Assembly (NCBI GenBank): GCA_001938485.1
Contig: MQRK01240735.1
Span: forward strand, 1-58,221
Length of the DNA stretch: 58,221 nucleotides
From: Girardia tigrina
Taxonomy: Eukaryota
Direction: 5' to 3'
The position numbers and the translations under genes were made by a program. The notes under the pieces are model-generated. The model made no database searches. It saw only the letters and a list, made by a program, of their open reading frames with translations, and was not told the origin of the DNA. Below, one piece after another: positions 1 to 58,221 of this stretch (positions within the stretch are counted from its first letter, which is position 1; each line of letters opens with the position of its first letter).

Positions 1-1321
1 AGTGACCTACTCTTTTATTATAATATAATTCCTATAATAAAATTAAATTGATTTTGTTAATTGAATTAACAGTTAAGTTGTAATAGTTTATTTTGAATAA
101 ATATTTATTATTATTCTCTGGAATTTTTACAAAAAGTGAGGATATCCAAAGAAGAAAAATCCTCAACAGAAACATTATTGAACAAGGAAAATGGAAAGTA
201 ATATTAAATTCATTTCAATTATTTCATACTATACAACATCTGTGAAAGAAACAGAAAAATGAAATTAAAGAGAATAAATGAAAGGATTTTAAAATAGTAC
301 ATTGGAAAAGATAAAGTTTTTGTAGTAACATAAACAGCACAATACAAACTATTGGGTTCTTGATCAAAAGAAGTTGTCATTAACGCAAAACTTTATTTCT
401 ACAATAATTTTAGTTTTTTAAACAAGTATTTTCGAGGAACTTTTGCACTTTCTTTTTACACAAACCATTATAAATAAGAATTGATATAAATATAAATATG
501 GTTATTGTATTTATTACGAATTAAAATTCGATACTTTTTTTAATAAAAAATTATAAAGTGAATTTATTAAAATTTTGTCACAAAGATTTTTTTGCATCTT
601 TTATTAAATTTAAATTTTATTGTACATTTAAATTTATCTGTTTCTCAATTAAATTTCCCAATTCTATACAATAGCATTTTTCATTTCGTTTTCATAATAG
701 TTTTAAAAATTACTTTTCGATTTAATAAAATAATGTTTTGAAAATAGAATTTAAAATCGCAATTTCGTTTAAATTTAAATAATTTCTATTATATTTATTT
801 CTAGACAATATTTCCTACCATAATTGATTCATTAGCAGTTCGGTGCCCTTATTTAGACATAATTATCATCGTAACATTTCACATCGAACAAGTAACTTTT
901 AATATTTGTTTTATTGACCGCTCGTCTGATAAGTTGACTCAATATTAATTTTCTTTGCTCTCATTCCTATTTGTCTGTTAATTTATTGAACTTTTAAAAG
1001 TATTGCGTTGTTTATTTTTAACCTAACTAATAATTAAACTTTATGAAACAAATTCTTAACTCATCAATTAATGAGACAACACTAATATAACTCATTAAAA
1101 AAATAAAAGAACAACTAAACACAGGTTGTCCGCATTTAGGAAAATCTGAGTAACGCAAAAATTAATAATGAATAATAAAAGAATATAAATACTCCTTGAT
1201 TGGTTCAGAGTATTTATATATTTTTTACTATGCTTTACATTATGCTCGAAGCAAGAACCTTCGTCATATAAATATATATTTTATAAAATTTTATGAAAAT
1301 TAGAAGTATCAATTTCTTTAC

Positions 1322-1849
1322 CTCTTTTTGATTGTTTCTAAATTATCATCCTTTCTTTGTCTTTCGAGACATCTAATTGTACACACTTCATCGGGACATT
1401 TAATATACATTATTAATTTTATCTGAGCCTTATCTCTCAATAAATTATTCCAGCCATTAAGATTTTCTTGATTTCTAGGAAATCCATCAAACAAAAACTT
1501 TGAGTGGGTACTTTTTTTAATTTCCTATATGGAAAACAAGTATTAAAATAATTATTTCGATAATTATAATTTGACAAAACATTTAATATTAGCTGACAAG
1601 TTATTGCAGAAGGAATAATCTGTCCTTCATTCATCGCCGTTTCTATTGTTTCTTTATCAGTTGAATCTGGTCTATCTCTTTCTTGGCGCAATAATTCTCC
1701 AATTTCCAAATGAACATAACCGAAATTCTATTGGGATAAAAACGTTTCAAACCAATTTTTTAAGAGCATACTTGAACAATGTTACGACATTGAGTGCCTT
1801 TTCCAGATCCAGGTTTACCAAGTACAAATACAACCGAAATCTCCGACAT
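1322..1849 (-). CDS. UMP-CMP kinase-like paralog (adenylate kinase family), exons 1-3: 1849-1772, 1727-1581, 1524-1322; 3' exons not found in window
   Basis: Spliced translation MSEISVVFVLGKPGSGKGTQCRNIVQ/NFGYVHLEIGELLRQE...ITCQLILN/EIKKSTHSKFLFDGFPRNQENLNGW...RCLERQRKDDNLETIKKR. P-loop and DGFPR motifs. GT-AG introns of 44 and 56 nt at the same positions and phases as the gene at 10330. Confidence 0.9.
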
Positions 1850-2473
1850 TTATTTTTTTGATAACGTAAATATACAAAAAAACAAATAGTTTAAATAGTT
1901 ACAAATTAACTTTAAATAATGATCACTTCTTTTATGGTCTAATTAAAGAATTATAAATACGTAATTTTAATATTGACTCAATCAAAAAGTAACAAAAAGT
2001 GATTGTTAAAAATCAATGCTTGCATTGCGTTTTGACTTGTGGGGAATATCTTATATTTAAAAATAAGTTTAAGAAAAAGATTAAATTCCATCTAATGGCA
2101 AAGATTTTAAAAATAAAGAAAAAGAAGAACGATGAAAAAGTTTGAAAGTTTTATGTCATGGTACATGTGGGACAAATGAATCGAGTATGTTAAAGTTTAT
2201 ATGTATTGGTAGAACCTAGGTGATTGGGATTGCGTAGATGATTGAAAACTTATCATCAAAGTGAGTGTGAAGAATAGTTCGCAAAGTTCAGGAAAGTGCT
2301 ACGTTTAAATATTAGGTTATCAGAAGTTTTGTTATTAAGGCATGTTTTGATTGTATATTGATAGTAACATTATTTGTAATGTTCCCAGAGAATGATATCG
2401 TTATGATAAATGATTTTAATTTAAATTATTGACTTATCTTACGTATGCCAATGTATTTCGTGGGTTTTTAATA

Positions 2474-3230
2474 TAGGGTTGCCTCATAAGTTTTGTCGCA
2501 AAAAAACACCAAAATACAATAAAATATCGTTGTCCCAGTACACCCAAATCTCATCGCAGGTGATGATTTGGGACAGGAAATCATTCCGGTGATAACTATC
2601 CAATAGCTGTTGACAAATTCTTTTGCAATTATCCTTGATGTGTTGCGTCAGAGCGTATGGCCCCCAGCAATTTTCCAGGTATCGGTATCCCATTGCATTC
2701 AAGTTCCGGCACACCATGGTTTTATCCTGATCAATACCCTCTGCAATGTTCCTCGTTGTTGCACGCTTGCCTTCAGTCAGAAACTCGATTATCTTCTCGT
2801 CTATGTCAAGAGAGGGCCGCCCTTCACGGACTTGATCGTCTGTGTTAAAGTTGTTTTCCCGAAAATTGGAAATCCACCTTTCACATGTTCTCGTTGAGAC
2901 TGTTCCAACTGTTAATTTCGTCAGTCATCTGTGAGGGTGTTAAATCCCTTTTCCAGCAATAGTAAATTAATTTACGAATATCAGAGCGATTAAAATCCGT
3001 TAGGATGGTGGAAATGTGTGAAAATTACGAAAATGGTATTATTTTATTAAAACAAAAATTCATTTTGAACAGAAAATAAAAATTATTGGACATAAGTAGA
3101 TCACAAATGCTATTTTATCTAATTCACATTTTATTATGGATTGCAAATATATAAAAATTATTTATGTGATGCAAGGAATCTGCAGTTAACATAGATATAT
3201 GTGTGCGACAAAACTTGTGAGGCAACCATA
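2474..3230 (-). mobile_element. Internally deleted mariner element
   Basis: 27-bp TIRs TAGGGTTGCCTCATAAGTTTTGTCGCA / TGCGACAAAACTTGTGAGGCAACCATA (2 mismatches) with TA flanks. Transposase remnant has a WGPYAL (WVPHEL-like) motif and FLSQIITCDEIWVYWDN. Confidence 0.9.
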
Positions 3231-3706
3231 TATAATAAATCCTGAAATGAAGTTGACAATATTTAATTTTATTATTTGTACTTCATAAAATTTACATGAT
3301 GGTCGTATGAGATTAAATCAACAGTAGGAAAAATACACGTTTTTAAGTTTATATTAAACCTCAAAACGCGCGTAAATCGAAAACTGTTTATGAAAAAATA
3401 TATTAGGAAAGCGTATCCTAAGGAAGCTCTATCACTAACCATTGTTTTTAGATATCAGATATCGAAAGTAGTAAGCGGAAAAGTTTCTCAGATTCTTATA
3501 GATCAGAAGATGGTACGGCATCTAATTACAGATAATATGATGTAATCTATCCAAGATTTGGAACAATTACTGTCATTAATCGTGGAGCTATTTTTAATAA
3601 TCAATAATTATTAATAATCATCTTACGTGGAGAAGATCATACAACAATTCAGTGACATTTCTTAACCTTTATTAGGTTCAAGGTTTTCTCTCGAGATCAT
3701 TATTAA

Positions 3707-4550
3707 CCTTCCGTTGCTCGCGTAGCCTTTAGAACACAAGTTATCGCGTGGTGTCTGACAGACACCACATATATTTTTTAGAATTTATATTATAAAAAGA
3801 CTGCATAATTTTTGTGTCATAATCTTTATTTGAAATTAAACTATTTATTAACAATTTCACAATTATCACAAACATAATTAACATGTTCTAAACATATATA
3901 ATTATCGCAATGCCTACATGTATATCTTGTCATATGGTTTTTTCTTTCGCAACTATAACATCTCTTTTTTTATATTAGTCTTATCTGTTAGTTCTACCTT
4001 TCTTTTCTTGAACTAACGCAGGTTTCAGTTTGCTTATTTTCTGTGCTTGTTTTTTTGATATATCTGAAATTTTTTCTTTTAGTTCTTTAGGTAGATATTG
4101 CACTTTTCGTCTTTTTCTTAGTTAATTAGCTACTAATTCAAAGGATAATGTTTTTATAAAGTTTTTTCTATTTTTTAATATTGGGTTTTTCTTACCTATG
4201 TATAAAATATACGCATTTATGGAAACTACATTCAATATAGTATAGAAGATAGTCATAGGCCATCTATTTGTATTCTTTGCCACAGATTAAGCCACACATA
4301 ATTTGTCATCAATATCAACACCGGATTTCGTATCGTTATAAAACGTTATAATTTCTGTTTTATATGTTTTAAAACCAATACAAAAAATATTTTTAGCATT
4401 TTTACATGCTTATCTGTTAAAGAGATTAAAAAGAATCGTTTATCTTTAAACAATAAAGAAACTATAAAAGTTATTGGTAAGCGTGGACTTAGGACAAAAA
4501 AGCAGAGGATTCACGAGTTTAGAAATTATTTTGCTTGTTAGTATGAAGGG
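3707..4550 (-). mobile_element. Deleted piggyBac-family element
   Basis: TTAA at both ends (3703-3706, 4551-4554) with imperfect CC(C/T)TTC termini. Minus-strand remnant ETKSGVDIDDK...RWPMTIFYTILNVVSINAYILY and Cys-rich C-terminus RCYSCERK...TCRHCDNYICLEH. Confidence 0.8.
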
Positions 4551-5139
4551 TTAATTTAAATTTGCATTTCGGCAAAATAGTTTATTATTTTTTTTAATTT
4601 GAAAGTTTAAAAAAAGTACATAAATACAAAAGTTTAAAATTAAAAATGATATAATAAAGAAAACCATCCAAAATTAAATATTTATTTAAAAATAAAAATA
4701 TGTTAATTTAAATATGTGCTTTGTATCATTTTCAAATCTTTGGCGAAACTCATTTTTTTCATTAATTAAATCATCCATTTGAATATTGAGATCGCATAGT
4801 CCTTTGGAGTTGAAAAGGGATGTTGTTTACTTGACTGATATCGTACAAGTGCCCTAGATTGTCGAGGTACTTTGGGAATATCACTGTTGAATTCTTTAGA
4901 TTTGTCTAAATCTGATTGACAAACGGGTGAGAATCGATCTTCCGTTCGATGCAAAGCCAGCTCCATGGTGGCATGACTGACAAGCTGCAAGCCGGCACCG
5001 GCGGACATTGCTTCATATTGAAAACTACTGCTTAATGGATCGGTGATTTCGAAAAACAGAGTTGCCAGCCTCAAACTGAGAAAAAACTCAAATTCTGTGA
5101 GTCTTCATAAAAATCCACTAGCCTTTGAGATAACAGAAG

Positions 5140-5802
5140 TGTTGGGATATCTATGTGATTTACAAAATAAAGACAAAACAAGATCTTAATAAAAAAAATA
5201 TTTATTTTTTATGTACACAGATTACAAGCTTAAATTGAATTCTTAATCCTATTTAGAATTTAGATATTGAGTAGGGGATGAAACGAATCGTTTACCTCCA
5301 ATCAATTTAGGGGTATAAATAATAATATATTATTCAATATATAATTTATATGATTACGTATTCTTGTACCTTTTGATTAATTTTCTCCGTTCGTTCGAAT
5401 GTTCAATTTGGTCAATGCCTTTTATAGTCTTGATTCAATTATTTATGTAAATATAACCGATTGTCAACAATGTTTGCACTTATTAGTTAGTTCGTCCTTG
5501 AACTTAAAAATATGTTCTTTTCTCTTTTTTTTGTCTTACTTTTCTTCTTTTTCTTCCATCTTTTGTAATACCTTTCTTGATATATAATTCATTCTATTTA
5601 TCTAATTTACAGTTCTGTTTATCTTTTTAATATAAATACCTTATTTTAAAATTCTGAGTATTTATGTCCTAAATTCACTTAAATCTAATTATTTTTATAT
5701 AATTCATATTTCTTATAGTAAAAAGGTAAATAATCTTTTATTATACCTATTTAATTAAAACAAATATTAATTTTTATTATTTATATTTTTATATACTCAA
5801 CA
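5140..5802. mobile_element. Solo LTR (family A)
   Basis: TGTTGGG...CTCAACA termini, 4-bp TSD GAAG, interrupts the hAT transposase. Confidence 0.75.
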
Positions 5803-6045
5803 GAAGTATCAGTGGATTCTTTGTCAATTACCTGAAGTGCTTCCTCAATCACAAGCAGCATCTCATCAACACATGCAATTGCGCACTATGTCACAGTAAA
5901 CCTTGTAGAAAAGAGTGGAATGCAGCTGGGTTTGGGGAGACCCTATTGCTTCTGACTCAAAACGAACCAAAGCACATTGTTTTGGTGATCGTAGCATAAA
6001 AGTTATGAGTTCGTGAATGAGCTGTAGGAAGTCACGCATGAGGGG

Positions 6046-6509
6046 TGTTATGAGAACTCACACATTTGACAGAACATTTATTACATTCACATTTCTTATC
6101 ATCTTTATGATGATCAATAGTATTGCTTTCACTTAAATCCATCAATCAATTTTCAATATCTCTCATTATAATCTGAACTATACTTGAGAAGATTATTTTA
6201 TTTAAAAATATTTAATTTAAATTTTATTGGCTGAAATAAAATATTTTTATAGTTATTTGTAAACATTAATTTGATTTTAATTATTTAAAAATTTATAAAA
6301 ATAAAATCAATAAAATTATTTAAAAGTTGCAATAATAAAAATTAAAAATTTGAATATTAAATCTAAATTTAAATAAATTAGTTTCAGATTATAAGAAATT
6401 AAATATTGATAATCCATCTGGTTAGGAGAGGCACAATCCAAAATCAACATACAACATTTAAACATGCAAACACTACACAAAAACATCCACACACCAAATA
6501 TTCCTCACA
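6046..6509. mobile_element. Solo LTR (family B)
   Basis: TGTTATG...TTCCTCACA termini, 5-bp TSD AGGGG. Shares the ATCCATCTGG..AGGAGAG.CACAAT..ACATACAACA block with the 12277 and 37283 copies. Confidence 0.8.
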
Positions 6510-7670
6510 AGGGGCATTCTGGAGACTGCATCCTGAATTGCCAGATTCACGCAGTGCATAAGGCAGTGTGTTTTGACAACACTTGGAAATTTCTTTGAAT
6601 TGGCTACTCCGATTGTCTCACCTTTGAAAGCTGCTGTCACGTCAAAACACACAACTTTACAATCCTTCATTTCGAACTTTAGTCGAAATAAAACATCTTC
6701 CATGAACTTGAAAATTGTTGGGCTAAGTGAGTACATTCCAAAAAACGTTTCTTTCATATTATAGTTGTCACTAATTGTTCTAAGGCAGACCGTCAGCTGC
6801 TCCTGACTGCTGATATCTGCTGTTTCATCAGCAATGATGCAAAAATATTTTTTTCCTTTGTTACTTTTGCGAAATAGCGAATAAAGGTAAGGGACATGCT
6901 GTATAGAATTACTTCCAGAATTTCTACCGATGTCCATGTGGTATTTCTATTCAACCAGAGAAGTAAATTACTTGAATCACCGCATCGGAGTTTTAATCCC
7001 TTCTTGAAATTGCTGTTCACATCTTCATGTCCACGAATAGCAAGGCCTTGACGCGCACGAAACAGAAGTGAGGAAAACACCTGTGTTAAGCATTCTTTGG
7101 CGCTCTTTCTTTCAGTTTCATTTTGAAGATTCAATTGGTTGAGAACATTGCTGCACTGCAAGAGATTCAAGAACTTTTAGGCAGATTGAAAGAGTGAAAA
7201 ACTCCTCGCATGATCCCCGAAACGCTAGGTTACCTTCTTCCAATTTGTGAAGCTCTTGGTAGAAAATGCCGTCTCACTTTTGACTTTTTTTTATTTGGTG
7301 ATGGGAGTCGAATGACCAGTTGTAGCACTCTTGAAAAAAGTGTCGATTCGACGCATACTCTACAAAATAAATTAAAGTAAATTCAAAATGTTTGAAGGTA
7401 TCGGAGTAGTTTTAAAAATCACTAATTTACATCATAATAGATTAGAGTTATAAATCACAAGAACAGAAATCGATGAGCTTTTAAAATTACACAAAATGTA
7501 TTATTTTAACCAAAGTCACAACTTTTTAAAATTTTTATAACATCAACAAAGCCAAATTAAAGCGTTCAAACAAAAAAGCAATTTTTGTTTTACATTATAA
7601 TAATTTTAAATAAAATACAGTTTTACATATAACAAAAATAATTTCGCAAAATCTTTTCCTTTAAAATCAC

Positions 7671-7673
<3 letters not shown>

Positions 7674-7712
<39 letters not shown>

Positions 7713-7786
7713 NNNNNNNNNNNNNNNNNNNNNNNNNNNNNNNNNNNNNNNNNNNNNNNNNNATATATATATATATATATATATAT
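7674..7786. repeat. (TA)n microsatellite spanning an assembly gap
   Basis: TA runs on both sides of an N stretch. Confidence 0.95.
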
Positions 7787-7875
7787 AATTACAGTTTTAT
7801 GAAGTCAAATTGTTAATTTCCATCAATAATTCGCTCTTCTCATTTAATGTGCAAATGTTACCAACTTAACTAAAT

Positions 7876-8659
7876 TGTTGAGTATAAAAATATAAATATT
7901 TAAAAATTAATATTGTTTTAATTAAATAGGTATAATAAAAATAAATTATTTACCTTCTTACCATAATAAATATAAAATATATATAAATAAACAAATTAAA
8001 ATAANNNNNNNNNNNNNNNNNNNNNNNNNNNNNNNNNNNNNNNNNNNNNNNNNNNNNNNNNNNNNNNNNNNNNNNNNNNNNNNNNNNNNNNNNNNNNNNN
8101 NNNNNNNNNNNNNNNNNNAGAAAGATTTTAGAAAGAATCAGAACAAAAGCTTAAGAAGAAGGCGATTATAAATTAGAAGAAAAGTTGATAAGAACCTTAA
8201 TTATCTTTAATTAAGTATTTTAAAGTTCGACAAAGGAATTCGAAGTTCGACAAAGGAATTCGACCTCTCGCATAAATTATCTCACACAGAGATAATCGAA
8301 TTCACGAGCGACTTATATATAAAGACGACGCGTAACCGTCATCAAATCATCCAAAGTCGAGATTGAAAAAAATCATCATAATTCGAGATTCAATTGAACG
8401 GAGAGTCGTATAATTATTGTGATAAAGGTTCGAGCAAATTGAAATATATAAATTATATAAATTATATTTTTATATATAAAATCAAAAGGGCAGAAGAAGT
8501 TTTCTTCTCCCTCTTATCTAATTTTTAAATTCTAAATAGGATAAGTTCTTTTTAAAATATTGTTTTAAACCTGTAAGGTTGTACATAATAAATAAATCTT
8601 TTATAAATAATCTCTTGTTTTTATTTCGTTTTTGTGATAATCACGCTAATACACCAACA
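7876..8659. mobile_element. Solo LTR (family A, opposite orientation to the 5140 copy)
   Basis: TGTTGAGTAT...CACCAACA termini, 4-bp TSD AAAT. Start is the reverse complement of the end of the 5140-5802 copy. Confidence 0.75.
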
Positions 8660-10329
8660 AAATTACAAAACAGTACCAAATATGCAGTACTAACGGGAAA
8701 AGCCTATATTTAAAATAGTAAAATAAGTGATAATTCGAAAAGGTTATGCAAATTATTGGGGGGGGGGAAAGATACTCTTGTCCAATAAAATTAATATTGA
8801 GGGGACGGCGGCCCCTTCGCTCCCCTCAAGATCGACACCACTGATCGATGTAGCTGTTATGTATCACGAAGAACCCGATCTGCAGTTGGAGGGGATTTAT
8901 GTTTGCTGCAATGAAGCTAATGGAGGAGAGTGTGTTTTTCGAGCAGGACCCTTCGGACAGACATTTCGACTAGACAATTTCATTTTCGGACAAAGTATAG
9001 TAGGAACCAATGGGGCAAGTTGTCACTGCAATGAAGGCGCCGACGCAGATCAAGTGTCGTGGGAGGAGACCACAAGTAAATTAATATTAAATTATTCCCC
9101 CAGATCTCTAGATCGTCTCACGACTACAGAGTGCCGCAACTGCGTTCCATTAGCTCTTCTATCATAATTGATGTCTCAGCTTGACTAGTGAAATAGTGAA
9201 TATAAATTTTTTACTCTGATGTTTCTCATGTTTAAGTTGTTAAAACTAAGAGTTATCTAAATGTTTAAAAGTTGTTTTTCATAATTACGAATTTCACAGA
9301 GAGCTTTTCAGGAATTGAGTTGGTGTATCATTGTATAAGCAAACTCGCTTACCCTCAACTGATTATGCGCCCCGCCATTACGCGATTCCATAATCCCACT
9401 CAGATAGCATGCCTTGCCCTCCATACTATGTAGATCAACACCCCAACAAGCAAAGAGAGGAGAGGACTCTAGTTTCCAAGGGACACCGCGTGGACGTATG
9501 TCAGTCTGACTTAAAATAGGTTACCAATGTAACAGGTTCCCACAATGAAAAATAATGTTTCTGAACCTTAAATTTCATTATTATGTATGAAATAATTATA
9601 AAATTAAAGAAAGCATACAACATTAAGTTAAAAATTCAGTAACAATATTAAATTAATGGCCGAAGTGGCCGGTTTCTTCTGCCAGTCCTACTGAGCAAAT
9701 GATGACACAATCTTCTCAGCTAAAAGTAATAAACCTGGTACATATGATTTGACTTATGATAATGATGGCAAATAATTTTTTAATTTTTGAGATAAACTGA
9801 TAATGCATTACTTCCAAAATATGTGGCTGTTCAAAACGCAGTTCGTACTATTCGTTGCTATGTCCAATGGAAAATGTCGAAAGTATTTTACTTAATATTG
9901 CTATTTTGGTAATTTTTACTAAATGAAATTAGATTTAAAAAATTATGAAATATCGTGTATAATAAAATATAAGTTTAGAATTATTTTTATGATAACATCA
10001 GTATTTGGGTAAGTTAATAATTTAATGTTATTCCATCATAATTTATTAAAAATATAAATATTCAAAATTTCAGATTTAACTCAAATACTTTAGTGAATAC
10101 ATTTCAAGCAGTTGGAAATCATATTTACTTTACAATAATCATTTTCAACGGTTTTAATTATAATTTGTCGTTTTGTTTAATCGTTTTCAATAAACAATTG
10201 TAAATCAAGTAATAAAATAATTTGACGAAATTGTTTTAAAAATTAATTTCGACAAAAAAGTTACTATCAAATCAACCTAAAGCTTTAATTTTCTGAGAGA
10301 AACTAACTTTATTTTATCAATTATCGATT

Positions 10330-13300
10330 ATGAATTCGCCTAGTGGAGATGTAGGACACGATAAATTTACTGTGGTTTTCATTCTGGGAGGACCTGGATG
10401 CGGCAAGGGTACTCAGTGCGCCAATATCTCGCGAGTAATTTCCATGTTTTATGACGGGAAACTGTTTTGTGTCGATTTTCTTAATGATTTATTTTTATTT
10501 TCTATCCAAAGAAATTTTAAGCAAAATAATTATTCTAAAAATAAAAAAAAAATTTTTAATTTAATGTTTTTTTCTTTTTGGAAATTTTTTTATATCGCCT
10601 TACACAAATGTTTTTAAAATCAGAATATTTTTAACATATATTTTTTTTCAATTTTATACAAAAGAATTAAGGAAAAAAATATTTTTTATTATCTATAATT
10701 TAATTATTCATTTGTCTATTTATTATTATATATTATTTAATTATTTTCTTATTATTAATAATTATTATTTAATACTTTTTTTATTATTATTCATAATAAT
10801 AATCTAAACCCTGAATTTTTAATGATTTATTTTTATTTTTTTAAAGATTTATTTTTTATTGTTTTTTATATTTTATCTAAAGAAATTCTAAGTAAAAATA
10901 TTCTTCTAAAAAAATTCCAAAATATTATATTTTTCTTGTTTTTTTTTCTTTTGGTAAACTCTTTCATATCGCCTCCGACACATTTTCAAAATCATAATAT
11001 TTTTTCGAAATTTATTTAATTATTATTCTTATATATAATTTAATTATTTATTTGAATAATTATTAATATGTACTTCTTTATAAATTACTATTTACTTTTT
11101 TACTTTTTATTAATAATAATTATTTAATAATTTATTATTTTAATATGATTATTTAATTTAACCCATTTTTAATGATTTATTTTCATCCAAAGAAATTTTA
11201 AGTAAAAATATTTATAATAATTAAAAAATTTTTGTTTTTTCTTTTTGAAAACTGTTTTAAATTACCTTCCATAAATATTTATACCATCATAATGTTTTGA
11301 AAATTATTTTTGTGAATTTTATACAGCAAAATTAACCAAAAAATATTTTTTTTAAAAAAATACAAAAAAAATTTAAAAAAATGTTTGTAAAAAGATTTAT
11401 GGGAGGCGATAGAAAACAGTTTTTAAACGAAAAAAAACAAAAAAAACAGAAGTTTTTTAATTTTTGAGAAAATTATTTTGACAGAATTTCTTCGGATAAA
11501 AATAAATGATCAATAAAGTGAAATTAAAGTTTGAAATGTGCAAAATAAATAAATAATCATGTAAATAAATAAACAGCAGAACTTTGTTAATACGGACTTC
11601 ATGGTACATTGAAAGACAGCGCGTATTAAACAAAGTCTGTTGTAACGAAGTTTTACTGAAGAACGGTATTTTAGTTTGGAAACTCTTCAACTAGAAATAT
11701 TTTTATAATTATTTTTTAAATGATTGATCAATATTTTTCATAAAGAAAGATTTTTTGAGTGTTTAAAAATCATTAAAACTCAAATTTTAAGAGAAATACA
11801 AACAAAATATTTTATTAAGAAATTTCAAAATAATTTTTATTAAAATCAAATTTTATTGTCGCAATATTTTTCGGTGGAATTTCCACCATCTTCAGGCTGA
11901 ATTAACGACAATTTCGCTGTCGTATGTATAGCAAATTGATGATTATGCAAACATCTTGCGTAATAACTAATTAAATATTTTCAACAAATTGGAAGAGAGA
12001 TTTGTTTGGACATTAATGCACGGATTAAGTGATTTAATCAATAATGCCTCACAAGTAACTCTTTCCCAATATTTTTTAAAATTACTGCACAATATCTTCA
12101 AATTAGTTGTTTTCACCTCCGATCTACAACCCTTCATATGTCCAGCAATATTACTCCCATTACCCAATCGTCCATGCTCCTGACTCCGTTTACAGAGATG
12201 ACGAGACGTCTCTCCAATGTATATAACGTTGCACCCATTACACGAAAATTGATAAACCAGATTGGAACATAAACTCTATTAAGAACACTAATTAGACTTT
12301 AGATATTTTTATTTACACAACAATTTTGATTGTACAATTGCACTGTAAACTAAATTGATTAATGATTTAATTCTAATTATTTTTTAGCAAATGGAGAAAT
12401 AAATAATTTATTAAAATATTTACTCAAAACTTATTGGATTAAAATAAAATAATTATTTAAAAAATATTAATTTGATTTATTTATTAAAAATTGTAAATAA
12501 AATTAATTAACTTATTTAAAATTTTACAATTATTTTAAATTAGAAATAAATTTAAACATAACATATTTTTAGATAATAAGAATTAAAATATTAATCATCC
12601 ATCTGGGTAGGAGAGACACAATTCCACATAAACATACAACATTCAAACACAAAACATCAAACATTCAAAATATTCCTCACAAACTCAAAGGAGTACGAAA
12701 TTTATTGCTGAACAAAACTTTGAATTTTGTAAGATTTAGTAATGACTTTTAAATTCAAATATAAATTCAAATATTGTGCAGTAATTGTAAAAATTATTGG
12801 GAAAGAGTTACTTGTGAGGCATTATTGATTAAATCACTTAATCCTTGCATTAATTTCCAAACAAGTCTCTTCCAATTTGTTGAAAATATTTAATTAGTTA
12901 TTACTCAAGATGTTTACATAATCATCAATTTGCTATATATAAGACCAGTGGTTCCCAAACTTCCTTGCCAGGCGCCCCACTAAATATAAAAAAAATTTGG
13001 CGCCCCCTACATGTTCCACCAGGATATATGGTGTTATAAAAATGCTTAAATTATTATTGTTATTAAGTGAATTTTTAAATTTAATTTTAATTTAACACAT
13101 GGACTGTGTGTTTCATCGTAAATTCTCAGCCTACTTCCATGTTTGAAACGCATTCTACCCATCTATAGAAAACTTCATGAAAATAGGTTAAACCCGTTTA
13201 TTTTAAATATTCAAATTTACCTCATCTTCATTAAATTTGTTCTTAATCTCACTATGTAAATAAGGAAGTTGAGAATACTGTTCATAAATGGTTGCTCGGC

Positions 13301-16300
13301 TTTCATGACACTTAAAATCCTGTGATTAAAAACTTGTTCCCATTTATAAATGTCTTTTCCAAGGGGTAAGACATCGCTGATATGTAATTACAATAAATAC
13401 TTGTATTTGCTTTTGAATAATTTCTATACTTAATATTTGTACACTAACCATCTTTCGGTATTTATTTATAATAAATTTCATTTTATAAATCTGTTTCAAA
13501 ATGTTTGAAACAGTTTTAGATTAATAAATAAATAGATCAATGTAGTTAAGGATAATTCTCAGTTGTTTAAAAAATCGAAAGTCTCGGCGGGCGTTTAAAA
13601 GGAAAATAAATCTTACTGACTTTTGTTTATTGATTTACTTTTCAGTTTATCATTTTACAATCAATTAATTATCTAATTTTACCACCTACGTAAGCTATTT
13701 TACAATAAAAATGTACTTATTTTATTCTTGTTCCAAGATACCACTCAAAAATTGATAAGTGGATAAGTAAGAAACGCTAGGCAGATAACTTCCAAGACGC
13801 GTCTAAATCCAGTGAAAGTAATTCAAATGAAGATGCCCAGTCAATAAACAGTGACAACTTCAATGTTAAGAAAAAGTTCATTCCCAAAATAATTAAGTTG
13901 AGGAAGTATCAAGAAGATTATATAAAATTTGGCTTTACATTTAATCAAATTGGAAGTACACAACATCCAAAATGCATTATTTTCTCGGAAATTATGGCTA
14001 ATGACAGTTTAAAACCAAGAAATTTAAGGCAACATTTAGTAGCAAAGCACCCAATTATTGCTGAAAAGTCTGCCGAGTATTTTGAACGTAAGAGCATGGA
14101 GTTACAAAAGCAAGTAGCTCTCATGAACAAAATAACGACATAAACAAAAGCTCTCTGTGCTTCTTTTGAAGTGTCGTATTTGATAGCAATCGACAAGAAG
14201 CCTCATACAATTGCAGAAACTCTTGTGCTTTCAGTTGCAATGAAAATGTGTGAAATTATACATGGCGACAAATTCTCAGGAGCTATGAATCAATTCCATA
14301 ATCAAACAACACAGTTTCTAGCCGTACTAAAGAAATGTCCAATGATGTTAAAGAGCAACGAATTGCTCGTCTTAAAGTTAGTGAGAAATTTTCCCTGCAA
14401 ATGGACGAATCTACCGATGTAGCTGGCATAGCTGAACTACTTGTTTACGTGAGATATTATTTTGGTGATAAGTTACTAGAGGATATACATTTTTGCCAAG
14501 CGCTTACTCAAACAACCACAGGAAACGACATATTTAATATGCTAAATAACTTTCTAGAGACAGAGGATCTAAAATAGAGCAATTGCGTTGGAGTTTGTAC
14601 GGATTGTGCTGCTTCTATGACCGGAGATAAGAAAGCATTAAAAGCTAAAATTAAGGAAGTTGCACCCAATGTTTGTTTTATCCATTGTATTATCCATAGA
14701 GAGGTCCTGGCAACTAAGAATCTCGATGTAGAAGCTAAAACGGTTTTACAAAAGGCAATAAAAGTAGTCAACTTTGTGAAAAATCGACCTCTAAATGCCC
14801 GTTTATTTTCTGTGCTCTGTAAAGAAATGCAATCGGATCATGATTCACTTCTCATTCACACTGAGATAAGATGGCTATCAAAGGGTAAAGTACTGCAACG
14901 TCTAGTTGAATTGAAGCACGAAGTGTGCATTTGTCTGGAAAATGCTAATTCTGAACTAGCTAAACATTTCACAGATTCAAGATGGCTTGCAATTTTATCA
15001 TTTCTGGCAGAGATTTTTCAACAGCAGAAACTTAATGACCTGAACACTTCACTTCAAGGGCCAAATATAACATTTTTCAACTAAGCAACAAAATTATTGG
15101 GTTTATAAAGAAAATAACTCTTTAGAAAACGCACTGTGAAAATGACAACATTGCAATGTTTGAGATCTTAAATGCATTTTTAAATGATAACGAAGTTCAT
15201 TTTCACGAAGTAAAATTATTAGTAATAACTCATCTCACTAATCTTAAAGTTCATTTTGGTAAGTATTTCGATGATTTATCTCTTTCTAAGCATGAGTGGA
15301 TCAGGAGCCCATTCAATGACATTGAAGCAATAAGTAATCTTTCAATATCACAGCAGGAAAAGCTTTTAGAATTGTGATCTGATGGGACTCTAAAAAGGAA
15401 ATTCGATACAGTACCACTAACTGAATTTTGGATACTTGTTAAAAATGAATATCCTCTACTTTCTGAACTAGCCATGTCAATTTTAATTCCGTTTACTTCT
15501 ACCTAACAGTGCGAGAAGGCATTTTCCTCAATGGTAACAATTAAAACTAAATCTCCAAACCGTCTGCAAGTTGAAGGAGATCTTCGTCTTTCATTGTCAC
15601 CAATTCAGCCAAGAATGGACCTTCTTTGTTCATATATACAATCTAATCCTTCCCATTAATTGTAATGATTGCATATGATGTAATACTTTGACTATTATTA
15701 ATAAAGTAAAAACTTTTTTAATATTTGTTTTTTATTTTATTATTTTATAATCAAATTATGTTAAAATTTAATATACTTTGATCTAGTATTTGTTCCCCAA
15801 AAATGTCTTAGCACCGCACCCATAAATGTTTCCGCGCCCCCTCTAAGGGGGCACGCCCCCCACTTTGGGAACCACTGTATAAGACAGCAAAATTATTGTT
15901 AATTCAGCCTAAAGATGGTGGAAAATCTACCGAAATATATTGCGACAGTAAAATTTGATTTTAATGGCGTTCTTGATTTTGAAATATTTTATTTTATTAA
16001 AATTATTATTTACACGGAATATTTTGTGGATTTGTCTCTACGAAACATGACAACTCTGGTGAATCTTATGTAGAACTCACCCAACCAATATAATATATAT
16101 ATAAGTAATTATCTGATCATAATATTATTTTTGCATAAAAATATTTTTAAAGATTAAAAATTTATGAAAAAAATATTTTCTTGTTGAGCAGAAATTTGGA
16201 AAAATTTCTTTGTATCATGAGAATATTTTTGATAATGAGTCATAATAGGAGTTCGGATACGTTCATTTATCGGCTGGGGATTTGTTGAGAGAAGAAAAAG

Positions 16301-19300
16301 AACGTCCCGGATCTGAACACGGTAAATTAATCAATGAATCGATCAAGAATGGAGTTATAGTACCAGTGGAAATCACCTGCAAATTGTTGGAAAAGGTTCG
16401 ATTTTGACATTTCGGATAAAACTAACTGTGATAGCGAAAAATAATTTATTATTTATTCTCATTTATTTTTACACAATTTTGAAGATTTTTGCTATTTTTT
16501 TCGATGTTTAGTTTGAAAGGGGAAATGTTTTTATTACCATAAAAATCGACGATAGAGCTACATATACCCATGGAAGATTTATTATCAAATAGAAATGAAT
16601 TGTTATCAGAAACTCTTTGTTTGGGGGAGCATTACAAACAACATTAAGAACCACTTCTTCAGATTAAATATATTCGCATTTCTTATTATTCAAATGATTG
16701 AATTACTTATTAAAATTAACATAATAATTATTTAAATATCCAATGTTGAAATTCAAATCTTTTTTCGATATTTAAATAAATCAAATTTTTAAAATTCGAA
16801 TGAAGTTACTTCATATAATTCAAATATTCTCCTCACAAATCGTCCCAGATATTATTCGAAAATATTCCTCATAAATCTAAATCCAAAAATCCGTTAGTTT
16901 AATTAATACATCGCCTAACATCAGGAGCGTACGCACGGGTGGGGATTAGGGGGATAAATCCCCCCCCCCCGAAAAGTTTGAATCTTAATTACGTAATTAT
17001 TTTATCTGACTATAAATAAGATTAAGTTAAAATGTTTGAGTTATAATTTGTGAAGTATCCGAAGCAATACTTTGAAAATCGAAGAAAATCCCCTCTGAAA
17101 AATTTTAATTATGATCATAATTACCCATACGTTTTGCAGACCATATAAATTTTTCTTCCTCAAAACATAAAACATGCTGCAGATAATGAAATCCTCCTAT
17201 CTATCGAACCCAGTAATGAACAATGGTCAAGTTATATTAGTTGCATTAGCGGTATTTCGATGGTATTATAAATTTTATTATTTTAACAATAATTAATTTA
17301 ATTTTTTTAACTGTTGTTGTTGCATGTCGTCACATTTTTGTGCTGGTAATAATAACTTATTATATAATATTATTATATTATTATATCTTATCATATGACA
17401 CTCCCAATAATTTTTAAAATGCTTGCACAAAATCTTAAAATCATTTATGTTCATATTACATTTACACAGTCAAAAAGGGGGAAAGAGTAATATTGCTGAG
17501 CATAAAAAAACGTGTAACTGTAATATGAGCATAAATGATTTTAAGATTTTGTGCAAGCATTTTAAAAATTATTGGGAGAGAGTGTCATGTGAAGCATTGT
17601 TGATAAGATCATGTGATCCTAAAATCAATGTTCAAACAGCACTCTCAACTAATTTGTTAAGAGTTTCCGATTAGACTTATGTAAGTGATTACATAATCAT
17701 TCATTTCTTCTATAAAAGCAATAAAGAACATAATCTGATAAGAACGTGACCTGATGATGACGGTTAAACCGTCTAAATATATTATCACAAAATATATTTT
17801 TAAATGGCGTTTATTTGTTTTTAATAATAAATATCATATTTCTTTATTATTTTTAATATATGTATTGTTACATAAATAAAATAAGTTTAGATATGAAATG
17901 TCAAATATATTGTCAAAGTTTCACATGCCAGATTTAGTGTATAATTCCACTGTTTTCATCTAAAGTCACATGTATCAACTTGTTTATCTCTACAATTGTC
18001 TAAACTGTCACGTAGAGCATTAATATATTTACAAACATAAGTTGATGGGAAAATGACAAAGGTTAAAATGACATTAACTTTGATAGTTCAAATGTAAACA
18101 TAACATCAACTTCATATTCCTTTATCTGAGTTTGAAATTTTAATTTAAAAATAATAAAATGAAGTTTTCTATGGGATATTAGATTAAAAATAATGGTGAT
18201 AATAAAAAACTTTTTCATATATGTAGTGTTCACTAAATCTTATCAGCAGCAGCAACCAATTAAGGGTTTTTCTAGGTTATATTTAGTTTAATTTTTGATT
18301 TTATAATTATTTAAAATGTCTCAACTGGGTTTTCGATCCCTGAAATGTTTGAGCTGAACAAATCCAGACTTACATTAAAAATTTTTAATTCTAGTAAAAT
18401 TTAAAAACTGATTTTTAATCATTGAAACTTTTAATATATTAATTTTGTGTTTTGTTTTATTAATTGATGCGTTGTATTCGAAAATTAAGCAAAATAAATT
18501 TATTGATTTCAGTTGAATTTTTTCAAATATCAATTTTTTTCAATTGAAACAAATCAATTTATCTTTTACAAAAATAAGTAATTGCGTTTCTTTATCCATG
18601 TCCGATACCATTATCGACAAATCCGATGAGACAATCGACAATTTAGTACTCGAATTTTACGCTCCTTTTGAACAAATAATCAATCTATCGTATTTTCTGG
18701 AAAATAATATCGATCATCTTCTCAAATCAGAAAATCCTCCGATGATTTCATGCAAAAATCGCCGACTGAATTTCGATCCTACAACCCCCAAATTTAAGTG
18801 GGACAATCGATATTTGATTAATTCAATCTCGAAATTGCCGGTATGTGGCTTTACGAAATGCACGTTTTCGGATTTGAGTTTGAGTACCGATGTTGTAAAT
18901 GCCCTCAAAGAAAATCGATTCGTGTGTCCGACGAATATTCAAATTAGCACAATCCCAACAATTGTCACTGGACTGAATGCCATTTTGGACAGTTAAACCG
19001 GTGGCGGTAAAATCTGTGGAATGATATACGCAGCCAGTCTGAGGCCTAGAGACAGTCTCGTTGCGTTCATGCCGAGAATGAGTTCTCTCGGCTGTGTCCC
19101 CTTGGATACGCACTTCCGTTTGTACAATATCAGTGACCCTGGTCACATCAATATAATATAAAAACAATTAAGCCAATTAAACTCTTTATTTTAGTATTTA
19201 CTAATTTTGACGTTTTAGCCATCATCACCATAACAGATGATTATTAAAAAGAATTTTACTTATATGGTACAGTTAATGATTACATGAATATGTAATTAGT

Positions 19301-22300
19301 ACGTCATTATAAAACACTTAATAAAGTTTTTGTGTAGTTTGAACGTTGATTTTAGGATCTTAGATTTTTTTACTGAATTTTATATGTAGCGTTACACCCA
19401 TTACATGTATATTGATAAACAAAATCTGAACATATTCCTGATGATGTGAGAGATTTATTGTTGAACATACTTCGATGTTTTGGGTACGTGATATTATTTT
19501 TAAATATATTACATTATCTAGTGCTTTTAAAATAGAATTTGAAATGTCTTAAAATCTGAGTAAGGAATAGGAAAACATCCAATTTCTAGATTGTTATTAT
19601 TAGTATTGCAATAATAATCGTGATCTTCAACATCTGTTTGTTTATTTTTCTTAATTATTTTATCAATAGTTTCCTTTGTTAGTTTTTCCACTATTGATTT
19701 TGAATATCCATTATCATATCTGTGAGGGAAAATTCGGAATGTTGTAAGTTTGTTGTTTGTATGCTGTTTAGATGGGTGACTCTCTTACTCAGTTGGGATT
19801 GATATGTTATTGATTAATTATTTAAATCTAATGAAATTAATTTAATGAGATTAATTTTTAAATACTAATTAATTAAAAGTTTTATAATTATAAATTTTAA
19901 TAATATTTTTGTAAACGANNNNNNNNNNNNNNNNNNNNNNNNNNNNNNNNNNNNNNNNNNNNNNNNNNNNNNNNNNNNNNNNNNNNNNNNNNNNNNNNNN
20001 NNNNNNNNNNNNNNNNNNNNNNNNNNNNNNNNNNNNNNNNNNNNNNNNTCGTGGTTTTTTTGCGCAAAATTTGATATTTTTTTTGCCCTAAAACCGAGGG
20101 TGGACTGTATTTACATTTATTTGTTCGACAAAAATTAAATTAAATAAAAAAGCTTTATATTTGATTTTGTTATAACAAGGTGTTAATTTAATTTTGTCAG
20201 TTTTTGTTTATCTTTGTTTATATACTATTTTCTGGTGATTATTATTGCTGTTTTGTATTCCATTGTTTTGTGTTCAAGGTATCGACTTGAGCAGTTTTGT
20301 CTTTCGTTTTTTTGACTCTCGCTGTTTTTTCTTTTGCAGTTTTGATGCGTAACTATCTGTATCAGATTCAGAATTTTCCATGCCAGAATTTAATATAAAC
20401 TTTCGCATTTTCGACACGTAATTATCTCATTCCTATTCAGAATATTCAATATCCAAATTTTCTTCAAAAATATACTGAGCGATTCCGATAATTACGGGAT
20501 CTGAATTAAAGCAATATGACTCTTCATGTACTGAAGACTCGCTTATATCTTTCAAGATTTCAAACATTTCAATTAATTTGTTTTTTTGGAGATTTGAGCC
20601 TTGTGAACAAATGTTGAGCAGTATTTCCTTTAAATATTTTTCTATATCCAACGAATACGGAACGATTTCTAATCTGAAATTGCTGATTATTCTTATAAAT
20701 ATAGAAATAAATATTTCATTATGTTTTATTTTCATTAATTCTAAAAGTTGAAAGACAACATGACGTATATACGTAACGAATTCGTTGTCTTCCTTACTTA
20801 CATATAATAATTCCACAAGAACATCGCTTGCCATAACCATGACCGTCAGATATTGGTCATGTTTGAATAAAAACATCAATTCAGAAACCAATAATTCTAC
20901 AAGACTTTTGTCTTGTAAATGTATAACAACCAATTGTTTAATTAACCAGCAAGCTTTTGTTATCATCAATATTTCAGACGACTTTAGTTCCGGAATCACA
21001 AATTCAAGAATAAATAATTCAAGTTGTTGAATGAAATGGTTTCGTTTTGAAAATGATTCTGATAATGTTCCTATAACATTAAAATAGATACGTTTAGTAC
21101 AGGGTGTGATTTCTTGACAACGAAACCTTTTGAGGATTAAATGAAATAAAGATTCTAGAAATGTTTCATCACATTCAGAGACCTCAATTATCATCTTTTC
21201 AATTTTCGACTTACATATATGTTTCCGTGAATTGTACAATAATTGACAGAACTTCTCTGGGTCATTTTGCAGCGAGAGGTTTGCTGCTTCTTCGTCCTTA
21301 CTGAGAAATCCGAAAATTAAAGTTTGAAATAAATTAATCAAATATGGTTGCAAATATTTCAGTAAATTAGAACATCTTATAAAAGATAAACAGCAATTAA
21401 TGATAGTATCAAACACTTTTGGATGAATATAGCTTCCGTTCGAGTAATTATCACAAATTTGGTTCAATATCAGAATAATAGTTGTCGGAAACGACTCCCA
21501 AATCCATGAGTCTGAATTTTGTGATAAAGTTTGATGTTTGTAAGTGTCAATAAATTTTGAAAGTAAAATAACTGCCCATATCTGACAATTCGTTAACATA
21601 GACTGTGTGGATCTTTCGTTGATAACTCTCATGCTTATGATACCAGCAGATCGGACCCAAAATTGAAACTCTTCTTTCGGAATGTCCTCCAAATATCTTA
21701 GCAAAAAGTAACGTGTTTGTAGAATATGTTTTTGTAGAGTAATTCCAATTTCAGATTCATCATTTAAAAAAACTTGTAAATGTTTCTTCATTATTGTATT
21801 TATGGTGGAAGAACAAGTATCTAAGAATGTATCATAACGATAATTGCTAAACAAGTGTTGGAAGCATATGTAACCCGAAATCCAATGGTCATGATTTTTA
21901 TTTTCAAAGATGTTTATAATTTCGTTTGGTAAATCATACCAAGGTTTTGGAAAATCATAGTAGATAATGTGTTCATAGGTTAATAGAAGATCTTTTTGAA
22001 TAACATCTTCTGATTTCACAATTCCATCAATAATCTTTGATTTTATATATAATTTATCTGTTTCATTAATGAAAATTGAACCTATATTTGTTTTAGACCA
22101 ATAATGTTGAATGTGTTTTCTCAAAAGGGAGGCAGCTTCTCTTTTCACATCCTCTTTCGATTCTCTTAACATACAAATGTCCATTAAATGCCTCGAAACT
22201 CCTGCAGTTTCTTCTATCTATTTCGAAAAAGGCAAATTAATCACCATAAACTAATTAAATAACAAACCTTTTTCAGGATTTCATTTTTTTCATTTAGTTT

Positions 22301-25300
22301 ATCATTCGAAATTATCGAAATCAAATTTATCAAATTATTCATAAGAATTGTAATTTATTTAATTATAATGTATTTATTAAAACTAATTTAATTTAATTTT
22401 AATTAATTACAATTATTTTTATTCACAACTTCCTAATTAAAAAATATCTGTGTAAAGTTTATTTTTCCGATTTAATCTTTTCGCTAATTTTACAATGTTA
22501 TTTATCAAAAATATAAAAAGATTTAATGAAAATATGTACAAAGGTATTTATAATAATTATTGTTAGGAGCTTTGTTGAGTTCATAAAAATTTTGAATTTA
22601 CAATCTGATCAAATTAATAATTAAACAATTACATTTCGTAAAATAGTGTTATAAATATGTTAAAATAAGATGTTCCGAATTTAATGTAAAAATTAATTTA
22701 TGTAAAAAATAAAATCAATTTTACGGTAGGTTTATTAAAAGATTTATTATAAAGTAATAAAATAAATTTTCATTTTGATGGAAATATTTAATTGAAGTAA
22801 AATTAAAAGGAAGATAAAGTTAAATATTTCATTTGTTAAATGAAAATAAACTAAATTATTATTTGTAACTTTTATTTAAATGTAATTTTAAAACGATTAA
22901 ATCAAAGTAAATTAAAAGGTGATTTAAATTTTTTTGGTTATGTGATTTTATCGAAATAAAAATATAATTTTAAAACTGTTATATAAAGATAAATAAAACG
23001 GCAACAAGAATATGCTTTATTGAATTCAAATACAAATACAATAATATCTGAATATTAAAAAAATATACAATAAATTATTTTTATATTATTTTCCTAATTT
23101 CATCATTTTTCCCACAGTTGAAGCTCTTTACTGGACACTTACTTCAATTATGGCCCAATTTTTGGCAACAATAGCACTGTATCACTGCCGGGGTTCTCAC
23201 CTTGTTCGATCTGTTGTCTAATTCTGTCTCAACTCCTGCCATAGTATATTGTGGCGACCCGTTTGGTTGAGACAATACGCTTTTGACTGCTGATATTATC
23301 TTATTTTTATCATATCTTCACCGTGAAGCAGCAGCACTTGATTTCTCACATTTACGGGGATACAGTCAAGAAAAAATAAGGAAATTACCTCCTCTGGCAC
23401 CACCTTTCCTCCACAGGCCACCGCCAACAGCTTATATACTAATTCTTCTTATTTAGTACAAGAGTTCTTGAAAAATATTTACACATTTATTAACCCACTA
23501 ATGACTATAATTTGAAAAAAAAAATAAATGTTCCCATCTCCAACAGTATTAGGAAAGCTACTGTATGAATTTACGCTTAGTTGTAATTATGTTTGGGTTT
23601 GAAAATGAAATTTTGAATGATAACTTAATACCAATGGTCACGATTTACAAACCATATAAGTTTATGTCATAAACATGGGGTGAGTTAATTCATGTTTTTA
23701 GTATCGGTGGGCACACCTCCAATTTGAATAAACGAGTTCATCGACTATATCAAAACGTATTTTATGCATATACTGTACACAGATGAACCACACCAATTCG
23801 AGAATCAAATTTACTAAAAATATTCAGTCCACTACTTTATACATTCCGCGCTACTGAATATTCGAACAACTGAAATTGTTTTAATTTGTTTTGAGAAACG
23901 TTTTTTTACTTCTATTAATATTAAACAAGAACCAACGTTTTTTCATTTACTTCAATTTTTTAAAACATTTTTTCAGTTTTACTCCAAAACTTTCGATTAT
24001 TTTATCTTCTTAACTGTTCGTTTCTAATTTCCTATTCACTTTAATAAATAATTTCTAATTACCTTAATTTCCAACAAAAGTTTTCCCATCCGAATTTTAA
24101 TCTCCTGACAAATATGCTAATAGTAAATCTTTGTCTGAGTGCAATAATGCTTTATGTTAAATAGCCGTTTGACATCAATTATGTCTCAATATTGAAATAT
24201 CGAATATTATGTGACTTTATAATACTAACAGGCTATGATAGCAAGCGGGAAACGGAAATTCCTCATCGATGGATTCCCGCGGAATCAAAACAATTTGGAC
24301 GGCTGGAACAAAGAAATGAGCGGTAAGGTGATCATCAAGCTCGTCCTTTACATCGACAGCTCCGATGAAGTCTGTATTGAACGCTGTCTTCATCGAAATA
24401 CAGGTAGATCTGATGATAATGAGGAGACCCTTAAGAAAAGGTATCTGTCCTTTTGGCAATATTTTTTTTATTTCTACAATTTATTTTCATAAAATTAGTC
24501 CATAGAAAATTGGATAACCAATTTTGTATATTTGAAAAAATATTTGAAGCTCTTTGAAATGTTTAATATTAATTTTTTAATCTTTATTTGTTATTAATCA
24601 ATTATTTAAATTATTGATTATTATGTTAGAAAAACTTGGAAAGAAAAGAGAAAGTAAATTTCAAAGTAAGGTTATTATCAAATCATAATGTTGGACATGT
24701 ACGAAAGAAATACAAAAATAAGGGATAACACATTATTTTTATTTTCAATTAAATTCGATCATCTTTTAAAGGGGGCAACTTTCCATTTTTGCTAAATTTA
24801 TTTATTTTCAGTTCCACCTGAAAAGATATTGAAGGTCTTCTCTAATCTTTTTATGGTTACATAAGTGTGACACGCCCGCAGTTAAGGCAGGTAACAAAAC
24901 ATGGATTTCAAATTTCAATACCTTTTCAAGACATGTTAGATGATGAGCCAACAGAAGATTTTTCATTCGTAACATTGTCTGAAAAAGAATTTTTATGATA
25001 TAGTGCTTTTTTGTGCTTTTCGAAGGAGAGGGATAGCAATCTATGGGGCTGCTTATCTTACAATAATAAAGACATGAAATACTTCAATTTATAGTTCATA
25101 ACTGTAGTACTTTTCAAAAACATCAAACTCTTCGCCATCAAACAGAACCTTTAAAGACATGATTGACTGAAAAATGCGACCTTGTTTTCTCCCTGGTCTG
25201 AAAGTTCACTGAATTATATTGATAAATGAAATAATATAATATATTAATAACGATGATATGATTACAAATAACTGTTTGTTAAAATTTTTTTAATGTATAA

Positions 25301-28300
25301 AATATGTATTGTTATTTTTTATTATTTCCTTTTATCCGGGTATTGCAATGTAAACATTGGTATCCGATATTTGGATAATCAGGCTTCTAAGGGTTAATTT
25401 TTACTATCGGAGAAAAAATAATTTGTTTTCAGACGAAAGACCTCTACTTTATAATCGTTATTAAGACGCTGAAATATTACAAATTACCACCATTAATTTT
25501 TTTTTCTTAAATTTTATTTTTTATTTAAAATTCTTTATTAAAATGTGAATCAATTAAAGATCATATTAATATGTTCTATAAAATACATATAATAATAATT
25601 TTTACTAATATTGATTAAATCTTAATGTGGATCAGTGAATATTTATTTGATATATATTAATCATTTAAAACTTTCGCACCGTTTTTTGGATATTTTCACA
25701 CACATACACAACGATCTACATTCTATTTGTAGGAGAATATTTCAGAGAACATTATATGAACTGAATGAACGCGAGAGTGCGCGCCACTGTGTACAGATCT
25801 GTGTTTTGATTGGCTGTCGTTCTGCTTCAAGTGATCCCGTAGCACTTTTGCACGTCTCACGCGACTATCGATTGCAATGCTAATGTCACTGAAATACACA
25901 AGTTGTGTAGCTATTATTCTAGCTTTGAAATTTATCAAAATGCCATTTGAAATTACAAAATTTTATACTTAACGAATTAAATTTACACAAGCAATTGGTT
26001 TTGCTGCTGTTAGAAATAGACTTTCTCATTTAAATCCAATTAATAACTATGTGATTGCATATTCTTCGTTGAAAGTTTTAAAATCATGATCTGAGAAATC
26101 CACATTTTTAAAGATCATATGACATTATGTAAGTTTTTACTGATTTATTCAATTTCTATTATTTTATAGAACATTTAGTTCTATAAAATAATAGAAATTG
26201 AATAAATCAGTAAAAACTTACATAATGTCAAATTTAAATACCGATTTTTCTTTGGGCTAAGATGTTTTCTGTCGTGTGAGTTCTTTACGGTAGACCTAAA
26301 CTATACTATTTCTAAAACCCATGTTACTGATTATCCTTATTTCTACTTTCCTTATCAGAGGCAAAACTGTCGAGAAGAAAGTGATTCTACAACCTTACAA
26401 AAAATAATTAACAGATTTTCTGATTTTCTTAATTTTTGTTTTTGATTGCTGTATTCTCTATTTTTATTTTTTGTCGTGTTTGTTTTGGTTTTATAGGAGT
26501 ATTTGAATTTTATTTATGTCGTTTTGAAAGTATTCATGATATGGTTTATTTTGTGAACAAACCCCTGTGGTTCGTTTACATAATTTATTATTTGGTAATG
26601 ATTTTATCAATTGCCTAAAGTTTCCATTTTTAAGTATTAACCCCTTTACCGTGAAAAAAAATTTTTTTTTTTCATCCGCTGTTGAATTGGCTGTTAGTTT
26701 AGCCTCCCTCTCTACATTGTTATTGATTTCCAATGCTTTTTCTGTATCAGGACGAGTTAACTCGGGACGCACGGCACACAGACGACTTTTATATATCTGA
26801 AGACGAGTTAACTCGTGATGTACGGTTAAGTCCAAGATTTCATATGACGAGTTAACTCGTGACACATGGTAAAGGGATTAAAGAATTTGGAAGATGCTCG
26901 GTTATATAGAATTATTCATTAATAATAGGATTAAATTTTACTACTTTTTGTTTTTTTTCATGTAACATTTAGTAGTTTAATAACCAAAAGTTGGTAAATA
27001 TCGTGTGTTAGAGAAATAATCTTTCTTTTAGACTAAGTCAGCAGTTTATTTAAAACTTGAGCAAATAATACTTTGATTTTGTGTGTAATTTGATTTCACT
27101 CTAAGTTACTTGCTATTTTTTATTTATCTGGGCTTTTATTTATTGGTGCTAAAATATTTTTTGTCATTTATGAAATCATATAATATAAATTTTTATTATT
27201 GTCCCCATAGACAGAGCAGTTTTGGGTGACCAAAGATGATTTAATACAGGGTTCACCAAAGTGAACGATGATAATCAGGGTAGTCGTTGAGATATTATTT
27301 GTTTTTAGCAGTTTTCTAAAAATGTTCATATTCAACAGAAAGGAAACAATTTTGAAAGTTAAAGAAGCTAAGATAAAAAGAAAAACATTTAACATTATCT
27401 CATAAAGATTGGAAGTTTTTCATTAAAGTTATTTTGAACATAAATACGATAAAATGTGTTTCACAGAAAAATATTTGTCTTAGTGTATATTATTGTTATA
27501 TTTAAAACTACTCCTATCTTTTCCATAAAAGTAATTCTAAAAATTCTTCACATAATTCATCATAGTGTTCAAAATTATGTTTCATCGCTTCTATATACGG
27601 TGAAAAATGGACATCTTCTGAAGCTGATACTATAAGTGAACTAAAGGATTTTAATATTCTTTGACATTCGTTACAACTATCGACGTATTATTATTCTAAA
27701 AAAATTACGAAATTAAATAAATTATGATGAAAAAGGTCTATGAAATATTTCTGAAATAGTTGAAACATTTGAAGAATCTATTCTACATTGACAATTTTCC
27801 CATAACTTGCGAAAACTATTTCAATAAAAATAATTGAGTTAAACAGGCTGACGTATTGAACGATGACCTGATAGAATACTGACGTACGTTTAGAGGAGGT
27901 TAAATGACTAAAAATAGTTTTATCTTACGTTCATTTATGATCAACAACCTTGATAAACTTTGTTGTCTCATAATATACTCTTGATCAAATTAATTGCAAC
28001 ACTGACGTTTTTTACACTTGCAGATTTATTTTCAAACAAACACGATCAAAAGTAGAATCAAAACAAGTTATTTATCCAGTAGTCATTAGAAAGGTATATG
28101 ACCTCCTTTAGCCTTGATCACACAGAAAATTCTATAAGACACAGAGGAAACTATAGCTTCACGTTTGGGTGTCAAATCAGGATCTCTGTCATAAATCAAA
28201 TGAAGAAGTTTTGGAATGATATACAAATTCATTTTAGAAAATCATTTATTGGTATAAACTTACGTTAAATAAAGATATTATAAACCTGCATTTATTTTTC

Positions 28301-29997
28301 AACAGCCGTGCAATAAGGAATTTTACCTGATTATGAGAATATAAATATTTTTAAACACAGTCTGATTTAAATTCAAATGAACAATAAGGAATCGATGAGG
28401 TTATTATGATAATATAATCATATGAACATTTTATGCTTTTTACTTGAGAGAATTGTTATAGAAGCAAAAGACGATTTGGATGATGTTTAGAATAAGTTGT
28501 GGAGGAACGAGAACAACAAACCTACGACATGTTAACGACATATACATTATTGGCAAAACCAAGGCAGAGATTCAGGAACTTACAAATAGACTTCACATAG
28601 TGTCCAAGAAATCAGAAATAAAAATCAAGAAAGAAAAAAACAAAATAATGATTTTAGGAAACCTTAACGTGATCACACTCGAGATCGATCTTAAATCGGA
28701 GAAGCTGAAAAAAATTAAGAGTTTTAAATACTTAGGTTCTACTATAACTGAGAATGGAGGAACGGAAGAAGAAATCTGTAACATGATTGGAATTGAAACA
28801 ACCATAATGATTATGCTTAACACAGTTTTAGCCTAAAAGAAATCAATCTCAAGAGTAGAATGAAGATTATTTTCTTGGAAACACCAAATCAGAAATGAAT
28901 ATCCAAACTTATAACGTTTGAAATGAAGCGCTACAGAAAAATGTTGAAGATCCCATGGAAAGATAATAAAACAAACGACTTTGTCTGGAAGACAGTGACA
29001 GAAACACTAAATAAAAGACCGGAATCAAAAGAAAAGTTCATCAAGAGGAATCTGAAATTCCAGGGACACCAGAAAAGAAAAGAAGCACTAACAAAAGTCA
29101 TAATTGAAGGAAGAGTAAAAGAATAAAATGTCCAAAGAGACAATGCGAAGACTACTTAAAATAATGGAGTAGATGGAACATGGAAGGTTTGAGAAAATCG
29201 GCTGCAGCTAGAGAGAAGTGGCAAAGGTTTCTTCATATTGGAGTGCACCCATGGTCAAACGGTTAAAGTTCAAAAGAAAAGAAAGAAGATATATTTTAAA
29301 ATTGAAATAACTCTTGTTAGATGTTCTAGGATCATCCTCAGGATTATTATTCAAAGTTGATTCCGACATCCAAATTTTATTATAATACAAAGTTTTTAAA
29401 ACTACTGATTAAAACTAATATTTAAACAAACTTTTTTTTCAGAAAAAAATTTGTTTCATTTATCTTAAACCGGTATAAATAAAAATTATAATATTAATAT
29501 TTAATTTTATAAATTTATATTATCATTATATACTAATTACCTTTAATCAAATTTTATAATTTGAAATTACAAGAACATTTACAATTATTTAATAGTTTCG
29601 TTAAATTTTTCTACATTTTAATTGGTATATTTAATTTTACAATATTTCAAAAATTTTTATTAAAATTTCTGAATTCTTAACAACTCTAAAGGTTATTTTC
29701 TAAATAAGAACTATAATTTACTGTACAAACATACGAAATGAGGGTAAAATTATCAGTGTATGTGACATGTAATACTACTGCTATTTGAATCTATTTTATC
29801 CCAATTAAATTTAGATTGGCCCAATTCAAGAATGATTGTAAACCAATTATCGATCATTTTGAAAAGGAGAACCTGGTTTTCAAGGTAGATGGAAATCTTA
29901 ATGTTGATGAGGTTGTGATTCGTTACTACGATTTTTTTATTGATTCTATAACTTTTAGGTCTTTGGGAAAATAAAAGAAAAGTTTAAAAATCTTTAA
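10330..29997 (+). CDS. CMPK1: UMP-CMP kinase, 198 aa; exons 10330-10434, 16249-16395, 24232-24440, 29815-29911, 29959-29997
   Basis: [16 protein letters not shown] / [31 protein letters not shown] / [38 protein letters not shown] / [24 protein letters not shown] / [12 protein letters not shown]. All introns GT-AG; exons sum to 597 nt in frame. Confidence 0.95.
10470..11510. repeat. About three diverged ~340-bp AT-rich tandem units plus an inverted partial unit
   Basis: AATGATTTATTTT..ATC(C/T)AAAGAAATT(T/C)TAAG recurs near 10483, 10821 and 11171; a reverse-complement copy lies at about 11390-11505. Confidence 0.65.
11856..11911 (-). ncRNA. Minimal hammerhead ribozyme motif in PLE pLTR
   Basis: CTGAAGA-T-GGTGGA(AAT)TCCACC-GAAA-AATATT-GCGACAA, with stem I partner TTGTC...GC upstream. 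Confidence 0.65.
12277..12681. mobile_element. Solo LTR (family B)
   Basis: Ends TTCCTCACA, 5-bp TSD AACTC, splits the PLE endonuclease frame. Confidence 0.75.
12741..15990 (+). mobile_element. Inverted second copy of the PLE 3' end/pLTR (12741-12945 and 15886-15990), split by the hAT insertion
   Basis: Reverse-complement match to 11830-12110 (GGGAAAGAGTTACTTGTGAGGCATTATTGATTAAATCAC..., then CAGCCTAAAGATGGTGGAAAATCTACCGAAATATATTGCGACA). Confidence 0.8.
12946..15877 (+). mobile_element. Full-length hAT (Buster/Charlie/ZBED5-type) transposon with inactivated transposase
   Basis: 14-bp TIR CAGTGGTTCCCAAA / TTTGGGAACCACTG and perfect 8-bp TSD TATAAGAC. Motifs [57 protein letters not shown]-terminal SNPSH*; several stops and frameshifts. 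Confidence 0.95.
17465..17810 (+). mobile_element. Penelope-like 3' fragment with degenerate hammerhead (17746-17790)
   Basis: [10 protein letters not shown]...[22 protein letters not shown], then GTGAC-CTGATGA-T-GACGGT(TAA)ACCGTC-TAAA-TATATT-ATCAC. Confidence 0.8.
18598..19013 (+). pseudogene. DEAD-box helicase N-terminal fragment (DDX28-like)
   Basis: Q-motif [32 protein letters not shown] followed by motif I with an in-frame stop (DS*TGGGK); sequence breaks into repeats immediately afterwards. Confidence 0.7.
19200..19720 (-). mobile_element. Penelope-like remnant (linker and GIY-YIG start); an inverted family-B-like LTR begins at 19721 and runs into the gap
   Basis: Minus translations [19 protein letters not shown] and [17 protein letters not shown]; TGTGAGGG start at 19721. 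Confidence 0.65.
20433..22342 (-). CDS. Importin-7/8-like karyopherin-beta protein, 619 aa, C-terminally short; exons 22342-22268 and 22217-20433
   Basis: IBN_N-like start (…RHLMDICM…[17 protein letters not shown]), DFPKPW, ENDPE-like QNDPEKF, and [22 protein letters not shown] resembling IPO7 VFPLF...MRARACW. 50-nt GT-AG intron; 1.75-kb uninterrupted second exon. Confidence 0.8.
23110..23400 (-). mobile_element. Retroelement gag remnant
   Basis: Degenerate CCHC knuckle on minus strand: [15 protein letters not shown]. Confidence 0.5.
26120..26230. repeat. Perfect 53-bp inverted repeat with 5-nt loop
   Basis: 26120-26172 is the exact reverse complement of 26178-26230; loop ATTTA. Confidence 0.95.
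26641..26877. mobile_element. piggyBac-type MITE
   Basis: TTAA flanks, TIR CCCCTTTACC / GGTAAAGGGA, three internal palindromic ACGAGTTAACTCG motifs. Confidence 0.75.
28420..29260 (+). mobile_element. 5'-truncated RTE-clade LINE remnant
   Basis: Degenerate RT (TNLRHVNDI for NLRYADD), [35 protein letters not shown]. Confidence 0.8.
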
Positions 29998-30460
29998 TCT
30001 ATGAGGTGTGCGAATGAATATTACGACGAATGAATAATTTATAAATCACCCTATTAATTTTATTTGAATAAAATTTAGGATTTGGTTTTTCCATTTCAAC
30101 TGAGTATTTTCTTTCCTTATGAAACTTTGTTGTTTTAATTAGCGTATTTGTTGTGAGAGAAATACAATTCAGCTTTACCTTGTTTTAATTTTTGATGGTG
30201 TATATTTGTATAGATTATTAAATCGAATTGAAGCCGCACTTTTTCGTTTTTAATAATTGATTCATTAAAATGATTTAATTTTTAAAAATGAAAGCTTAAA
30301 ATTGGAATAATTCTTTGGAATAATATTTTGAAATCTTTTGTTTTAACAGTTGTTGGACATTTTTAATAGTGTGCGGATGTAAGTAGAATGAACATGTGTC
30401 TTTTACATTGATTCTAGGTATAATGAGGTTTAAAAAACAAATTAAGTAGTTACAACTATA

Positions 30461-31896
30461 CCGTATTTCTTCTAATAGATCGACATGTCGGTCTGTTGTT
30501 TCGAATGGTGGTCATCATGTCGCTCTAATTTTTCAAATGGTTTTTCACGTGGGTCTATTAGAGCAAGTTTATTAGTGACTTCAAATTGATTATGAGAATC
30601 AGGTAACATAAGTAGGTCGTAAGAATGAGTTATAATAAATTGGTCGTGAGAACATGCACTGCTTGTGGTTTTCTTTATAGAGTAGAAATACAAAAGCCAC
30701 ATAATGTATAAAATTATATTTTCAACAAATAAAATATGTGTATGCTATCAAGCATCATTCGGAATCTGAGTCGTATTGACTCACACTATCTTGGTTTGAA
30801 TCATACACATTCATCATCAAATACCAGATTTTCTAGTGCTGCTAGCAGTGATCCCATTTCCATGTTCACCCATCGTTTTTTTCTGTTATTCAGCTTGACA
30901 CATCCGCAATCGGAAACAGCAGTATCATGTGACCCACGAGGTGGTAGAGATGTGGATTGTGTAGAATCAAGCAAAACAGTCAACGCCATAAGTCATCTAC
31001 AGTTCGTAGTTTTCTTTTTGTCACTTCTGGGAAATAAAGAGAATAAAGGATTAGATTTTTCTGGCTTTATCCACCAAACATCTGCGAGAAACCAAGACTT
31101 TCTTCTTAATATATTCTTTCTTATACTACGTAAATAATTCCTACTCTAATTCTGTTGAAGTTAACTTCCTTACTCCGTCACACAAGCGGCTCTCTTGCTT
31201 GTCTGAAGAAGTAGTTGAATCTCATTTTGTAATTGTTTCTCTTGTTTTCTCCAGTCAATGATGTCAAATCGACTAATTCCAAAATGCTGGGAGAAGAGTT
31301 GTTGAAAGTCTTCTTGGCATTATCTATTACACTTACATTGAATCCAAGTGTGTATGAAGTTTTTTTACGACGATTGTCTGAAGTGAGAGGTGCCTCAGAT
31401 TTATTGCATTCATCTTTATCTGCAATGCTGACAATGTCCATTGGTAAAACACAGCAATGAATCAATATCAATCTGTCATTCCAGAAACTGAATGGTAGGT
31501 AACTGTACCTGCTTTTAGCTTAGAAGCACCAATCAGTAGACACATAAAATAAGATTAAAGTAAGTGTCGGGTTTTTGTTACACACATACACACACACTTT
31601 ATTACTTACTCATGACAGCCGTTCTGCTCCACTACATTACCTCATGGTAAATAGAAGATAGAGTAAGTTGGATAACTTGAATGACATCCACTGTGCGTGT
31701 AGCTGGTGATAAGGAGAAATCTTGATTTAGATGATGATTTATTTTTTAAATGGTTGTCTCCAGACCTGTCTAATAAAGTGACATATCGCTTTAACTAAGC
31801 AATGTAGGTTTATTGATTCGAATGGCAGTCTACATGTCGGTCTAATGGAACATGTCGCTCTAATTAAACACTGTTGCTCTATTAGAAGAAATGCGA
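30461..31896 (-). mobile_element. pogo-like DNA transposon, deleted
   Basis: TIR CCGTATTTCTTCTAATAGA / TCTATTAGAAGAAATGCGA with TA flanks. N-terminal HTH remnant RKKTSYTLGFNVSVIDNAKK. Confidence 0.75.
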
Positions 31897-32864
31897 TATA
31901 TTATATAATAAATTACTATCCAATATATAGTTTTAACCACTTCATTGTTTTCAAAACCTAATTATTAGTGGGGCATTATAATAAATAATGCTTTTGAGAA
32001 ACTTCACTTTCGATGATAAAAATGATGATGAATAAATGTGATCAGAAACACGCATACTTTGAAAATAATAACAATAATTAATGCTATTTTTCAAAACCAG
32101 ATTATTTAAACAGTTTTTCTCAAACCTTTTATATCAAACATCGCATCCATTCTAATTACAAAACCGGATCGAAGATTTTGTGATACAGATGAATATTTTA
32201 GACACTAATAGATATTTCATTCTGTTGAAATCGTTGTAACTGTGTGTATTGTATAACTTGCATCATGACATTAAAAGTAAAGAAAATTTTATTGTAATTA
32301 GTTTCTTGTGTAGTCTGGGACGCCCTCGATTCAGCCGCTCTCCGAACCTATTGACTGTGGGGAACTCCTTTTGCAAAGAGTCTGGATCAGGCGTCTACTT
32401 TGTTCCGTGTAGCCGCTTTACTCTCCACGTAGATTCCACCGTCAAGAACCGGTCATACGATTATATATATAAGTAGCAAGCAAAACTTTAAACGATAAAG
32501 GATCAGTGGATTTTCATTCAATATAACACTATATAATTTTGATTCGAATCGTCTTTAGGCAAGGAGAGAGAGGAATTTATAAATAAATATATCAATATAT
32601 AATTTATAATTTAATTTTTGAAACCCAAATACAATGCCGGATACAATGAATGAAGTAACTAGAGCTCGTGAAGAAATAAGAAGTGAATCAATTAAGATTT
32701 CTTTTTCTTATTTTGGTTTGAAGTTACTTCGAAATTAACAACTAGAAGGAATTGAATAATATGAATGGATCACATTAGATTAAAAATAATAAAGAGTACT
32801 TGTACATCAAGGACGATCTCTAATGTTATACTTTCAATTAAATTTGCAGAAAGAGATAGTGGAA

Positions 32865-34874
32865 CAGTGATGCCAGCGGTCAATTTTTAAAATTTCCCAC
32901 CTTAAATTATTTTCCCGTATGACACAATGTCACTATGTACGGAATGTTGTACCACCCTATGGAAATCATATAATACCTCCCTGAATACCCCATCAAATAG
33001 AAATGAAAACAGATGTTCACATAGATACAGAAAACTTTATTAAAAATTTAAACTAAAGAATTAGGTAATCCCATCATCAATATAATGTTTTGTAAATTAA
33101 GCTGAGGTGCAATTATGTTACATATAAAAAGGATAGATGTGCAATAGTTCATATAGTAGAGTTATAGCATGAATGCCCCTGCCTTGGAAATCGTTTCCTG
33201 CACTATTTGTTGAAGGACGGCTACTAATCAGTAGCCTGGATTGGGAAGTCATGATCCTCGAAGTGGATGCAGCATCTCAATTGTGCCTTCATTTTTGTAA
33301 TTCTTTCATCATGCTTAGGTTTAGAGAGGTCATGGGTGCTACTACTAAAGAATTGCAGCAGAGACATGCAGTTTGCCTTATCTAAACAATTTTTCTCGTG
33401 TGTTTTCCCTTCCGTGTGTGAAGAAACTGCACATATTCCGCAAATTACCAGCCAAAAAGTTTTACTGCATTTGGTACAAAGTGCACGGCTTTTATCATCT
33501 CATACTGTACTCAACCACGTTTTAAATGGCAATCCATCAATACCAGTCTTATTTAACCAGTCTTACTGAAAAGGTGTCCTTCTTTGTTTGCTCATTTGAA
33601 ATAGCATAAAAATGAGAAACAGCTTTTCAAAAATTAAGGTGTTCAGATTAATATGAAATTCACTGTAAAATACCTTCCAAACCTAGTATCATTCAATACT
33701 GAATTCGACTTATGTTTAAATCAATCAATTTATCCTTTTTCATTTAATTTTATTGAAACGCTACATAAATCAGTGTTCCAATACAGAGAAATTGAGAAAA
33801 AATGCATTTGGCATGAAGACGCTGCGTATACCATTGTATTAGGATAAGCAATCTTTAAAAGGCTCTAGAAACAAAGAGACAATTAGGGCAATGTAAACCG
33901 GTAGATCTGATGTTTTGTGTAGCTCTCATAAAAAATGTCAACGTTAAGTTAAATAGTTCAAGTGATATTATTAGGAGGATTTCAAGTTTATAAATGAGAG
34001 ATGAACCAAACATCGAAGCATCGAGAAAGATATAAAACATGAGTTGCACTGAAATAAAACTGGGATAACGATATGACATATCTACATTCCAGTGTAGTCC
34101 AAAATGTTTCTCTTAAAGTCATCGTATAAAGAATTTTCAAATACTGTAAAAAGTGTACTAGATGTTAAAAAGATGAATGGATTCAATCATCGATTAGACT
34201 ATAAAGTGAGGATAGAGAATAATAATTCGAAATTACTGAAACCAAATGCGCACTAATTTGGTTTATATGAATAATGACGTTTAGACAAATGAAAAATTAG
34301 GACGAAGTTAAACTGTTCTGTCATACAAGGACAAATATTTGTTACATTAATTCGTATGGATAAATGACAGAGGACTTCAACTCAATCAAAAGTACCTTGA
34401 TCTATGGTATTTATCTCTAAATAATTCCTTCAGAAAAATGGAAATAGGTTATCACAAAAAATGTATAAAACAAAAATAAAACACAAAAACATACTTGGAC
34501 ATACTGAGATTCGTTTACTCTAGAAGTCAATGTATAGCATAAATTAACAGACTGCACAATACACACAGTGAGTATATCAGAAATTATTTATTTATGAAGA
34601 AGAAAAACATAAATGACAAGTCATAGTTACTTCTAAAAAAGATTGTTAACCGATGATTTTCTGTACGAAATTCTAAAAAGGAAAAACAATGCGGAGTTTA
34701 TAAATAGTATAACTTAGCATTAAAAGTATGGAAGTCTTTACTTTTTACATTTCATTAAGAAAAAACATGACCAATCATTTATCATTTACACAATGGAAAA
34801 AATCCGGCTACAATTCAGTTTTTCCCGCATTTCCCGCTGTTTTACAAAATTTCCCGCACGGTCTGATATCACTG
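32865..34874 (-). mobile_element. Non-autonomous hAT-like element
   Basis: TIR CAGTGATGCCAG / CTGATATCACTG, 8-bp TSD TAGTGGAA/TTGTGGAA. Minus-strand BED-like finger WLSTV*DDKSRALCTKCSKTF...SHTEGKTH. Confidence 0.7.
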
Positions 34875-36022
34875 TTGTGGAAGATATGTTGGAGAAATAC
34901 TCAAAGACACAAGGTAAACATGAAAGTAATATGAATGAAATCCTCAAAAAAACAAATTACAACTGTTACAATGGTTCGACAACATTCTATCATAGAATTT
35001 AAAAAATATGATTAGAATTCATAAGTAGGGTTTTCGAGGCTTTTTCTAGGATATTTATGACCAGTTACATATAAGAAGATTTATTTGTTGTGGAAAACTG
35101 TGCCAATTTATGGATCTCAAAGAACATGCGATACGGATCACTTAATTTTTGCATTTGTTGAAATTGTTTATTTTTTAATGTTTGTTGTCTATTTGTTTTG
35201 TTTACTTATTTTATTTTAATGGTATTGACCGCTTTAATCCTCATCTGCATTATGGAGCTATATGTCCCCGAATGACAGATTAAGCTCATCCTTAATCTAT
35301 TTTATTAATCCACTCTGTAATAACATTCACAAAAACGAAAATCACTCAAAATATTTGATAGATAAAAACTTTAACGAATGAATTTGGTCTGAATTTGTTG
35401 TTTCGCACTTTCAAACTTATTTATTTAGTTAGAACTAAATTTATTTTTAAAGAACTATTAGTTTAAATTTAATTTTATAACTGAATCTAAATTTTACAAA
35501 AAATACATTACACAAGAAATTAAACATTTATTTACACAATGAATTATTTCAAGTTTATTATGATCGATGTTCTGTAGCTCTTACAGACGACTTTCACAGT
35601 CAGGGTACAACTTGAGACGTGTTTCTATTGGTTGTCACGAGTCATTATGTAAGAAATAAGACAAATACAGTTGAGTGTATTGTGTGTTTGCTATTATGTG
35701 AACAATGTTTGATGACGTATCAACGAGAGATGCGAGAACACGTGTGTCGTAAATCAATTGTTTCGTAAAGTGTTATCGTGTTTGGAATTTTCGAGTTTTA
35801 ATTACCTGTTATAGAATTGTGTTTTATTTGTAGACATCGAATCATATCATCGACCGAGACCAATTTTGCATAAGAGAAAACAGTAAACAAAAACAACGAT
35901 TGTTTCAATTAAGGGTTTAAATTGTATTGTTTTATAAAATAATGGTTTTAATAGGTTTTGTGATTTCATTTTATTTTTTTACTAAATTAATTATTTGCTT
36001 TGTATAAGGTAAAATTTACGCA

Positions 36023-36023
<1 letters not shown>

Positions 36024-36067
<44 letters not shown>
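36024..36067. repeat. (TA)n microsatellite
   Basis: Uninterrupted TA run. Confidence 0.95.
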
Positions 36068-36071
<4 letters not shown>

Positions 36072-37282
36072 CCAATAAAAGTCATCATATTTATTTTCTC
36101 CACTATCTTCTTGGTCGCCAAATACCCAGCACATATTGCAGGCAATACGCTCTTTCATCAACTGCTTTTTACGGCCGCTGACTTTTCGCTTTCCTGTTAA
36201 AATTTCAGAGTTTAATACTCTTTTTACCCGTGTACGTCTTTCCGACTATTATACTCAAAGATTACAATACACCGTTTCACCAGTACCACACGCGCCTCGG
36301 CCAAACTAATTGATATATCCGTATTACGTATTCTGTCAAGTTTAGTTTTACGAAGAGCAGTGCGTGTGCAGGAATTATGAAAAGCTTGTAGGCGGGTTAC
36401 CTCTTTTTCAGGTGTTACCCAGCACTCACTCTATAAAACACTGCCGTAAAAATACTTTATTCAATTAGTTTTCTTTTCAGCGCTACAGGAACTCGGTTAC
36501 CTTGAATCACAGACTGCAGTTCTCATAATTCCATCATTCGACAACGCAACCACTGACCGATATCCAGACTGCACCTACCACATATGGTGAATATACTGTT
36601 GAGGTAATAGAACTCGCTCACCCATTCTAAGACTTTGTCACCACACATCACTTGCGATATTCCAGTCTCCGACTCATCAGTTAGGCCCATGACTTTCGTC
36701 TAAAATACACTAATAGTTAACCCGAATTCTGAAAATGTACTTCTAAGTTTATCCATGATTTTACAGACACGATCGATATCACAATCGATGATGCATAAAT
36801 CATCTACATAAGCAAGTATATAGACTTAAAATTCGTCATCATGCTCGTCGATCAGGGTAATTCCTCCCGAATCCTTTAACTATCGCCGTTTAAATAACTT
36901 CATTGAAGACTTAGTTAATAAGACAAGATTCGATCACACATCCCTGTCTGTCACCTCTTTCCACGAGAAACTTACAATTACTCACAGAAGCAATAAAGCT
37001 CTCTTGGAATTGCTTGATCAGGCAGAAAATCATATTGGTCGAGCCGAATCTTTTCAGACAAGCCAACAGATCACAAATACATTCTGGGTTTTGTATCAAC
37101 CTTCTTCCTGTATTCGCCAGAGTACACTTATGGCCTGCATAGTACCTCTTTTCGACCGAAAAACCTTTCTTTTATCTAACCTTTCTTCTATCACCTGCAT
37201 CAATCTTTTTATGATTATTTGTGCTAAAACTTTGCCAGTGACTTCTAAGAAGAAGATCCTTCTATAATTATTCGGATCAGAC

Positions 37283-38112
37283 AATTAACAACAACAATAT
37301 GAGTTTTGCAACATTTATTATTATTACAATCGCATTCACTATTTGAAATCTCTCTTGATCAATTTATTTTTGAGTTCAAACTAATTATTTTCAATAAATG
37401 AAAATCTGCTAATAAAAATTATTAATTATAAAGAATGTAATTGGTAGAAATTAAATCTAAACATTTTTAAAAAAGAACATATTAAATTAATATATTAAAA
37501 TTTTAAATTACATTAAAAAATAAATAATACATTCAAAAATTATTTTAAATCTTTTTACTTTAAAATTAAATTATTTTTAATTAACGGATAACATCAAATA
37601 GTAGGTGGACATGAAATAGTAGGTGTAATGAAGTTTTCAAAAAATTTTCCACCTACTATTAAAATAGTAGGTGGAATCAAATAGTATAGAATCAAATTGT
37701 TTAGAATGGCATATTTCGAAACATGATGTGTATGGTGAACGTTTTGTAAAAAAGTATTTGTCGGAACCCCAAAAAGAAACTGATCACAGTGATAGTGAAG
37801 AAATATTAACTGATGATGCTTTTATTATCTATGAGGAATAAATTCTTATTTTTCCAGTTTAATTCTTATTTATTTTTCAAGTTTAAGACAAGTTCAAAAC
37901 AAAAGCACCAAATAGTAGGTGTAAACCAATATTGGGCGCCTTTTCAATTTTTTTTCCACCTACTATTAAAATAGTAGGTGTCCTACTATTTCATGTTATC
38001 CGTTAGTAAGAATCAAAGAAAATATCAATCATCCATTTGTGTAGGAGAGGCACAATCCGAATCAACATACAACATGCACAATATCAACACACAATTCAAA
38101 ACATTCCTCACA
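37283..38112. mobile_element. Solo LTR (family B) containing a MITE
   Basis: 5-bp TSD CAGAC, ends TTCCTCACA, family-B internal block at about 38030-38110. Confidence 0.75.
37581..38006. mobile_element. MITE with ~25-bp TIRs and subterminal AAATAGTAGGTG repeats
   Basis: TAACGGATAACATCAAATAGTAGG / CCTACTATTTCATGTTATCCGTTA, with apparent TAA target duplication. Confidence 0.75.
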
Positions 38113-38210
38113 CAGACCTTGCACACTTTCCCTTGAAGAGTGTTATCACTTTTGCACTTCTTCAAACCATCGGAACTGATGATCAATTCCGTTCTAGTCA
38201 TCTCAAAATC

Positions 38211-41110
38211 GAGTGAATCCTCTCATTAAGTCCACCTCCAATTAAGGCCATCAATTTTTTTAACGTATTGTTTTAGACGTAAAAAAACGCATAACCCTCC
38301 CAATAAAGCCGAAATTCCCATGAAAACCCTTTTTTCTATTATGATTGGATTTATAAATTTCAAAAATCTTTTAACAAAATTCATTTTTAACAATTATTTT
38401 TACATTTAATTGTTAATCATGACATAACATTGACATCATGATTTATGGATAGAAAAATTCTATATATGAAACTAAATAAAAAATTTGTAATTTTCCAAAT
38501 TAAAAATTTGTTTATATTTTCAGTAATAATTCAAAACTTAATCCCTTTAACATGAAGCAAAACAAAGTAATAAAGTAATATACTTTCTATCTCACAAAAG
38601 AAACTTATCAAAGCTTATGGAATTAAGCACCCAAAATTAACACACATCGAAATTGCAAAACATTTTTCAGAAGAATTTCATTGTGTTAGGGTTTTGGAAA
38701 ATGCATATGAACACTTCTTGATAAAATTTTATATAAGTAAAAATTTAAAATAATTCTTTTGGTAAAATTATTAATTTCAAATAAAATAGTATTTAGTTTA
38801 ACAAAACTTGGAATTAAAAATTATAAATGTTTGTTTTACTTCATCAAAAATTATAAATATTGTAGTCTTTGTTTTACTGCATCAAAAATTATAAATATTG
38901 TAGTCTTTGTTTTACTTCATCAATTTTCAAGGCTGATGAAAATTACTATATAAACAGCAGCAAATCTAGTTTTAGTTTGCCCAAAAATTCTCTCATCAAA
39001 AAAACAAAGGAAGCAAGTAAACTCAAAATTATTTTCTATTATTTGTTATTCTTTTAAAAATATTATTCTTTAAACCAGAAGTACCCCGTATGGGAGAAGA
39101 AGGTTTAATTTAATTTTAAACATTCGTTCGTTTTGGGAGATTCACAGTTTTTACTGTAATCTATTAACTCGTACGAAATATTGTTTTGTGTTTGTGTTCT
39201 GTCATCAAGAATTGATTTATTATTATTGACTTGTTAATATTTGTTATTCGAAATAAAGTTTCATAAGGAATTTGTGTTCATTAATCATATATTTATGTTG
39301 GAAGTCCTTTCTGATTAATTGGAGTCAGATCAAAGATTAAAGATTATTGATTAAAGAATAAAGAATAGAGATTTACGATTAAAGATTAAGATTTAAGATT
39401 TGTGCTTTAAAAGTAAATAATTATATTAAAGATAATTTAATACCCAACAATTGTATGGTAGGACAAAAGGTAGTAGGTCAGATTATTAAAAATGACGTAC
39501 TGGAAAAATTAATTGAATCAGTTAATAGGAAAAGAGAACTACCAGTTATTAGTAAAGAACTTGAACAAGCTATGCTTCAGTGGATTAGCATGGCAAATGA
39601 GAGGGGCCTTTATACTACAGATCTAATACTACAAGAAAAGGCTTCTTGATTTGCGAAGTTACTGAATTTAACTTGGTTTAAATCAAGTAAAGGATGGATT
39701 GCCAAGTTTAAAAAACGAAATAATCTTAAATCATATCTTGTGTCAGGTGAAATTGCTTCCATTGAGCAGAGTGATATTAAAAAAAATCAAGAAATTCTTA
39801 GAGATAAATTGAAAAAAATTGCAATGCGTGATATTTATAATCTCGATCAAATGGGGTTATTTTTTAGATGCCCACCTAGCAGAACTATTACCTCACAGCC
39901 CTGTAAGGGAAGAAAAAATTCAATAGAAAGAATTACAGTAATGTTTTGTGTTAATAGTGATGGAAGTGATAAATGAAAACCTGTTGTGATAGGAAAAAAT
40001 TTAAATCCCAGATGTTTTAAAAATTTCAATGTTAGCTCCTTTGTTCATTACAAAGCAAATTGTAAGGCATGGGTCACAACTAATGAGTTTCAATCATATG
40101 TTCGTGATTTAGATAAAGAAATGAGAAACAAAAGAAGAAAAATTGCATTAACCGTGGATAATGCCCCATCCCACAAATGTGACAATCTTACAAATATTGA
40201 AATAATTTTTTTACACATTTAATATGACTGGTGTTTTACAGCCATTGGATGCAGGCATAATACGGTCTTTTAAGGCCCATTATAGACGAAATTTATTAAG
40301 ATACATACTCGATAAATATGATGAAGAAATACATCAATCAGTAAATGACACCAAAAAACACAACCTGTTCAATTCAATAACAGTTAAGGATGTAATTTGT
40401 TTTATTAAAAGTTCATGGAATACTGTGACTAAGGAAACAATTGTCAATTGTTAGAAGCATACAGGAATAATAAGTGGATTGGAAAAAATTATATCAAATA
40501 AAAACATTTAAATGAAAATGATCGTAATAAATTAGATGATGCAATGAAAGAGTTAAACATGGAGACAGATTATTTGGCATATGATTATCTTACTATTAAG
40601 GAGAAAAATGAAATTCATGGATCAATTAATGAAGAATAAATTGTCGATTTAGTTACAAAAAAATATATTCAATGAAGATCAAATATTGCAAATAGAAGCA
40701 ATTGATAATATAAATTTAAATGTAACAAAGGACTGTGAAGCAATTCAAGATGCGCCAATAATATTCAAAGAAGCATTCAATGCCTTAGAAATTGTCAAAA
40801 ATTTTATTTATCAAAAACAAACATGTGACGAAAAAGACATCGAAATTTTGGATAATATTGCTAAAATAATTAAAAAAGAAAAAGTTATCGGAAAACAAAC
40901 TAATCTAGATTGGTGGATTGCTACAAAAATGAATAAAAAATGCATGTCAAATTAAAAATAATAATTTTTTTGTAATATGTTTTTTTGTAATGTTATTTGT
41001 TTGTAAAAAAAATTTGTAAAAAAAACGCCCATCCTTCCCATTAAGACCAAATTCCTATTAAGGCCATAAATACACGAGTCCCAAATGTTGACATAATGAG
41101 AGGTTTAGTG
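38211..41110 (+). mobile_element. Tigger/pogo (TIGD-like) transposon, inactivated, with solo LTR insertion
   Basis: CENP-B-type HTHs (LEQAMLQW, FKSSKGWIAKFKKRNNL) and DDE_1 motifs IYNLDQMGLFF, VDNAPSH, LQPLDAGIIRSFKAHYR. Degenerate TIRs ..CCTCTCATTA(A/T)GTC at both ends. Confidence 0.85.
38684..39449. mobile_element. Solo LTR with internal ~39-bp tandem repeats
   Basis: TGTTAGG...CCCAACA termini, 4-bp TSD ATTG; removing it restores the transposase reading (…EEFHC/MVGQKV…). Confidence 0.8.
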
Positions 41111-44100
41111 GTCGATAATAATCGACTATTATCGGGTGATAATTCGATCAGAGCGGCCGATGTCGCGAATTCGATTATCGATACGAGGATCGACGATTTC
41201 GGTCGACCGTTGCCGCCGTTGTCGGAATCATTCGGCGAGAAAATCGATGCCGGTGAACTGGATTCCGCGAGGACGGAAAGGATTTCGATGATTTTACAAT
41301 TCGCGGTGAGATTCGATTGGACAATCATCGGATCGGATTTGTGGTAGAGGCGGTAGAGGAGCGCGATATAAAACTCGAAAAATAATTTGAAAAATTGTAA
41401 AAGATTTAATAAAATTTATTTACAACAATGGCATTTATCAACAAAAACTGTGTATTAAAACAAAAACCAACTTTGATAAAGATTTAATTTGCATAAAAAA
41501 AATCATTTGATTTGTTTGAGAAAATCATTTAATTTGTATGCGAATTTGACTGAGAAAATTTGTAATTATAAATAAGAAATATCGGATTTTAATATATATT
41601 TAATATTTATAAATACCGATTATAATTTTGTGTCACTACAAGAGGGTTCACTGTATATATTTGTCTGAAATCGGTCATTCTCAATTGTCGGTCAAACTCA
41701 AAGTTTACTATTCGGTGGTTGTAAATTTAGGAATTTATGTGCTTCTTATTTTTTTATATCTCTTTCTTCTTGTACAACTCTTTAATAATTCCATGTATGC
41801 GTATTGTTTTGGGTAGATCTGAACTAAATTAAACTTGGTTTGAATGCATGACAGTTTTTTATTCACTTGTACCACTTATTTATTTTTATATTTTTGTTAT
41901 GTGATTTTTATATTTTTGAAAAGATTATAAGATTCTTTTTTGTGAAAGAAAGACGATGCTCGATAGAGGAATTGGTTAGGGAAAGTCCATGAAGTTTAAA
42001 TGTTTAAGAATTAATGTTTTTATTATTATTATTTATTTAATTTTCTTTTTTATTATTTAATTTAATTAGCAATTGCGGATTTAATTGTTATTCATTTATG
42101 AGGTGTTAATTTAAATTTTTATCTCGCCTGAATAATTTATTATTTTTTAATTTAAGGGATAAAATATTTTTATGTTAATATGCTTATTCAATATTTTAAA
42201 ATTAAAAATGATATAATAAAACAACTATTAAAAAATCAAAAACGTTGTAACACGCGAAAAGTTTATTTTCAAAAACAATGTCTAATTGATAATATTCAAA
42301 CAAAATATTTATCAAAAAAGTAAATATTAAATATTTCAAATAATTAAAATATCTAATATCCAACACTCCCACCAGATTCGTCCACAGAAGAATCTGAATC
42401 CACAATGTAATCATTTAGATAAGGCGGTCTTCGTCTTTCTCTACTAGGCCGACTTTCCAATAATTGTTCCTCTTGTGTTTGATTGTTTGGTAGTGATGCA
42501 GTTTCCTCCATATCCATATAGTATGACTTGGAATTTTCAACCAAGTCAGGCTGTCTAGGTCGAATGTCTGCGATATGTCTTGGACCACAAAATCCGTTGC
42601 AATTTANNNNNNNNNNNNNNNNNNNNNNNNNNNNNNNNNNNNNNNNNNNNNNNNNNNNNNNNNNNNNNNNNNNNNNNNNNNNNNNNNNNNNNNNNNNNNN
42701 NNNNNNNNNNNNNNNNNNNNNNNNNNNNNNNNNNNNNNNNNNNNNNNNNNNNNNNNNNNNNNNNNNNNNNNNNNNNNNNNNNNNNNNNNNNNNNNNNNNN
42801 NNNNNNNNNNNNNNNNNNNNNNNNNNNNNNNNNNNNNNNNNNNNNNNNNNNNNNNNNNNNNNNNNNNNNNNNNNNNNNNNNNNNNNNNNNNNNNNNNNNN
42901 NNNNNNNNNNNNNNNNNNNNNNNNNNNNNNNNNNNNNNNNNNNNNNNNNNNNNNNNNNNNNNNNNNNNNNNNNNNNNNNNNNNNNNNNNNNNNNNNNNNN
43001 NNNNNNNNNNNNNNNNNNNNNNNNNNNNNNNNNNNNNNNNNNNNNNNNNNNNNNNNNNNNNNNNNNNNNNNNNNNNNNNNNNNNNNNNNNNNNNNNNNNN
43101 NNNNNNNNNNNNNNNNNNNNNNNNNNNNNNNNNNNNNNNNNNNNNNNNNNNNNNNNNNNNNNNNNNNNNNNNNNNNNNNNNNNNNNNNNNNNNNNNNNNN
43201 NNNNNNNNNNNNNNNNNNNNNNNNNNNNNNNNNNNNNNNNNNNNNNNNNNNNNNNNNNNNNNNNNNNNNNNNNNNNNNNNNNNNNNNNNNNNNNNNNNNN
43301 NNNNNNNNNNNNNNNNNNNNNNNNNNNNNNNNNNNNNNNNNNNNNNNNNNNNNNNNNNNNNNNNNNNNNNNNNNNNNNNNNNNNNNNNNNNNNNNNNNNN
43401 NNNNNNNNNNNNNNNNNNNNNNNNNNNNNNNNNNNNNNNNNNNNNNNNNNNNNNNNNNNNNNNNNNNNNNNNNNNNNNNNNNNNNNNNNNNNNNNNNNNN
43501 NNNNNNNNNNNNNNNNNNNNNNNNNNNNNNNNNNNNNNNNNNNNNNNNNNNNNNGACAGTCTTCGTTTTATTAAAAGCTCAGATGAAGCCTTAGTATTTA
43601 ATTTTTCGCGATCTGAGATTGTTGTGGTTACCCACGAAACTACTGACTTATTATCCGATTTTACTATCACACTCCTTAAAACCCATTTCACATATAAGTT
43701 AAAACCATTTACAACTGCTTCTAGTTCTGCTACATTAATATGTCTAGAATCATCAGTTTTCTCAACCATGATGCGTCCTCAATTATGTTTCCTTTGACTT
43801 CTAACACCGCACCAATGGCTATTGAACTTGCGTCGCACCATATAATACCTTCCATGCAGTCATCAATAGCCCATAAACCTCTGCAAGAATCACTCTCCCT
43901 CACTGTCTTTAAAACCCATTTAATCTTCTCGAATAATTCCTCGTCTAGCTTTTCATCCCACCTTCCCTCACTAAGTCGTTTAAGATATGAACATGACAGA
44001 CGTAGCCAATTAGCTACCGGATGTATTCCTACTAATTGTCCACATAACGAATATAACTCACGACGTGAAATTGATTCTACATCCAGCTCATCCCTTACCT

Positions 44101-45250
44101 GATTGTCCCTCTTCCATCTCACTACATGTTGGTCCTTAAAGACTTTCATTCCTAAAACTCGAACTTCGTTGGCTTGTGACAGATTTTCCGGTTTCTGACA
44201 TTTGAGACCGAAGTTATTGAACACTTTTTCTACTTCTTCAACAGAAATGAAACTTTCATTTACATAAATATCATCAATATAAGAGTCAGTATTTTCACGC
44301 ATCCTAGTGTCAGAGTTCAGAATCCACCTGACGATTTTGGTCATTATAGTTGGTGCAATGTTTAAACCAAAACCCATCTTAGTTAAAGCATATTTCTTGT
44401 TATTAATGATACAAGATTGGTAACGCCACATCTCCTTATGAACATGAATCTGCATGTACGCCTCTGACAAATCAAGCATTGAAAAAGTCGAACCCCTACG
44501 TCGCCAATCGCGGAGCTTTTCTAAACATATGTCCGCAGAACCACTATAAACGTCCACGTAATTGTTTAATTTTCTAAAATCAAAAATGGGTCTAATCTTG
44601 GACTTATTAGCCTGTAATATTCCAAATATCGGTATGGATCCTATCGATTTACCCATTTCTTTCTCATTGTACTCGATTAGATAACCCTTTTCTACCCATC
44701 CGTCTAAAATTTTCAACGTTGTAACATCTTTTAATTTGTTGTCATTAAAAACTGATTGACGATTCGGAAGATGACTCGGAGCCTCACTTTTCCAATTCCA
44801 TTTAATCGACCAATTTTCCATAAACTCAATTTCAAAATTATGCTTTTTTATACTAACAAGAGGCGCATCCGATGCAGTACAACTCAAGCTACTATCTNNN
44901 NNNNNNNNNNNNNNNNNNNNNNNNNNNNNNNNNNNNNNNNNNNNNNNNNNNNNNNNNNNNNNNNNNNNNNNNNNNNNNNNNNNNNNGATCCCTAGACCAT
45001 ACGGCAAATGTTCCATGACCGAACATTCCACCCTAATGATCCTACCATTTATATTCAACTGCACTTCACCTGAACCCACTCTAACACCCTTTCCATTCGC
45101 CAAAACCATATTTTCTCCGCCAAAAAACAACATACAATCACTAACTACCCCTTTTAAAACAGCAGTTTTCGAACAACCCGAATCAATCAACGCTGTGGCT
45201 GACCTGTCATTTACGGTGACGATCATCGTCGGCAACACCTGCAACTGTGA

Positions 45251-45292
45251 AGGGAGAGAGCCGGCGCCTACAAACTCCCCTGTTCGTTTCCC
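45251..45292 (-). promoter_or_regulatory. Putative -1 ribosomal frameshift signal (gag to pol)
   Basis: G GGA AAC at 45292-45286 just after the gag CCHC and before the gag stop; the -1 frame is the protease ORF; downstream GGGGAG...CTCTCCC stem. Confidence 0.7.
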
Positions 45293-46002
45293 GACCGACA
45301 ATATTTTGCGATATGACCCGGTTTCTGACATTTGTAGCATATTGTTTGTCTGTTTGATTGCCACTGAGAACCCTTATGATGATTACTTTCCTTCGATTCG
45401 GTGTCTCTCTCACTATGAACACAGGGTCTTTTCTGAAGATTTGCTCTTGGTTTAGCGAGTTCGCCCTGACCACCGGAACTCCGTGTTTCTTTGTTGTTGT
45501 TTCCGTGTTTATTGCTGCCATTGAACCCTGTAATAAACCCTTTTTAATCCCTAAATACCTGCGGCTATATTCGATCATTTCGGTCAGGGGTTGGTCGCCG
45601 GCCCGTTCCAAATCCACCTGCAACTCGAAAAGCCATGAATGCAGCCTTTGTTAGATCGTCGACCTTCGTTGCTAACATCTTCACCTGAGACGCATATTCA
45701 TCGATAGTCTCGCCATCGTGATACTGTAAGTTTATTAATTGACTGTACGCAGAACGTCTAGTCAGGCCGAACGAATTGTTTAATATCTTGAAGAACCGAT
45801 CGCAGCTGCTTTGCGTCTTCTCGTCCGATTCCATATAGATGTTCATTGCAACCCCCGATAGTGAAAAAGGGAGATACGGGGCTGGATCAGTAATCTTCTG
45901 GATTTTCATGATCATTTCAAATTTCTACTGCCAAATCTCGAAATTGATGCTTCCATCAAATTTCTCTAAAAACTCCAAAACGATTTTCATATCATTCATT
46001 AT

Positions 46003-46014
46003 GCCCGGATAGCT
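46003..46014 (-). promoter_or_regulatory. Putative atypical primer-binding site complementary to tRNA-Lys(UUU) nt 1-12
   Basis: Plus strand GCCCGGATAGCT abuts the 5' LTR directly; no TGG-initiated PBS present. Confidence 0.6.
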
Positions 46015-47099
46015 TGTAACACACGAAAAGTTTATTTTCAAAAACAATGTCTAATTGATAATATTCAAACAAAATATTTATCAAAAAAGCAAATATTAAA
46101 TATTTCAAATAATTAAAATATCTAATATCCAACAGACGTTTTTAAAAATAAAATATTTTTTAATGTATCTATTAAATATCATAATATTAAAAATGTCAAG
46201 AAAACAAAAATATTAAATATTTATTTATAAATAAAAATATTTTTAATAAGCAATTTTAAAAAAAAACTTTGAAATAAATTTTGAAAATAAAGTTTAAATA
46301 ATTTTTGAAATAAATTTTCAGGATTTTAAAAATTAAATCGAAAAGAATTTAATAGATTAATTTGGGTCGAGATAATTAACAGGAAAATTTGTTTTAAAGA
46401 TGTAAATTGTTATATAAATAAATTTTGGTATTAAAAAAATGAATTCTGATATTGAGGTTGCAACCACTTCTCACATCATTTTTGGACAGAATAGTGATAA
46501 TTAAATTCATAATTGCCATGGGCAATTTTTGAATTTATTTTATGATCAATGTATTGATCAAAAATACTAAAAATAACTATTATTCTGAAATATTTTTGTC
46601 TTAACCGTTGAAAGTTTTGGTTTTTCAATTTCAATTTGCCAATCTGACTTTGTAATATTTATTCGAAAAAATCCAATATTTATTATCATTTCCAAGTTGA
46701 ACTCCATTTACCGAAAGATTTTTATTATCTCAACTACATTTTTGAATTCATCGTTATTAATCAAAGATTCATTACCAATTTTATAACTGATAATCAACGA
46801 CACATTTATCATAGTTGCTCTAATACGATTAACTAAACTACTATCGGGGTATCATAGAATATCAGACGATTTACCCTTTTGATTGTTGCCAATAAAAAAC
46901 AAAAAAAATTACTGTGATATTATATTTATAATTTTTTTATTTGGTTGAATTTGAATATTTTTTTGTTAAACAGCAGTTGAATTGTGTTAACAATACATCA
47001 TTATTTAATGTAATACGTGTGTTTATTTATGGGACTTTTACAATCAACAGTAAAAATCAGTTTATAATATAGTTATCCTTTGGTAAACTGATTTTTACA

Positions 47100-48000
47100 A
47101 CTATGATAAAAATCTAAAATCGCGGAGGAACCGGATCGAATCCACGCTACAACGTAGTCAATCTAGATAACTTGCATCGAGGCAGTTCTGTTAGTGCCGA
47201 CCCTTAGCCTTGAGACGCCGGGAAACCGATGAAATGGACCGAAAACCGTACTGGTCGACCGACTATTAAATCAACACAGATTTCGAATAATTCCAATTTG
47301 GATGATTCCTACAAGGAATTTCATGAGAATTTTTAAGGCAACACTAATAAAATATTGATTCAATTGATAAATGAAGACTTCTATCACGTATTTACTATTT
47401 ATTTTGCTAAAAATCAATTTAATATAAATTTGCAAATTTTCGTTCTTAATAATAATATCTAAATTTCATTTATAGAAGGTAAAGATTATGGGTTAGGATT
47501 AGGGTTTGGATAACGTGTGAGGGTTAGGGTTAGTGTTTAGGTTATTTTTTTTAATAAATACGTTTAATTATTATTTTCTTTTCTTAATAGACAGACTCCA
47601 GTAAGCCTACGAAATCGACCGAAAACCGTGCAGCTCGTTAAATTGTTAAATCAAAACCGATTTTGAATAATATCGATTAGGAGGATTCCTACCAGGAATT
47701 TCGTCAGAAGTTTTTAAAAATACTAATAACATATTAATTCAATTCATAAATGACGATTCCATTCACTTATTTATTATTTATATTTCTAAAAATCAATTTA
47801 GTATACATTTGAAAAATTTCTGTATTATCTGAATCACGGTTCGTCGGTCAAGCTCAAATTATACTATGATCTTATAAATGCTACTAAAGTGTGAAATGGT
47901 GGAGGAACCGAAGCAAATGCGCGTAAATTCGTGGTCAATCTGCATAGCCCGCATCGAGGATGTTTTGTCTGTGAAGCACCTTCACCGAAAAGCGCCAGGA
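47100..48000. repeat. Diverged duplicated blocks flanking a degenerate (TTAGGG)n tract at about 47490-47545
   Basis: 47225-47440 resembles 47600-47820 and 47120-47225 resembles 47900-48000; GGTTAGGATTAGGG...GGGTTAGGGTTAG between them. Confidence 0.6.
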
Positions 48001-48348
48001 ACAACTTAATTGACTGACTGTTCGAAACACAGAATTCGAAACAATAAATAATAAATTATAATAATTACGATTTGAAAATTAAAACAGAAACTTTCATAAA
48101 CAAAAAATCAGCTCATCTGTCATATATGACGGGTTTTTTTCTAGTATAAAATATTTGGTCTCCAAATAAGTGCTTAGAGATATAAACTTTTGAAAAGCAT
48201 GATCTAAATATAATTTTAATTTTACTTCTTTTTAAAGAAAATCAGCTTTCGATCTGAGAATCATAAAATTAAATTTTAATGTATTTTATTTTTATATTGA
48301 TTCGTCAAGTATGAAATATATAGAACTAAAGTCAAAGTTTATTGTTAA

Positions 48349-49054
48349 CCGCCCTACCTCTGGGTTATTATTCAAAAAGTAGGTAAAAAAACATCGGGTT
48401 TTTTTCATTATATTTTGAAATAATAATACAATATACCAGAAAAATCTTTTACTCAATAGACTCATTTATGACCCTTTTTTTGTATCCTTTGCAAGTCAGA
48501 GGTTCTCAACATAAGATGTCGCCGAATAATTCTTGTAATAATAATCTATTGAATATTTTAGCTAATATATTTTGTATTGAATGTAATATATCTATCAACA
48601 TAATCTCAATTCATAAAAAAATATTGTTGGTGTTCAAAAGGCTCGTGATTTATGACTTTTCGGGATGAGACGATACTGGATATGGACCTCACTGCTACAA
48701 AGCGATTTTTTATTCATAATAAAAATCATATATTTTAGCACTTATTTTTATTTTATTACACTAAAAAATCCAAATAAAACCAAATAAAAAAAGTCATCAA
48801 TAAATAATCATACATTCACTGAAAACACGTAACGTAATAATATTGTTATAAAAACTGCGCCACTTGTGTTTAGTAACACTGATTTGTTACGCAATTTATA
48901 GGGGGAAAGACGATAAAATCACGAGCGAACGTATCACAAACGTTTTGTGTGCTTCGAATATAGTTTTTTTGTGCCTGAACGTACGGGATACGGTTTGTTG
49001 CGTCCGGGCGATAATATAGCGGCCGTATCGCGTACGTTCGTATGGGTAGGGCGG
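48349..49054. mobile_element. piggyBac-type non-autonomous element
   Basis: TTAA-CCGCCCTACC ... GGTAGGGCGG-TTAA. Confidence 0.8.
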
Positions 49055-49199
49055 TTAATTTACCAATACAAATGTTTATGTCATTCATCAAATTATGCAC
49101 CCATATTATGGACCCACTTTTACCATTTGAGCAGCAGCTTGTTGAAGCCATTTGAATGGAAATTTGATGGTTGAGAATCTAAAAATTCCTAGTAGGCCA

Positions 49200-49620
49200 T
49201 TTTTACGGTATCTTAGCAATTAATTTATTTCCTATTAAAAAGCCGTTCAAATTGAGAAAAAAATGTTAGTCAGTTGGGAGTAGATCTAATAAGTATGAAG
49301 GATAATGCAGAAATCCCAACTCAAGTTCCTGTAATTTGGTCACGATCTAAAGTGCAGTATGAGGTTTTGCATCGTTGTAGAGCAAGATGATAGCCGATCT
49401 GATTTCCAAACGCGGTTGTTTTTCTATGGGCTTCCTCATCATATTTTCCATTTAGTTGCAGTAGTCATCTGTTGTGATCGATGAACCATGCTTTATGAAG
49501 CCATAATGGATTACACCAGCGGCAAATCAAAAAGCACTCACCATCAGCTTCTTTTAATGAATTTCGTGCTTTTGACTGTGTTTTCGTGCTTTATTCGTGT
49601 CCACCATGCTTGTTGAATGT
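49200..49620 (-). mobile_element. mariner transposase remnant
   Basis: KLMVSAF*FAAGVIHYGF, ILLYNDAKPH (HDNARPH-like), YPSYLLDLLPTD*HFF (YSPDLAPTD-like). Confidence 0.7.
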
Positions 49621-49799
49621 TGAAAATTTTCATATTTGATACAAATTTCAACAAAAGTGACGATTTGATTCAAAACGTTATCACATGAAAGTAGTTCTTT
49701 TGTTGAATTTAGTTCATTTATTTAAATAAGTTCAGAAACCCCCAAAACACTCAAATTAAAGAAAAGCATATTAAATATTTAAAATAAAAAAACTGTGAA

Positions 49800-50544
49800 A
49801 ACAGACAATATCGTGACTCAAACAATTTATATAACACAATTCAAAGGTAAAATGATACATGCAAAAGAAATAGAAAAGATTGAACCAAATTGATGACAAA
49901 AAGAATTATTCCACACTATCAGACTTAACACAACATTTAATATTTGAAACGAAACATACAATAGCAATGAAATTTATACAATTAAGGAAAATTATTTAAC
50001 AGAAGATAAATACAAAAACTTGGATTGTTATCCAAAAATCAAAGCTGTAATAAAAGTTAAATCAAACTGCTACTACGAAGGCCCATAACATATTGTGAAT
50101 CAAGTTAAACACTCTTTTATTTTAGACATAATTGGTATTCCGACACAAGTAAATGAAAAAAGGTTAAATTTCATTTCCAACAAAATTTTAGATTATTGGA
50201 ATCTAGCTTTTCTCGATGACAGCATTCGAAGAAGAATACCAACAAGAAATAAAGTAAAATTTATCAATAACTCTCAATTTATGAAAAGATAAGATCAAAC
50301 AAAACACATACATCAGCTCCGCTATTCTGGGTGGAGTACCGTTGTAATACTTGGTGACATTATTAGACCATTATTCATTATTATTAATAATTCTATCACC
50401 ATTATTATTTATGCATTTAAGATTTTATTATATGATTACTAAGTATTTTTTAAATATTGATTATTAAAAAAAATTATCAATAATAATTTATTTTTTTGAT
50501 GTGTTCAAAAGCCAAGATATGTATCAACCAAACAAAAAAACTGA
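49800..50544 (+). mobile_element. Older gypsy integrase 3' end, purine tract and start of an LTR (about 50343), target of the CsRn1-type insertion
   Basis: Degenerate GPY/F-module-like YYEGP*HIVNQVKHSFILDI, then GGGTGGAG tract followed by TGTAATAC. Confidence 0.5.
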
Positions 50545-50862
50545 GGAACTATTCAAAAAAAAAATTGTTCAAAAGCTAATAATCTGTATTTTAGTTCAAA
50601 ATAATTTTTATGAATGTTGATTGAAAATGTTATTTACAAAAATTATTTATTTTTTTAACGAGTTATTTATGTCAAAAAATATGTTAAGTTTTTTTTAAGA
50701 AAAAACTTTAATATATAAAATATAATTGTTTAAAATAATTGTTTTAAATAATTAGCGAAAGCTAATGACACAATTTAATTTAATCAATAAAAAATATATT
50801 CGTTATTTATTCGTTCATTCATTATTTATTCTCGTTACTGGTAATTCCAAAACGATAACAAA

Positions 50863-52160
50863 ATGGTGTCAGAACAAAAAATAGAAGCCGATTCCGATTG
50901 TGGACAACTCCTTCCACTTGAATCCAAATTCCATTTGAATCGAATCACTAACAAAACTCTTCGAGGATTCTGTGAGGCTATCAAAAACATCATCGTGTTC
51001 ATTCGGGACTTGATTTGTAAAGCCAGTGTCGCTGAAGAAGAGGACTTCTACATATCGACGTCACGAATACCTATTGATGACCTGATCACAAATAATCGAG
51101 TAGCAAAAATGCTCAAAGAAGCCGACGATAAATTATTGAAATCTCTTAAATCCGAAAAATCTCAGGACACCGAAACCATCGCAAGTCTCCAACACCGATT
51201 CCGTTTCATTCGAGCTTTCCTTCTTTGGACGATGGTCAATAAAAAATTCCTCTAAAACTGTCAATCGAAACTCCAGAAGGACTCGACGTTTTCCGAAGCT
51301 TCCAAACATCTAATCGAATTGAAAGGTCTAATTGAACAAATGAAATCGCTCATTGGAAACGGAGAACCAGTGGGACCCAGCAAGAAAAATTCCTGGAAAA
51401 AACCGTATGGTCTCTTCGGATTCGAACCGTATCTCAATCAACCGCTCTTAGTACCCGCGATTCACCGCTGTGCCGGTATCGAAGAGCGCCAATCGTATAA
51501 TGGAATATTTCGAAAAATTGATCTACATCAATGACATTCTGATAATCGATGTGAACTCGGAGATATTTCCCGCGTGGGACTTCATCCAACATTTCGGTCG
51601 GTTCGGTTGCCAAGGCGCTGAATCGAACTGTGTCCTGACCCGATTGTTATTGCTCACATTTTACATTCTTTTCTTTTCGTCGAATTGTTCTCCTTCGTTC
51701 ATTCTCAATTCGGTGTCGTCTATCGATTCCGTCAACCACTACCACAATCAGAACAACAGCAAAATCGATATCATTAAATCAAGTATTCGGCAATTCATTC
51801 GATTGACGTGCTGGTTGGAAATCGAATCGACGATTAAATTGGACGAGAAACTCGCGATTTTTGTCGCAGCGTGTGTCGATAATCTGTTCCACATTCCGAT
51901 TACTCATTGTCTGAATAGATCGCGCCAAAGAAACTGGAGTTGATAATAGACGCCAATTGGGACCTGTATGACGAGTGTATGAAGGTCGATCACATTCTCC
52001 GCTCGTTAATCAATCACCAGTCGATCAATAATCACTCGCCAAGCGTCACCAATCACACACACTCGCAATGCCACAACAACAACAGAAACCACAATCACAA
52101 TCACAGCCACTGTCACTCACTCGAGGAAAGATTTGATGAAGAAGAATCTGATGAAACCAA
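50863..52160 (+). pseudogene. NAA35: Captured NAA35/Mak10 (NatC auxiliary subunit) internal fragment with stops and frameshifts
   Basis: KASVAEEEDF (human KAAVFEEEDF), RVAKMLKEADD (RVTGMLKDVED), GFEPYLNQPLL (GFEPLVNQRLL), CVLTRLLL (CVLSRSLL), HCLNRSRQR (HGHNRARQR), LYDECMKVD (LQDEAEKVD), all colinear; GC-richer than flanks. Confidence 0.85.
50864..50874 (+). promoter_or_regulatory. Primer-binding site, probably tRNA-Leu
   Basis: TGGTGTCAGAA three nt after the 5' LTR; matches the recalled tRNA-Leu(CAA)-type PBS TGGTGTCAGAAG. Confidence 0.7.
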
Positions 52161-52509
52161 GTATGTAATTCCAAATTATATAATAAATATCAGACTAAAT
52201 TATAAAAATATATATTATATCACAAATAAGTACACAAAGAATACAATGAAAAGAATGAATATTCCTCACACAACTTTTTCAAATCAAATAATAAAAGAAA
52301 ACTTAATTACAGATATCAAGTCCTTAGTCGAATTCTTCAATATATCTAAAATCTCAGATGAATTATTTTATTCTGTCACTAACATTTCTTTTATGAAATC
52401 AATGTATCCGATAAAGACATTTGTAATTTTTAAAAACTTATTATGTATAAGATCAAAATCAAAAACAGACTCACCGTACGAAGATTCGATCATTGGTAAA
52501 TCTTCACTC

Positions 52510-52740
52510 GTATCTTTTCTATTTAATTTCAATTTAAGGACATGTGCACTGACATTACCTTTAAAAAATACAACTGAAACCTTATACAAAGCAGTCATAG
52601 AAAAAATAAATTTTCCTTACTCAGTTGATCTTTTAATCACAATGGGTCATAAAATCATAATTAAATCTAATGCTCTTCTATCAAATTATTTTACAACGGA
52701 TTTAAAAACTATACAAGTCTCGATTAAATTTCGCGGGGGC
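52510..52740 (+). CDS. Ubiquitin-like domain at the N-terminus of Gag
   Basis: 77 aa VSFLFNFNLRTCALTLPLKNTTETLYKAVIEKINFP...LLSNYFTTDLKTIQVSIKFRGG aligns by eye with ubiquitin (TIENVKAKIQDKEGIP, LSDY, TLHLVLRLRGG). Confidence 0.65.

Positions 52741-58221: not shown

Follow-up and report, generated by a model that had tools for sequence, protein, structure and literature searches.

The question raised by this locus is how reverse transcription is primed in a long terminal repeat (LTR) retrotransposon whose LTR is followed by a 12-mer complementary to the 5' end of a tRNA. The element, 3889 bp in length, lies on the minus strand of a 58,221-nucleotide stretch of Girardia tigrina contig MQRK01240735.1 (the window), where the following features were recognized.

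46135..46139, no strand: target site duplication (TSD), 5 bp, upstream copy
46015..46134, minus strand: 5' LTR, 120 bp, TG...CA
46003..46014, minus strand: candidate primer-binding site (PBS), fully complementary to nt 1-12 of tRNA-Lys(UUU) and with no gap between it and the LTR
45268..45999, minus strand: gag (Retrotrans_gag, zf-CCHC), its ATG 3 nt past the PBS; in-frame stops in the window copy
43730..45373, minus strand: pol frame with protease, reverse transcriptase (RT; RVT_1, YIDD), DUF7047 and the first half of RNase H; contains a short N stretch
43569..43778, minus strand: RNase H, second half (RVT_3, HINxAEL), read in a different frame from the first, the window copy being frameshifted in RNase H
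42607..43554, minus strand: N stretch, at the place where relatives have integrase (Integrase_H2C2, rve); integrase positioned by comparison with relatives
42373..42396, minus strand: hairpin with a stem of 7 bp, immediately 5' of the polypurine tract; in relatives the stems are changed yet paired
42366..42372, minus strand: short G-rich polypurine tract adjoining the 3' LTR
42246..42365, minus strand: 3' LTR, 120 bp
42241..42245, no strand: target site duplication, 5 bp, downstream copy, one mismatch

The LTRs of the window copy were identical at 118 of 120 positions and both had TG...CA termini. The 5-bp TSD was exact in four full elements and carried one mismatch in the window copy. Positions 46003-46014 read GCCCGGATAGCT on the plus strand and this 12-mer occurred once in the window; on the element strand the LTR, ending in GTGTTACA, is followed with a gap of 0 nt by AGCTATCCGGGC and then by ATA and the gag ATG at 45999. 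The initial annotation, made from the window alone, had identified the 12-mer as the complement of tRNA-Lys(UUU) nt 1-12. Since host tRNA-Lys(UUU) genes begin GCCCGGATAGCTCAG (4/4 matches by ARAGORN and Rfam), the site is indeed the perfect complement of these nucleotides.

That the match is not due to chance, as had been argued from its position flush with the LTR edge, was evident from its frequency in the 1.43-Gb assembly. Thus, the 12-mer had 2443 genomic matches as opposed to 11 for a reversed control, and 2183 of the 2443, compared with none of the control matches, directly followed an LTR-end CA without a gap. Junctions of the form ACA/site, i.e., LTR-site-gag, were noted in 27 of the first 30 loci and represented seven families with differing LTR ends and gag starts; of the remaining three, one had its LTR end deleted and two were copies of a different repeat. 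In the latter two (L023 and L026) the 12-mer follows TTCAT, with no LTR-like CA and no gag match downstream. Sister copies were also chosen by RT alone (n=29, the junction falling outside the fetched stretch in 16), and all 13 in which the gag start was kept had the 12-mer (11 exactly, two with one mismatch). Minor arrangements included head-to-tail tandem elements that share one LTR and have the 12-mer after each (L314, L066 and L100), and an LTR with just 10 of the 12 bases after it, unrelated DNA coming next (L034:680-800, minus strand). The last of these is either a 3' end in which a copy of the primer was retained or a 5' end that has been truncated.

Other routes of priming were looked for in the same material. 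A TGG was present in the first 8 nt at 0/137 sites, and the 13 junction-bearing sister copies likewise lacked a TGG PBS. No 3'-end match to the PBS region was found among 35 distinct host tRNA sequences (16 anticodon types). Self-complementarity of at least 8 nt within 400 nt upstream was found at 0/137 sites, the longest being no more than 7 nt, and in the window element the LTR held no complement of 6 nt or more to the 20 nt that follow it. Self-priming of the Tf1 type and priming from a TGG PBS were rejected on these counts. Matches of the PBS region to the anticodon stem and loop were 7 nt at most, the best match being to nt 1-12, and second tRNA-pairing boxes like those of Ty1 and Ty3 were not found in the element, in which four Watson-Crick runs of 8-9 nt to tRNA-Lys occurred outside the PBS (0-3 in 20 shuffles), none of them long. 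The initial annotation had named three findings that would contradict it, namely a different host tRNA-Lys start, a conventional PBS in sister copies and a better match to the 3' end of another RNA. Each was looked for as described above and none was obtained.

The site was not confined to a single tRNA. Within the host genome, sites matched the 5' ends of four tRNAs: Lys(UUU), Ile(AAU), Lys(CUU) and a Phe-like type. The Ile(AAU) site, GGCCGAGTAGCT, corresponds to the start of the host tRNA-Ile(AAU) gene; it was the commonest string among the 100 matches listed and stood at LTR-site-gag junctions in six loci, the gag there belonging to this lineage (E 1e-19 to 1e-23 with the gag profile). The Phe-like site, GCCGCGATAGCT, dominant (GCCGCGA) among 1438 matches compared with 327 for the control, stood at LTR-gag junctions of many families. 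An intact host tRNA-Phe was not found in the assembly, only interrupted copies that start GCCGCGATAGCTCAGTTGGGA and have a Phe-like D-loop, so the tRNA behind GCCGCGATAGCT is assigned provisionally; the intact gene has probably been collapsed or masked in the assembly. The interrupted copies (L218/L233, L219, L223 and L175) break off after approximately 31 nt.

The Lys(CUU) type, which corresponds to the start of host tRNA-Lys(CUU), accounted for 19 of 37 nt-7 variants compared with 2 of 29 such changes at nt 9. After removal of duplicates, 30 of the 37 variants were distinct. Eight distinct variants with the Lys(CUU) change belonged to three small families seen here only with that base, and nine were scattered among three Lys(UUU) families, including that of the window (9 C, 8 G, 3 T). 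The sporadic excess was borderline against same-context background (p 0.05) and clearer against all A sites (p 0.004). These variants hint, short of proof, that the site may be re-copied from whichever tRNA primed. A misreading signature of m1A9 was considered and rejected; A9-to-T changes (13/29) looked enriched, but the background in TAG context had the same ratio (C2:G7:T8). A Met-type (G12) site was not found in the G. tigrina genome (97 matches vs 266 for the control), and no Thr-, Ala-, Cys- or Tyr-type family was prominent among the 100 matches listed, the search pattern lacking A at nt 7 and therefore not covering the Thr(UGU/CGU), Cys and Tyr types.

A second, gypsy-type element of 6.7 kb, with LTRs of about 300 bp and a broken pol (RVT_1, rve), occupies approximately 50565-57238 on the plus strand of the window. 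Its PBS at 50864, 3 nt past the LTR, is an ordinary TGGTGTCAGAA site, which we take to be of the tRNA-Leu type; thus, the host supports normal priming too.

Comparable sites were noted in metagenome relatives. A search with an RT profile gave 78 metagenome loci with 34-45% RT identity, of which 17 had a missing or cut junction, and the tRNA-5'-end form was present in 60 of the 61 readable junctions. Of the 61, 58 had AGCTA and then seven more bases immediately past the LTR end, two had CGCTA plus seven, and one (L128) departed; in L128 the LTR end is followed, at about 150-165, by AGCCAAGCGTCT, which would fit a tRNA with G9, although a tRNA to match it was not found. Written as tRNA, the commonest sites were GCCGAAA-, GCCTAGA-, GCCGCGA- and GCCGTGA-TAGCT. 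The first is the start of human tRNA-Phe(GAA), as given in the accessible part of PMC10505166, and GCCTAGA is the start of a tRNA-Phe gene on a viral contig. Among other variants, which like these were compared with tRNAs of other organisms and viral contigs rather than with those of their own hosts, CCGATGATAGCT (CCGATGA start) matched a tRNA-Tyr in 1/21 viral loci, GCCTCGGTAGCG matched a tRNA-Phe with G12 in 1/42, and GCCGYGATAGCT began tRNAs in 26/37, mostly Thr and Phe. For several variants no eukaryotic match was present among the tRNAs compared, and no lineage members were found in viral contigs.

The limits of these sites followed those of the tRNA. Conservation ended at tRNA nt 1, with 1.5 bits at PBS position 12 and 0.3 at position 13 (54 non-redundant contexts), while conservation at positions 1-5 is not independent since these positions were used to find most sites. 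At the other end, L132 and L135, the two CGCTA sites, have C in place of A opposite nt 12 and match tRNAs with G12, which indicates that pairing reaches nt 12; the ACA of the LTR never paired with tRNA nt 13-15 in the 54 contexts. Opposite the G6-U67 wobble of tRNA-Lys the PBS has C, so the site follows the 5' strand of the tRNA instead of being a sense copy of the 3' strand. An A at nt 9 was called for by 53 of 54 sites. According to the accessible text of PMC10275265, tRNAs with G9 often carry m1G9 whereas cytoplasmic m1A9 is rare in humans, which would explain this preference. In a quick, unrooted RT tree, Lys-type sites appeared in two separate places among Phe-type sites (one row from the G. 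tigrina genome, L375, was a long branch and was not relied on). The initial annotation had asked whether the 12-mer is conserved in relatives and covaries with host tRNA-Lys; the metagenome junctions and the four host tRNA starts bear on this as described above. Its assignment of the window site to tRNA-Lys also stood, but the scope was wider than claimed, the site being lineage-wide, switching between tRNAs and, in relatives, most commonly of the Phe type.

The site is thus real and lineage-wide, and priming from the tRNA 5' end is well supported by comparison of sequences. That a 5' tRNA fragment serves as primer, as first proposed for the window, is on the same comparative grounds very probable. 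For the source of its 3'-OH our preferred reading, with a probability of roughly 0.55, is that the 5' strand of the tRNA anneals to the site, is cut near U12, probably by the RNase H of the element, and primes minus-strand DNA. Granted priming from a 5' fragment, RNase H would be the rather likelier cutter. We infer that the acceptor stem and D-stem are opened by the PBS, which takes the place of nt 66-72 and 22-25, and that the tRNA is then cut where the new RNA duplex ends. This would resemble Tf1 self-priming, except that the tRNA is supplied in trans. The 3'-OH freed near U12 would prime minus-strand DNA, and plus-strand synthesis would copy the primer until run-off at the tRNA 5' end. Run-off copying would account for the precise limit of every site at nt 1, and would give such an end without the m1A58 stop that is used with whole-tRNA primers.

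The polarity of the pairing suits a primer, nt 12 being paired with the base that adjoins the LTR, and a whole tRNA has no 3'-OH at nt 12. As nt 12 and 13 lie inside the D-stem, this position would become a duplex edge only after annealing. The PBS-tRNA duplex was calculated at -23.6 kcal/mol, and nowhere else do the element and tRNA-Lys share a Watson-Crick run of at least 10; cofolding gave -47.9 vs -36.9 for the two RNAs apart, rough values for unmodified RNA. The RNase H residues D468, E504, D528 and D587 were kept in 76-77 of 77 relatives, a degree of conservation that is expected of any LTR element and hence no demonstration of RNA:RNA cutting. The RNase H of Tf1 generates an 11-nt primer by a cut between bases 11 and 12, as described in the accessible part of PMC7175516. 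A Tf1-like cut in trans is favored because of this precedent for cutting at an edge, the retained RNase H residues and the D-stem position.

The same sequence signature would be expected if host enzymes made the primer, either by annealing of a longer 5' tRNA fragment that a 3' exonuclease trims to the duplex or by a host endonuclease that makes the 12-mer. This alternative, though unlikely, is the most serious one, and 5' tRNA halves do prime copia (PMC10275265, accessible text). Against it, at least five tRNA types, in distant elements, share one end point inside the D-stem, which trimming would still explain, and the tRNA fragments reported in the accessible part of PMC7515703 are 16-35 nt long. 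A second alternative is that 12 nt anneal but that G10 is the last nucleotide of the primer; the two bases nearest the LTR would then be copied as DNA and trimmed by integrase. Ty3 and retroviruses include elements with a 2-nt gap and integrase trimming, the two bases that adjoin CA are nearly invariant AG, and in relatives a conserved AG often directly precedes the 3' LTR too. The G10 end is nevertheless improbable, since in L132 and L135 the base that adjoins CA varies with tRNA nt 12, which shows pairing at nt 12 while leaving the place of the cut unset.

It is more doubtful still that the site binds tRNA for packaging, dimerization or translation from the gag ATG while priming takes another route. 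In most relatives the gag ATG follows within 0-45 nt, and the site includes an AGCT palindrome, but a role of this kind would not account for the position flush with the LTR edge, the primer polarity and the lack of another PBS (0/137 sites with TGG or self-complement). Least probable is DNA synthesis that starts as a branch from the 2'-OH of nt 12 of an uncut tRNA, as in retrons, where DNA is branched from a 2'-OH; no nuclease would be needed and the RT is highly diverged and carries the lineage-specific DUF7047, but this RT keeps the layout of LTR elements and we know of no LTR element that primes from a 2'-OH. On polarity, D-stem position and the Tf1 precedent, a Tf1-like cut was ranked above all four alternatives.

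As to the lineage itself, DUF7047 was found in all of the 109 and the 120 relatives listed, none of which had Pfam RT_RNaseH (PF17917/PF17919). Relatives named in protein records were from a sponge, a bryozoan, a crab and a leafhopper. The order in relatives was PR-RT(RVT_1)-RH-IN, integrase being masked in the window, and the RT motif Y/F-I/V-D-D was present in 77/77. The RT of the window element had weak similarity to the RT fragment of the neighboring gypsy element (19% over 104 columns), its Atlas neighbors were mixed, and the best PDB sequence match was Ty3 Gag-Pol. In separate observations, sequence nearly identical to window 44990-46134 (approximately 40-65% of sampled 31-mers) was noted in sequencing runs of at least four coded organisms, and likewise in wastewater, sediment and leaf-litter runs, a pattern that may be read as close kin or horizontal spread.

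Compared with Ty3/gypsy elements (Metaviridae), these elements are alike in the order gag-PR-RT-RH-IN, TG...CA LTRs, a 5-bp TSD (4-6 bp expected) and an HHCC/DDE integrase, but they differ in lacking a 3'-CCA PBS, in an RT that matches RVT_1 weakly, in DUF7047, in an RNase H of the RVT_3 type and in their compact size of 3.8-4.3 kb. The absence of a TGG PBS paired with the 3'-CCA end (0/137) sets them apart from canonical tRNA-primed LTR elements in general. Tf1/sushi elements, such as Tf1 of Schizosaccharomyces pombe, share a very short primer (11 nt as opposed to 12 here) that is an RNA 5' end, is fully paired with the PBS and has to be cut free (PMC7175516, accessible part); here, however, the primer would be a host tRNA in trans instead of the element's own 5' end, the LTR holds no self-complement, and RNase H release is predicted from catalytic residues kept in relatives. 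Elements with half-tRNA primers (Drosophila copia, yeast Ty5, plant Osser/Bryco/Gymco-II/Bianca, fungal Copia and Helenus) likewise use a 3'-truncated 5' tRNA fragment, and their primer tRNA type can switch in evolution (PMC6317226 and PMC10886601, accessible parts). In contrast with the pairing of nt 1-12 here, their tRNAs are cut within the anticodon stem or loop. Such half-tRNA primers have been reported for Copia alone, which differs further in having integrase before RT and RVT_2. Troyka/Kuafuorterviruses, a separate animal LTR lineage once filed under gypsy, likewise show a gypsy-like order, but have CG...CG ends, a 3-bp TSD, a long zinc knuckle and IADD/VADD/LADD (PMC12440569 and PMC11673190, accessible parts), as opposed to TG...CA, a 5-bp TSD, CX2CX4HX4C and YIDD in the element described here.

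Three types of LTR primer (whole tRNA, half tRNA cut at the anticodon, and self-primer), the half tRNA being restricted to Copia, are distinguished in the accessible part of Neumann 2019 (PMC6317226), with which that of Kojima 2024 (PMC10886601) agrees, placing the cuts at the anticodon loop. In the accessible literature, Repbase and most subscription papers lying outside this scope, we found no description of priming from tRNA nt 1-12. Such a site was not described in the accessible parts of PMC12859917, PMC4558846, PMC13524379, PMC6238403, PMC8556966 and PMC5408684, or in those of papers on Troyka/Kuafu, Ajax/Helenus, errantiviruses and mollusc, annelid and rotifer elements; a term search of the accessible Troyka paper (PMC12440569) gave no mention of a PBS, and a motif search of supplements from these papers gave 0 hits in the files covered, Troyka's not among them. 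As far as the literature reached, this is likely a variant of tRNA-fragment priming not previously reported, although there is a minor but real chance that an earlier description exists somewhere.

Tentatively, then, an undescribed and widespread animal lineage of the DUF7047 type may open a tRNA at the 5' strand and use its own RNase H for a cut after nt 12, forming a fourth class of LTR priming. Such a class, possible though short of an even chance, would join Tf1-like primer cutting to a tRNA and would need neither the CCA end nor a modified-base stop. If true, this fourth primer type would be present in thousands of copies in one genome and in sponge, bryozoan, crab and leafhopper relatives, would bridge tRNA priming and Tf1 self-priming, and would make it an in-vitro question whether a retrotransposon RNase H cuts tRNA. 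The site would lie beyond the reach of the 3'-tRF silencing of ordinary PBSs and could instead be a 5'-tRF target. It is missed by PBS finders that use tRNA 3' ends, as in the accessible part of PMC13524379, while the 12-mer is itself a ready marker for the lineage.

At the opposite end of the element, the hairpin before the short polypurine tract had at least five Watson-Crick pairs in 21 of 25 elements compared with a shuffle mean of 1.3 (max 5), the tract positions in this comparison having been picked by eye. Its stem was kept with differing sequences and compensatory changes (e.g., L066, L091, L100, L113 and L125), the tract in these elements being 6-8 nt long. The hairpin is thus a second cis-element common to these elements and may set the boundary of the plus-strand primer.

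Elsewhere in the window, an open frame of 594 aa that matches the importin-beta N-terminal domain (E 5e-6) was noted at 20433-22217 on the minus strand, a near-perfect 56-bp inverted repeat with a 5-nt loop at 26117-26233, and MITE-like inverted repeats at 11839-12945 and 17401-17674.

Follow-up and report, generated by a model that had tools for sequence, protein, structure and literature searches.

Fragments of the host genes NAA35, plastin and BBS9 in one slot ahead of the capsid gene of a Girardia tigrina LTR retrotransposon family

The window, a 58,221-nt stretch of the Girardia tigrina assembly (contig MQRK01240735.1), contains a 6.7-kb Gypsy-type LTR retrotransposon on its plus strand, and our analysis of its relatives showed that one slot ahead of the capsid gene took up pieces of the host genes plastin, BBS9 and NAA35 in turn. 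The NAA35 piece found in the window probably rides along as an exchangeable passenger, without working as an acetylation factor. Judged from sequence, the slot seems reasonably likely to be a translated, disposable N-terminal extension, which a host deubiquitinase would cut off at a Gly-Gly and in which in-frame pieces of host genes would be tolerated.

The element is bounded by a 5' LTR (50550-50860, with its first 15 nt degenerate) and a 3' LTR (56931-57238), and an intact GGAAC target-site duplication flanks the pair at 50545-50549 and 57239-57243, as the initial annotation had noted. The two LTRs differ by 8 mismatches in 295 aligned bases, and the initial 15 nt of the 5' LTR depart from the TGTTGTG start of its family. 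The mismatches are unevenly spread, with 7 in columns 1-130 and 1 in the last 172, which suggests recombination or conversion. The primer-binding site (PBS) TGGTGTCAGAA, which we take to be of the tRNA-Leu type, overlaps an ATG (50863-50874) that opens the cargo frame. It is followed by a remnant of an earlier plastin/fimbrin-like cargo (50875-50929), the NAA35/MAK10 coding fragment (50939-52110), the linker ORF of the family (52120-52512), a predicted ubiquitin-like domain (UBL; 52513-52740) and Gag (52741-53582), in which the motif CX2HX9CX3C (CHCC) lies at 53478-53531. The pol region (53817-56803) encodes protease, RT (YIDD at 54791), RNase H and integrase in the Ty3/Gypsy order; the last three were matched by RVT_1 (E 5e-19), RT_RNaseH (E 4e-15) and rve (E 2e-11), and the protease by a weak match (E 0.056) together with a DSG motif at 53844. 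A short purine-rich tract (56922-56930) precedes the 3' LTR. The paired LTRs, PBS, target-site duplication and domain order all agree with Ty3/Gypsy. The window copy is dead: the cargo is broken by a stop near 51255 and frameshifts near 51495 and 51932, gag by a frameshift near 52870 and by stops, and pol is broken in the same manner.

An ATG at the LTR/PBS join is a generic feature, the corresponding 16-nt pattern occurring at 321 sites against 16 for the reversed control; no parts of the window's family were found at any of the 29 loci (L104-L132) read from the list of pattern sites. We found no tRNA genes in the window. A second, unrelated LTR element occupies 42245-46134 on the minus strand, where a pair of 121-nt direct repeats (98%) flanks gag/pol-like ORFs.

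CsRn1-like Ty3/Gypsy elements are defined by a CX2HX9CX3C Gag motif in the available text of their description (PMC2582038), and the window element resembles that clade (PwRn1, AgCR) in this motif, a DSG protease, a YIDD RT and the PR-RT-RH-IN order. However, its PBS begins TGGTGTCAGA, whereas CsRn1 has a tRNA-Trp site, and its target-site duplication is 5 bp, as it is in the second NAA35 copy checked (C214207), against 4 bp in CsRn1. Because the PBS and the 5-bp duplication do not fit, we kept the element out of the CsRn1 clade. The N-terminal cargo slot with its UBL-GG is a further difference.

The window cargo matches host contig C20255 (locus L004) at 91.9% over 50939-52110 in sense orientation, which confirms the NAA35 homology proposed at the outset; pieces of the window also give matches to Mak10 (E 1e-3) and to TPR_NAA35 (E 8e-3) that do not reach the curated cut-offs. 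Searched at the DNA level, the same genome returned 39 matches. The host locus has an open 449-codon frame that runs on through C119818/C93807 to a stop and matches human NAA35 residues 120-478 (E 7e-30); the cargo corresponds to positions 314-~1494 of this locus, and the upstream Mak10 exon lies on C173081. Uptake of host NAA35 by the LTR element was thus upheld, but the captured piece measures ~1.17 kb (50939-~52110) and not the ~1.3 kb first given. As the initial annotation described, the LTR/PBS join creates an ATG at 50863 whose frame is that of the first NAA35 piece, and the UBL-Gag ORF shares the frame of the last NAA35 piece. The intron-free state of the cargo, which had been cited among the signs that the cargo integrated with the element, turned out to be uninformative: the cargo starts ~57 nt inside the large terminal exon of its parent (the exon start being placed from a spliced retrocopy), and missing introns prove nothing because the cargo sits within this single exon. 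For each of the three cargos, NAA35, plastin and BBS9, the captured piece falls within a single uninterrupted host ORF, and introns are thus no guide to RNA capture.

Other NAA35 sequences were observed in the genome. A spliced, decayed retrocopy fragment on the minus strand of C189838 (L032 6339-6970) joins the upstream exon to the large terminal exon; it sides with the parent at 21 of 22 common changes and is an undated, weak outgroup. The upstream (Mak10) exon occurs twice in tandem on the minus strand of C173081 (L033 7693-8025 and 8369-8803), which could be a duplication or an assembly artefact, and C222879 carries an isolated NAA35 piece of 92 nt (L039 6276-6367) with 98% identity to the host gene.

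The NAA35 cargo stands behind the same LTR in seven non-twin contigs, two of which have a common flank, giving six insertion sites; the supposition that the cargo integrated along with the element is supported. Misassembly was ruled out by the six distinct 5' flanks with cargo and by the junctions common to copies. Private breaks were found in six of the seven NAA35-bearing contigs counted and an internal deletion in the seventh, and one copy retains only the 3' part of the cargo (L004 637-1494). A stop common to C201981 and C241706/C163403 was considered as a sign that a dead copy had spread and was rejected, since the two have the same 5' flank and represent one site; they are counted as two copies in the NAA35 substitution counts given below. 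The host NAA35 gene was represented in each of three other runs by a single contig that aligns from 50939 to 52074-52117 and whose ends leave into host-gene sequence. Among the contigs listed from three runs of unknown or guessed-RNA type, none bridges an NAA35 junction; a DNA contig at the 3' junction has fewer than 31 nt on the cargo side. Neither observation bears on the capture either way.

Intact donor ORFs were found in the host for NAA35, for a plastin-like protein (L028, C207187; four CH stretches, CH E 2e-42) and for BBS9 (L134, intronless; PHTB1_N E 2e-86). In the host genes L004, L028 and L134 the coding sequence runs uninterrupted over very long stretches, at 41-48% GC and 75-108 CpG/kb, and the window is mostly 20-35% GC. 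Pieces of all three occupy the same slot in sense orientation. The 76 nt that precede the NAA35 cargo in the window consist of the PBS and the plastin remnant, 55 nt that are 87% identical to the host plastin-like gene and do not match NAA35; from 52120 onward the sequence is the family's own ORF. The usual relative has the PBS, at most 0.9 kb of plastin (L028 1476-2374), a 195-nt His/Asn-rich segment and then the same linker and Gag, and the identical plastin-to-segment join is present in 29 of the 54 contigs examined. In other relatives a piece of BBS9 is joined to plastin, and in C233622 BBS9 is followed by 42 nt of plastin and then by the 3' part of NAA35, so that the slot holds plastin, BBS9 plus plastin, or BBS9 plus plastin plus NAA35. 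The remnant suggests that the NAA35 version would have replaced nearly all of an older plastin cargo. Alignments overlap by 3-14 nt at five types of cross-gene junction, a property of LTR-mediated retrocopies. No family copy with both ends read passes from PBS to UBL without host sequence.

The ~195-nt His/Asn-rich segment (L050 695-888 and about 40 other contigs) lies in frame between the plastin cargo and the linker. A host donor for it was not found among 40 of 43 candidate matches that were scored, and those read were element-like copies; the segment is possibly an older cargo.

Codon phase was measured locally at every junction, and the 5' flanks were checked, and separate insertion events thereby verified, for contigs in which the LTR start is present. 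Of 12 junction types present in at least two contigs, 11 keep the frame; the single-locus junctions do so in 4 of 17 cases (p 5e-4). The 11 types comprise five ATG-to-plastin joins, ATG-to-BBS9, BBS9-to-plastin, plastin-to-segment, a shortened linker, NAA35-to-linker and a long remnant-to-NAA35 join. Of the four in-frame single-locus junctions, three are cross-gene switches, and only 1 of 14 single-locus rearrangements that bring in no second host gene is in frame. Where the sequence switches from one source to another, codon phase is kept at all nine junctions; chance matches of 6-8 nt are in phase at a rate of 0.41-0.53, which gives p 3e-4 to 3e-3 for nine of nine. The count leaves out an ATG-to-plastin 1567 join, present in two contigs of which only one is in frame and taken as private variants of type 1558; it also omits minor private shifts where plastin meets HN and HN meets UBL, and gaps of more than 120 nt. 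The twelfth multi-contig type, a short remnant-to-NAA35 join, is shifted at three sites (C219208, C178657 and C214207), where the ATG frame closes after 23 codons. The plastin-remnant/NAA35 junction thus carries a net frameshift at three of the six NAA35 sites and is in frame at only two sites and in the BBS9 recombinant. These three shifted sites are the main fact against a strict in-frame slot, and they would have to rely on helper Gag, on re-initiation or on a loss between short repeats that happened repeatedly.

Comparison of the NAA35 copies with the host gene separated private changes (N 100, S 47, stop 5; omega 1.0; 9 private frameshifts) from near-fixed changes, defined as those in at least 80% of the covering copies (N 19, S 27, stop 0; omega 0.33). 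The 27 near-fixed silent changes compare with 14.7 expected from their own mutation classes (p 2e-4), and the excess has p 0.016 once 8 silent changes are dropped as host-side. The NAA35 stem thus comprises 46 substitutions without a stop or a common frameshift inside the cargo, against 5.3 stops and frameshifts expected (p 0.005), and the plastin stem has none in 67 changes against 9.7 expected, under an equal indel rate for stem and post-insertion mutation. GC>AT changes outnumber AT>GC by 36 to 4 among the near-fixed and by 104 to 22 among the private changes; from this resemblance, the near-fixed changes probably arose mostly in the element. Three other runs have one common letter, different from that of the window, at 21 of the 23 cargo sites displayed, which likewise points to changes on the cargo side. 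In plastin, private omega is 1.01 and the near-fixed changes (N 41, S 26, stop 0) give a stem omega of 0.55, with one in-frame deletion in 28 copies; frameshifts common to small groups comprise 4 types in 3-5 contigs and 6 in pairs, in a set from which haplotig twins were partly removed. BBS9 has too few changes to judge selection. The stem values of 0.33 and 0.55 are below the prediction for a purely passive linker; possible causes are selection against extensions that fold badly, residual differences between alleles, or genuine use. The same shared-versus-private test applied to the element's own parts gave no significant silent excess (UBL, p 0.28; Gag core, p 0.38).

The initial annotation had regarded the cargo as a capture accident now decaying and had proposed dN/dS of cargo and parent as a check. 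Capture and decay are both supported, the private omega being that of decay. The word accident understates the case because the cargo was amplified to six sites after an intact stem of 46 substitutions, and because NAA35 took the place of an older cargo in a slot that three host genes have filled.

The product of 52513-52740 ends in IKFRGG immediately ahead of the CHCC Gag. A Pfam search gave no ubiquitin match for the window domain (best, Sde2_N_Ubi, E 0.09), a word-index search with the linker and UBL region gave no match, and a single-sequence model (pLDDT 51) gave no clear match in two fold searches. A PDB sequence search returned UBL4A at E 0.99, and the ESM Atlas placed ubiquitin families at 0.82-0.84 for the domain, which serves as a lead only. 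A profile built from 9 homologue segments scored the window domain, minus its last 6 residues, at 19.8 bits, against a maximum of 14.9 for 1994 scored shuffles, and hhalign against three true ubiquitins gave a probability of 91.7. An AlphaFold model of a family copy from a 21-row alignment reached a pLDDT of ~86-94 across the domain, and ubiquitin-fold chains made up the 46 Foldseek rows displayed for this model; the alignment contained true ubiquitins, so the model leans to a ubiquitin fold and is not independent of the profile result. The domain is predicted to be a beta-grasp, ubiquitin-like fold, although it is only 10-22% identical to its ubiquitin-fold matches. Once four unrelated chance rows are set aside, its C-terminal di-Gly is kept in 22 of 25 family copies; it is also among the few invariant or near-invariant columns of 21 sequences with 20% mean identity. 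In ubiquitin fusions, processing is signalled by a free GG motif at the C-terminus. The remark in the initial annotation on a device that would define the Gag N-terminus proved to be its important part, with a predicted UBL-GG directly before Gag.

A search of 1.84 billion representatives with the UBL+Gag frame of a family copy returned 14 matches, of which 5 matched the Gag domain DUF7041 at E<0.01. The motif [RK]xxGG lies 18-40 aa ahead of the Gag motif in 12 of the 14, the others being one fragment without the region and one representative without the motif, and it is kept in 15 of 15 further relatives, some of them near-duplicates. True ubiquitin precedes Gag in two of the representatives (E 1e-22 and 4e-23); it was identified in P0006, P0010 and P0019 (E 1e-22 to 2e-24). 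One predicted protein, P0012, has a PBS-type MVSE, an LRRC47-like piece (E 3e-19), ubiquitin and Gag. These metagenome homologues are known as gene predictions, at the protein level alone. In P0003/P0017 a CNOT1 piece follows a PBS-like NGVRS ahead of UBL-GG-Gag, and a DIS3-like part further upstream may have been joined on by the gene prediction. Among outside homologues, many have leaders that are AT-rich and lack a recognizable host domain. In several of P0019-P0033 the predicted frame stays open from a point upstream of the PBS-like peptide, across a low-complexity leader and on into UBL-GG-Gag, which would fit translation of the leader itself.

Ubiquitin-GG also precedes other ORFs in the same genome. 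A near-canonical ubiquitin-GG is in frame before a DUF1759 (BEL/Pao-type) Gag at L198, L201 and L211, a layout also found outside the assembly in P0034; at L197 and L218 an in-frame HSP90 piece lies upstream of ubiquitin and a coiled-coil ORF downstream. This survey (L195-L224) scored 150 of 3429 first-look candidates and read 30 loci, some of which are ordinary ubiquitin genes. It is possible, though we would not bet on it, that several unrelated LTR lineages (CHCC-Gag Gypsy and BEL/Pao-type) independently put ubiquitin-GG before Gag and obtain mature capsid through host deubiquitinases. The arrangement would make a translated 5' cargo bay, refilled serially with in-frame host mRNA (plastin, BBS9, NAA35, HSP90, LRRC47 and CNOT1) that is kept since the cargo helps the RNA pass as host.

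For the window family, we infer RNA-level capture, translation from the PBS ATG, cleavage and cargo neutrality from the arrangement of the sequence. A ~0.9-kb plastin piece would have entered the slot first; template switches at short common sequences would then have swapped in BBS9 and NAA35 pieces, with repeated trimming of the 5' end. The NAA35 version may have replicated for some time with an intact frame and then spread to at least six sites, every copy decaying afterwards. One polyprotein, cargo-linker-UBL-GG-Gag, would begin at the first AUG after the LTR; by analogy with ubiquitin-fusion processing, a host deubiquitinase cut after GG would free Gag, whose N-terminus would then be independent of the upstream content, and template switches onto co-packaged mRNA would survive if the frame was kept. 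A rival reading is plain serial capture with no constraint from translation, in which a phase bias of microhomology gives in-frame joins and helper proteins spread the copies. The 5' shifts at three of the six NAA35 sites, the plastin frameshifts of small groups and the 41-53% of chance microhomologies that are in phase all suit it, and chimeric non-autonomous retrocopies undergoing further cycles are described in the available part of PMC5131818. Against it stand the preponderance of in-frame joins among shared over single-locus junctions, the ATG frame kept by all five ATG-to-plastin types and ATG-to-BBS9, and stems of 46 and 67 changes free of stops and frameshifts, and we regard it as unlikely.

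Selection at the RNA level, which appears no more probable than unconstrained capture, is compatible with the disposable slot: a host-like, GC- and CpG-rich 5' segment might aid export or translation, or blunt small-RNA silencing because targeting the cargo would hit the host gene, and the UBL would protect Gag. The cargo indeed has 43% GC and 68 CpG/kb against 26-33% GC and 14-20 CpG/kb in UBL, gag and pol, every family copy with both ends read has host sequence between PBS and UBL, and a camouflage effect is reported for maize TEs in the part of the preprint available to us (bioRxiv 10.1101/777037). Nevertheless, the GC>AT bias of the stem changes erodes this host likeness, the 5' part has been repeatedly trimmed, and many outside homologues manage with AT-rich leaders. 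Less probable still is a UBL that stays on Gag uncleaved, binding ubiquitin receptors, for example, and leaving the cargo as a floppy N-terminal tail. Its low identity to ubiquitin-fold matches means that recognition by deubiquitinases is not assured, but conservation of the di-Gly across 21 such divergent sequences and the established role of a free C-terminal GG argue for cleavage. We retain the translated, disposable extension as the preferred reading.

Gag of the yeast L-A virus depends on NatC, and the initial annotation had raised the cargo as a capsid N-acetylation cofactor. A role of the NAA35 fragment in N-acetylating Gag or in acting on host NatC draws some support from its stem omega of ~0.33, the lowest among the cargos. 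The idea is not supported, however: plastin or BBS9 fills the slot in most relatives, and one copy keeps the 3' part of the cargo only. The element does not carry the full-length scaffold that binds NAA30, NAA38 and the ribosome; by our estimate the cargo lacks roughly the first 140 and the last 240 NAA35 residues and represents an internal half of a non-catalytic protein. In the accessible text of PMC7608589, Naa35 is described as the auxiliary subunit that acts as a scaffold, and NatC as modifying N-termini that begin with Met during translation, whereas cleaved Gag would start with Ala-Pro. Because the fragment is an internal scaffold half, the cargo is interchangeable with unrelated genes and Gag would have this start, we consider a NatC role very improbable.

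Capture of genes by LTR elements usually costs the element its own genes, and a cleavable ubiquitin-like spacer would explain how this family could take in and translate host coding sequence and still make a normal Gag. If true, the slot would be a standing source of exon-shuffled, expressed host fragments, with a parallel in pestiviruses, and the several cargos in one slot of one family offer a simple passenger-versus-camouflage test of captured-gene retention. Our literature search, which covered titles and the beginnings of abstracts and left subscription journals and Repbase reports mostly outside, found no natural ubiquitin-Gag fusion in LTR retrotransposons and no ubiquitin-GG-Gag layout with a serially refilled in-frame slot; with this coverage, a prior description is possible.

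The ubiquitin-like insert of the pestivirus BVDV acts as a cleavage signal. In cytopathic pestiviruses, as far as the consulted portions of PMC13517609 and PMC8310069 describe them, a ubiquitin-like unit likewise stands in a polyprotein before the protein whose N-terminus it would define, and host RNA pieces adjoin it; they are, however, sporadic variants of an RNA virus without reverse transcription. LTR elements are already known to capture mRNA, and pestiviruses to carry ubiquitin inserts next to host RNA (PMC13517609, in the same portion). LTR-mediated retroposition in animals and the maize element Bs1 cited with it (Tan et al. 2016, PMC5131818, in the excerpt seen) also show partial host coding sequences inside LTRs, short common sequence at the joins, multi-gene chimeras and further rounds of retroposition. 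The retrocopy there replaces part of the element ORFs, whereas gag and pol are retained here, and one fixed slot is refilled serially with the frame into UBL-GG-Gag mostly kept. In contrast to the pestiviruses, the unit here belongs stably to a retrotransposon lineage, has diverged, and is found again in unrelated elements. Ubiquitin-ribosomal protein fusions and Sde2 are also comparable: their ubiquitin fold, which lies at the N-terminus and ends in GG, releases a protein whose N-terminus is new. No variable sequence precedes the fold in these host genes, whereas in the window family the fold is internal and separates exchangeable cargo from the capsid protein.
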